A DNA stretch of 64,000 nt from Raillietiella orientalis (Eukaryota). Shown here piece by piece: positions 1 through 64,000 of this stretch. The stretch covers positions 310,001 through 374,000 of the forward strand of contig JAYWIR010000075.1 in the NCBI GenBank assembly GCA_036172245.1, written 5' to 3'. Within the stretch, counting starts at the first letter, position 1. Each line of letters opens with the position of its first letter. The notes under the pieces were generated by a model. It saw only the letters and a list, made by a program, of their open reading frames with translations, did no database searches and was not told the origin of the DNA. A program made the translations under genes and the position numbers.

Positions 1-2260
1 TCATTCGGATTTTCCTTCATGGGGAGTTTACGGCCGCAAGAAACGTTTCCGTACACTCCGAAGGGCAACACACACTCAAACAAACAAGTGCGGGAAGGTT
101 TCGGTACCACCGCATCTGACACAGTTCGAGAACATATCTCCCCTGGTCCAGAGATTCTATGTGCAGGAAAACTCCGTCGAAAGACCACATATTGTCGAGA
201 CAGGCCCGAGAAAGGGGCAAGTACCGGAATTCGATAACGATATCATGTCCATGGGATCGCAGAGAGGACCTTTATGCTGCTTCAACATATCATGGAGTTA
301 AGACTTTCATGGAGAGGTCCTCGGTCCCGATTGCCCAAGGCTCCTTCAAGAAAAGAGGGAAGAAAAGACACCTAGATCCCTCTCTCCCTACGAGTGCGAT
401 CCGCTTGATAGCAAATCTCTGGAGCCACGGAGGAAACTCGTAGAACTAATGCCGGGAACCGCCTCTTCGCGCCGATTGCGAACTGCTGTTGGGAATGTCT
501 ACGGTTCAATCTGCAACTACGCAAAAAGGCGAGCCGTGGTAGAAACCCTGCGCTAACCCCTGACCTCGCCCTCCACCAAGGAGCGCACTGGATTTCCACG
601 GAGGAGGGGGAGGTGAGAATCAAAGCACATACCCAGACGTCCAGGCTGCACTGGTAGCCTTGTGGATCCTCGTACGCGCGCGATTTTTGCGCACGCGCAA
701 CTCGCGAATGCGATGTGCAATGTTCCGTTTCGACGCCGGCAGTCGACTGTGCGTGAAACTTTGAGGCGCTCGGTCGGTTTAGGGGAGCGTGGCGTCGCTG
801 CTACCTCGCAACCATGAAGTTTTTTTCACCTGCTCAATCCGGGACATTTACTTAACAGAAAAAAATAAATAAATCTCTCTTCTCTTCAGGTTTACCAAAC
901 TTATAAGTATCTGAGAAAACCGGTCGGCCTGGGAATATCTCCGGAAGACCTATCTAAGAATCAGCCGCTAGCTGTAGCATTTTAGACTATGTGCTTACCC
1001 CACGGCAGAAAATGGATCCCACGAGAGCCTTCTACTACTCGAATCTGCTGCATTATCGACGGAGGGTGTTTAAGAAGGTAAATTTTGGTCTCAACTCAAC
1101 CATCAGAAAACATATCAAGGATGTCTAAGCTTGCCTAGAAGGGCAGCTAACGAGTATCTATACTCTGATCGGACGAGAGAATACCTTGGTCTCCCCAATT
1201 TACCGGACGAAACTTCTCGGTCGACAGCTGCTTTAAGCTATTGATACCCAGGGATCAGAAATCTAGCTGGTGCACCCTCCACACAGTAGCAAAGAAGAAA
1301 ATGAGAACCTTATCTTCGGACGGCGATTTGGCGAGATTTGAGTCTGGCTCAATCATTGGTGAATCAGCACCTCCCAGAAGTGATAGGTACGGTATCTATG
1401 AACGGTAGGAAGACAAGCCTCCAGTCGACTGAAGGCAACCTGAAGTTTTCGACGATGATCTCCATTGGACATCTAATCCACAATCGTTATATGAATAGGA
1501 AACTCACAGCTGATTTGCGCGCACTCGCGCAAGCGCGGCTTTTTCTGATAAAAAAATATCCTGTCCAGGACAAAGCTATGTCCTGAGCTGGTCAGCACCA
1601 CAATTCCAGTAGCCTTCTTTATAACGGGGACCACATGCGAGTTCGTGGGCTAACACTTCATGCACGCGGTTTGAGTTAACCTATTGCCAGTACGAGCCTA
1701 TTACCACTACACACATGGGAAGCGGTATCAACAACATATGCAGATGTCTAGTTTGGCAAGAGCAGTTTGATGTACCTTCAGCATACCACGGCACCGCCAA
1801 CCATCGTACATTCAATTCCGAAACCATCGCCTATAGTCGTCATGAGTTGGTAAACAAATCAAAAAGGATGCCGACAGAACATGGGGCTGTCTGCTTCCGA
1901 TTAAGCGATCCCCGGAACAGATTTTAGCCTCCTACCTGATCTTGTTTTGCAATGTGACGAATGGGTGATCATACCCGACGTAGTTTGCCCATTTGAAAGG
2001 AACTCAGCTTCTTTAGAAGACTTTGGGAAAAGGAAGGAATGCAAATACTGGAGTTTGACTCTGCAGTTTTCTGCAAAATAATTACCTGACTCATTGCCGT
2101 ATGATCCCGCAGCACATGGTGCCCAGGAAATGGTAAGGCGTTGGCAAAACTCAGAATCAAACGAGGGTGAGCTGAAAGTCTCCGAAAGCAGACTAGATGT
2201 TACTGCATATGTATGGAATAACATCCAACGTCCCCGGAAAATGTACCGGATCAATTAGAT
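1..2260 (+). mobile_element. Decayed RLE-clade non-LTR retrotransposon (R2/NeSL/Utopia-like), RT to restriction-like endonuclease; cut by the window edge
   Basis: 1930-2050 reads LLPDLVLQCDEWVIIPDVVCPFERNSASLEDFGKRKECKY, matching the PD-x-D...E...K-x-x-KY RLE motif. Upstream are a degenerate CR.C...RH zinc-knuckle-like stretch (~1740-1850), SPGPE (~140, like SPGPDG) and LAVAF (~968). Many stops and frameshifts; interrupted by a CpG-rich segment at ~440-830. Confidence 0.75.
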
Positions 2261-3688
2261 GGGTTACCTGATGTGAATACAGAAAATTCAGAGCTACCAC
2301 TGCTCAGAGGCGAGGATTCTTGAGGCTGTGGAAATTGTGCAAAATCCCCATCCGGCATTCCGTGTACCCTTCTCTTGGAATTTTTTCTGCAAACATTAAA
2401 GGTATGATAGTAAACAAGTGAGCCAAATCAAAAAGACATACCTACGGCACACCTTTTTGACTGAAACCCAATACCAGATCTCAAATCAGCAGTTTTCTCC
2501 TCTTATTCCAGAAGACTTCGATCTTTCAGACACGATTTCAAGATGGAAACTGAGCTCAGCGGTCGTCACTTCAGTTATGAATGACAGCTTGCGTTTAAAA
2601 TGAACAGCAGCACTTCGGAACATATCGTGGAATTAGGGACGGATGGGCCACCGGAGAAAGTATGCTTTGGATAAAAGAGAGCACTTCGAAAGGGAAGGTG
2701 TCTCTGGGAAGTACTGATAATGAACCATGGAAAGCGCATGAAATAAAGGCACCCTGTACATGATTACAATCCGAAGACTTAGAAAGCATTAATAGGTCTA
2801 AACACTAGTTCTAACGTCTATTCTTATCTTACAATGTGATAAGCACGAAGTGTTTACTTATGTAGAAGGAATAATTGAGATTAGTAATGCTACCAGCAGT
2901 GTTTTAAACTATTATGAAAGTTCTTAAAGATTAAATTTAGACTCAGCATTCTCGAACTGATTCCATTTGGTATTCAAATTTAGAAATTCGAAATTTTAGC
3001 AAAAGTAAACATTGGAAACCTAAAAATGACCAGTGAGATGGGAACCAGTGACACACACACACAAAAAAATTGTCCTTTTAAGAAAGACGATAGCTGAAAG
3101 ACTCTGATGGCATGAGATTGTAAGAGACACAACATTCTACAGGTGCAGATAAAAAATTAACCAGAGTCTTGCATGATTCGATAGAATATGAGATATTCTC
3201 AATATTACAAAGGCTTGAAATGCTGCTGTTTAGAACAAGTAGCACAGAACTGTGACTCTTACGTAACCAAAACATGAGCTTGGAAGAAAGCAAGACTCTT
3301 CAAAGAGGCATAGATTGAGTATAGCATTACCCGTTCTAAATTGACGAATATCATTGATTCGATATTTAATTTCAGAAATGACGGTAGTTGAACATTATCT
3401 TTCAAGAATCTTTCGAGGAAAAAACAAAAAGGAAAACAACATTTACATTAGTGAAGGAATTTACAAATGTTGTTCACAAATTCGTCATTGATCACGGAAA
3501 CTGGAATACATTTAAAACATAGGTCAATTAAGGAAACACAAGGAAAATAAAAATCAGCAAATGGTTTTAGACCATTTGTGATTGATTCTCTGTTTATTCC
3601 AAAATTTTAACGAACCTGCAATAATAAATCGGGATATATTGTAGAAACTGTCTCGGAGAAATAATTGCAAAAGAGGTATTAAAATCAC

Positions 3689-4474
3689 TATTCTTCAAGA
3701 TAGGGGGGGCACCATGGAAGGGGTTCGACCTATGAATCCAGAAAGGTTCGGAGTCCGTTCCTCTCACGTTTGGGGAGGGTAACTCGCACCTCCCACCCTG
3801 GTTGTCTCCGAAAGGGAACTCCGAAGGGAATCTCTTTCCTCATTCTCTCCGGAGGGACCCCCCGGGAGGAAGGTGATCCTCTCCATTTCATCTTCTCCGA
3901 AGGCAGCCCGGAAAGGATCCGCTAGCAGGAATTTCTTCTCCGGAGGGAACCGCAAGGGAACCGCTCCTGTTCACTCCTCTGAAGAGAACCCCGAAGGGAT
4001 GCTTCCGAAATTCAGAAGGGGCGCTGCAGCTTCCTGCAGGGGGATCGCTCTCGCTTGCTTCCTTGCACTCTGTGAAGAGGCGGCGACTCGGAGGGTCCCC
4101 ACCGCAACAGAGGGGGGTCCGCTCCTTTAAACAACTGGAGAGGTGCCTGTGAAGGTTTCTGCTCCATTTTGAAACCGGAAGGGGCCCCCCGGTGTGGAGG
4201 GTCCGCTCTCCGTTGTACGACCGGAGCGGAAACTCCCCGTCCTTGATTCCTGGAAGGACCCGAAGGTCGACTCCCATTGTTCCGGCCTTCGTCAAGGGCC
4301 TCCGACTTAAACGACCACCGGTGCCACGCCCGAATGTCTCGGCCAACCAGCGCCACTGCAGGAGAAACTCGGAATCCAGCAACGCAGCGGCGTCGGTTTC
4401 TGCCGGAGTATTCGAACCCGCGACGCATGGTACCATACGCGGAAGCCTTAACCACAAAGCCTCCAACGCGGGCT
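3689..4474 (-). mobile_element. tRNA-headed SINE-like chimeric repeat, copy A (head 4474-4381, GC-rich body 4380-3689)
   Basis: Closely matches 30432-31176 along its length. The minus-strand 5' end reads AGCCCGC...GGCTTTGTGGTTAAGG...GGGTTCGAATACT (A-box-like, and B-box-like with one mismatch to GGTTCGAATCC). Confidence 0.75.
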
Positions 4475-4551
4475 TGTGGTTAAGGCTTCCGCGTGTGGTT
4501 CCACGCGTCGCGGGTTCGAATACTCCGGCAGAAACTGACGCCACTGCGTCG
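4381..4551. repeat. ~80-bp-arm inverted repeat formed by two tRNA-like heads, head to head
   Basis: 4381-4461 is the reverse complement of 4471-4551 with a few substitutions and one indel; spacer about 9 nt. Confidence 0.95.
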
Positions 4552-4879
4552 ATTAATGCAATTTTTTAAGTAGAATTTCATCTTGATATGACAGAGTTAC
4601 AAGTTCAGTTATTTTTTTCCTGTGCTGTTATTTGATATTTCAAATAACAGGCTGTAAACAGCTGTCAAAATCTAAGACAGGCAAAATTTAAAAAGAGGTG
4701 GTATGCCATTTCTGCAGCACGTTCAAGTTTCTTTAGGAAGCAATCGAAAAAGAATAGACACTATAGAGAACAGTTTCCAGGAACCGAATGAACTTAAGAA
4801 ATTTTAGAATAAACGGTGGAAAATCGGATCTTTAGAAGAAACAGAATAGACATGGGATTAATAATCAAGGAGTGCTTAG

Positions 4880-5680
4880 GGAGCAAACGGTCCATCCTCA
4901 TGCATGTACGAATGGACCTGTCGAAGTGAAATGAACACTCGAGAGGTTTAATGGAATTTTACGGAGATCGTCGGATATCATTCATCATGCTTATCGTAAA
5001 TTTGTGGAATTGAATTCTAAGTTTTGTCCCCTTGAGAATGCATAAAACCCTTGGAGTAATCTGCAACATTTTAAGCAAAACACTGCGACACATGGTTTGA
5101 GATGTTGCACATATGAGCTCTTGAATACCAATCCATGGCATTTGGAATGAAATACGGTGGTCTTCAAGCATCATGGCAAGCAGTATAGTATACCAACTAC
5201 CATCGACAGTCGATTCCTAAATCATATCTGTACTCTCCGGCTTAGGCAGGTACATATTGAGATATACATTCTGATACACCCGACCTTGCCAAAGCTTTAT
5301 TTAAAATATACAGACTAGTAAGCATGATTGTTTCTTGTTTACTGCTTATGACTACTTGGGCTCACAGTAGATCTCTACAGCAGTTGTAGATACTCCATTA
5401 CGATACTTTCATTGTTGATGAAATAACTTCATGGTGCTTGAAGTTAAATGCAAGAAATCGTTTACAGATACATTCTTCTCAGCCCCTTCAGTTCTGTGCC
5501 TACAATATCACTGAGGTGTTTTCGAACCCATATGCTTTTGGGTTTCTTTTGTATCAAGGCATTATTTATTGATAACCTCCCGTCATTCACTGCTAAGAAC
5601 GACATCTCTGCTTTTACTCTTCGATGCGACTTCCGTGCAAAAGTTTGATGTCAAGAATGACAAGCCATGCAGAGTTTAAA
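4880..5680 (-). mobile_element. Possible very decayed Penelope-like RT remnant
   Basis: Weak motif traces on the minus strand (DGSWYTILLAMMLE near 5200-5160 resembling the G..MG..LA..F.E region; KFTI near 5000). No intact motif. Confidence 0.3.
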
Positions 5681-5925
5681 AAGTTGCGGAAGGAAATGAA
5701 TGTTCCCTAACCTATGAAATGATTTCCCAAAAGATGATAAGTATGAGCAGCAAACCCTGTCTAAAAGATCTTTTCAAAGTCGAGTTTCACTCAAAAGCAA
5801 ATACGGTTGATTTAATTGGATGTCCTTGAAAGTCATTCACTATGGTCTCTCTATCAGGGAAGAACAAAATTTTTTTTACTTTCTTTAAAAAACTACGGAT
5901 CATATCGTAGAAAACATATATAATT

Positions 5926-5962
5926 GTACCTGCTTCGGCGGTACATATACTAAAATTGGAAC
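5926..5962 (+). pseudogene. U6: 3'-truncated U6 snRNA retrocopy (first ~37 nt of U6)
   Basis: GTACCTGCTTCGGCGGTACATATACTAAAATTGGAAC is a U6 5' stem-loop with UUCG loop followed by the conserved ACATATACTAAAATTGGAAC. The ACAGAGA box and 3' domain are absent. Flanked by 14-nt direct repeats (5913-5926 and 5960-5973). Confidence 0.88.
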
Positions 5963-6238
5963 ATACATAATTGAATGATACAAAGAGTGTTGCATACGGC
6001 ATTCTTAGTAACTCGATACATTTGGGATTCGAGTTCAGTGCCGCTTTCCAGTGGAATGCTGAGGTTACTAAACAAATATAAATTGCAGACTTGTTTGTAA
6101 CTTGTGCTATAAGCAAACACGCCTTTGAAAGCTCACAATGGAACCAGGGTATAATAACGAAAAAAGCAACTCTTCAAGATTCGTATTTTCTAAAATTGAG
6201 TGAATATCATATTTTGGCATAATTCTTCTAAAAGGGTC

Positions 6239-8619
6239 TCATGACGAAGCTGATAATAGAAATTCCGATGTTTTTTTCTTTGATTTAACTGGGGATGCAG
6301 ATGATTCATCATTTGCAGGCAAGCCGTCTTTAATAACCACATAAATTAGGAGAAAAAACAGCAAGACTAAGGCACCTGTTACAATCTCCAATGAAGTTAG
6401 CAATTTTTGTAATTCGTCAACACTGTCTTTTTCAACGATGTGAGACAATTCATTTTCCAAATCACCGGTATCTTCATCTATCACTGATTGTTCGGTCAAA
6501 CTGCTAATCATTTCTTGTTGTTCAACAGCCTAACACATAAAAATGCTGCATTTACATAAATAAAAATAATGCAATTTACATCTGTAATTTCTTGTAGCAG
6601 GTGTTCTATTTTATTTTCTTTGAAAACTGGGGCCTTTAAGACATCTTGTAATGCACTTAACCCATGCTGGTAAGCTTTGACAATCTGAAAATATTTTACT
6701 ATATGTTTTGTATTAACTAATAAACCAACTTCCTGGTCTGATTGTGCCTGCTCTATTTTGTGTATGATGATTTCCAAATTATCATAAATCTGATATTGAT
6801 TTGGCAGCATGTTATCAAGGACGTGTTTCTTTCGCAACAACCGTTTTGCCTGAAAGATGATCACACATGAATATGCAGTTGGTAAAAACCAAACGTTTCA
6901 TTATTTTCGAATACTAATGAACACTTTCATTCTGTTACTCTGTAGTAGATACATGTGATAAGCAATAAATGATCTTTGAAGAAACTGTAAAACAAAACAA
7001 AACAGAAATGAAAAAAAATAAATAAATTAGCGATATCATAGAAGGAAACTAAAGTACAATTTAAATTTTTGAAATTCATTCATTGATTTACTTTCAAGAA
7101 GAGCAGATATATAAAGCATATATCATATTTTTAATAAGTAATTATATGCAAATGCATGTACTTTATAAAATCTGCTGCTCTGTGCTGTTGCATTCAATAA
7201 AAATCAAAGCAGATATGAATTGTTTTGGTTGAAAGATTTCATTATAAGATGAGAAATAGATGATATAAACTCTGGAAAGTAAAGAAAAATTGGAGAAACG
7301 CTTTGTTATTTCATATGTGACTTAGCAGTTATACAGTACTTCAGATTTAACCATTAGCAATTATTATTTGTTTCCCATATATCTGCTATTCATTACTTGC
7401 TATGAGAAATTAAAGAACTGGAAATTAATGCTCCTATAAACATGTGAATGCTAAACATAAAAAACTGTTCAACTACAACATGAAACTGGTTTGCCATACA
7501 GTTCTGCAGAATGCACAACCACATACACTTTACTGCAAACATAACTAAAATAAGCAAACTATTTACTCAAGAATTTATACTAATCAAAGTTATCAAAGCC
7601 ACTCTTGCACAAATGACACTCAACACAATTGTTTTAGATTTTTTACGAAAAGTATATGCGAAAAATCAAACAGATAAATTAATGTACAAACTTGCATGAA
7701 AGTGAAATACAATATAATTTCAAATATTCACCTCTTGTTTGTTCCCTGCTTGCAACTGCTCCTGAGCTTGTTTCATATACAGATGAATTTTCTTTTGGTG
7801 TTCAGCAATTTGATGTTCCACACGCTTCTTAACATTCTGCACTAACCAGCTTTTTCTATCAGTATCTGTAAGCATGCTTCTCGAGGCACTTATGTGGTCA
7901 GGAAACTTGACTAATAGACAATTGTCTGAGAAAAGGCGGAGCGATATTTGGTGATGCTGAGCAAGCCACTGCAAGGTCAACATGAAAGAAGATTCGTCTT
8001 CTGCAATTTCATGACATTCATCTCTTATTTGATGTACAGACATCACCTGTGGTAAACCTTTTCCTTGATGATATTTCAAAAGTGATCTCCCTATTTTCTA
8101 AAACATAAAACTTAAATGTTAACAGAGAATTAATGCTAATACCTCCAGCAATCCAACTGAAACATATCGAGTTCCTAACTCTTTTTTTCTACCAATAAGT
8201 TTCTGGATACCAAAAAAACTCCACCTGACTGGATTCCATACAAAATTTGTAAGGACCCAGTCTCGCCATCGCAAAATAGGAATACTGATATCGGACTCTT
8301 TTAAAAGATCTCCATTCCTGCAGCACAGACATCAGTTGCTCTTCTACTACAGTTTTTACTTTAGCATTATGGTAAGTACTTCCTCTAAGGCTTGTGGAAC
8401 CATAGTTTTTCTTTCAAATATCCTGTACAAATCTTCCAATGAAAAGCACAGACAATTCTCTCCTGTACTCCATGTCAGAATAAGCTCTTTCCAAAATTTG
8501 AACGTTTCTTTCATTGCTTCAGCATTCACATTAACATCACGAATAGGACCATACAACACACTCATTCTCAAATCATCATCCCAGTACTCTGGTAAATACT
8601 TTGATATACCATCTGTCAT
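6239..8619 (-). CDS. CHMP7: Charged multivesicular body protein 7 (ESCRT-II/III hybrid), spliced
   Basis: The N-terminus LPEYWDDDLRMSVLY...KFWKELI is typical of CHMP7, with a C-terminal Snf7 domain (AGNKQEAKRLLRKK...IEQAQSDQEIVKAYQHGLSAL...DLENEL). Phase-compatible GT-AG exons: 8619-8360, 8317-8143, 8097-7732, 6849-6730, 6684-6580, 6529-6239 (the last probably contains one more short intron). Confidence 0.9.
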
Positions 8620-8699
8620 GTCTCAATCTCAATGAATAAGAAAGCATGCTCTAAAATAAAGGAAAAAACATGAAAACGGCCAAACAAACTACATGAAAA

Positions 8700-11600
8700 C
8701 TATTGCACACGGAAACCCCCTCCTAAGAAAATTTGCTGTTTTTTTGGTGTCGTATGAACTGGATGTTGAACAGCAGATGCTGCAACTGCACATCTAGATT
8801 TAGACCGCAATGGAACCGTTTTTTTCTAATTTTAAATTAGTAATTACAAAAGCACAGCATCTGGGACAACATACCAGCTGTACATATTTCACTTTGAGTT
8901 TCTTTAGATCCTCTTGTTGAGAATTGAACTTTGTTTCATATTCAATCATTTTCTTTTCATACACATGTAACTCAACTGAAAGAACCTAACCAAAAATTAT
9001 ACAGAATCAGAAATGACTTACTTTAATTTGTTCAGTTTTTTTTTTGAGTATATCATTAGAAGACATCAAACGCTGATGTGCTTCCATAGATGGCAATTGC
9101 TTAATACTTTCTTGCAACTCATGACACAGTATACCTTTCTGATGTAACATGAGCTCTTGCTGAACAATTTTCTTGTTTGCTTCAATCACTTTCTGTTGCA
9201 GAGTACGTACTTTTTGCAATAATTCATACAAACCAGGATCTGTGCCCTATGTAAGAATACCTCACTTCAAAGCATTTGTTTTTTTTGTTTTTTTTTTTAC
9301 TTCTAACTTCCTCCATCTGTGTACATTCATTGGAGTACTCATTTCATCTTCTAGGACACGACTGCGAGTTCGAACATTAAGTAATTCTTTATTTAGACTG
9401 ACTATTTCTTGACGCAAATCACCCACATGTCCCATACTCCGCAACAAAGCTGCTTTTTCTTGTCTAACAAATGGATTCAGAACATTAACCTTTCCTGATC
9501 AATCGAACTTTTAAATTTAACAGCAGTTTACTAGAAAACTACCACTGATTCTCACCTCAACCTACAGACTTCCATTCGGAGTAGCTGGATATCCTGCATA
9601 CGCTCCAAATAACAACTACGCCCCTTTTGAAGAACTAATTCTTGAAGCTTAAGTTTTTCTGTAAGGAGAACTGCTTCACTATTACGGAGAACTAACTGAG
9701 AGCCAAGTGTGTCTCTTTCATCTGTCAACTATGAATTGACTATGCAATGACATAAGTTTCAACATTCTCCCTCACTTCACCTGCACAAGTTGTTTTCGAT
9801 AAACATGCAAACGAGAATCCGCAGCCTCTAGTTCTTGTAAAGCACGTTCATGCTGTGCCTGAATCAGTTTCAGTTGGTGTTGGGCATTGCTGGATTCCTT
9901 GCGGAGATTCATGATCTCCTGCTGCAATTCTTCATTTTCTCGTCTCCTAGTCTGTTCAAATTCTTCACAATTCTTCACTTGAAATATGACATTTGTCTCA
10001 ATAACTAAATACCAGTTTTTTGTTGCAACAGCTGTTGTTCCACAGTATCCACATGATCAATTAGTTTACCCACTTGAGATTTTAACACGTGGGTTCGTCG
10101 TTGCTCAGCATTCTTATCCTCTTGAGTAATTTCCTGGCTTTTCATACATGCATACCAATTGCTGCGCACAGACTCAGAGACTTTTTTCTCTTCTGAGATT
10201 TTATGCTGACTTTCATCCAATTGCTTGTAATAGTGGGTCAGATCTCTTTTCTGCTGCAGCAATTGCATGTTCTGATTGGCTACCTGTGTCTTGAGCAAAT
10301 CTGTCAATGTTTCCATTCTAGAATTCAATACATCCGCGACATATTTCAAATATTTCGAATCTACCTCTTTTTCTCCAATTCCATTTTCATTAGCCTATTA
10401 CTACAAGCGTTTATTTCTTTTTTTGATTTTTCCAGTTCAATAACAAATGTCAGTCTTTTATGCTTCTGAAGTTTCATAATGTTTACTTGCTTATTAGAGA
10501 GCTCTGTCATAAGAGAACATACACATATCTGGGAATGAAAGGATCTCTACCTGTTGTCTCAATAACATCCTTAGTTAATTTCTTTTTTTGCCTTAGAAGC
10601 TCAATTACTGAAGCTTTCTCTTGTTCCAACAGTTTTTGCATATCCTTAAGTGATTTTTCTAAAAAAGACACCTAATTCCAGGAAGCAGATAACTCATAAA
10701 CTTTCATTTCATACTTACTTGATGCTGCAAATTTTCTCTATCATTTTCAGATTGCTGCTGCTGATTCTTCAGCATAGCTACTTTTTTTTCAGTAAGGCGT
10801 AGAAGATTTTCAGTTTTAATTAATTGGAGATGCAGTTTCTTTGATGATTCTTTTGTCATCTGAAAATACAAGTAATAACAAACAACAAAAGTAAAACTGT
10901 TAACAACTTTGAGTTCCTTTTCTCTTGAGATGAGCTTCTGACTTAAACTAATTTTATCATTATGCTCCTTCTGAATATCTTTTAAGGCGTGATTCAATTT
11001 GATCTGTGTCTTATCTGCCTCCCGTCTACATAATTGCTGCTGAGTCTTAAAATTTCAGAAATTATTCAAAAAACAACAAAAAATGCGTACGCACCTTGAA
11101 TGCCACAACTGCTGACTCTAGCTGAACAATTTTCTCTTTGCCTTTATTTAAAACCTTTTGGGAAGATCCTAACTCATCTTGACAATTTTCCAAAGCTACA
11201 GAGCAATTTTCAAAATCAGCATGAAGATTTATGGCCTTCTGTTTTTCTTTGAATAAAGATTCCTCCTTCATCTAATTAGAAATACAATAATATTGAAATG
11301 CAATATTTGTTTACTACACTTCAAGAGATAACGATAAATTAGTGTGCAGTTGTTTGCAATCATTAAGACTTGTGATTGTCTGCAGTTGCTGCTCATGGGA
11401 TTTTTCTAACTGATCATTCAATCTAGACACGTGTTCATCCATGAAGGTCTTTTTTTTTTGCAAATCTTCCACCTGCTGTTGTAGCATTTCTACCCTAAAA
11501 AGAAAATAATGAAATCGCATTATAAAAACAAAACAAAATTAGAAATGGCATATGATGAAAGAAATCTATCTGACACTGAAAATTATTTTTACATTCACAA

Positions 11601-14600
11601 AACATCAGACACTTCCTCAAGAAGCAAAATGCATCACCTCAAATGAGAACTTGGAAAAAAAATCAACAATCCAGATGAATACTATAGTTAATGTTTTATT
11701 TTTTTAAATAGAAAAGGATTACCCTGATGCCCAGTGTGTGGTGTGGCCTCAAAGAAAATGCGCCTTGCTTCGTTTTACAATGTTATAATCAGTCTCATTT
11801 ATAGTCAATGCTTTATCCTTGATCTTTAAAATGTTAATGAACAGTCCATTCGATCCTGCAATCCCTCTACATCAAAGAATCCAGAAGTACTTGTTTGTAA
11901 CTTTCACTTAGCAGTGGTTCTTTCTTGGTTTTGTTACCAAAGGAATATTAATTCTATACTTTTCTTTTACTGAGCAAAAGTGTGAAACAACAACAAAAAA
12001 AAAGACAGAAAGACAAATGCACTGATTGTAGTCAAACAAAGTTAGCATGGAAGCACACGATGTTACTCTTGAAAAAGTAATTCAAAGGGATTACAAAATT
12101 TTAGGAAACACGCCAAAAATGAAAGTTCTATTACAAAGGGAGCAAGTTTCACAGATTCAAGTTGGCCTTTTGACCACAACTGGATTTAAAGCAATCAAAC
12201 ACAATAATGGCAAAAAACAAAAAAGGGGGTATTATCACTGCAGCTAGAATAGAATAGACAGCAAAACCAATGGCATATGAACGTAATATTCATGACTTCA
12301 ATTCGTCAAAGGGGTGGTTGGGAGCTTTCAGGTCCATAATGTATGGATTAAGTATGTATTCAACAAAAGTGGGTCAATTGCAGCAAACTCACTGGGAAAA
12401 GTGTAAAGAAAAGTAAAGTCTCAAAACTCACTGGCATAAAGAAAGTGGTTTGTTGCTGTGGTCTGCCATTATCAATACTTTATCATGCCACGAAATAAAC
12501 ATATTTGTTGGAAATTTGATGTTCTCCCGAATTGTAGAGACAATTGTACTAAACAATTCAGTACAATACAACCTTGCATGTTCTACAAGAGTTAGATGGA
12601 GAGGAAATAAATCTTATAACAGTAAATAATCTACAAAAGAGGATTCAACAAAAGTTATGTGTATTGAAAATTTAACTTAAACCCTTTGTTCATTACACAT
12701 CTACCTTGAAACAAACTAATGAAAATCAGTTACAAGCAAATATACAATTAATGATTGCAAACCAAAGATCACAACGGGAGTGAATTAAATTTAGAGTTCG
12801 AGTACTTGAGATCACTAGATAATGATTGTGAATTATCCAATGCTTAATGCAAATAAAGAAACCAGAACTTCATTTCCATGAAAAATCACTAATAAATTTT
12901 AATTTTCCTTCTGTGAACACAAATCAAAATGAAATTTAGAGATACTTCTAGATCAACCTTCAAAATGTGTAATGCCTATTAAAAAAATACATATTATAAA
13001 TATATAAGTTTACTACAATTCTGATAATTATAAATATTCTCACGTCAATTCTGGCATTATACAACTCGGTGCTGAACAAGTTATCAACTAATAAATGATC
13101 CTTTGCCTGCAATAAGCACCAGTCAATTTCATATCAAGATTGCAGTTTTATGAGCTTTCACACAAAATCGCTTTCATATAAGTTAAATGGTTGAAAAGGC
13201 ACATTAACATTATTGTTTTTTTTAATTACAATTACCAGGATCCACAACAAAATCAAAATTCAAAATTCAACTGTTCAAAATTCCACCTCATAAAATCCGA
13301 AGAATCTCCCCAACTGAAGTTCTCCTACTAAAGTAAGTTTAGAAAATTTGAAAAACTTGACTTTAATAGAGAACAGAAGATTGCTGATACCTGTATAAAA
13401 CAATCAAGCAAAACATGGCTGTTTTAAACCTAAGCTTTAGAACTGTTCATACAGTTTTGATAGAAAATAGCTTTTATATACAGATGTAATGCTTAATTTC
13501 CTTTTTAATATGAATTTAAAACATTTATAAGTGAAAAGTACATGTAGTTCCGTTGGTCAGCAGAATTTCTGAAAATTATAAAGCACCCTTGTGGATACTA
13601 AAGTAAAAAGTCATTTAAACCTAAAAACTGCTTTTCCATCTCCATTAACAACTTTTCATATGGACTTTCTGCAGTTGGAATCTACATCAACTATCTTTAC
13701 TCCTAACTTTTTCTCATATGCACTCAATGTCTCATATATGAATGAAATTTTTTATTTCATACACCTTCACATTAATTTGTACTAACATAGAGCTAAAACA
13801 AATACTGAAGAAACAAACAATACAAAACAAACAACACATAAGAAACAAAAAAAAAATTCCGATTCCTGAATTAGCAAGTAGAATTTTTTTTTTGTTGGTT
13901 TAATATCCTAACCATATCCAAGAATGGGCTTTCTTTTAAATCTCGAAGAGTTTACTATTCACTATTCTTCCTATAAAAATTGATATGAAAATGCATCTTT
14001 TTTTGCACTTTCTGTACTGATTGCCACATAAATGCGTGACAATTACCAGATTTTGGGTCTCACTATTATCTGTGCTTTTGAAGTAAAAATAAGAACCAAT
14101 TATACTTGGAGGATAAGCAATCGTTTAACAAAATACACATTAATGTGAATAATATTGCAAATATCAAATCAGGATATCAAAGATCAAATCACATCATATT
14201 AATATAAATAATATCATTAACAACTTTTCTAATTATAAATAATGATTATCTGGACATAAGATGCACAATGTTAACTTACAATATCTCTTGAGATTTCTGT
14301 GATTCTGTACAGTTCAACAACTGCTCAGACAGAACAGCAATTTCATTTTTCATCAGATCTGTTTTGTCTTTCAATGCATTTTCTTGTTCTTGGGCAAGAA
14401 TCATCACCTTTCTTGTTTGTTCAAGATCCTACAAAAAATGTTGACAAAGTCACATACTGGAATTTTCCACTCCAATTATTATCATCCAAGAAAAAACGAT
14501 TTATATTTGTGTTATTCCACTGTAAGGTGAATTTTCCTAAATCTGAGGAGAATTTTATTTTACCACTGTCATAGCATACATTACATGCACAGTGTAGAAA

Positions 14601-15849
14601 GATGCAAGCATTAGCACTAAACTACTTTGCAAATACTGCCACCAATACTACACCATGAATAATTCATGTCATTGTGTTTGCGTAAAATAATCTGTTGTAG
14701 AGCGAAGAAAAGATGTACAGAAATCTGTAGTAATTGTTCTGCAATGCATAATACCAAAGAGATGGAAAAAAGTACAAGTTTGCAGTTTCTTTCAAAATAT
14801 ACGCAAAATCATCTGATATATTTACTTGAGATGCTTTAAAACTTAGCTGAAAACTCTTCGAAACTTCCACCAGCATGAGACTGATTATAGTGAATATGTG
14901 TGATATTGTAAAAAAAAATCAGCTGCAATTATACAGAGTGCTTATGGTGAATGAATTATTTACAAATAAGTGGTATTCATGAGAACTAACAAAATTTTAC
15001 ATCCACGATATTTGCTATAATTCTATAAGTTAGTCTTCACTGCTTGCTGTTCACTGGAAAGTCCTTGATTTAAACTACCAAAACAGCAATTTAAATATTG
15101 GGTTACAAAGAAAGTCACATTGACACAACTGTCTACTTTATTGAAGATTACAACAACAATTCAGAATTTCTCCTCAGTATTAAATAATATGTTTTCAAAA
15201 TGAATCTTTCTAATAGAATTTACAAACTAATTCTCACTACTCTTTAAGCAAACAGGTAATTCTTATTGAATCTAAGTTACTTAAGGTTAGCTTTCCAGAG
15301 ACTAATGTCACTTGTACTCAACTTATTTTCTGGAGACATTATTTTGAATTTCAAGGAAGGAAATTAAATAAGAAAATCGTTAACATACAACCAGTTATAA
15401 AACAAATCTGATAATTATACTCACCTTCCTCAAATTTTCCATGTTACTTTTATCCATTTGTGACAAATGAAAATAATGCAATAGCTGATCGGAGTTTTTC
15501 TGCACTTCTTTATCTAATTCTTTACATTTTTTCTTATAATTCAAAACTTCCAACTGAGTGTTTTTGTATAGCATCCAAAATCGTTCAAGATCATTTTTTA
15601 ACTCTAGAAAATCTGATCTGCCAGATAAGTCTTGCAAAATCTAGAAACCTTTAAAACAAGATTTGTATATCTGAATAATACCTTCTTATGCAATCCTTCC
15701 ATTTCATCATGAAAAATAATCTGATAGTGATCTTCTGTTTCTTTGTAATCATTGCTAGCCTCAAGATAACCGGAAGGTAAAACTTCTGTTGGTTCTTCTT
15801 CATCCTGAATATCTCTGGCTTTCTTTGTGATATCCTCGTTTTCTGTATC
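8700..15849 (-). CDS. CFAP58: Cilia- and flagella-associated protein 58 (CCDC147), multi-exon coiled-coil protein; start codon not resolved
   Basis: Signature DLRQEI...RSRVLEDEMSTPMNVHRWRKLE|GTDPGLYELLQKVRTLQ; N-terminal ILQDLSG...KKCKEL...LSQMDK; terminal exon 8825-8700 ends FLGGGFRVQ* (conserved F.GGGF). Other exons include 15849-15682, 15640-15425, 14428-14280, 11494-11320 and a run of short-intron exons from ~11270 to ~8875. Confidence 0.88.
11990..12800 (+). mobile_element. pogo/Tigger (CENP-B-like) DNA transposase remnant inside a CFAP58 intron
   Basis: ~12225-12335 reads GIITAARIE*TAKPMAYERNIHDFNSSKGWLGAFR, matching the CENP-B HTH F.AS.GWL..F motif. SQTKLA upstream resembles a psq-type HTH. 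Contains stops; TIRs not identified. Confidence 0.6.
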
Positions 15850-18725
15850 CTAACGTAAAAGACACATAATAGCTCAAATATCTCAACACCTGAGGAATAC
15901 ATTGTCTAAAAGATATTTTTTGATCTGAATGGATACTTTTTCCAATTGAAATACATTTTAATAAGGGAACAGGGGCCAAAACGAGCACACTAATATGTTT
16001 GATTCACAACAGTTAACTCATTTACAGTTTACTCGAAAAAAAAAATCATTAAGAATCATTTGCGCACCATTTTATGCTGTTAACTTTGCTTTAGGTTTTC
16101 TACAAATGCATACATGAAAACTTATGCATAATCGTGCATTTTTGCAAACTCGAGCAATTTTTGAAAACATTAAACGCAAATTCTTACAGATTTGTTTCCT
16201 AGACAAATCTATGTTTTCCAACAATACTGCAAACAACAATGATACAACATAAATTTCTTCTCTCATTCCTCCTTGGCGCGCCGATACGATTGCAATGTGC
16301 AAAACCAGAGTCAAAGTTCTCAGCAGTGCTGTGATTAGGAATGTTCACTTTTATTTCTAGGGGCAAAATTAGGACACTGAAAAGTTTGGCCTACGGTCTC
16401 GAATGCAAGCAGTTGCACTCCTCCTCACGTATAATCTATCCAATCCTTGTAATTCGATTACGCGTTTGCGAAACCAAAACATACAACCGCAGGCAAACAG
16501 CTGAATGATCAGAATAGCGAGCTCTCACATAAAAGAGACGCATTTTCATGCCCATTAATATGGTAACATAATTATTCAGAAAGTACCTGAAGAAGATTAG
16601 CTTTAGCACCTCATTACCATTATGTTCTACATCTAGAAAAACATCTGATTTCTCTCAGATTATAGACAACGACTAAACAAATTGCAAGCATGGGACAGAC
16701 TGTCTCATGCCTGGAAGTTCAGATCCATGGAAGTGCATTCATAATGCATAAAACTTGAAAAGAAAACAGCCTGACAGCAAAAGAAACTAAGTAAACTTTC
16801 ACAAGTTTAGTACATTTAGAAAGTAACTTGGCATGTTAGTTTGAATTGGTTAAAAAGCTATGGGATTGAGAATGAGCTGGAGTAAGATCGCTAAGACTGG
16901 AGGTAGGTTAGGCATTACTGTATGCATTGCATATGATAAAAAACAAATGGGCTTCCGCTACCTCTATTTCCTCTCTGTCCTTCGCTTCCTAAACAATAAT
17001 GTGCGTACATGCAGTGATATTCTATACATTTTCGAAATGACTTGGGTCAAAATGGAATCTCACTCTTGGTAATAGTTGACTGAAAACACAAGGGAAGATG
17101 AAGACCAAGGGAAGATAAAAGAAGTCTTATCTATATGAATATGATATCGCAGTATGGGATTTCTCAAATTTTCCGTATCATAAACTTGGCCTTCATAAAT
17201 CATATTTTGCTATTCTATATTGCAAAACACGATTTGGTTATTTTTTTTACAATTATAAAAGTAAACATCATCCATATGTATCTTTAGAAATATGTTTTTG
17301 TTGGTTCTAGAAACTCAAGAGAACATTCATTTTCATTACAGAAAAAATGATTACATCTGTTTATTACGTATCTAATAGTCACTATCAGTTATTCGCAAAT
17401 CGGTGCAGCAGAAGTATTGAAAGGTAATTGATTTTGAGAGAATGTGAACTGCAGACAAGTTTAATCAAAATTCCCCTTCAATATCTAAATATTTCTGAAT
17501 CAGATTTATTTCGCAACAAACTCTTCCTCATTTTTCTATAGAATCAATTTTCGAGTAGGAAGAATGGAACAATCCTTTGTCATAAACGAAAATTGATTCT
17601 AAGAAAACATGAATTGCAGGTCAGTCTCAAATATTATAAAGATTACAGTCTCTTATTTAATGAATGTGATTTTAAAAAATGAGTCATTTCCGTACACTTT
17701 ATAGAGCTGTTTTCTTGTTCGATTGTTTGTTTTGATTAGTATAATTTGCTTCCAAGTTGTTTTACCATACACTGTGCTTTAATAAATTAATGTACAGTTT
17801 ACATGAAGAGAAATTTGAGACTACTAATGTATAGATTTTTGTTCGCCTAAAAAAGGCTCAAGATAATCTTAGTCATGAATGGAAAGTTTGGAAAAGAATG
17901 TAGACTCCTGCGTAGCAATTATAAAGTGGTTCCTATGTAGAGCCTTCTCAAAATTTTATGAGCTGAAATTTTCAGAATAGGCGAATTTCTCAGATACCTC
18001 ATCTTTGCACAATGAGGAACACGGTCTTTATCAAGCACCAATCTCGCAAATGCAGAGCTGTATATAATGTATCTCTCAAATGCAGAGCTGATAATGCTAT
18101 TCTGTGCAATTAGAAAGTGACAGACTAGAGTTATTTAAGAAATGTAGCCAGCATGAATTCATATGCTTTAAATTATTAGTAATTATTGCTGTTAAAAATG
18201 TTATTTGTTCACTTTATCCCCATCACTTTGTTTACTATTCTAATTTTAATTTCTGCTCTATGAAATTCTGTCTTGCATTTAGTTTAGTGACTATTTGCAT
18301 AGAAAACTGTTTGTGTAACCAAATTATGCTCCTTAATCAGAAAACAAAACACAATACCAGAAAATCTTTATTTGATTCTTAATTCAGATTAATATTCTTA
18401 TAAGTAGTACGTATGTCTTGTTTGGTATCCATTATACTGGTAATTGACAAGTATATTGGGTTTTTGGTATTTGTTATACAAGCAGTTGTAAAAAAGTCCG
18501 ATAGCAGAATGCTGGATGAGCTGCTGTTTCAGAGCTACTTGGCCCTTGAGCAGCTCTACCAGCCAGTGTGACCCAGTTCTCGTCTGCTCATTGATTTGGC
18601 TGAGTAAAAAGCAGAAAACCAGTACAAGCTTGGCAGGATGTATGACTAAATTCTCAAGGAAAGTGTGCTAAAGTATATTTTCAAGAACTTGAAATAGAAA
18701 ATCAAAAACACAAGCTGGTGAGGTT

Positions 18726-18810
18726 AAGGTCATTCCTTGAAAATGAAAATTTGAATAGAAAATGGAAAAACCATTTCCACCCTCAATATTTCTTTTCAAG
18801 AAATGACCTT
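18726..18810. repeat. Short imperfect palindrome / MITE-like hairpin
   Basis: AAGGTCATTCCTTGAAAA ... TTTTCAAGAAATGACCTT form inverted termini. Confidence 0.7.
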
Positions 18811-19699
18811 TGAATGAACAGAAAATAAAATTCACGATTTTGTATCCACCTGTTTTTTGTGTTTATCGAAAATTTCGTTTAATTATTTTTTAGAGGCAAT
18901 AATCAAAAGAGAGTCCCTCTGGAAGTGTTTGTTTTTGGTTTTATTTACATTCTATTCAACCTTGCAGAACTCCACACCTTTGTAATAAATGCTATATAGA
19001 CAAACTCTATTACCAACGTCGAGTATTAAAAATTTCCAAGAATTAAACATCTGGTATTAAACAAACATGGAACCATAACCATATTCACTAGCCTTCAAGC
19101 TTTCAAATCAAACCACTCCTTAAAGGCAAATGATCCTAACCACTTATGCTTTAACTCTCTAAGCAAATATTAACCAGACAACACGTACTCATGTATCACC
19201 ATGCGCAAAATAAACCTAATCATTTTTATCTGTCAACGTTCATCAATGTTCCACCAACAGTCACCGTCGTACCACTCACTGCAAAATAAGCCATAGTCAC
19301 CTCATAGTCAACATAGTGAACACACAACAATCCATCGATCACACGGCCGACCATTTCAACCCTCAATATTGACACCTCAACATCACCATATCTATACTTC
19401 GCAAAAGTGGTCCATATCCTCCAATTTACCCAGCAGGAGCTACAGAACCACACGAAATAGATTCCATACGAATCTTACAAGGCAATAAAAGAACGCCGTA
19501 AGCCGTAAATTTCGACGAAAAGGCGCCACCAAAAATGTATTATTCTCAATTCCATACCTACTTCCATTCCCAATGACAACGATCAATATCATTCACAAAA
19601 TGAATTATAACCGCCAAAAATGGCGCCCCTACATACCAAATCAATGAACATGCTTGCTTGCTTTACAACTTCACTCTGATTTCCCCATAATACCACAAT

Positions 19700-22400
19700 T
19701 ATAACCACTGCATTCATCTTAGCTTCAAAATCACATAGAATTCCAAAAAAAAAAAAAACCTTCATAATCTTATATACAACTATGAGGCTTTGCATCGTAC
19801 ATATTTTTCCATCACTTCACATCTCGAATATATTCTGCAACGTAATAAAACACCAAACACCGACTATTAATAACAACTAATATCTGACTCTATCAGTAAC
19901 ACTCCATATCGCAGACTACAAACCGGTTTTCGTTTCCACGATCAGTTATTCGTAAGAGCATTAGCCCTCCACACATCAACTCAAAACTCAGAAACTACTA
20001 ACATGGTCAATATAAAAGCAACATAAATTCCGACACTCAATAATGTTCACAGACAGATAATAACCATTACTACAGTCGCCAATGAGACAATAAGACAACC
20101 TCATCGTTCTTACAAATACTAGGCATTATCAACATCATTTCTTATTCATCTCTCTTTACCTTATCCTTCAGTAAAAAAAAAAAAAAGGATAATAAAATGA
20201 ACCTTCCCATAATCATTAACTATGACAGTAGCAATCCCCTCAAAGTATAATTCTTCTTAATCAAAGAAAACCATAAAATCCCAAATAAAACACAAGTACC
20301 CCACTAAAAAAGTGACTGTTATTCCAGCTTGCATGGAACACATGATTTAACAATCGTTACATCAAGTCTCCAATTCTGCTCCTACACCGACGTGTAATAA
20401 TCACACTTCTACCCTCATTCAGCTCCTTCCTCATAGATATTCTCAACAGTTCCCTATCATTATCCTCTTGGTGTCAACCATCGTCTGCCTCGTTTGTGTT
20501 ACAAAAATTCCCATCACCTTCCCAAACATAGCATCGTTAGACTTAAAGGATTCAACTGCCTTCGACCCAAAACCACCAATCACAACCTCATCGATCATCC
20601 TTCATCATTCTACCTATGCTAATCTTCCATCATCTTCCACCTCAAAAATTCTATTCGCATCATTCAAACAGCAGCATAACCTGATATTTCACGTCATACT
20701 TCACATTAGCATCCATGATTATCCCTCACATAATTCTCCAGCTCAAAGGCATCTCGATTCTTTCAAATAATGACAAAACCCACCAAGTTTATTGCTCAGA
20801 GAATTGACATACCGGCACCTTCAAACGTATACTTTCGAAATTTGGGATTCTTGATAGAAATTTCCTAAATCATGTAAGTGGGATTAAGAATTCTTATCTT
20901 TCTACATTACACTTTCCACGGTAAAGAAGCCTTTCGGTCCATCGTTCAGATTAATGCACAACGAGAACGACTGCGTGTGACCTAGGAGTAACCTAGGTTA
21001 CACTCACTTGAAGACCATCCCTTTGTTCATCCCAACTCATCTTCATAGGCTCCACACACTTTATTGTGTAGGCAAAAATATCTCAACCTGAACGACCTGA
21101 TCCGTCATTAGATCAGGTATTCTACCCCTTACTTTCCTGGTGATAGCATTTTCTAGAATATTTTTTGCCCTGAAAGTGAACATCATTCGGAGCTCTCACA
21201 GTCATACTAACTTATTTTGAAGAACTTCCTTTAAGAAAATTTCTTTGTTTCGAACCCGATATTCAACCAATTCTGCTCTCTCTATTTCATTCTACCAATA
21301 CGTAGAGTTCTCATTAGCGTATTACGTGTCCATTCTATTCACTTAAATGGCTCTATCAACTCCCTGGACAAGAAACCTAGAGATAATTTTATTCCGTCTA
21401 CCCTTCATTATCCATCATCTATCATGTCTATTACCATTCCCTTTAATTCGTTTCCTTACATCTACCTTCTTTCCCTATACATTATATCATAAGAAAACTT
21501 TCTCTTTTTAAATGCACTCATTAATCTCACTCACAATCAACCATAATGTTTGTGATATTTCCTATTCGTTCACATCACCTAATGTCCATCCTTAAAAAAC
21601 TGAGTCATCACCCTCCTTATATGGCTCATAATCTTATCCATCACTTTCTCTCCCATGCTCAGGGTATTACCCACTACTTACTAAACTACTACCCACTACT
21701 ACTTATTAATCTTTTTCCACTTTCATATGAATAGGCACCCAAACCATTACTCTCATCCTATACTTCAGAAAGATACGGTACTATGCTCCGTGCTCTTGGT
21801 ATTCCGCAAACTCAACTCTTACACGAAAGCTTCAGTGGCTTCTATTAGACTGATTTTGTGAATCGAAAATTAATAAAAGAAACCACTCGGTGACTAATGC
21901 ATGCGCATTTTTTATGCAACACACTGTAATCAAGAAAAAATTCTTTAATATTTAAGATTCTCAGAAACGAATTCTTGATCATCAACAAACCCATTTCTTA
22001 ACCATAACCTTTTCCTTAACCATAACCACAACCATCTGCATGCTCCCTTATGAATTAAGCTCATGATACAATGTATGCACATGTATACATATAACCTAAG
22101 AAGCAACACATCTACAATCCCCTAACATCCACTCATGACGGGCCTATCCCATGCCACCACAAACTTGCATTTACAACAAAGTTGGAACCCTCTGAACTCA
22201 CTTTCATAAACAACCACCTCATAATTAACTTTCAATAAACAATGAACTTGTATGCCGATATAAGGAAGCAAATATAGAGCATCCATGCTCTACATTATTG
22301 ATACAAACAACTCAGGCTCATCCTCTAAAAGTCATCACTTTTGCTACACCATTCACTTCTGTTACACACAGCACGTTTCTATTCTCCCACTCTACAAACC
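19700..22400 (+). mobile_element. Decayed, G-poor Penelope-like element
   Basis: Ordered degenerate traces: HLEYIL...TP (~19820), an RPIV-like stretch (~20935), CDIF (~21550, YVDDIF-like), LNYYP (~21680, NGYP-like), PYTSE...LRALGI (~21760-21800). Strong G depletion on the + strand. Confidence 0.45.
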
Positions 22401-23106
22401 ATTAGTCACTCCTTCACCTCTAGTATATGACCCTAAGCAAGACTTCCAACATTAAACACATACACATCTTCTAGGTATCACCTGCTACTGAATGCACTGT
22501 AGTAATGTATCTATACTTCCTATTCCCATCACCAACCATTTGGTCAATACTAAATACATCCTACTACTTAAATAACATGAACCTATCAACTATCCCTAAT
22601 ATCTCAGATACATCACACCCATCTCTCCTCTTGCCATCAACATAGTCACACAATGCAGCTTATACCCTTATTTATATTTTTCTCAAATCACTCCCTACCA
22701 AACAGTTTGAAACTATTTCCATTCCAGTTTTTGGTTGCTGAGCAACAGTTACCATACTTGATTCTCATCGTTTTACAATTTGGTTTCCTAAGGGTTATAC
22801 CAGACTAGAAAACAAGCACTTTGAATTAATAAAAAAAAAAACTTCCACATAAATTTTGCTAAGTGAATAGGAGGCTTATTTGGATGCTTGGAGGTGCATA
22901 TTTCAAGCTGTGATTGAGTTGGCTTCACGTTTGTGATAGATCACGTTAATCTGGTGGATATGCCAGTCATGTTTAATTTAAGAGTATACATACAACATGA
23001 AAATAATTGAATACAAATGGACGTGCACCATACACAGAGTTTTATTTCTTATGTTCCATCCCTAATTAACCATGTTTAGTTCTTTTATGGTATTTATTTC
23101 TTATTA

Positions 23107-26100
23107 TTATTTCTTTTTATGCCTTTTTTTGGGCTGTAGTCTGGGGCCTGGTTGTAAAGAATCTGTTTGTGGACTTTTCGTTATATTCTTTGTAACCATT
23201 TTACTTATATCGTAAAGATCTGCCTGACCTATTGCAGATCCCTGAGTACCTTTTCCTACATCCTTAGATCTTTTATCTTTTCGTTTTTTATATGTTGATC
23301 TTTGCCATTTAGGCAACCATCTTTCAGGGTCTGGATCTACAGAAGGATCATAATTTTTGGGTACTTTTTTTTTGTTTTTCTTTTTTTTTTTAATTTTGCT
23401 TTTCTCTTTAATCGCACCAGACCTTGGACTAGTCATAGTGTCTATCTTTCCTTTTCGTAACTGCTTCAATCCCTGCATCCAACTGCAGCCTTCCAGACTA
23501 TCTACATCAATATGGGAAGTACATTCAATAATTAATGGTAATCCGTGACTTAAGGCCTCTGCTTTCTGAGGGTCAAACTGGCACAAAGTAATAATGAGCT
23601 GCGCTAAAACTTTTGTATCAGATGGCATATGCTTCCTTAATTCCTGAAGACTCTGGGCAGCTAGTTGTGGATCACCACTGCTCAAATAATAATTAGCAGT
23701 GTAGCACCAAAATGATTTAAGATCCTCATCAGATGTGTGGTTTTCTAAATGCCAAGCCTGAGCTTTTTTAAGGAGATTATGCACAGCTTCTTTATTTTCT
23801 AACTGACTGTACAGACCAACTAGCATGGACAAAACAGCAGGCTTGAAGGTATATTTGCCCAAGTTTTCAAGAATGTTGCAAGCTTCTTGCAGCTTATTCT
23901 GGGATGACAAAAACATCTATGCAGTTTTCTTTTTGTGTGTGTACTCACCTCTTCCAGAAAAAACTGTACCAAAGCTAATTGCAATTCAAGAGATTCTTCT
24001 GAATTTAATTGCGAGCTATGTTTTTGAAGTAGAGAGTAGGCTTCCTCATGCTTATGCTCTTTAACTAACTGCAATGCCATTATAAGTGTAGCATCTTTAT
24101 GTGCTGCTGGGAAGTTCTGCCAAATTTGTTGACATTGTGTTTTACACTGATCTCCTTGACCAGATATATAAGATAAGAGACATTGATTGACAGCAATGGT
24201 TTGTCTCTGAATAGGCATCAACTTTTGATCAACAGTTTCTCCAGCAGCTTGCCTCATTCTTTTTTTGGAATCAAATAAACTTTGATCTCCATGCAACACT
24301 ACTACATTATTGTTTGCCACTGCTATCACAGCAACATCATCTGGAGATTGACGCAATATCTGATTGTAAATAGCCAATGATTCTTTCTCATGTCCTAACA
24401 GTTGTAAACAATAAGCTCTCTGAACCCTGAATATATCAAGTTATTACGTTCAATTTATTTATTTATACCTAATGGATGCTGTTTCATCCGCAATTTGATC
24501 TTCAGCCATATCTTCTTCAAGCATTGCACAACACATTGCCTCTGCTTCATCAAGTTCAATTAATGCTTGTTCCAGAAGACCTCTAGCTAAACTACAGCAG
24601 GCCTGATTGTAGCGAACTTCATAAATATTGCTATTCAATGTAAGATTACCTAATGAAGAGGGAGTCTGCAAAAAAACTGATTAAATTGCACAGTACTTTT
24701 TGTTATATGATTTTACATATTCCATGAAACCAAAGTTTAAAAATTACATTATTACTCCATTTATTATGTTAGTTTTTGCCACTATAATCGAAACAAGAAG
24801 AGGTAGATCAAACACAAGGAGAAAGAAACTTCAAATCAATTCATTGTTACAATTATCAACATTATTCTAGATTAGAGAAAAATGATTACTTTTGCATCCC
24901 ACAAAGAAGCTGCTAAAGCTGCAACTAAATTAGCTTCTCTTTCATCTCTCATATCATCATCACAATTACGAATAATATCTCGATAAGCATTGAAACACTC
25001 TTGATATCTGTTAAAATAAAATAACAGAATAAATAATGAATGCAGGAATATTACCTGCCAAGTCGAAACAAAATCTGACAATGTAGTTCTTTCATCCGTT
25101 TTTGCACAGAATTTGCTTCACTAACTGTGTTGAATGCAGCACCAGTATCAAATAATCTGTATTGGCTATATGCTTTTTCAAATGGCATAAGACTAACAAA
25201 ATTGAGAATTAATATCTCCAATTTGACAAGTGATCACACTATCAACTAAAACAATCACCCTGAACAACTCTCAGCATATGGTGGCTACTATTTAATTGGT
25301 GACTATGGTGGCTAATTATATTTTAAATCACAAGATCGATACTTCAAACATGCAACTCACTATCAATACCAAATAAAATCCTCTATAGTTATAACAAGAA
25401 CTTTATATGATGAAGTGTTTGTATCTACTTGTTGAAACAAGTATTTCTAGATTTTATTTTCAACCTGATACTAAAATGAAGTTTGCATGAATTTTAATTA
25501 ATCTCCATAACTTCGGATTTGGTTTCAAGTAATTTTTTTTGTAAACAAAGTTTATTCGATCTAAACTTATAAAAAGCTTAGGTTTTATTATGCCTTCAGG
25601 ATTTTTTTCTTCAAAATGCAATTATTCTCTATTGCCTTTATGACTGCATTTTTACCTTCCACCTATACTGACTGAAGGTTTTTAAAAATTACTAGAATCT
25701 TCACAGTTTATTTAAGAAAACTTCGCTGTGACTGCTGCAAAAACATTTGGGGATCTTTCATTCAGAACATTTGCAATCATGAACACATTAGAAAATGTTC
25801 AAAAAGTAAGCAGTGATGCAGTTTATTGCAATATATCCTGGTCTGCTGATATATCTTTTCAATGGAACTTTTATTTTTCCGAAAAGCCTACTCAAAAAGA
25901 AGCTGATTTCAACTAGTGATCGCCATTGCTTCTTTTTTCCTTCTTAATGCTTACATTTTGAAAATTTGAAACTCATTAATTTTACTTTAAACTTGATGCA
26001 AATTTTCCTTTCTTTTCTTTGGCTTCTCTTCTTTTTTTTTTTATTTTTTTTACAGTTTTTACACCAAATAACGATTCTTGTTGGTGTGGATGTTCACTAT

Positions 26101-27748
26101 CACTCAGACTTTTATTAATTTTGTTGTTTTGAACATAGACAACCTGAATATGAAATTACTCTGATAGTACAAATCATCAACTACTTTAAATAATTTAAAA
26201 AGACCATATACAAAAAAACATCTTTTACTAATAGTAATATCTACCCATACAACAATTAGTCATGTAATTTGTTTTCATCTTTACCTTACCCAGGGAACAA
26301 TAAAAATTGAATTTCACATCATTTTCTTTTAGTTTTTGCAGTTCATCTATTATCCTGATTACAATTTAAATTTTAAAAGCAATAATAACATCAAAAAAAG
26401 AAAATTTTTTTTTTCCACATCTCGCTTTGAATGTGTTTTGTTCAAACCTGCATTTGAGGGGCTCTTCAGAAACAATTTTAGTTTGACTAACATAATAATT
26501 GCAATAACCAAAATTCTTAACATTCTTAACAAAATTATGTATTTATGCAGTTTTTAACTCATTACTTTTTCAATGCATTTCATGAATAGGAGCCTCTTCA
26601 AAGCGTGATGTAAGCAAAAATCATTCAGTAACCTTTACTCTTCAGCTTTTAGATTGTATAGGATACATGTTGCATCAACAATAACACACATAAACAATAA
26701 TATGATACACAAAGTAGCTGTTTCAGCAATTCTCACTATAAGAAAGTAAATTTCATATACTATATAAATGAAGTAGTGAGCTAGAAATCAATTTAAAACA
26801 AGTGTGTACATTAAAATGATTGAAAATAATTGAATAATGTTGTTGTTTCTTAGCTACAATGCAAAGCAAATCAGCAAAAAATACATGCTAATTTCTTTTT
26901 TTCCCATTAGGAATATGTTTAGAAGAGTTAGTAATTTTCTCTAAAAACAAACTGCAATTAAATTTCTCTACCTGGCTAATTCGGAATTTTTCTTCAGCAT
27001 ACGCAATGCTTCATCAAATTGATGCTGATGAAGGGCAGCTACAACTTTACATTGCATGGCAGTAGTTTCATTCACATCCTCTTGTAATACTTAAATCGAA
27101 ATTAATGGCAATAATTGTAAAAATGCGAAATGAAAGAAACACATTTCACGTTTTTTCATTGAAGTCAGGTCATGAAGCAAATACATAAAAATAAAATAAT
27201 GAAAACATCTCTCCGAAAACAGAAAATCTTTCAAAACATCACTACGAATTACCAAACCGATATAAATTACATGTTTTCAACTTTTCACCAATATAACAAC
27301 CAATGTTTTCAATTCATTAAATTTTCACATAAATTCTCGAAAACAGCTTGTGCTACAAAAGTTTTCTCGTAATACTTCGGACTTCACATTTCGCATTTCC
27401 AATGTAGCTCAGAAATTTAGAAAGCAATGACATAACAGATTTACCGAATAATTCTCAATTTGGGTAAGAATTCTAAACTATACTTTCATTAAACGAATAA
27501 TGCCCTATTGTGTTATTCTACCTAATGACATTCAAATAATCGCCTCATTATTCATAACACTATTCCTGATTACTACAAAGTACAAAATAGTCATTATATT
27601 CCTACATTAGTACCTTAAATATCACAGAACATTACTGAATATTTGAAAATTTCTTACCCTTATCGGCTAATCGTTTTATTTTTTGAACATCTAAGTTCTG
27701 AATTGCCTTGTTGATTTCGTTATACAGATTCAAAAGCTTCACTTCCAT
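23107..27748 (-). CDS. SRP72: Signal recognition particle subunit SRP72, 7 exons
   Basis: C-terminal RNA-binding motif KKKVPKNYDPSVDPDPERWLPKWQRS...GKGTQG; TPR-region motifs AMQCKVV, FEKAYSQYRL, YNQAC, VANNNVV. Phase-compatible exons: 27748-27658 (MEVKLLNLYNEINK...), 27089-26972, 25192-25055, 25007-24890, 24665-24469, 24426-23949, 23898-23107. Confidence 0.95.
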
Positions 27749-28792
27749 TATTTAATCTTGAAAGGATGATAATCCAATCTTATTATAAAACTACGATCAA
27801 TTATCATAAAGCACTCATGAAACCATAAGTATTTTTTACATGTGGTTATTTCACGAGGCAGTCAAGTTACTTGTCAACATCGTCAGGCTTACTACACGTA
27901 TTGCACTATAAGAAATAAATCAAAATCAGAGGTGAAGACTTCATTAAATCCCTACTTGAGTTTCGCATTGCTTTCAAAAGATGATTTTTATTCGTAAATT
28001 TCCAATACAAATGATTAACTAATTCTAACAATGTATTCCAAACTATGCTATCAACTAAATCCTATTTCGCTTATTTATAAATAACAATACTTTGTTACAC
28101 TTTGAACAGGACTTGACCAGAAACTATACTATTTATTATTCTATGTGAACTACTTATAATTACATGATACTTGAAACCAATATAAACTAACCAATATAAA
28201 AAACTGAAAAAATGAATCCAAAAATGTGCTTGCTCTATGTCATTTCAATAATCTCATATAAAAGCTTTCCTTGCTAACGTTACACATGTTTTATGAATCC
28301 CACATATAAATTAGAAATCTTGAATTTTTCAAATCGTAGCGAATGCATGAAAGTATAATTCTTATACTTTACCTTCTTTACGGTTTCTTTTAATTATTAC
28401 TGTGTAGGGAATAAAATTCAGTACAGATATTTTTGATCTCCAGTGGTATAAATAATTCATGAACAATTTCTCCCTAAAAAGTTCCTTCTCAAAAAAGGAA
28501 TCCATTTTCATAAGTACAAAAATCTTTGCGCCGGCATTTGCAAACTAATTTATGAATGATTTCCTTGTATTTGTTCCTAACTATATGAGTGAACATTAAC
28601 ATTTCATGACTTTTATTTAGATGTAGGAATCTAATCATAAGCTACGATTCCCATCATTTTATTCTCATTACGAAAGTTAAGAACAGAATTGTAAATTTAC
28701 CACTTCAAGCTTGGAGATTTTTACAATTCATATATGAAGAAGTATTAATTTCTTGACATATTTTGACCTTTAGGTTCTCTCTTGGTATTGTT

Positions 28793-28857
28793 TAACTTGA
28801 AAATTTCTTGAAAACTTAACTTAACTTGAAAATAACTTGAAAAATGACTTGAAAATT
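28793..28857. repeat. Short degenerate tandem repeat with (A)ACTTGAAAA core
   Basis: CTTGAAAA recurs about five times within ~65 bp. Confidence 0.7.
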
Positions 28858-29529
28858 TGTTTTGGCGTCAACAAATCATATTCTTGAACATAGTGTGTTT
28901 CGGAGAAAGAATTTCTGAGTTACATAGAATCATGGACGTAATGAACATTATAGCAGTTATGTAGAATTCTCACAGTTTAAAGAAATTGATCTGCAACAGA
29001 GGGAACATGTATGTACTGTCTGTTATGCACAGCTTCTATAAGGGGTCTATGATCACACGGCATGTAGAGAAATATTCAAGAGTGAACCAGTAGCTGATGG
29101 GAATTGGAAATTTTACGAAGTTCCAATCAGTAATCGTGTATATATGACAGTTTGCACCTTCATCGTTGCCTTGTATTTACGAGCGATTTTTTTTCTAATA
29201 ATGTCCTATGAATTTTGATAACTCATATTTCGATGAGCAAAAAACCTCTTGACTTCCATCTTTTAATTTTGTGGAAACCTTTAAATATGAAATGCTTTTA
29301 GTTGCTTTTAATTATTGAGCATTGGAAGAATTTTTCAAGAGCAAAAAGATTTTAGCTACGTTAATAACAATTCAAAGGTTTCTGTTGGTGGTAGTGGCAT
29401 GATGGGCATTTTATTTAAATGTAAGTAAAGAAACATAGGTAGAATTGAGCAGAAGTTGTCGTCAGTGCTTACGACATTTTTAAATTTCATTCATTTAATT
29501 AGTTTACACACTAAACACCATTAAATACA

Positions 29530-30230
29530 TGGTTCTCCCACCATCAAGTTTTGCTCTGGCTCCTCTGGTCGTCTTACACATAGGATTGAAAAGGTAGGTT
29601 TATCTATGACGCTCTTGCTCCACACCACTGAGGTTGAGCACTTCTCCACCATGAGGATCCTCCTGTAACTGCTTTGGGGCATCTTCCAGCTTTGACAATG
29701 GGATGCAGATGTTATAGGAAGCGGACATTTGAGGTCAACTGCACGCCAGAAGAGCGTGCAGGAAATTTCCCGATACTGTAGCGGATATTTCAGGTCAATT
29801 ATTTGAAGGCAGTTCATTTATTCTCCATATGCAGCCAAAGGACGCCAAGATTTCCGAGACTGCATCATTCCTAAAATACCAGGAATCCAGGGATCCGACT
29901 TGTACAATGTACTTCTCTTGAGCTCCTCTATGTGTAAAGTAAGGTGCTTGGTTCCTACATAAAAATCCTTGCTACTTCTTGTTATTAATCTTTCTATATC
30001 TTTATGCTTCGCGGGCACTCTGAATGAGGCTTCATTTTCAAAGGCATTTCAGGTTCATCTAAGGTGATTCCCTCTCCTTAGGACTGGATCCGAGTCTAAA
30101 CGGGTCAGGAACTCGTTGGTTTGCAGATTCCAGCTACATCTGGAATTCTTTTTTTTCTCACTCCGCAGCCTTTCGACGATAGCACCATGCCTTGCAGTGT
30201 ATAGGTAAGAATATCTCACAATGATTAAGG
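29530..30230 (-). mobile_element. Penelope-like GIY-YIG endonuclease remnant
   Basis: FYVGTKHLTLHIEE (~29960-29920) resembles YIG.T.R.L..R..EH; decayed. Confidence 0.5.
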
Positions 30231-30299
30231 TATGATGGAAGTCTCATCCCACACAACACACTGCCAAAAAGAGCGGCCCTCTACTCTCCTTCTTGATAT

Positions 30300-31176
30300 G
30301 CTCCGACTTAGCACCAGGACTAGTCAGTCAGCGTGCAAAAAGTGGCGATGGTTCGCTAAGTACCTCAAGTGCGGTCGCGTGCCTCGCGGCCCACGTGGCT
30401 CTGTTCCACGCCACCCGCGGAGGGTGCGTGTTATTCTTCAAGACAGGGGGCACCCCGGAAGGGGGTCCTCCCTATGAATCCAGAACGGCTCGGAGTCCGT
30501 TCCTCTCACGTTTGGGGAGGGTTACTCGCACCTCCCACCCTGGTTGTCTCCGAAAGGGAACTCCGAAGGGAATCTCTTTCCTCATTCTCTCCGGAGGCCC
30601 CCCCCCCCAGGAGGAGGGTGATCCTCTCCATTTCATCTTCTCCGGAAGGAACCTCAAGGTAACCTCTCCTGTTCACTCCTCTGAAGAGAATCCGAAGGGA
30701 TGCTTCCGAAATTCAGAAGGGGCGCTGCAGCTTCCTGCAGGGGGATCGCTCTCGCTTGCTTCCTTGCACTCTGTGAAGAGGCGACGACTCGGAGGGTCCC
30801 CCACTCAACAGGGGGGGGTTCACGCCTTTAAACAACTGGAGAGGTGCCTGTGAAGGTTTCTGCTCCATTTTGAAACCGGAAGGGTCCCCCCGGTGTGGAG
30901 GGTCCGCTCTCCGTTGTACGACCGGAGCGGAAACTCCCCACTGCTTGAGTCCTGGAAGGACCCGAAGGTCGACTCCCATTGTTCCGGCCTTCGTCAAGGG
31001 CCTCCGACTTGAACGACCACCGGTGCCACTCCCGAATGATTAGGTCAGCCAGCGCCATTGCAGGAGAAACCCGGAACCCAACGACGCAGCGGCGTCAGTT
31101 TCTGCCGGAGTATTCAAACCCGCGACACATGGTACCACACGCGGAAGCCTTAACCACAAAGCCTCAGAAGCGGGCT
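30300..31176 (-). mobile_element. tRNA-headed SINE-like chimeric repeat, copy B (longer body than copy A)
   Basis: 30432-31176 aligns to 3689-4474, with a ~44-nt deletion between TCTTCTCCG direct repeats. The B-box reads GGTTTGAA. GC-rich sequence continues left to ~30300. Confidence 0.75.
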
Positions 31177-31199
31177 ATTTGCTACTGCCACCAAGATCA

Positions 31200-32900
31200 A
31201 ATATTTTAGATGTGCCACCAGGCAGACTGTCCCCAATGCTCATCTGAGGGTGACTGTAAGGTTGTAGGGTTTTCTTTCGAATCATCTCTTGGAGAGCTTC
31301 TCGGGTCAAGTCCATCATAATGCGATCTGATGTGGTAAGCAGTTTCAAGAATTAGGATGCTGAAGAAGGTATCTGCTTCATCTGATTGCTGCATCAGATC
31401 CAAGCATCCTTTACCCAAATGCTCACCTACCGAGGAAGAGCTTAGTAAACGTGCAGTAAATGATCATAGATCTGAAATTTCAAATTGAAATGATGTGGTG
31501 TTTTAAAGAAGGAAACACCTACTGTTCTGTGATAGATTGTGTTGTTCTACGAGATCCTCGTTCGATGTTTTAATCCAGTGTTCGATGTAATCAGTTTTAC
31601 GATGAAAAGCGATGTTCATTTTCCGACATAGGATTCAAGGAGTTTAAAGAAATATTGATTTTGGAAGGTCTATCTTTCTTTCTAGTACATGGAGATATGC
31701 AGACAATCTTATAACTTATTTAAGTCGAAAGAGGCTTCAGCTGAAGAATCCTGAATAACTAAGAATTACGACAGCTTTAGATTGCATTCGCAATCTAACA
31801 ATTTAATGAACACGAAGACAATGACGACCATGAGACAATCATGAGAAAATGTGAAGAATTTATAAACCCTGTATAGAAACATTTTGCTTATTTACACTCT
31901 TCGTTGCCAGCTAATGCATGCGCTGCACCCATCGTGACCATTAAGTGCATTTTAGCGTATTGTCCCATTTAAAGAACAAGGAGATGGTATTCATTTCGAT
32001 TCTCTACTAATACAAGCTCATATTGTTTGCTTCCAAACATGATGTTCCCGTGTTGGATTGAATGCTATTCAGTACATCAGGGATGAAGTTCATGACTCGC
32101 GTTGCTGATTTCATAGATCTAAACGATGGCCAAGATCATAGGACATCGTTTGGACGTATGTGCTTCGTTGCATTCGTCAGTGTTCACAAGAAAATGGAGT
32201 CGATTCTATAGATTTCCCAAGAGTTCTTTCACATTGAGAATGGTCTGTGCTCCTAGTTCTGGTGGCGAGCTCATTACCATGTTCAGTGCTTCCTAGTCAA
32301 CATTAATGAGTTCTTGACTTGGAAAAAGCAAAGAGGCATATCAGCAATCTGGAGTTTCCATTTGCTTCCAATATGTGACGTTCTCATCACGGCTAGGAGA
32401 CAGGTTGTGCCCATTCGTAGCTTTGTTAATAGATCCAAACCACGATAAAATAAGAAAGGTGAGATACAATGCTCTAATTCATCCTCATGGCAGCTCAAAA
32501 AACTCAATATTATCATCTGATTGGTTTCTAATAGCCTTTTTCTTTTTTTTCCCCAACAGTTAAACACATTCGGAGAGTCACTTCTACATTTTCATTCAAA
32601 AACTGCAGGTGAATGGCCTGGTAGTTTTATTGGAATATTTAGCTCCAAAAGAAACTTTAGTTTATCCAAAAGAAGCTCGAGTGGCTCGTCTTTGGGGGCC
32701 AATGCGTGGAAACGGAAGTGGGGGGAACATAATGAAGGTCTCTGAAGGCCTCCAGAGGCTGCTGATCTGGCACCATCAAAGAATCCCCAAAATTCGTAAA
32801 GTATCTCTTGAGATAATCCTTCCACCGAAAGCTACCGGAAAGCATGACTGCATCGTTACTAGGGCGGGTGACTGAGCAGCAATAGAGCATCAATTAACGA
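31200..32900 (-). mobile_element. Decayed Penelope-like element (RT plus C-terminal GIY-YIG)
   Basis: Colinear degenerate motifs on the minus strand: PPKTSH (~32690), FLFYRG...LRMGT...LA (~32455-32390), EIYR (~32210), ESYVGK (~31630), SSVGEHL and FSIL (~31430-31350). Confidence 0.65.
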
Positions 32901-32999
32901 GTGTTTAATCATTTCAGTGTTTCTGTTCCTTCCTTCTCTTCGAAAGCGGATTTCCGTGATCACTCGATTTCCTTGAATCTGACGGATGAATCGGATACT

Positions 33000-34270
33000 T
33001 ACTAACTACTTAATTGCCAATACAGGTTACGATAATTACTAGATTAGGCTGAATGATTGAAAGGGGTATGAAGAGGAGGGACTCAAATGACTCACGTTCG
33101 ACTAATCGATAAATACTGAAATGTGCCCTTTCCCGCCTCTGCATGAGTATATCAGTGTTTGCCGGATAAATCATTTATTCTCATAGGAAGGATGATCAAC
33201 AAGATCGTCACTGGTGTTCGGTTTTCAGAAATACTCATGAGGACGTTGTCCATAGTGGCAGCAGCAAGAGGAAACAATGAGAACATCATGCTCTCTTCAC
33301 GCCTCATGAGAACGAGCATTGCTCCATCTCTCAGAAAGTCCTGAAGGATCTGTCATGTGGAAGCCATTCAGCCTCCACATCTCAAGAAAGCAAAACACAG
33401 GAGCATGACCTGATCTTTCTATTTTTTTTCTTCCAGTTTAGCAAGTCTCCTTGGAGAGTAGAGGAAAATCCTTCACTGTGGATACTCTCATACCCCGATT
33501 GCCAATACGCGAGTAATGAAGGCAGCAGTGATTTGACAGGGGCAACTGGTGATGGGAAGGACATTTTTTTTCACTCTTTTGACCGCTCACTCAGGCATTG
33601 GATGAGCCATCACTGCAATCGCATTCGGAAAGCAGTGGTAAACAAATTCTCTCATTGACGGGTAAAGACGGTGCGAAACAGTTGTTTATGGATGATCCTG
33701 CTAATTTTAGCTTCAGGATGCAAACATGGACCTATGTAGGCTTGTTTCCTGTCAATCCAGGATTCGACAGCATTCAAGCAGATCACTTGACACGGCTGAG
33801 ATGCACCTTCAGAATCAAGGCCTTTCTCACCTGAATCCTTGGTGGAGAGCAGTCTTGCAGAATCCTCCCCTGGGACCACCGAAGACATCGAAATCGAAAC
33901 GAGTGGAGTTTCGTGTGGAGTCCTAGCCCTCACGTACATTCGCGTTTGCGCGCAGCCTATTTGATCCAATGGGTGTGGAAACCCGGCGAAGCAGAAGCAC
34001 AAGTGATCGGAATTCTCAGGAACGAGAAAAATCACAGCTGTTTCGGAAATGCTCTCAAGAGTGCAACGGTCTTCGTTCAAGGAAACGAAAGCATTAAAGA
34101 CGGGGCGAATGCTGCTGGGACCTGCGATCTCTTTGGCAGAGCGCGATGCACTCCTTGCTTCCATAGAAACGTGCACTTTGCACAAAGACGAATTCAAATT
34201 CCATTCAGAGTGGAGTTGGAAACTCCATTGGGCGGAATGGGTACTTAGCTTGGAGCCATAAGCCAATAAT
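33000..34270 (-). mobile_element. Decayed Penelope-like RT
   Basis: SIRPV (~34105), LVS then FDV across a frameshift (~33895), GFSST (~33465), LNGF (~33365, NGYP-like), in the expected order. Confidence 0.55.
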
Positions 34271-35015
34271 TATTTCACTTTTGTTGAAACGCGGAGCATA
34301 AAGAGACCGCGGAAGCGGCCGCGAATTTCAGTTTGAAAGGTGGAAGGAGCAAGTGATGGCAACCTAGGTTGCGAATAGCTCTCCGTGGGGAAAGCATTCC
34401 ACTACGTGAATAGGGCAATGAAGCCTGGGAAAAGCGGCCCACGGAATGTGCTAGAAGCAAAGGAAATAACCTTCACCTTCAGGAAGACAATCCAAGAGGA
34501 CAACCATGTCGATTCCCGTGAGTCATCCAGACGGAACTGTCTTGCTTTCTGATAATCCAATGCTTGGGTTCGTCCCACAGGTTGAGGATTCTCGGTATTT
34601 CAGTCTGTCCACACGTTGCGAAAATTCGTAGGTTAGCAAGTGACATAGATTTCTGCGGGTGTTTGTGCGCGCGTGCGTGTGTACTAAATGCCTCTCGCAA
34701 AAAATAAAAAAAAAAATCTCACCACTGAGAACCTTAGAATTCATGAGTTGCATTCTTGCAACTCCTGTTAAGGATATTCTCCACGGCATTGGATGAGCCA
34801 TCATTGCAATCTCATTCGGGAAGCAGTGGTAAACAAATTCTGTCTTATTGATGGACAAAGGCGGCGCGAAACAGTTGTTTATGGATGATCCTGCTAATTT
34901 TAGCTTCAGGATGCAAACATGGACCTATGTAGGCTTGTTTCCTGTCAATCCTGGATCCGACAGCATTCAAGTAGATCACTTAAAACGGCTGAGATGCACC
35001 TTCAGAATCAAAGCC
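33594..35015. repeat. ~230-bp direct repeat pair (33594-33822 and 34785-35015)
   Basis: Near-identical sequence from GGCATTGGATGAGCCATCA to CAGAATCAA(G/A)GCC with scattered substitutions and a 2-nt indel. Confidence 0.95.
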
Positions 35016-35399
35016 CTAATTTTTATCCCCTTCGGATCTTCGTTGCTTGAGTTCTTACAAGAGTGGCCGCATAGAAGCCCACTCAAATGCGGAAATACCT
35101 GGGTTTCATATTTCATCGCAAATTAGCTCCTCGGATGGAGCTTTCGCATTACTTTTCAAGAGATGCGGGTGTTGGGTTCCTCTAGCTCGTCAGCCGCTTC
35201 CTTTGTCTGCTCTTCCCTCAACCTCGCAGGTAGGAAATTCAACAGGCATTTCACGTTCCCACAACACGTGCTAAGGTCGTAGTAGGCTCATGCGTATTCG
35301 GAGTGATTCAGTGATCCCTGGCCATTCTGCATGTTCGATCCCGCTTTTCTAAGAGTTTTTTTTTTTTTTTTAATCCAGGAATTCTTCTCAAGGGAAAGA

Positions 35400-36400
35400 A
35401 ACCTTGTACTCAGCAGTTCCTGGCTGCTTGCTCTCGTAGTCACCATCGTTCTCACCTTGGTGACTGAGCGCCAAGGTCAAAACCAAGGAAGTTCTTGCGG
35501 ATACTTTACAGCGAAGAAAAGTGAAATATCTTGTAAAAGACTCCCAACTCTCTTCCAGAAGCCAAGTCTAAATTAGGACACCCAAGAATTTACGCTCTTT
35601 CATTTCACGTACTGGTTACCCGCCTTCGTAACTTCGTAGGTCTAACAAGTTTCCGTTTGATGGGATATTAATATATGGAATGCCCCGGAAAGAATTTGCC
35701 AGTGGTTTTCTGAAAATGGAGTATTCCTCCGAAGCAACTGTGTGTGCTATAACGTGTCACGGAATTCCTCGACTCTGTGCAAATGCAGCAGCACTTCCCA
35801 ACGACTGCACGTTCCTTTGTCGCACAATTCACCTAGTACCCCCGGAATTCACCAAGTGGCATACTCTGTGAGCATTTTTGGAACGCAGAAACCTCCCTTT
35901 CACGAAGGTCTTTTGTAACAAAAGCTCTAGGCACAATGAAGTCCCCTGGAGCTTTTCATTCTTCCTCTATTATATGAGTTGCAGCATCAATCCATTTTGT
36001 GTCGAGTGACTTACAGGCTGAACCGAAATCGGCTTTCGTCTGCATCTTTTGTACTTGTCCATGAACGTTGAACCTCAGAACTCAAATTTTGGAGACGAGA
36101 GCGACTGCATGAGGCAATGGGATGTCACTAACAATCAGCGATGTCCAAATTTCGGACTTGTGTGATTGCATGTCTTGAATTCTCTGTTACTTTGACCTTT
36201 GCTTATAGTTCCGTAAAAGTCGATAAAAAAATTGCATGAGTAACCGAACCATCGTTTAGTAAAGATCTCTGAGGTACGTATTATTGTAAAGGAAACGATA
36301 GGTTGTTTCACCAGAGTATCCTCTCTGTATATACGTATACCCACATCCCTTTGCTGGAATCCCGTTTGATTTTCCTGGATTTTTCCAAACTGTGATTCCT
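35400..36400 (-). mobile_element. Decayed Penelope-like RT
   Basis: GIRIYREDTLVKQPIVS (like G.PKIHK...RPIVS, ~36340-36290), SMPLG (~35860), KYP (~35500). Confidence 0.55.
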
Positions 36401-36975
36401 CACACGTGACACGTTTACGTCCACAGCATCCAACTCATGATCTGTTCACGAAACTTTCGCAGTTCGAGAACTTTTCTTCTCTAATCCTCGCGATCAAAGT
36501 TTCTAAATGTGGTCCCACGGAAGAAGTGGGATCATCCCCCGGAATTATTCTCGTTTCAATGGATGCAGAGGTTTGAGATTGTCAGTAAATGTTACTGAAA
36601 CACCCATTGTACATTCCAAGTTGGCTTTTCGAGCACCGGAAAGAGCCACAGTTTCAAAGCCAAGCACTTGTTCGTTTCCTCGGAAAATCGGAATAGTGGA
36701 AGTTCAAGGAGGAGGTGCAATCCACGAGCGACTCTCACACGAAAACCAAATGAACGATCCGAACTTCCTTGATGCCTCGATGTGCTTCTTGCGAGACCAC
36801 GCAGGGTACCCTTCGTGCTTGATGCTCACACTGTACGTATTCCCTCCACAGTGCTCGATTATAAACTTGTACATCGATAAAAATTCAATGATGACTCTGT
36901 TTAAGTATCAATGTGAAAATTCCCTTTTCAGTATAAGAATTCAGTGTATTTGTGCTGTTGATGGATTATTTTTAG

Positions 36976-39900
36976 TCTTTGTACCTGAACGATTCACCGG
37001 AAGTTACGAAGATGTTTCCAGTGATATCAAAGATAGGTATGGAATTGATCCTTTCTGTAAGCATCTTTCATGAAGCTTTGTTTACAATATGCGCGATGGG
37101 GGAGGAATGTATGTATGTATATGATCAATCCATAAGACTCGTGCACACTCATGCCACATGTAGCACACATTAAGTGAATTTTCATGTGCGTAAATACCCT
37201 CATACCGCTATCGCGCTGGGTCTCGGATTAAAAAAAAAATTTCAATCTGAGTAGACATCCAGATCGCAAGAGGATTCCAAATCAGATTTTCTCTTTTCCG
37301 AATGCATAATGCATTCTGATAAATCACGAGGATGCAAAAGTGTTCAGTTTGTCCTTGCAAACGGGAAACCCTCAAGCAAAACTGAGCGCGAAGGATGCGA
37401 GCATTCCCATGAACCTTTTGGATCAATTCGAAATCGTGGTAAAAATTCAGTAACAATGTGAAACGAAAACTTCCATGCCTGGACAAGTTCAGTGGCCGCA
37501 AGGCAGTTCACAAGAAATGACGGAAATTGGTTTGCCTTCAGAAGAAAACTAGATCACTAAAATGGTCATCTATGTGGAAAAGAAGGAAACAAGGGTCCCT
37601 ATGTTTGAGGGCACCTGGTTTCGACAATATATTGAAGTTTCAACGATGGCACTCGCAAGAGTAAATCGTGACCTCAACTTCAGTTTCTTTCTCACGTATG
37701 GGTACGAAGCACCAGTGAACCCTGAGGGTTCACAACAAGCAAGTTTTTGGAAAATAGGGATGTGGCGATCATTGACAACCAACTGATCGGCTTCCATTCA
37801 GCCTACATTCAGCAGGATGAAAATTCACAGGTCGTCCCATGGACCAATCTCGGATCTTCATTCTCAAGTCTGGTGGGATTTTTCATTCCTACCAGACTCA
37901 CAAATAGGTCTTTGAATCGCAAGAGAAGCTCTTGAAACTCGATTACCTCCGTCGAAGTAGGGGGAGGACAAACCTATTGAGATTCTGGACGAAGGATAGA
38001 CCTGATGGCTTGCCTCTAGATCAGAGGAAACGGAGGAGCGTATCATGAGAGGTTTCGTAGCAACGCAGAAAGTGCGTGGGAACCTGCAAGATTTTGTCTC
38101 TGCCATGGAGTGTATTTGGTCCAAAGCGAGGGATGAGAACAAACCTCTATGGTCAAAGTTACGGGAAACCGAAGAAAGTTGATCCTCAGGCATCAAATGC
38201 CAGCTGTGCACCAGTTTGAGCATGTCATTCCTATTTCATCTTTTCGCATCGCAGACAGGTCACATGGAAAATGTTGTTTGCTGTTAGAGAGAGGGATCCC
38301 CATTTTGCTGCCAGCTGCATTTGGTAGGTACCGGTTGCTTCTTTCCCACTTGACCCGTCAGGGAGAAGCACAATTAATGAGGAATCAGTGAAGAGACGAT
38401 AGAAGCAACCAACTGATTATCAGCGGTTGACAGGACCTAGGATGAGTCCCGAATTCGTTAGGATGAAGATCAGGATGAACTCCCCAAGTGGCAATTCTGA
38501 CGAAGCGCGTGGTCTGGACAGGAAAACCTTTATTCGCTGGAGCCCTTCTTCTGACATAAAAGAATTCTAGAGAAGAAACCAAGGACGATGAGTGACCTTT
38601 CTTGATGCCTCCTGATTTCACTTCCGGCCCTTGCCGTGAATCCGCAAGGGGGCCGAGGAACCATCTCGTAGCTGTCTCAGCCGTCTTCACACTTCGTTGG
38701 AAGTATCCGGTCTGGAACGAGGAAAGGCGCCTGAGTTTTGCCGAGAGTGCTGCTGGCTCGCAAGCCCTGTCTCTGATCTCCGTTTCGAAGCGGCTCATCA
38801 TGTTGCTGAACGAACTTTTGAGATGGATCCAGAGGGATCACAAGGTGCAGAATGAGACAATGGTGCGTGCAACCACGGATCGAGGCGCACAGACGCAGGT
38901 TTGAATTTGCGGAATGAGCTGGCATAGCGACGTTCCAGATTTCGGAAGAGCTGCTCTTCCCCGGATAGCAGACAAAAAAGAACTGCTTCCTCAGCATCCT
39001 TCTTCACCATTTTTTCCTACGGGATATACTCGCAGGATATGCTACGTCTGAGCACCCTACCGATGCATTCCCTGCTCTTTTGAGGCTCCTCCCACGTTCA
39101 TTCGACGACCAGCAGAAAGATTTCGTTCCTGCAGATTGAATTCGATCTGTCAAATTTCGCAGGTTCCAATCTCTTCCTACATGGAGCTACCTAACCGACA
39201 TGGAGCATGCGCTGCCATTCTCTCCTAGTTGCCCTTCTTACAGCAACCATGAGAGAATACCCTTCGTGTTTCTTGTTGGTGACTCTAGAACGAGCACCAC
39301 CGTGGGTTCGGCCTGGATCCCAGAATCGGTTGTTTGATTACCCAGTTTCATGGATCACGAAGGAGATGAATCGCTTATGAGTTAACAGCCTCAGATGTTT
39401 CAGCCGGGTGATCTGTACGAGATAAATGTGCTTCCTGATGTTCTCGCACGCGGATCGAATCTGCCCCCAGGCCTCGCTTCTGCTCGCAAGCGATCCGCTG
39501 ATCAAAGATTCATTTTCGATCTGCCCTTTTCAATTGATCTGCTGCTTCCGGGAACCCAAGAAAGGCTTGTGATATTACCGAGAAGCTCAGCTTTCCTCGA
39601 GAGCTACCCAAGATTTATCTGGAGATCACTCTGGTTAGAAATGCTTCGGTTTCCCTTAGTGCGAGTTCCTCGAGCGGCCGCAACGCAAAGGAACAGCGAA
39701 TGCTCCAGTCTATTTGGTCCAGTTCTGTTCGTGTTCCCCTGGAGTGGGAGATCAGCATCTGCCACGAGTTATCTCGTTGCTGGTCTGTGGATCTTTTCGT
39801 TCTGGAAGATTTATTTATTCCCCTCCCCCTTTCTGTCCCAAACAAAGGTCGTTGTCCACTCTTTCCTGGGATTTGAATTCACAGACCCCTTTTCTTGGGT

Positions 39901-42900
39901 AGCCGTGCTTCCCCCGGAGCACTGCTCTCAAAACGTGGTGAGGTCATCCGGTCCAGACTTAATCTATGTAACCTCTTTCGAAATATCTCCTACGGTTTCC
40001 AGCAGTCATCGGAGGTTTCCGGAATGATGACGGTTTCTCTAGAGATGAGTCCTGCAAAAGGACACGAGAGAATTCAAGGACGAAAGCGCGCTGAGCGGCT
40101 TCAGGAAAAGAACAGATCGCAAATGCGTCGGATGTCATTTGTTTGTCCACCGCGGTCTCGTAATCGACCAGATCCCAGTGCCTCCGCGCGTAGGCATGCG
40201 GACCCCATTCCGGGAAGCAATGCAGTGACTTCTATTGAATAGGGTCGTTAAAGTCTCTGTTAGACGGATTGATGCACATAGACTTGGTTGCTGCGCCGTC
40301 AAAGAAGTAGCTTGGATGATGTCGGGGACTTGGATTTGCCCTAATCAGTGACTGGACGGTACCATATGAGTTCCCAGTCCTAATGGGTCATCTTCCCGTT
40401 TATAAGATGAGTGTCACCACCTTATACAATTCGTGAACGAGAATCAGTGAGGACAAGTGATACGAAATCTCTAATGATGCGGACCTGGGGGAGCTCGTGC
40501 TAGGGGCAAGTTGCGTCCGGATGGTCCAGGATCTCAAGCCTGGTTATCACTTTCAGACTAGAATGCTGAATCAAACGATCAAAGGTATGGGGTGCTACTG
40601 ATCGTAAGCATCCGGTGTTCATTCATCGATGTTTGCAACGAAGAAAGGCTAGCGGGATGGTAGGAAGACATGTCTGACCGGGCCCATTAATAAATGCCAA
40701 GCCAACGTTTCCTCACGTGATGTTGATGCGCACACCGTAGGCTGGATGCAATCCGGAACATCTGCTTTCATCCACATTGGTACTTCCGTCCGTACTTGCT
40801 CCCTGTTGGTTTTCCGGCTCGCATATATTTTTTCACAATCCCTTGCAGTTCACTGTAGCTCTAATATTAGAATTTGTCACAGGGTTCCTGCTGCAGTATC
40901 CGATAAGTTCCTGGATTGTAAGGAAGTTTTTTTTTTTTTTTTTTTCTCCATTTCGAGTTGTGAAGATGAATTAAGTTTTCATGAGTTGTTGGGGACCAAG
41001 GCGTCGTGCGTAGCCTCCCGCTGCCTCGATTGTGTTGACCTGTTGCTAGCCAGCGACACCCATCCGTCCCTGCATGAGAACACTAACGCTTGCCCTGTCT
41101 TTCAGGATGGGAAAATGTTGAGATAAGCAATCACGGAGTTTCCATGCAATCTCAGCACGATCTTCCGAGATCCTCCAAAGTTGAGAAACACTTGAAAGAT
41201 AAGTACGTCAGAGTATCTCTAGGATGTGAGGGGGGGGGGGGGCAGATGTTCGGTGTTTCGTTTCTGCGGCGCATTCGCCTTAATTAAAATACCGCAGACA
41301 CCGCTCGTGATGGCGGGTACCGGAAGCCAGACGGAGATGATTTACGATCTCTCCAGAGTTCGGATAGGTATTTTTGTTTGGGAATTTCGAACCCGACGAA
41401 GCGTCGCGCGGCCAAGAAGGGTTCGCAGGGTTCACAGTAAACATCTGCCGCCACGTTTGCTTTTGGTGTCCAATGCATGAGAATTGACGGCGGCAGTCCT
41501 CGACGACGACGGCGTACTTGAATTCTTTTCTGCCAGTTTCATTTCGACAGCTTTTTTGCATCAGGCAGCAAAAGAACGCATCCTTGCGATAGTGTTTTTG
41601 TGTCCCAGGGATGGTGACTGGAGGGAGGAGGAGGAGGTGGGCCTCAGCTGCAACTCTTGGAGTGCGACCTTCGTCTGATTCTTTTGCAAAATCGATTTTC
41701 AGTGATGTGCGAGAAGAAAAAGAGGAAAAGCCAAATTTCCCGCTCCTCATTTTTGCTCGAGGACCTGCCGCCGATCTGCTTACGAAGCTTCCTCCTCCGA
41801 ACCGAAACCCTTCTTCTCAGTGTTCATAATCCGCGTTTGTCAGATTCGATATCTGGAACTTGGATGCGCTGAAGGTTCCGTAGCTCGCATTCCGTATGCA
41901 CTCTATCCTTCTACTGGGGAAGTCGAAACCGGGCGTTTATCCAGTCTTTGACTCAGCAGTAGTTCCAGTGGCGCAGCTAGCAGTCTCCCACTCTCTTTTT
42001 CTTCTTTGAAACAACGTGGGATCAGCGTCGAATCTGCTAGCCGTGCAAGAGAGGGGGTTTGTCGCTTGCATTCCCAGATCATGTTTTGGTTCCTTTGAAG
42101 GAGCGCATTGCACGCCCACGCCTGAAGGATGCGCTTTGCGGTGCCTTGAGTTTACGGATTGTCGGTTTTTCTTTCGAGTTGCGCGTGATGGAAGAGAGCG
42201 AAGGGTATCTGCGCTGGATAGCCATACGCAGAAATCTCACGTCTTCCATCGAGAAGTACTGGGTTGATGGACGGGTTCCCCGCTCGACACGCATCCGTTC
42301 ACGTGGACCGTTCGCGCCACGCTGTCGAGACGAGAAGTGCGCTCTGCGCTTCGGAGCAAAATGTAAAACGTACTTCACTCCAACTGTATTTCGGTCCCAC
42401 GTTTACATTTACCATCCCCTCTGGAGAAACCAGTCGTGATCTGGTGGCGCATGCTGTGCTTACGGCGGAAGACAATTGTGTAAACTTTTGACGACGATAA
42501 ATGATATATATATATATATATATATATATATCATTTATCGTCAAAAGTCCATGTAATGATTATATATATATATATATATAAAGAAAGGACAGGGAGAAAT
42601 CTTCGGCTATCATAGTAATGATATTCTCCAACGCTGGCTTACCTTGAATCTTCAGCTTCACCTTTACCCTGCATATGGAAACAGGACACTGAAAGGTTAT
42701 TGGGTGCATGAACTAAAGCACTGAAGTCCGATGGATCTACACTTTGAGAGGCTCACCGAGTGTTTGTTTTTAGATTTTACAGTTGCATAGTGAGTGGAAC
42801 TAAAGTCCTGCAATTCATGCAAAAATTCTTAAAAAAAAACAGCGTGGCGCAATGACGAAAGTTTCATTGATTCTAAATGTTTGTACTAGAAGGACTGAAA

Positions 42901-45321
42901 AGCTCCTAAGCTCCAGAAAATTGTGAAACAGGATTTGAAGGTGGGGGGGCGGGGAGAAATGGTTATAAACTAGTTTTCCGTTAGAACGCAATATTAGTCT
43001 TCTCCATTGAGAACTTTCACAATGAGACAAACAAGCACATTGATTTATGTGATCTAATCCTTTCGCTTTCAGTTTCGCTACACGTAGTAATCCGATCACC
43101 GATTCACTCTGTATAATTTTTTAGAAATCTGCTGGTGTACATTGCGTTCGTACTGTTTGGGATGGCCACCCACCTTCCGTGGGACATGTTTGCGATGTCA
43201 AAAAAGGTAAGCCATGGTGATAACTGCGCTCGTTTTAAGGGAGCTCATAGCTCTGAAATTCCGCCGTGCGTTCGCTGAATTATATGAAAAGCCTGCGGTC
43301 GAAAATTTCAAGTTTCCAGGCTGATCTGTTCGGCCAGCACAGTCTCCGAGTTCTCGACACGCATTGACTAATTCTGAAAGATCGAATTCTTTTTCTGATT
43401 CAAAGGGTTCGATCATGCTGCAAGAGAACTTCTTGCAGCAGCCGCTTGTCGGCGGCTCCACCGAAAACCGAACGAAACACACACCGATCGTTCTTGGCTT
43501 TTACTCGATAACTTTTCCGTACGGTGCTCATCGAGAGGAACAACATAATCCCATATCTTAAACGCAACCCAAGAAAGCCAGGGATCAACCTTGAACTTTG
43601 GGGATCCAGGAAAGCACGGAATGCTGCTCAATTGACACTTATGAGAAAACACTGAAAGGAAGAATCTTTCGGTGGGATATAATCCATGCTGTCCATCAAC
43701 ACGCTCCTTGTTCCCAATTAAAACCAATATATGTGTGTGTGTATACGTACATACATCATTTCGATCTACATAATGCTGCAATCTACATAATCTGGTTTCT
43801 CATTAGGACATCTGCTGAAAGAGTTTCACTTTTCTAGTATTTTGTGGAATACAGGCTGTCGCAGGAATACATCGGCATGCAAACGGATTACAATGACAAA
43901 TTTCACTTTTTCATCGGGCTGGTGCTCTACTATCCCATTTTCTTACTGAACTGGATAGTAGTTTTCATCCCACTAAAGTAAACCCACGCTCATGTTTAAT
44001 TTCAATGCTGACGTGTTTGCAATTCCAAGAGGCACGCTGGCGAGGAGAATGCTCATTAGTGCCACCCTTATTATCTTTGCTTTTCTGGGGATGTTCGTAT
44101 TGTCTATGCTGAACACATCTAAGAGTAAGTTCGTCTGTGGTCCACGAGTCCATCTGCTTATTCTGATCTTTTCCAGTTCCTGCAGCATTTTTCTGGCTAA
44201 CTCTTGCATTGTGCTTCCTTCTAAATGGTAAGTTCACCGTGGACTGTATGTCGCTTTTTTCATCTACAGTATCATCCAGGTGCTAACGCAATTTTCCAGA
44301 GTTCTCTGTACGGTGTGGCGGCTAAACTTCCTGAGAAATACACAGGAGCTTCAGTCCTCGGAACTGTAAGAACACGGGATGTGTTTATTCTCCAGAATTG
44401 TTAATGCAGCAGTAGAGTCTATCTACAGCAGTGACTGCGGTCATAAAATTCCTGTCCATATACTTTTCCCCAAACATTCGGATTGCTGCCATGTACTACT
44501 TTATTCTTGCCATCTTCCTAGTGCTCCTGTGCACGGATATTCTCCTAGCTTTGCCTCTGAATGTATGCACTATTTTTGATTTTCGGGAAAAGGGACTGCA
44601 AGTGTCTTGCAGAAATTTTATTGCTACCATGCTTCCAATGAGCATCAGAAACGATGTTGCTGTTTCAAAGAAACTATTCCGTATTGGAGGATTCTCAAAC
44701 AAGCTTTCCCTCAAATGGCTAACGTATTCCTCATCTCGTTCGTCACGACTACTATGCTACCCGCAGTGTTAGCCAATATCCACAGCTCTGACGATAACTT
44801 CATAGTGTCTCCTAAATACTATTCTGTTGTTCTGGGCCAACTTACTTTCGGTCTGTGTTCCATTATCGGAAACTCCCTCGCTCAGTTTTTCTCCTGGGTA
44901 GGAATGCGCAGGATACGTCCATGTAATGATTATGTATTTTAGCCTGGACCTCGTTGGTTATGGATTCCTACTGTTCTGCGTTTCGTGTTTATTCCTTTTT
45001 TTTTGCTTTGCAACTACCATCCTACTGATGTGGAGCGGAAGATTCCGGTGTATATATCTAATGACTGGATTTATTGGACTGCTGGGTTGTTGTTTGGGCT
45101 TTCCAGTGGCTATTGCTCGTCACTTGCAATGATGTTTTGTCCAAGGTAACCAAAACATGCTTCAGATAAGAGATTTCCTCTGCAGAACAGTTGAGAAAAA
45201 ATACTCGAGCACGGCTGGATTGATGTCCGTTGCCAGTCTTGTTACAGGAGCAGTAGCAGGCGTGAATTTTTTCTTGGTCCTGAGCTACATCATCCAAAAA
45301 AGCTTCATGCTGATATATTAA
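36976..45321 (+). CDS. Equilibrative nucleoside transporter (SLC29 family); first exon uncertain
   Basis: Spliced protein KDR|NLLVYIAFVLFGMATHLPWDMF...YFVEYRL...ANAIFQSSLYGVAAKLPEKYTGA...LRFVFIPFFLLCNY...NDW...SSGYCSSLAMMFCPR. Exons: 36976-37036 (probable), 43125-43206, 43838-43977, 44030-44124, 44177-44227, 44280-44365, 44416-44562, 44613-44897, 44943-45145, 45186-45321; all GT-AG and in phase. Confidence 0.92.
37500..40200 (-). mobile_element. Decayed Penelope-like element inside the long ENT intron
   Basis: GSKMGIPLS (~38312-38286) matches RT G..MGSPLS. Upstream VKKDAEEAV (KADKG-like, ~39000) and KLRRLS (YGLPK position, ~38730). Confidence 0.6.
42484..42548. repeat. (TA)n microsatellite with inverted flanks
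   Basis: ACTTTTGACGACGATAAATGA-(TA)n-TCATTTATCGTCAAAAGT. Confidence 0.9.
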
Positions 45322-45879
45322 AATAAAAGGAAGAACTTGGGTCAGATTTCTGATTCTTACACTGTAGGTCATGATTTGGATTTTTCATTTGTAGTTCACC
45401 ATCATGATTCATCTGCTGCAACCTGTTTCGAGTAGATTTCTGCATTGACTTGGGATAAGAATAAAAATTAAGAACTAGAAAAGTGGAAATTCCACATATT
45501 TTCAGGACAGTGATTTTTCAGAAAAGATTTTGCAAAGGGAACCCATTGATTTTTCCAATTCACTTTAAGTAATACCTTTTGCAAGTTTGTAAAAGGACAG
45601 AGTGAAAAAAGAATTTGCTGTCATGCATGAAAACTCTGGCAGATAAAAGATTTGTGTGTAACTTAAACAAGAAATGTGGAATTCCTTAGCGAAGTGGCTT
45701 CTTTTGAGGTTTTACTGGAACCTCATAGCCATTTTAACTGTCAAAGAGCAGTTTTTTTCTCTTCTTCTTCTTCCTTTCATTCTAGCGATATTTTTCTGAA
45801 TGTGCTAAAACACAATATGAAGCCGAGAAGAATATGGCACTGTATTCGGATGCAGAAATAAACAGTCCTATCCTCTAGT

Positions 45880-47900
45880 TGCTTTGCTCTTCAGAAGAGG
45901 CTAATTTAGCTTCATTATCAGGGAAGAAAGAATTTTTTGAGATTCAAGCAAGTTAAAATCATCAAAAGCAGTGGCTAATATTTCAAAGAGTATTTTTCTT
46001 TCTGGAAAAACAAATTTGTTTAAGACATACTTTCTAGAGATGAAATACTCTCCATCTCTGAAGGGCTTCAAAATTTTATTGTATACATCATGAAGCACCA
46101 TCAGCTCAAAGATAACAAAGATCGATTCATTCTTTGTTATTGTTTTGTTGGATTTGGTTAATTATGCAAATATATCAAGATTTATGCACGTGTGACTGTC
46201 CAATTTCCTACTGCTACCCCGACAAATCTTTTAGAATTTCAACCGAATCTCGAGCAAGTTTGGCTTCCTCTTTAGGTTTGTTAAAGGTTCCCTGTTATTC
46301 CATTCACTGATCTCTCATATACGACTTTTAATTCTTACACTGTACGCTTCTCTCTGTTCCATAAGGCTACACTGTTCTCTGAAGATTGGGAGATTTCTTC
46401 TGATTTGACAACCCTCGGTCTCCATTCGCTAACGGCGAACGGGTACTTTTGAAGTGTACTGCTATTCTGTAACGCTTGCCTTTTTGAAATTTTCCAAGCT
46501 CTCCTGATTGAGCTATTGATGAGGGACTCACTTTATTATGAGTGGACTGATTTCCAGCTGAGCAGCTTTGTTTTTTGTGTTTCTAGAGGAGTTTACTGAA
46601 GATCTCCACTGTTCTTCATGTCTCCACAATTTGTCAGCTAACCAGACTCCCTGGGAATCAAATCATTTAAATTTAGAAGTAGAATTTAAAAACAGTTGTC
46701 TCCATTAGCTGCTTTTTTCGGTAGCTTCTATCTTCAATTACGTGACAAACAGACCTAGCAATCTAGTAAGCAACAGTGATTGTTTTTACCGTTCCTGCAG
46801 CAAAATATTTGTAAGAATATGAGCAGAGTTGCAGATTGACGCAAGAAGAGAATCAGTTTACTCCAACAGAAACGAATGAAGGAACAGATTTTGGACCTGG
46901 CTCTAAAGATGCAGCATCAGATGCAGTATCCAGGAGAAAGCTCTTTTTCACATCTCGAATCTCTACGATTAAACTCTTGGTACCTTAATCTGGTACATCG
47001 CTTGCACACTTCTTCGGTGACTACTGCTTTTCAAGATCTAAGGAAAACTTTGTTCAGAAAGCACTCCTTGCTTATGGTCTTGTAGAAGAATTCCACAAGC
47101 TGGTAACTCTTAAAAATGGGATACTATAGTGTCAATGGATTCTTCGCTTGTTCGCTGAAATCTCCCAAGTCACAGCACTTTGTGATGTTCTTTTATGTCT
47201 CTTCGTTCCCAATTGAGCCAGTAGGAGAGTGAAAGGCATGCAGTGAGCTTACGCTTCAGGTTCTCTGAGGAGGGTTTAATCAGGGTCCATTCTTTGATGC
47301 AATGCTGTAATACTGGTTCAAAGTTGTGGAACGTGTTGCTGTATTGGCTTCTTGTGATAATTCCATTTGTCAAAACTGAAACTGGCTGAAAATCTCCTGA
47401 TCCAAAGTCTCATATTCTGTAAAGCTGACTCACTTAAAGGTTTTGATTTTCTACATAAAATTTTTATTTATTTGACAACATCCAACCTCATTTTCTCTGG
47501 AGTTTTCTTTCGTTTTTATCTCCATGGTTTTCTGCTCAGTTCCATCTTTGAGCTCTGATTCTTCCCTTTCTGTTTTCCATGCAGTTTCTCTTTAGCCACT
47601 CATAGCACCTTGATTTCGGAATCCTCAAATCAAAATTTCCCATCCTCGAAGTGCCCAGTGATTCTTTGAAATCATTTTTTTCGTCTTCTGCACTTGACTT
47701 GCTTCTCTCTGAACCTTGTGAAGCTGACTGCTTCCGGTTCCCAGATCAACCATACTTTCCTTATGCCTTTTCGTAGTACTTCTATCCAAGGGATAGTTTT
47801 CCATCTCCCTCATTTTTCCCAGGAAGTCAAAAATTCTTCTGCTACGCGTTGAGCTGCTGTTTATTTTACAAACCATTGGCAACAAAGCTCCCTCAGAAAA
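45880..47900 (-). mobile_element. Decayed Penelope-like element (RT thumb plus GIY-YIG)
   Basis: WKSVHS...SLINSSIRRAWKIS and LANG (~46555-46420); FVG (~46220); FEILATAFDDFNLLESQKI (~45985-45930). Confidence 0.6.
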
Positions 47901-50400
47901 CCGCATGGCGAGTGGTCGCTTCTGCTAAGTCTCCACGTCGTCAGCTGCTTTGTCTGTTTGCGTGGTTGCTGCTTCGCCACCACGCATGGGTCAGTATCCT
48001 GGAGATCAAGTAGAACCAGCTCCCGAGCCAAGTCTCAAGTTCCGGAAGTGATGGTCGCGCTGCTGACCGTTTCATGAATGCTGCTTCAACCGATGCCTGC
48101 CGAGATCGCTCCCTGAAAATCAGTTTGCAACCAAAGGAAGGGAACTATGATCTGTGCGGTCTGCATTCGCTCGTGCATCCTCGTAACATGCTCGGTTGCG
48201 CGTCCAAGACTGACAAGACAGACCACATGCTTGTCTTATACATGGCCTCCTTGATCTCTCTTTCCCTCTACCATGGAAGATTTCCAGGGTAGTGCACTGG
48301 ATTTCCCGAACACACTCTAAATTGATGCGCAACTTGGTTGCAAGGATTTTACTCAGTCAACCTATGCGTCCATAGTTGATCTTTTCGAAGCGGTTCCTAC
48401 CGGTGAGTGCTGCCATTGTGTCGACTCCCTCCATATGCGTTCTCAGCTTTTTGGAGAGTGGACATGGAGAGTGTCGAAGCGCATTCGTAACCTCCTATTA
48501 AAGGGCAAACATCCTTTTACGGCCTTCTTCGAAAAAAACAGCCAAAGATACAGTCTATGTGACCACAGAGATTCAGGAATGAGTGCCGAAGGCATCACTC
48601 ATTTTTGAACATCCATATGAATTCCTGTCTTCATCCAAGCTTGTTTCTTCTGTATTGTTTCGTCTCTGTTAAGGAGCAGAAGCCATCACAGAAAGCTTCG
48701 TGAACGGATTGGGCAGTCTTTAAATGTTCTCTGCATCTCGACAAGAAAACAGAAAACTGTGTATCTTGAGAGACGAAGGCTTGGGTCTTGAGAGAGGATT
48801 GGGTCTTTTGTTGCTGCTCCTGAGAGAACGGCAGCAGCTCGTCTGTCTCCAAGCAGTTGGAAGTGCAGACGCACGCGAGGATCGCTCTGCCTCCCTGAAC
48901 CGAGAGCAGCCTTCTTGAAGGGTGAAGCGCGCACTTCTACGTCCTATCTCTCAAAGGAGGGAAGTGGCTGTCCTTTCCTATGCCGCTTCTGTCTGGGGGG
49001 ATTCCTCCACCCAGCGAGGTCACTTTCGCGCGCGCGGTACAGCATCTTGCAGATGGCAGGAAGGGAAGGGGTGATGCTTGCAGATGTCCAGAGAGACTGC
49101 TGGATGCTCCGACAGCCTTCTTTACTGCGGCTCCTTGAACAGCTGATCTGCACCCATGGGACACTGAACGTGCAGCCTTCAGACGGGGCACTTATGTACA
49201 CAATCCTTGGAGCTATTGCTTCCGGGTCGCAAGTGAGTGACTCCAGCTTTCCCATGTGGCGGCCCAGTCTCTCTTCACAACTCATCCTTTATTCTTCATC
49301 TCACCTTTCAATAAAAAGGTGCAGCATAATATCTGCTGCTTGGGCAGTCCATTCCATGTCTCTGCTGCATCGGGCCCGAAGCTCAAAATCACAGAAATCC
49401 ATCATCGTTTCATCGTGGATGATCGCTCAAGCTAACCCAATGCATCTGCTAAAGAGGGTTCTTGCACAGTCTCCAAATAGGCGAAAGACCTTGCACCCAC
49501 ATTAATACGTGATTCTGCCATCCTTCTTATAGCATCTCACATTCAGAAGTCAGTGGGTTATTTCTATGGTTCTAGAAGTAGGTCCTAGCCCACATTTAAC
49601 CCTTTCGAGGTTTTAGCAGCATCATTGGTCTAGGTGGTAGGATTGGGGCAGAGAGACTTGGCAGACTATGGAGGACCTTCGTCGAGAGTACTTTCTTTAG
49701 CAACTTCAGTAAGCTATCGCCCATCACCCTCTGGGAGCGTATTGTTGCAGCAGACAAGAAAACTCTGCAAACTAATCAGTCAGTTGTGACCCAAGGGGAA
49801 AGACGGGGATTTGAGGTTCCCACTCGGTTATTAATGGGGAGTTCCTCGTTCTTTGTTGACTTTTGCGAATATGGGTGTCCGGAAAATTTCGGAGCAGAAA
49901 CGCTTGTTTATTGGAGTTTAATTCCATTCGTTTTGTTCACTGTTGCCTATTACTGCTGCACCGTCTCCGGATTTCCTCGGGATCAGTTCTCTGAGGAGAA
50001 ACACAGAGACTGAATCTTCTTTGGGTAGTGTTTTCTTCCTGGTATCCCCTGAGTTCTCTACTTAAAGGCATCCCGTATCCGACGCCTATGGAAAGCAAAC
50101 CTTGCATCCCTTCTATGAAGATTGCCCGTGTCTCTTCCGGTTCTTGATTTGTCTTGCTGGTGTTCGACAGTCAACAACTCTGCTTCTTTTTCCTTGCAAT
50201 GTTGACCTCAGCTGCTCATCAATCAACAGAATCGTTTCAGCAGTGCGAAACTTCGAACGAACGGTGAAACCATCCAAGTTCTTGCGAACTTCTGAAGGAA
50301 AATTTTCGGGGATTCTAATGCTTTGCTGAGGAGCGAAGTGACCCTAAAGAAGAGGTAATAGGTAGTTGAAATGGCATATCAGAGATCAAGACTGTATTTT
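47900..50400 (-). mobile_element. Decayed Penelope-like element, near full length
   Basis: Colinear traces: IPENF (~50305), APRI/VHK (~49210-49190), DVE (~48940), TQFS...CPIRS (~48760-48700), HYP (~48292), QT.KQLTT-like (~47960-47935). Confidence 0.55.
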
Positions 50401-50678
50401 GACTCAAAGCACCACCAATGTTCATTAATTCAAGGTTTCAAAACCTCATGAGCACAATTTTTTGGATGAGGCATCCGACTTTTTGCTCCCTCACTCCTGT
50501 GTTCTCCATGTTCTACAATGATTTTCCGATTTTCACTCTCAACCGGCCCCAAGCAATCTCCCCAAAAGATCTCGTTCCTCAGAGAAGCAGTAAAAATTTC
50601 TATTCCTTCCATCTATAAATCACTTTTCTGATTACATGTGTGTTCTCCATTTTCGTGCTTTCTCAGTATTTCCAATAT

Positions 50679-50857
50679 AAAATCAATATATATATTGAGG
50701 GTAGATTAAATAAGAGGCAAAACATAACTTATGAGCAGTTGTAATCGGATACTGATTTTGAAATTTTTATATTTTTAGTTATAAAACATGCATTCCAATT
50801 AAACGTTAAAAGATCATCAAAATTTAATTTGCCATGTACCTATTAATCAATCAAATT

Positions 50858-50890
<33 letters not shown>

Positions 50891-51046
50891 GCAAATTTGA
50901 TTTTATATTTCACATGACCATTTCACATTTAATTTAAATGCATGTTTTATAATTAAAAATGCAAAAATGCCAACATCAGTATCAATACAACTCATAAGCT
51001 ATATTGCCTCTTATTTAATCTACCCTCACTATTATGTATCGATTTT
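50679..51046. mobile_element. AT-rich foldback/MITE-like element with long inverted arms and central (TA)n
   Basis: TGAGGGTAGATTAAATAAGAGGCAA (from 50697) is the reverse complement of TTGCCTCTTATTTAATCTACCCTCA (to 51028). Pairing continues inward (TATAAAACATGCATT / AATGCATGTTTTATA; AATCAAATTTGC-(TA)n-GCAAATTTGATT). Confidence 0.85.
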
Positions 51047-51299
51047 TAAGGGTTACATGTACATATCACTGTATGAAAAATTCGTTGAATAGTTTGAACG
51101 AAAAACATTTATTATGAAAATGAAAAAATCAACTCAACTCCAGCCTATCCTCAGAAATTTAGGACGTTTTGCTTTTGCCATCGGAAGTGTTCTACCAGAT
51201 ATTCCAGTAGCTGAGTCGATGTCGCAGATGTGGCCGAAGACAAACAAAAACGCCTCAGTAGTGAGAAACTGATAGCAGAAGAATTCAGGGAGAGTGAAC

Positions 51300-52900
51300 A
51301 TCGTATAGCATTTACTGAAAAACCTTAGCGATTGCACAGCCAAAAAAGAAGCAAGAGTTTTCTATATGAGTTTCATGAGTCTCTAGCCTTCTTGAGTCCG
51401 AAGTTCAGGGTTTATGTCACCAGCGACATGCTGGTAATTTGATTCGATAGGGAATGAAAGGTAGACACGTTGAAGCTGCTATCACTCCTTTCATCTGAAG
51501 AACATACGTAGCTGTTTCTCATTTCAGCCGAGTTACTAAAAACGAGAGTTTCACGCATGAAATAAGTAAATCTCAATTTTGGTGCTTGTCTGGAGATGAG
51601 CAATACATAACAAGCTCTCAGGAAACTGCCTTCTGTTAAAAGAGATTCTATCGATTGGCTCGTGAACTGGTATAAGATATGGGGTAGCATCTAATCGGAG
51701 AGTGCCCTCACTTCTGAGGAACTTTTAGGATTTATGGGATCCCTCAAGCACTTTTGGACTGATGCATCCAGTTACTCTGAGGGATGAGGACAAGCTCCTG
51801 TACATTCTCGGATCAGAGTACCAGAACAAGGAACTTGTTCCTTTCTACTAGAAATTAGTTTTTATCCCCTACAGGTTTAATAGAGTCCTAGGTAGAAGCT
51901 TGAATAGGTCCATCCACTCACAAACAGAAAGCTTCCCGAAGTGACTCAAGAAAAGCTTTTACTTCCTTGTTTGGATCCACCTTCTCTTGTATTTCGGCGT
52001 CCAGAGGCTTTGCTCAGTTGGTTCCTGGTACACAACCAAGGAATCTTTTCTCCTTCCACCACCCAGCTTATGATTCTCAGTTGTGGATTTGTTTTTTATT
52101 TTTCCTTCCCCACTGAGGGACTCGGGGATTTTATCTGATTGACCTCTTTCTACAACCATTCATGTCTTGCACCTATAGCGTGGCAGTCTCCAAAGTTGCC
52201 GAGCGTGTGCTTTCAGTTGGATGGCCCTTTTCCTCTTTTCAGCATTATTTCAAGAAAAATACCAGCAGCCGGCTATCTGGGAATAAAAATCTAAGAATCA
52301 TCATGCATCTGGAAACCGATGTTGTGCAATCGACTATTTTTTGCTCTAGAGATTTGCAGTGCATGCGGAAAGCTCCGTCGTTCACCTTCAAGCAAGGATA
52401 GGTGTCTCCGAGGTCTGCCTCAGAAATTCACAAGGCTAAGGACTGTAGGCTTTTTGTCCCAATGTCTAAGAGATACGGGACTCCTAAAAAACCATCAAAA
52501 ACCGGAGATCCTTCGACTCTGTGGCTCAAAAACTCTCAGAGTAGAAGTGAAGTACCTTCCTCATAACCCAGAATTTGGGAGCACTCAGATGAGACAGTAC
52601 AAGAAGTGCATTGCTTGCAAATATGAATTTTATTTATTGAAAATAATGGAAGATCAGCAGAGTGCCTGCAACTTTCTTAGAGATGTTTTCGTCTTAGACT
52701 TCGATCTAAAACACAAAGGAGTCGGTAACACTTTTGCACATGAATTTTTTACCATTCTTTAACACAACCGTATGGAAGAAAGCTGCGTTGCAAACCTCTT
52801 TGTGCAGATACAAGAAACCCACTCTTCTCTATGCGCAACACGAGTGCTCTGATCTCTTGTTTTCAATACCTGCACATGTGCTCTTTGACAGCAGGATTCA
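51300..52900 (-). mobile_element. Decayed Penelope-like element
   Basis: VYQEPT (VYRKPT-like, ~52030), ILYQFT (GIY-like, ~51675), RRLE (~51385). Confidence 0.45.
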
Positions 52901-53499
52901 TCGTATTCAAGTGGTATCCATGCTCCTTAGCCAAAAACAAGCCCCCCTCCATCGTTTGTTCATTGGTATAGAGTTTCCTGGAGTTCCATCCTCATGTTTC
53001 CTGTAGCATCCATTCATTCCTCAAGAAAGGCCATCTTTCGGATGATCAATCTCAAAAAGAACTTCAACAGCACACACCCCTCGGTAAAAAAAAAAAAAAT
53101 TCCGCATCCTCGATGTCCTCGAAACATTCTGTTTTTAGTGATCGCTATCTGGATCCGATTTGGTAACACAGCGTTTGATATCTGATGTTGTTGCTTGTGT
53201 TTAGAAACACGTACACCTCTACAACTACGCCGTTGAGATCGCAAGGACGACGACAAATTTATTGATTCAAAATTATGAAGCGAAGAGAATTTTTTTCATG
53301 TAATCGAGGTTCCGCAATCAGCTGAGGTCAGCAACTGCCTGCACTCAGGAAGTGCAGAAATCATTTGCATTCGGATGACAATTTCTCTTACCTCGCTTTG
53401 TAGGAATTTCTTCTGTCTTCGAGTTCACCGGAACTTGTCTGGCCGAGTCGAAAAACAAGTCCTGGCGGGCGTGAAATTCCCAGTAGCTTCGTGTTTCAT

Positions 53500-54160
53500 T
53501 TTTTTTTTTTTTGATTTTATCGTGAAATGCTTTTGTTTTGAGCTGTGATTCCCTCCAGTGGGGAACGGTCAACGGCCTCCCCTGTGCATGACCATAATCC
53601 AGCAGACTCGCATCTTATAGAACTTTCTGCCAGAAAGCATCGATGATTTCCGGGAACTGGCGGTGTAAAGCAACTGGTGGGTCTGTTTCGAAAGCGGTGG
53701 GCACACCCTTGTCTTCTCTTGTGGTGTCTGTAGAGCGTGGGAATGAATTCGTCGAAAAATCTGTCCACAGTTACAGAGACAGAGGAGCCAAAAACTGCAG
53801 TTCTCGCTTTGGTGTTAAATCTTGGAGAATGAGACCTTTTACCGAGAATTGCGATTTTGTGAGAATCTGAGCTCGAGTTCCAACTATCTCTATTGGTCCG
53901 AGTTTCCACTCATGCTGCGTTCCAGCCGTTCCAGAGCTGCTGCAAGATTCCCAGATCTTTTGAACTTCTCTCATCTTTTGTTCCATTAAGAAATCTAGCG
54001 AAAGGAAATTCCCATGCAATTTACTCTGAAGTTTTTGGCTCCTTGGCAGCTTTCTCTACTACTTTCTCTACTTTCTACACTTATTCTTTCTTTGGATATC
54101 TCAAAGGTGCCGTTCGAATTCATCGAAATGCACATTTTTCAAACTTGACTTCCAAAATTT
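53500..54160 (-). mobile_element. Possible Penelope-like RT N-terminal remnant
   Basis: VEKAAKE (KADKG-like, ~54050) and SPRFNTK (~53820); weak. Confidence 0.3.
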
Positions 54161-54492
54161 AATTCGTCACGAGAATCGGTATTTCGGGGTCAGGAAATGT
54201 GTGCTTACGATCTCTGCAATGTCAAAAAATCTGAATGAAACCGATTTTGCATGTTCGTTCGAATATGCAAATCGAATGAAATCGATTGGAAGTGGAAGGA
54301 CTGAAAGGCAGAATTAACTCTTATCATTCTCCGAGGAAACGAAGCCAGGTTGGAAAAATGCCAAATAGATAAATATAGTGAAGATGTGGTAAATAAAATT
54401 GGTACTTGAGTAGTAAATAAAAAGTGATAACGAGAATCGAAAACTAAATTTGAGGCTACCCGAATGAGAGGCAGTAAAGTTAGTTCTTAAGG

Positions 54493-57400
54493 CTAGATGA
54501 CACGGTTTGGGGGACGGTAAACTGAAAGATATGTTGAAATACATGGGAGCCTTACCTGTATTTCCACTGGGAAATGATCAGAAACTTTTAAGGCCTCAGC
54601 TCTTGTTAAGGATAAATCTTCTTCGAAGTTTATCGCTCTGCCTGAACCAGGAACGAGGCTTTGTTTCATCTCTTCTCCTATCAAAACGATCCTGAAATGT
54701 AGACAGAATTTGGAATGTTGCAATCCCCGTTCTTTTGCAGCATTGGCATCACGTGCTTGCAAATACATTTATTATGCACCCTCGAAATTGATAGAATGGT
54801 TTCATTTTAGAATTCCACCTCATCTCATTTTGGTACTTTAGTTACGTGCCTGTTGAGGAATTAAGAGATACTTTGATTATAAAGTTATGATCCTTTTCCT
54901 TAAGGAATACAACAAAGTAGAAGGGTCGGTAAATGGAACATCCATCTATAACGAGTTTTCCATCAAAATGGATTTTTCACTGTGGTCTAGGATTTTGTCA
55001 TTCTGCGATGTTTTCAACAGATTTCAAAACCGAGTGAAACCATCGATTTGTCACAGCAATCATCCTGGATTTCTCGATTCTCGGAGTCCCTCGAAAGTCA
55101 AAGAAAAGCACGCCAAACAGATAATTCTACCCTGTTGTTTTCCGTGACGTACAAACAAAAGCTTACTAAACGAACATTGTTCATGTATGTTTTTCTCACG
55201 TAGCAAGTGCATACTGAGGATGGGACTCCAAGGACATCGAGACATGTATTTGATCTGTAATTTCAGATAGCCGAGGACATTAAACTAAGCATAGCATGCG
55301 AAACGGAACCATCGTGACATGATTAAGATTTCGAATTCCTGGATGCAGTTTGTAAAGCAGATGGGATGCAAAGAGCCAAAAGATTTTCTATCAGCCTTTG
55401 AAAAACGATCCGGCATGGTTTTGATCAGGAAGCTACGTGCCCTTGAGCATTATGTCATAGAGCAGGGCTTCACATGGTACACATTTCTCCATTGACCGTC
55501 TGCAACGACGCACAGTTTGTAAGAAGAAATCCCTTAGCGACGGAAAGAACGTCAGGTCTCAGATCGTCTGCCTTTCAAATAAGAACTGGTTTCGGAGTGT
55601 TTCCTGACGACTGCCTTCTTGGTCAAGCCCTACTACAAGGCAGGGAACTGAAATGAGGTTGTTCAGTCTCGGATGCTGATGGCGATGTGGTCACGGCAAT
55701 AACATCGGGCATCATCCGTAGACAAAAACACATCACACGAAGAATTCCTCTTTCGAGATCTTTGGAGTTTAGGTGAATCGTCGAGGAAGCCCGCGTTGGC
55801 AGCCGTGTGGCTGCGGTCTCCCCTCCAAAACCTGGTACTAAACCTTGATGGCTTGAATACCAGGAAAGGATCCACGCTGGAGAAATGGGAGTCGTGGATT
55901 TCGAGTCCCCCTTCCCCGCAAGATGGAGCTGGTTAGTCTGTCTTCGGATGCAGTGGAAACTTCAAATTGGACCCCCCCGATGAATGGCCGGGATTGGAAG
56001 TGGACTCTCCGGTATCCTTCCGGGAATCAGAGTTAAGGAGTCGGTTCCCTTTTAGGGCTCCCCTCCAGTTATGAAAATGGCGCCGAACCGTGTAGCTGGA
56101 CGATACTCCCTTCCATGGTCGTCTCTGCAGAATGTCAGAAACGCGCTGCTCCCTTCGGTGAGCGTCCCTCCGATATTCTCTTCAGAGGAGCACCAACAAG
56201 GAGCGGTTCCCTTGCAGGTTCCCTCAGAAGAAGAAATTTCAGGAGCAGATCCTTTCCGGGTTGCCTTCGAAAAAGAAACAATCGAACTCCTCCTCCCTCC
56301 AAGAGGTCTCTCCGGAGAGCATGAGGAAGAGGTTCCTTCCCGAGCGTAAGAAGAAGGGACTCCTTCCTCCAGAGATTTCCTGGACTCATAGGGTGGTCCC
56401 CTCCCGGGATAACCCCTAACTTGAAGGTGTATCATCATCGAAGGAAGCCTCGACGACTACACAGGAGAAACTTCGAGAAAATGTGATGCCGGGTAGAGGT
56501 GGTGGACAGCTCAACCACGGTTGAGCACATGTAGTGTGTAAAATAATTGCATAATGCGTAAACTGTTGCTGGTTGCTGTTCAGATATCTCTGCATTTGTG
56601 GTTCGCTCTTCAGCACATCAAAGTATCAGCACTTAACGGAAGCTGAACGACGGAAATTCTCGAGGGCCGGGAAGGAAGAAAGAAAGAAAAAGAGGTAAAC
56701 ACTGACCTGTCATACGTGCAATCAGTATCGCTCACGGTAGTATCCTCGTCTTCAGGGATGGCCCAAAGGTAAGAAACATTAACATAAAAGTTGACTGCAT
56801 TCCTCCTTCTCTTACTGGCGTATTGGCAGTCGAAGTTGAAGTCTCCTACCATGATTACATCCTGAAAAATTTTGGGAAAGGGAAAAGGAACAGCCGTAGC
56901 GAGATTGGATTTATGAACGGACGTGTGTCTGAACGGGTTGCAGCGAAAGGGCATCATCGTGCCGGCATTCTTTTCCCCTTGTCGTGAGCATATTGCACCG
57001 CGTGCCCCGTGTCACTCTTTCCTCTAGTTCTTCAGACGTGCAGAATTCGTGGAGAAACGAGCGAATAGTTTATCATGGGAAAACGAGTTAATCGCCGTTG
57101 CTCGTCGCAGCTGTCATTCGGTAAGAGTGAATCCCCCCAGAAAAATCGCGGAATGGTCTGCAGGTCAGTCGGCATCGAATTAAACCTTCATCGAAAGATC
57201 TGAACGCACAAAATTCGTTTTTCTGGTGAAGAATTCCCACGAATTTATTTCATCCGCGTCATGGATGATGTCTTGAAAAGGAAAAAGTAGCCACATCCAG
57301 GTATCACTTTTTGAGCCATCGCATCCTAATCCAGGAAAACCCCTGAAGACAGACCACCACACAAAAAGCAGCGGGTATGTGAGTAACGGCGTAAACACAC

Positions 57401-60400
57401 AAAGCATATGTGAAACCACGGGCGTGCTTAGCAATCACGAGCACATCGGTCCACCAAGTCTCCTCAAAGCCTCTTCTCCTTCGAAATGTCTTATCAAAAA
57501 TCTTTTCAATACATCCGGCTCCACCTTTTGCTATGAAACAGAACTTGCCAAGTTCGTTTCACGTGTGCTCAGGAATTGTGACTGAAACTATAAGTACCGC
57601 TATGGTGCCACTTTTGGCTTGCCCAAGTACAAAGGTGGCACCACAGCTGTACTTATAGCTTCAGTCACAGGATTCCTGAACACGCGTGGAATCAACGAAG
57701 ATAAAACTGGTTTTGATGGCACAATCCTCATCAAATGGATTCTCTCATCTCTACAGTTTTGATTTCATCCCGTAGTGCAGCCCGCGGGCAGTTCACCAGG
57801 TGGCAAATTAGGGTACTTGAACATTGAAATATGGTGAAGAGATGAGGAAATGGTTTGAGACCTCGGGCTCTAGAATTTGCTAGAAACGAAGTCTCATCGG
57901 AGGATTAAAAAGAAGTCTAAATGGTGAAAAGAAAAATTATTAGAGAATTATTCATAAAACCAAAACATGCTAATGGTTTTGTACTCTTATATCGGAATTT
58001 TAATTCAGACATTTGCATACAATTTCATTCAAATTCTTTTCATCCCATCAAATGAGCAGGATGAGACAACTTTCCTACATTTTACGCACGGGACATTTGC
58101 GTTCCTTTGAACGTGTGCAAGATGGGTTCAATACCCTGAACGATCAAAATCTCGAAAATCAAAATGAAAAAACACATAATTACATATATAATAAGTAAGC
58201 ATTAAGTGAATACATAGACGTCGAATTATAAACATGTAAATTTATTAAACGATCAAAATCCCGAAAGCAGAATCCGTCATTTACTGAGAAAGCTCCATTA
58301 AGTTTTCATTTTTCATCATTCGATATTCATATGTTCATTTAATATATATTCATATTATATATATAATGTACATGTATATGTATTTATTCCTATACATCAA
58401 AGGCATTCATTTATATTGAGGAAAACTTTGATATAAACGTTAACAATATGTTACTACATATTATTAATTATATTATGTTAATAGATTCACAGATATGTAT
58501 GTTAAAATAAATTTGCGGACTGATCTTTATATATAATAATGTAATCTATATATTTATTTCTGTATCATCATAATTGTATGGACATATATCATATAGATTA
58601 ATCTGCAAATTTATTGTAACATACATGTCTATGAATATTTGTTAACACTCATATTAATTATTACTTATATATCATTATTATGTATGTATGTATGTATATA
58701 CATGCATAATAATTATGTGTATATATATGTGCAAAATAATTATATCTATCTATTTGTATAACCTTTATGATATATATGAATCTATATATAAATATACATA
58801 GCAACATGTATAAAAATAGACATTAACATGCATTGCTCCTCGGCCTTTTGGCTAAACATTTCAACTGGCATAAATCACGAATTTTTTTTTTTTACGTGGC
58901 CGTTCGGGATTTCGACATGCAAGATTTTGATCGGTACCGGCGCAAGATATGTTGCCGAGTTTCCCCGGATGTCATGGTTACGTTTCCTTCAGCAGCCCTG
59001 AACAAGGCGTCTCCATCACGTAAGCGCTGCTTGTTTAGCTCTCCACCTACGGATCCGAGCACTCTACGCAGCCGAATGTTTTGCAGGATCTGTTTTTCCA
59101 GAGTCTGCTGCGCAAACACTTCGGGATCATCGGTACGCAGGAGCTGCTGGAGCTCAAGCGTCTTCCTGGACAGCCTGCTCTTCGAGGAAAACTTTTCTTT
59201 TTCAGACGGACGCTTCCGTTTATTACGTCCGAGCGCTTGAGCTCCCCGCCACGCTTTTTTGGATCCGTCGGCCTACGTTGCATCAATCCGATGGTCACTC
59301 CTCTCATTAAATCGTTCTTTTGCTGGGCAATTCCCAGACGCCGCACCAGTTTGATGACGATGAGTGTTTCAAATCAAAATATTCGAGACGACTGCAGGCG
59401 GGCACCGGAAAAAATCCTTTGGAAAAGCAGCTCCTTCTCCTAACAAGCAGGACAAGACTCGACTTGGATGGATTCGAGTACGTCCAGGACTTCGTGTGAC
59501 TCTCAAGCGCACTGTCGATGCAGCCTCCTACCACTCGGTCTGCGGTTTTAAGAATGAGCGGAGCTTCTACGCGCATTTTCACTCGCTTCCGTCCCAAGAC
59601 GGTTCCCTCGCTCCTTGAAAGAAGTATTCATTTGTGGACTGGGTGGATCCTCCCGTTTTCAGGGCAGCAAGGGAGCAGAGGAGGTTTCCTCAAGCATCTG
59701 CATCCAACGCTGCGCGCAGTTGTACACACCCGGTCTACTTGGAAATGTGAACCACAGCTGATCGGTACCGATTATTGGATGCAATTGAATTGTTGTGTTG
59801 TTGTTTTTCGCTTTCATTCCTGCTTCTGGAACCATTCTGGATCTTGGAATTCCGTGGTCTTCCATAGTGCATCGGAGCTTCTGCTGTGTCTTTGGCAAAA
59901 CTTGCTCGCGTGGTGGGGTCTGCAGGAAGGAAGACTGGAGCAAGTGTCCCATATCGACGAGCACAAGAGATTCATCCCATTCATCTTTTCCTAAAGCTTC
60001 TCTCCTGATCTTCTGCCAGTTTTCCGTGTGCTCCAGCTTCTCCTAGTCCTTGCTTATTTACTCTGAACGGTAGCGCGGGTCCTTCAGATAAACACTGATC
60101 CCCAGCACGAAAACGAAACACGTCCAGAGAAGGGGAGCAACGCGAGATGAAGAGTGCAGAAGAGTTTTTAGGCTTCCGAAACGACCATTGTTCGGAACGA
60201 TGGTCGATCAACTCTCGAAGATTCCCATTACAAGACATGACAAACCGCGTGCAAGACAGGCGTTGAAGTTCCGTCCCTAGAAAGATGGATGAGTCCCTTG
60301 GGAATCTGAACTTACTTGCACGTTAGAATGCGTTTTGTAACTCTCGATCGCGTCGGGCAGCTTGTTGACTTCTGGAACTGCCGTGGACGGTGACGTGTGG

Positions 60401-62767
60401 ATCACTCCAAAGCCGAACTGGTAAGAATCTTTCCAAGAACATCTGATCAGTCCCGACCGCCATGCTCGTCTCGAGGTTCGCGACTCCGCAATTTTCCCCA
60501 TGATCATTGAAAGCAGGAAAAGAAAGAGTCACCCTGAAGAATATTCCGGTGAACAGTTAAGCGAACACACAGATTCATCGTCCCTCTAGACCCATCTCGT
60601 TCTCTTGAGGTTTCCGTGCGTCTGCTACGGCCCTGAATGAATGAATCTTCTCCTCCGCAGCTGCAACCTCTTGGGTGCGAACTTGCGAGCCCGGCGCGAA
60701 GAAACAGCAGCGAAGAAATGGGAAGGAAGGTTCACGAAACTGGGATAGGACAGTCGAAAGTTTTCCCAGATCCATGGAGAGCACGCGCAAAATTCATACT
60801 TAGTTTCCAAAACTAGGCTCATTTGTGCATCCAAGCAACCACGCACCACAAACACTAAAGCTACATACCCAAAACTTGAATAGTCCAAAAGAATGGAGGT
60901 CTAGGGAACACACGTTCATCGTCCGGGTAGGCAAATGATTCAATGGGTTCCATCAATTCTTTTCTGTTGAAAGAGATAAGTAATGGCTTTGAATACATTT
61001 TGATTTATGTAAAGGAAAGAACACTGCAAATGCACACGACAGGAAGCTAAGAATGAATTTTCAATTATGTGCACACTCGTCGCCACATTGAAGGTAATAA
61101 TTAATCTTAAGGAAATTATTCTATTTCCTGAGAGACTGTTTATCGGTTCCTTATAACTCATACATGGATAGAATCCCATAAGATGATTAATTAACAGTAA
61201 CTTTATCCATTGCACTGAAATCCGCATAACAATTTAATTGTTTTTACCATCGAAAGAAAAACAAAAAGATTTTTATTTTCGTCTTTACGGTACCTCTCGA
61301 ATGCTACTAATGAAGTGGAATTATAACTATAGATATACTAATCTGTAAATAAATACTTGATGTATTGATTACCTAAACAATATTGCGTAACTCTCAGAGC
61401 TGCTACTGACGCTTTTTCCAGCCGGAGGCGATATCCGAGAATCAAATTCGGCATTTGCGTTTGCATTGAGCGCTTTTTTTAACCTCTTTACAGCTTCTCC
61501 CGTCTTGTCCGTAACTTCTTGTATCGCAATCAGGTCGAATCCTCCTACAATCTTTTGGAGTGAATGCAGCGTGAGAACAATCGACGGCAACTGATTACTG
61601 GTGCCATGACAACATTTCACAATAATCCGGCAAATGACAGAAGCGGTCTTGGAGGCAACCATCAAGGACAGACCATTGAAAACGGTGGTTGACGGATATC
61701 TGCACTTTCAATTGCAGACCGAACCGCGCAATTCGGGATGCCGATGAGGAAGAGTAGATGGGCTGAATTCGCAAACGCCAAACAATTGTGCTACATTAGA
61801 GAATTCTAATTCCATCTTGAGATGTACCCGAGGGAAAACGAGGTAACGAGTGGCCGTTGAGATCTGAGGCGGAAAGAAAGATGCAGTGAAGTAGTAGAAA
61901 GCTCAGCGGATGCTTAGGGACCATCGCACTAAGGGAAGTAAAGCTGAGGTGCAGCTCCAGGGAGTGTTTTCATTGATTGCATTGGAAAGGTTAAAGGTTT
62001 TCTCCAGATACAGACAAGATGCGCGGTTCACGTGAACCCTCGAAGCTGAAAAGCGATGGATACTCGGGTCAGAAAATTCCCATCTAAATGCAAAGGCACA
62101 TATGAAGAGCCAAACATCCCTTCCGAAATGTTAATTCACACAACTGATTTCATTTGAAACGAAAGCCCATGCTTGAATTTCAGGAGATCACGAATGGAAC
62201 AAGAAAAATGTAGGCGGCGCTTTCTGTATGTCAATAAGGGAACAGTGAGCAGAGTTCAGACTTTAGCAACCGCCCCGGCGTGACCGGGTGGCAACAGCCG
62301 CGAAACCCCAAGGAGCGAAAGCGTTCCAACATTGCGGATAAGCTTTCAGACCTAATGCAGAACTAAAAATGGAACTGATCCCTCCAGCGAAGGTACTTCT
62401 TAAGATGTGCAACTACCGAAAGAGAGTCTAGAAAGCCAGGTCTTCATTAAGCTGACCATAAGCACCAGCTAGAGCTGAAAGCTGTTATCAAGTGATTCTG
62501 GATAAAGAGTAAAGAATAACATGTTTTCATATTCCTGTGAAGCTGGAAAGGGAAACTTGAATTTACCTGCACCAACTTTTGCATCACCCTATCATTCGTA
62601 CTCTTCTTCGGACCGAATTTCTGGATGTTGAAACTTGCAACTGTCAGCATTCTTGAATCAGCATGTCCTACTGTTCTGGAGTAAACTTTAGAGTGGGGTT
62701 TCCAGAACGGTCCAAGGGATTGCATTGGCAGTACAAAATAGAAGCATGAAACGTAGAACCTATTCAT
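54493..62767 (-). CDS. Deoxyribonuclease I-family endonuclease (DNase1/DNase1-like), at least 6 exons
   Basis: Motifs VASFNIQKFG, DLIAIQEV, SESYAILFR, VFPRPPF, IHTSP, GDFN, DTTV..TDCTYDRIV and SDHFPVE (both catalytic His present). Exons: 62767-62567, 61551-61373, 60963-60869, 60428-60316, 56861-56707, 54691-54556. A GTAAG donor follows the last exon, so the end is either read-through to the stop at 54493 or an unseen terminal exon. Confidence 0.92.
55600..56426 (-). mobile_element. Diverged, headless relative (copy C) of the chimeric repeat body; Penelope-RT-like, in a DNase I intron
   Basis: 55895-56426 aligns with the reverse complement of the copy A body (shared TTCTCTTCAGAGGAG, GGAGCGGTTCCCTTGC, GATCCTTTCCGGG, CTCCGGAGAG). 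The minus strand reads PYESRKSLEEGVP, ESPLPIPA and PFL...FSTRFWR. Confidence 0.7.
57558..57691. repeat. Long imperfect hairpin (~60-bp arms) in a DNase I intron
   Basis: TGTGACTGAAACTATAAGTACCGCTATGGTGCCACTTTTG pairs with CAAAGGTGGCACCACAGCTGTACTTATAGCTTCAGTCACA; pairing extends outward to TTCACGTGTG / CACGCGTGGAA. Confidence 0.9.
58400..58790. repeat. Extremely AT-rich foldback-like inverted repeat
   Basis: ~58477-58527 (TGTTAATAGATTCACAGATATGTATGTTAAAATAAATTTGCGGACTGATCT) is an imperfect reverse complement of ~58595-58646. Confidence 0.7.
58880..60230 (-). mobile_element. Decayed Penelope-like element (N-terminal part of RT) in a DNase I intron
   Basis: PEVFAQQTLEKQILQNIRLRRVLGSVG (~59125-59045) resembles P.FYG.PK.HK..PLRPIVS.IG. 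Upstream VLSCLLGE resembles VLFCLLSGE of the 37.5-40.2 kb copy. Confidence 0.5.
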
Positions 62768-64000
62768 ATTTGCAGAAAAAAACTTCCAAGATTGGCACCA
62801 AGGATCTTGCCCAAAGTTTTCCTTATATCCTCCATTTTATTTAGGAAGCGAACATCTGGAATACATCTTCACACCTGTGGATGCCAGTTGGGTTTTCCCC
62901 GTATTTCCGAATTTAAATAAGAATAGACATCTGGATGCAACGTTGCTCCCATAGATATCAGTTGGGAAGTTCTCTGCGGCAATGATAGATTCTTTTCTAA
63001 GAGGAAGGTGCAATTTCTACACGAAAACCGAAGCTCCCACCATAGATCTTGAGCATTCACGCAAGAAAGCTTATTTCCTGTTTCTTTGTTCTTTCCACAA
63101 AAATTCCGGTGACACCGTGTCCAACACAGAAAGGAACAGTTCATTAAGCAATGTTCATAAATGTTTTAGATGTTAGGAATGACTCCCTATTGGTTCCGGA
63201 TGCTCCTCTTGCATTCTCTGCATCATTTACATTCTTTATTTGCACTCCTAGAATGCAGATAATAAATAGTACGAAGGAATTAGGAGCATACCAGAGCTGG
63301 TATGTAGACACCTGTTTCAATATATGCTATTCTCATTATATATATATATATATGTAAATTAACATATGTGCACCTGAACTTGAGGAGAAGGAGAGAGAGA
63401 GAGTGCAATTCCTAATGATCTTCGAATAAATAGTAATGCTTTTTTTAATCTTTCTCTTTCCCCGTGCTTCGTGTACTTCGTTGCCGCGTTTCCTAGCAGC
63501 ATAGAAAAGCTTTTCTAAAGGTGTGAGGATGTGTACAGGAAAAGTTCAAAAAAGCAGCCTCATTTTCTAGTCAGAATTTTTTCTTTCTATCAATTGTCTG
63601 TTCCCTTTTACGATTGCGGCTCTAGTTTGATTCTTTTTCGTACTTCCATTGTGGCAGTGGCGATGCTTGAACAAGGGTTTCAATGGCAACAGCCATCTCT
63701 GAGACGTAGACTCACCCATTCTCGCATTCGTGAGAAGTGCTGTGCAGGAATAAGTATTTCCATTTATTTTCTCTCTTTCAACCAGGTAACAGCGTAGTAA
63801 TCATTTCAGGCGCGGACCCATTCTAGTCGATGAGTTTCTTATTTCTTCCAACTAAACGAGTCATAGAGATCGACACCATCAATGTGCAATCCATCCATCT
63901 CGGAGTCAGTCGAGTTTCTAGGATTACTTCAAGCATTTAACGCTTCAGGCATGTCTTAACCATAGGTAAAAGGCAAACGTAAAATTTACCTTCGGATCAC

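Follow-up and report, generated by a model that had tools for sequence, protein, structure and literature searches.

A long interspersed repeat of Raillietiella orientalis, probably a SINE-like family with a Pol III-type internal promoter

Among non-autonomous elements, the tRNA-derived SINEs are those with which the repeat described here can best be compared. SINEBase lists 175 families with lengths of 75-662 nt (without the tail), and the commonest architecture, accounting for 41% of the 175 families, combines a tRNA-derived head with a body whose origin is unknown (PMC3531059). The definition used there includes a head that is identical to a tRNA, 5S rRNA or 7SL RNA at 60% or more of the positions over at least 60 nt (PMC3531059). 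The presence of boxes A and B is regarded there as an indication, and not as proof (PMC3531059). Insects supply only 23 of 234 SINEBase families, according to the abstract of a further account (PMC8010984).

Penelope-like elements represent a second system of reference. Their insertions are characterized by heavy 5' truncation and by partial tandems (pseudo-LTRs, in which a hammerhead ribozyme is located); the 5' end often bears a 5'-truncated copy in inverted orientation, and complex tandem or inverted structures with short 'tail' extensions are likewise frequent (PMC8557442).

The repeat was studied in a stretch of 64,000 nt of contig JAYWIR010000075.1 (positions 310,001 to 374,000, forward strand), which is referred to below as the window. 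An earlier note had interpreted two copies of this repeat as a chimera in which a tRNA-like Pol III head is joined, in antisense, to the decayed core of a Penelope reverse transcriptase (RT), and as a possible source of anti-Penelope RNA. The analysis presented here favors a different interpretation, to which a probability of about 0.6 is assigned: the repeat would be a non-autonomous, SINE-like retroposon that is lineage-specific and, at about 640-790 nt, unusually long, with a Pol III-type internal promoter and with the head strand as its sense strand.

A discrete repeat with fixed ends at three independent places

Copies A and B (Table 1) can be aligned from TATTCTTCAAGA to CGCGGGCT, while the flanks on both sides are unrelated (MAFFT). 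Their identity is 92.5% (687 of 743 aligned bases), or 87% over the 791 columns of the blastn alignment, in which gaps are counted (E = 0). They differ by 56 substitutions, among which there are 32 transitions and 11 changes of the CpG type. The 43 nt absent from B are edged in the gap by a 9-nt direct repeat, TCTTCTCCG, and as this segment is kept in copy C, it is B that carries a deletion. At 30595-30612, B shows 11 C on the plus strand where A has six, which reveals a length-variable homopolymer within the element.

The third copy, C, was first picked up by a sensitive blastn search with A, which returned a match of 189 nt in the opposite orientation (56161-56344, 76% identity, E = 3e-29) and, 374 nt upstream of it, a weak match to the first 24 bases of A. 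This copy lies 25 kb beyond B, its flanks differ, and its identity is 63% to A and 60% to B. When A and C were compared by parts, each against 300 dinucleotide shuffles, z values of 7.2, 28.4 and 10.1 were obtained for the head, the middle and the tail, respectively. The three copies have in common the start base (AGCCCGC), the order of the parts and the CTTGAAG end. A search of the window with a three-copy profile (nhmmer) recovered only A, B and C, together with the head fragment D (model positions 14-99, E = 4e-19), and no body-only pieces were found in the window by this search.

At three independent places, the repeat proves to be a discrete unit whose ends are fixed, with promoter-like boxes in the right position and with no T4 run on the head strand of A and B. 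Since all three full copies keep head and body within independent flanks, head and body travel together. The 5' end is also complete in the three copies, which is expected if a promoter defines that end. Two proposals of the earlier note have held: that A and B are one repeat with a common head and body, borne out by MAFFT, blastn and the unrelated flanks, and that this unit has been amplified as a whole, which is supported by C, an independently diverged copy in the opposite orientation with the same ends and the same order of parts. The family consists of at least two subfamilies, a young A/B type and an old C type.

The first account, limited to two near-identical copies, would also have suited a segmental duplication of unique sequence in place of a mobile family. 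The chance of this is close to nil: no alignment exists between the flanks of A and those of B, and C, at 60-63% identity, has the same ends in the opposite orientation 25 kb further on. Copy C and the unrelated flanks rule this candidate out.

With lengths of 786, 745 and 640 nt at three separate places, the repeat is interspersed, shorter than 1 kb and not arranged in tandem, as in the SINEBase definition. Tandem structure within the repeat is restricted to a pair of short internal arrays, each with about two copies. The body also contains degenerate internal repeats, namely TCTTCTCCGGAGGGAAC, which appears three times at a spacing of 43-48 nt, and CCGAAGGGA-type units.

Table 1. Position and nature of the copies and parts of the repeat in the 64-kb window
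Feature	Position in window	Strand	Description	Basis
Copy A	3689-4474	minus (= sense)	full length, 786 nt, 59% G+C	alignment, ends, composition
Head of copy A	4380-4474	minus	box-A-like and box-B-like motifs; not recognised as tRNA	
Copy B	30432-31176	minus	745 nt, both ends complete; lacks 43 internal nt that A and C have	
Copy C	55788-56427	plus	full length, 640 nt; an older and diverged member of a related subfamily; start AGCCCGCGTTGG, end CTTGAAG	
Fragment D	about 4475-4551	plus	inverted head-only piece, element positions about 15-99, adjoining the 5' end of A	

Several other features of the window were recorded. A CHMP7-like gene with Snf7 and CHMP7 winged-helix matches lies on the minus strand at about 6.5-8.1 kb (6511-8097). 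It is followed on the same strand by SRP72, with large exons, at 23.1-24.4 kb (23110-24440); the C-terminal frame of this gene shows at best 48% identity to any protein in a collection of 5.8 billion proteins, and its best named matches are from leafhoppers, planthoppers, crickets, termites and cockroaches. Taken by themselves, these matches point to an arthropod, probably an insect, to which no annotated genome is close. An equilibrative nucleoside transporter is encoded on the plus strand at 44.6-45.1 kb (44580-45146). The G+C content, in 2-kb bins, passes from 29-37% (6-30 kb) to 38-50% (30-64 kb), and copy B is located at this boundary (about 30000), inside a G+C-rich stretch (30236-30431). 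Two more repeats were noticed. One is a direct repeat of about 230 nt with 93% identity (33594-33822 and 34785-35015, 1.19 kb apart), which is unrelated to the SINE-like family. The other is an inverted repeat (50748-50817 and 50914-50983) with 70-nt arms that are 83% complementary and 96 nt apart, which may be a MITE-like element or a hairpin.

Promoter-like motifs, T-runs and folding of the head strand

In tRNA genes, box A is found at position 8 and box B at position 52. The motifs were scored here against the usual consensus of the two boxes. On the minus strand of copy A, element positions 13-23 (4452-4462) form a box-A-like motif, AGGCTTTGTGG, and element positions 57-67 (4408-4418) a box-B-like one, GGTTCGAATAC. 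The first of these motifs appears at element position 13 in A, B and C, with two mismatches in each, and the second appears at position 57 with one mismatch in A and two in B. The distance from the start of box A to the start of box B is 44 nt in A and B, the same spacing as in tRNA genes.

Taken separately, neither motif is commoner in the window than expected by chance: box B with up to one mismatch occurs 10 times versus 7.0 expected, and box A with up to two mismatches 139 times versus 190 expected. When the two strands of the window are searched for the pair, with up to two mismatches in each box and with box B 30-60 nt after box A, four sites are found, and the 5' ends of A, B and C account for three of them. 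Elsewhere in the window, the paired arrangement fits 21 of 121,310 start points, all of which belong to one site. This site (57801-57862) consists of a box-A-like motif followed 51 nt on by the box-B-like GGTTTGAGACC (one mismatch), and no tRNA was called there.

The search for a tRNA gave negative results. ARAGORN predicted no tRNA in the window, and lowering its thresholds to 80% brought out none in the four heads; the calls that it made on them at 70% were meaningless. No Rfam family matched the window at gathering thresholds, and the heads of A and C, searched alone, gave no match at E <= 10 to Rfam models including those of tRNA, 5S and SRP. In a structure of the head drawn by hand, GCTT-TGTGGTTA-AGGC makes a hairpin like that of a D-arm and TTCGAAT resembles a T-loop, but the 3' strands of the T-stem and of the acceptor stem are not complementary. 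The head is tRNA-like at the level of promoter motifs only, so that the 'tRNA-like head' of the first account stands for the box A- and box B-like motifs, but not for a tRNA that ARAGORN or Rfam would recognise. A tRNA gene or pseudogene was also considered and rejected, as neither program recognised a cloverleaf.

The distribution of T-runs depends on the strand. Runs of four or more T are absent from the head strand of A (786 nt; 3.66 expected, with 4 of 1000 dinucleotide shuffles as low) and of B (2.75 expected, 29 of 1000 shuffles as low), a depletion to be read with caution, since A and B are not independent and the tests of runs numbered 12. On its head strand, A has ten TTT runs and no TTTT; the opposite strand has one T4, at about 4166. 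In A and B, no such depletion is seen for runs of C, of G or of A, the last being the T-runs of the other strand. Past the 3' end, the flank of A has a T4 at 5 nt and that of B a T5 at about 90 nt. Copy C has one T4 on its sense strand and an unexplained deficit of G-runs (0 versus 3.3 expected, 11 of 1000 shuffles). Judged from the sequence, a Pol III unit that is read from its head across all 786 nt should show such a pattern of T-runs.

The RNA structure proposed for this strand has received less support. The earlier note had referred to several UUCG-capped stems, and the two that it named do exist (4257-4268 and 3989-3998). However, TTCG-loop hairpins of at least 3 bp on the head strand number only two in A (21 of 500 shuffles have as many), one in B (126 of 500) and one in C (74 of 500), which is barely above chance, and they are not conserved: the hairpin of C is at a non-homologous position, B already lacks the second one of A, and C shows neither a hairpin nor a compensatory change at the two positions of A. 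Folding of the whole element yielded z values of -1.84 for the head strand and -2.31 for the opposite strand (20 shuffles each), so that no strand preference exists. A reading of the element as a structured RNA was discarded, because the folding is as predicted by composition, the UUCG stems are not conserved and compensatory changes are absent.

From the sequence, we infer Pol III transcription, retroposition and the existence of a partner element. Pol III would bind within the repeat, at the box-A-like motif (position 13) and the box-B-like motif (position 57), start at or near base 1 of the element, read through the G+C-rich body, which offers no T4, and stop at the first T-run of the downstream flank. 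The transcript would then be copied to new sites by the RT of a partner element that recognises the conserved 3' end.

Ends, body and relation to Penelope-like elements

Copies A and B end in GAAGAATA (in longer form, CTTGAAGAATA), and C ends in GAAGG (in longer form, CTTGAAGG). The conserved terminal stretch, which comprises the last 50-100 nt of the repeat, reads ...CTGGATTCATAGG...CTTGAAGAATA. No poly(A), A-rich or simple-repeat tail is present in A, B or C. A scripted search for target-site duplications was negative for B and for A, whether D was included or not; its only result for C was a weak candidate, ATCGTCGA / ATCATCGA, which 30 of 500 shuffles match as well. Neither a terminal inverted repeat within the element nor LTR-like TG..CA ends were found. 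The simple-repeat tail and the marks of retroposition by a partner LINE that SINEBase includes among its criteria were not observed. The reading frames of the window (all 104 of at least 90 aa, and 150 of the 215 of 62-89 aa, covering 1-47 kb) contain no LINE, RT or GIY-YIG domain with which a partner could be compared.

The lack of a target-site duplication and of a simple-repeat tail in A and B would also be in agreement with some other class of interspersed non-autonomous repeat (e.g., a Pol II-transcribed retroposon or an unclassified element), in which the box motifs of the 5' end would be incidental. The same can be said of the failure of ARAGORN and Rfam to recognise the head as a tRNA, of a length beyond the SINEBase range, and of the status of boxes A and B as only an indication in that database (PMC3531059). 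This explanation, the main alternative, is possible although doubtful, considering that box A is at position 13 in all three copies, including C with its 60-63% identity, that the paired boxes are almost confined to these 5' ends (three of the four sites in the window), that T4 is lacking on the head strand only, and that all three copies are 5'-complete and have no terminal inverted repeats or LTR-like ends.

As for the body, the claim that it is an antisense, decayed Penelope RT core has not been sustained. The peptide strings on which it was based are indeed present in plus-strand frames. They are scattered over different frames and copies (PYESR in frame 3 of B, with the related YESR in frame 1 of A; GVRSSHV in frame 2 of A and frame 1 of B; the remaining strings in frame 3 of A), have few residues in common with the RT motifs and lack statistical support, and the position claimed for the catalytic YVDD reads RRNSE. 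Each plus-strand frame of A contains 3-5 stop codons, and no coding signal was detected in any frame of the element. Pfam searches with the six frames of A and the three plus-strand frames of B, carried out with profiles that are not specific for Penelope, identified no RVT_1, GIY-YIG or other credible family at E <= 1 in these nine translations; the sole matches were to DUF1953 (E = 0.25-0.35).

The frame with most of the claimed motifs, with its stops written as X, was also compared by phmmer with 1,835,955,588 representative proteins. Four matches were obtained at E <= 0.001, none of them with an RT domain. All four proteins contain internal repeats and have Pfam domains of bacterial type (beta-helix, NosD, cutinase, RHS, bactofilin), and they align only to query residues about 63-124 and through these repeats of their own; they are chance matches inflated by repetition. 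As far as these search tools (Pfam and phmmer) reach, the body gives no hit to a Penelope RT, which is the outcome that the earlier note itself had named as contrary to its proposal. On sequence grounds, the body does not seem to derive from Penelope RT; a very faint relationship is formally possible, and nothing points to one. A Pol III head joined to an antisense RT core is highly improbable, and, since the body has no similarity to RT, the idea of an anti-Penelope transcript is without basis here.

A further question is whether a Penelope-like element could have mobilised the repeat in sense orientation, for which no RT homology is needed. Such mobilisation would explain the inverted fragment D at the 5' end of A and the missing tail and target-site duplications (no poly(A) tail is present, and neither A nor B has a duplication), as insertions of these elements are often complex, tandem or inverted, with short 'tail' extensions (PMC8557442). 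The details do not fit well. The hallmark inverted copy is 5'-truncated and keeps its 3' end (PMC8557442), whereas D is a piece of the head, from element positions about 15-99 only, and does not keep the 3' end. No pseudo-LTR or tandem copies occur in A, B and C, and all three are full length, in contrast to the pseudo-LTRs and heavy 5' truncation of Penelope-like insertions. At E <= 10, no hammerhead ribozyme was detected around A, nor a hammerhead or any other Rfam family around C, and the window frames scanned contain no RT or GIY-YIG domain, as mentioned above. For these reasons, there is only a slim chance that the repeat has been spread in this way.

Fragment D adjoins A head to head, so that both form a 76-nt inverted repeat that is 93% complementary, with 16 nt between the arms (window 4382-4549). 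The identity of D is 94% to the head of B and 93% to that of A, which does not discriminate its origin. At the joint there is a microhomology of 4-5 nt (GGCT / AGCC), in which the last four bases of A in antisense (GGCT) are element positions 15-18 of D. This junction may have been generated by a cDNA end that folded back by microhomology, was copied for about 80 nt and then joined the chromosome; it is just as possible that there were two separate events and that a deletion came after them.

In the 5' inversions that LINE-1 undergoes by twin priming, the inverted and the direct parts are different segments of the RNA. The A/D junction resembles them in having an inverted segment at a retroposon-like 5' end and microhomology at the joint, and differs from them in that D duplicates a segment of the head already carried by A. 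Because of this duplication, a fold-back of the cDNA or two separate events fits better than twin priming. The A/D inverted repeat accounts for the sub-threshold Rfam matches of the microRNA-precursor type at 4389-4543 (mir-B6, 42.7 bits versus a gathering score of 89). If transcribed, the A/D hairpin could give a hairpin RNA; it is otherwise a small curiosity about how the 5' ends of retroposed copies are resolved.

The fold-back of the repeat's own 5' end, together with a length greater than that of the SINEBase families and the lack of a tail and of target-site duplications, could mean that the partner is not a classical LINE. In full, this reading would be a family driven by Pol III with a new kind of head, not traceable to tRNA, 5S or 7SL, and with a partner other than a classical LINE, possibly Penelope-like, the body not being derived from RT. 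We consider this unlikely, and the preferred explanation is still a long SINE-like retroposon with a Pol III-type internal promoter.

Significance and comparison with known elements

Searches with parts of the element did not reveal relatives elsewhere. A 20-nt pattern from the head matched three loci in metagenomes, and since each of them has only the 20-mer inside unrelated DNA, these are chance matches. The same 20-nt pattern found nothing in prokaryote genome contigs, and an 18-nt head pattern found nothing in viral contigs. A protein search with the 155-aa reading frame of the head strand gave no match at E <= 0.001 among 77 candidates. Four strings of 18-20 nt from the element were not found in the full text of the literature, and no description of a SINE family linked to Penelope appeared in the accessible parts of the literature searched. 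The family is probably undescribed. Its comparison with the SINEBase families covered length and definition, and its body may match known SINE central domains or LINE-derived tails.

The repeat represents a further SINE-like family of an arthropod, lineage-specific and of unusual length, which carries little weight beyond annotation, and it could be used as a repeat-masking entry and as a phylogenetic marker. As a SINE RNA antisense to Penelope RT is not supported, no new principle of defense or regulation follows from it.

Compared with Penelope-like elements and their derivatives (retrozymes and elements that form pseudo-LTRs), the repeat is similar in being non-coding, interspersed and present in an invertebrate, and in having one copy with an inverted partial copy at its 5' end. 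It differs from them in that similarity to RT or GIY-YIG, a hammerhead ribozyme, pseudo-LTRs, tandem copies and 5' truncation are all absent, and in that its inverted piece is the 5' head and not a 5'-truncated copy. With respect to tRNA-derived SINEs, the differences are a head that does not score as a tRNA, the lack of a simple-repeat or A-rich tail, the absence of a target-site duplication in the two young copies, and a length of 786 nt, as compared with the 75-662 nt of the SINEBase families (PMC3531059). Like these SINEs, the repeat is short (less than 1 kb), dispersed and non-coding, and it has no terminator of its own, the T-runs being located in the flank.
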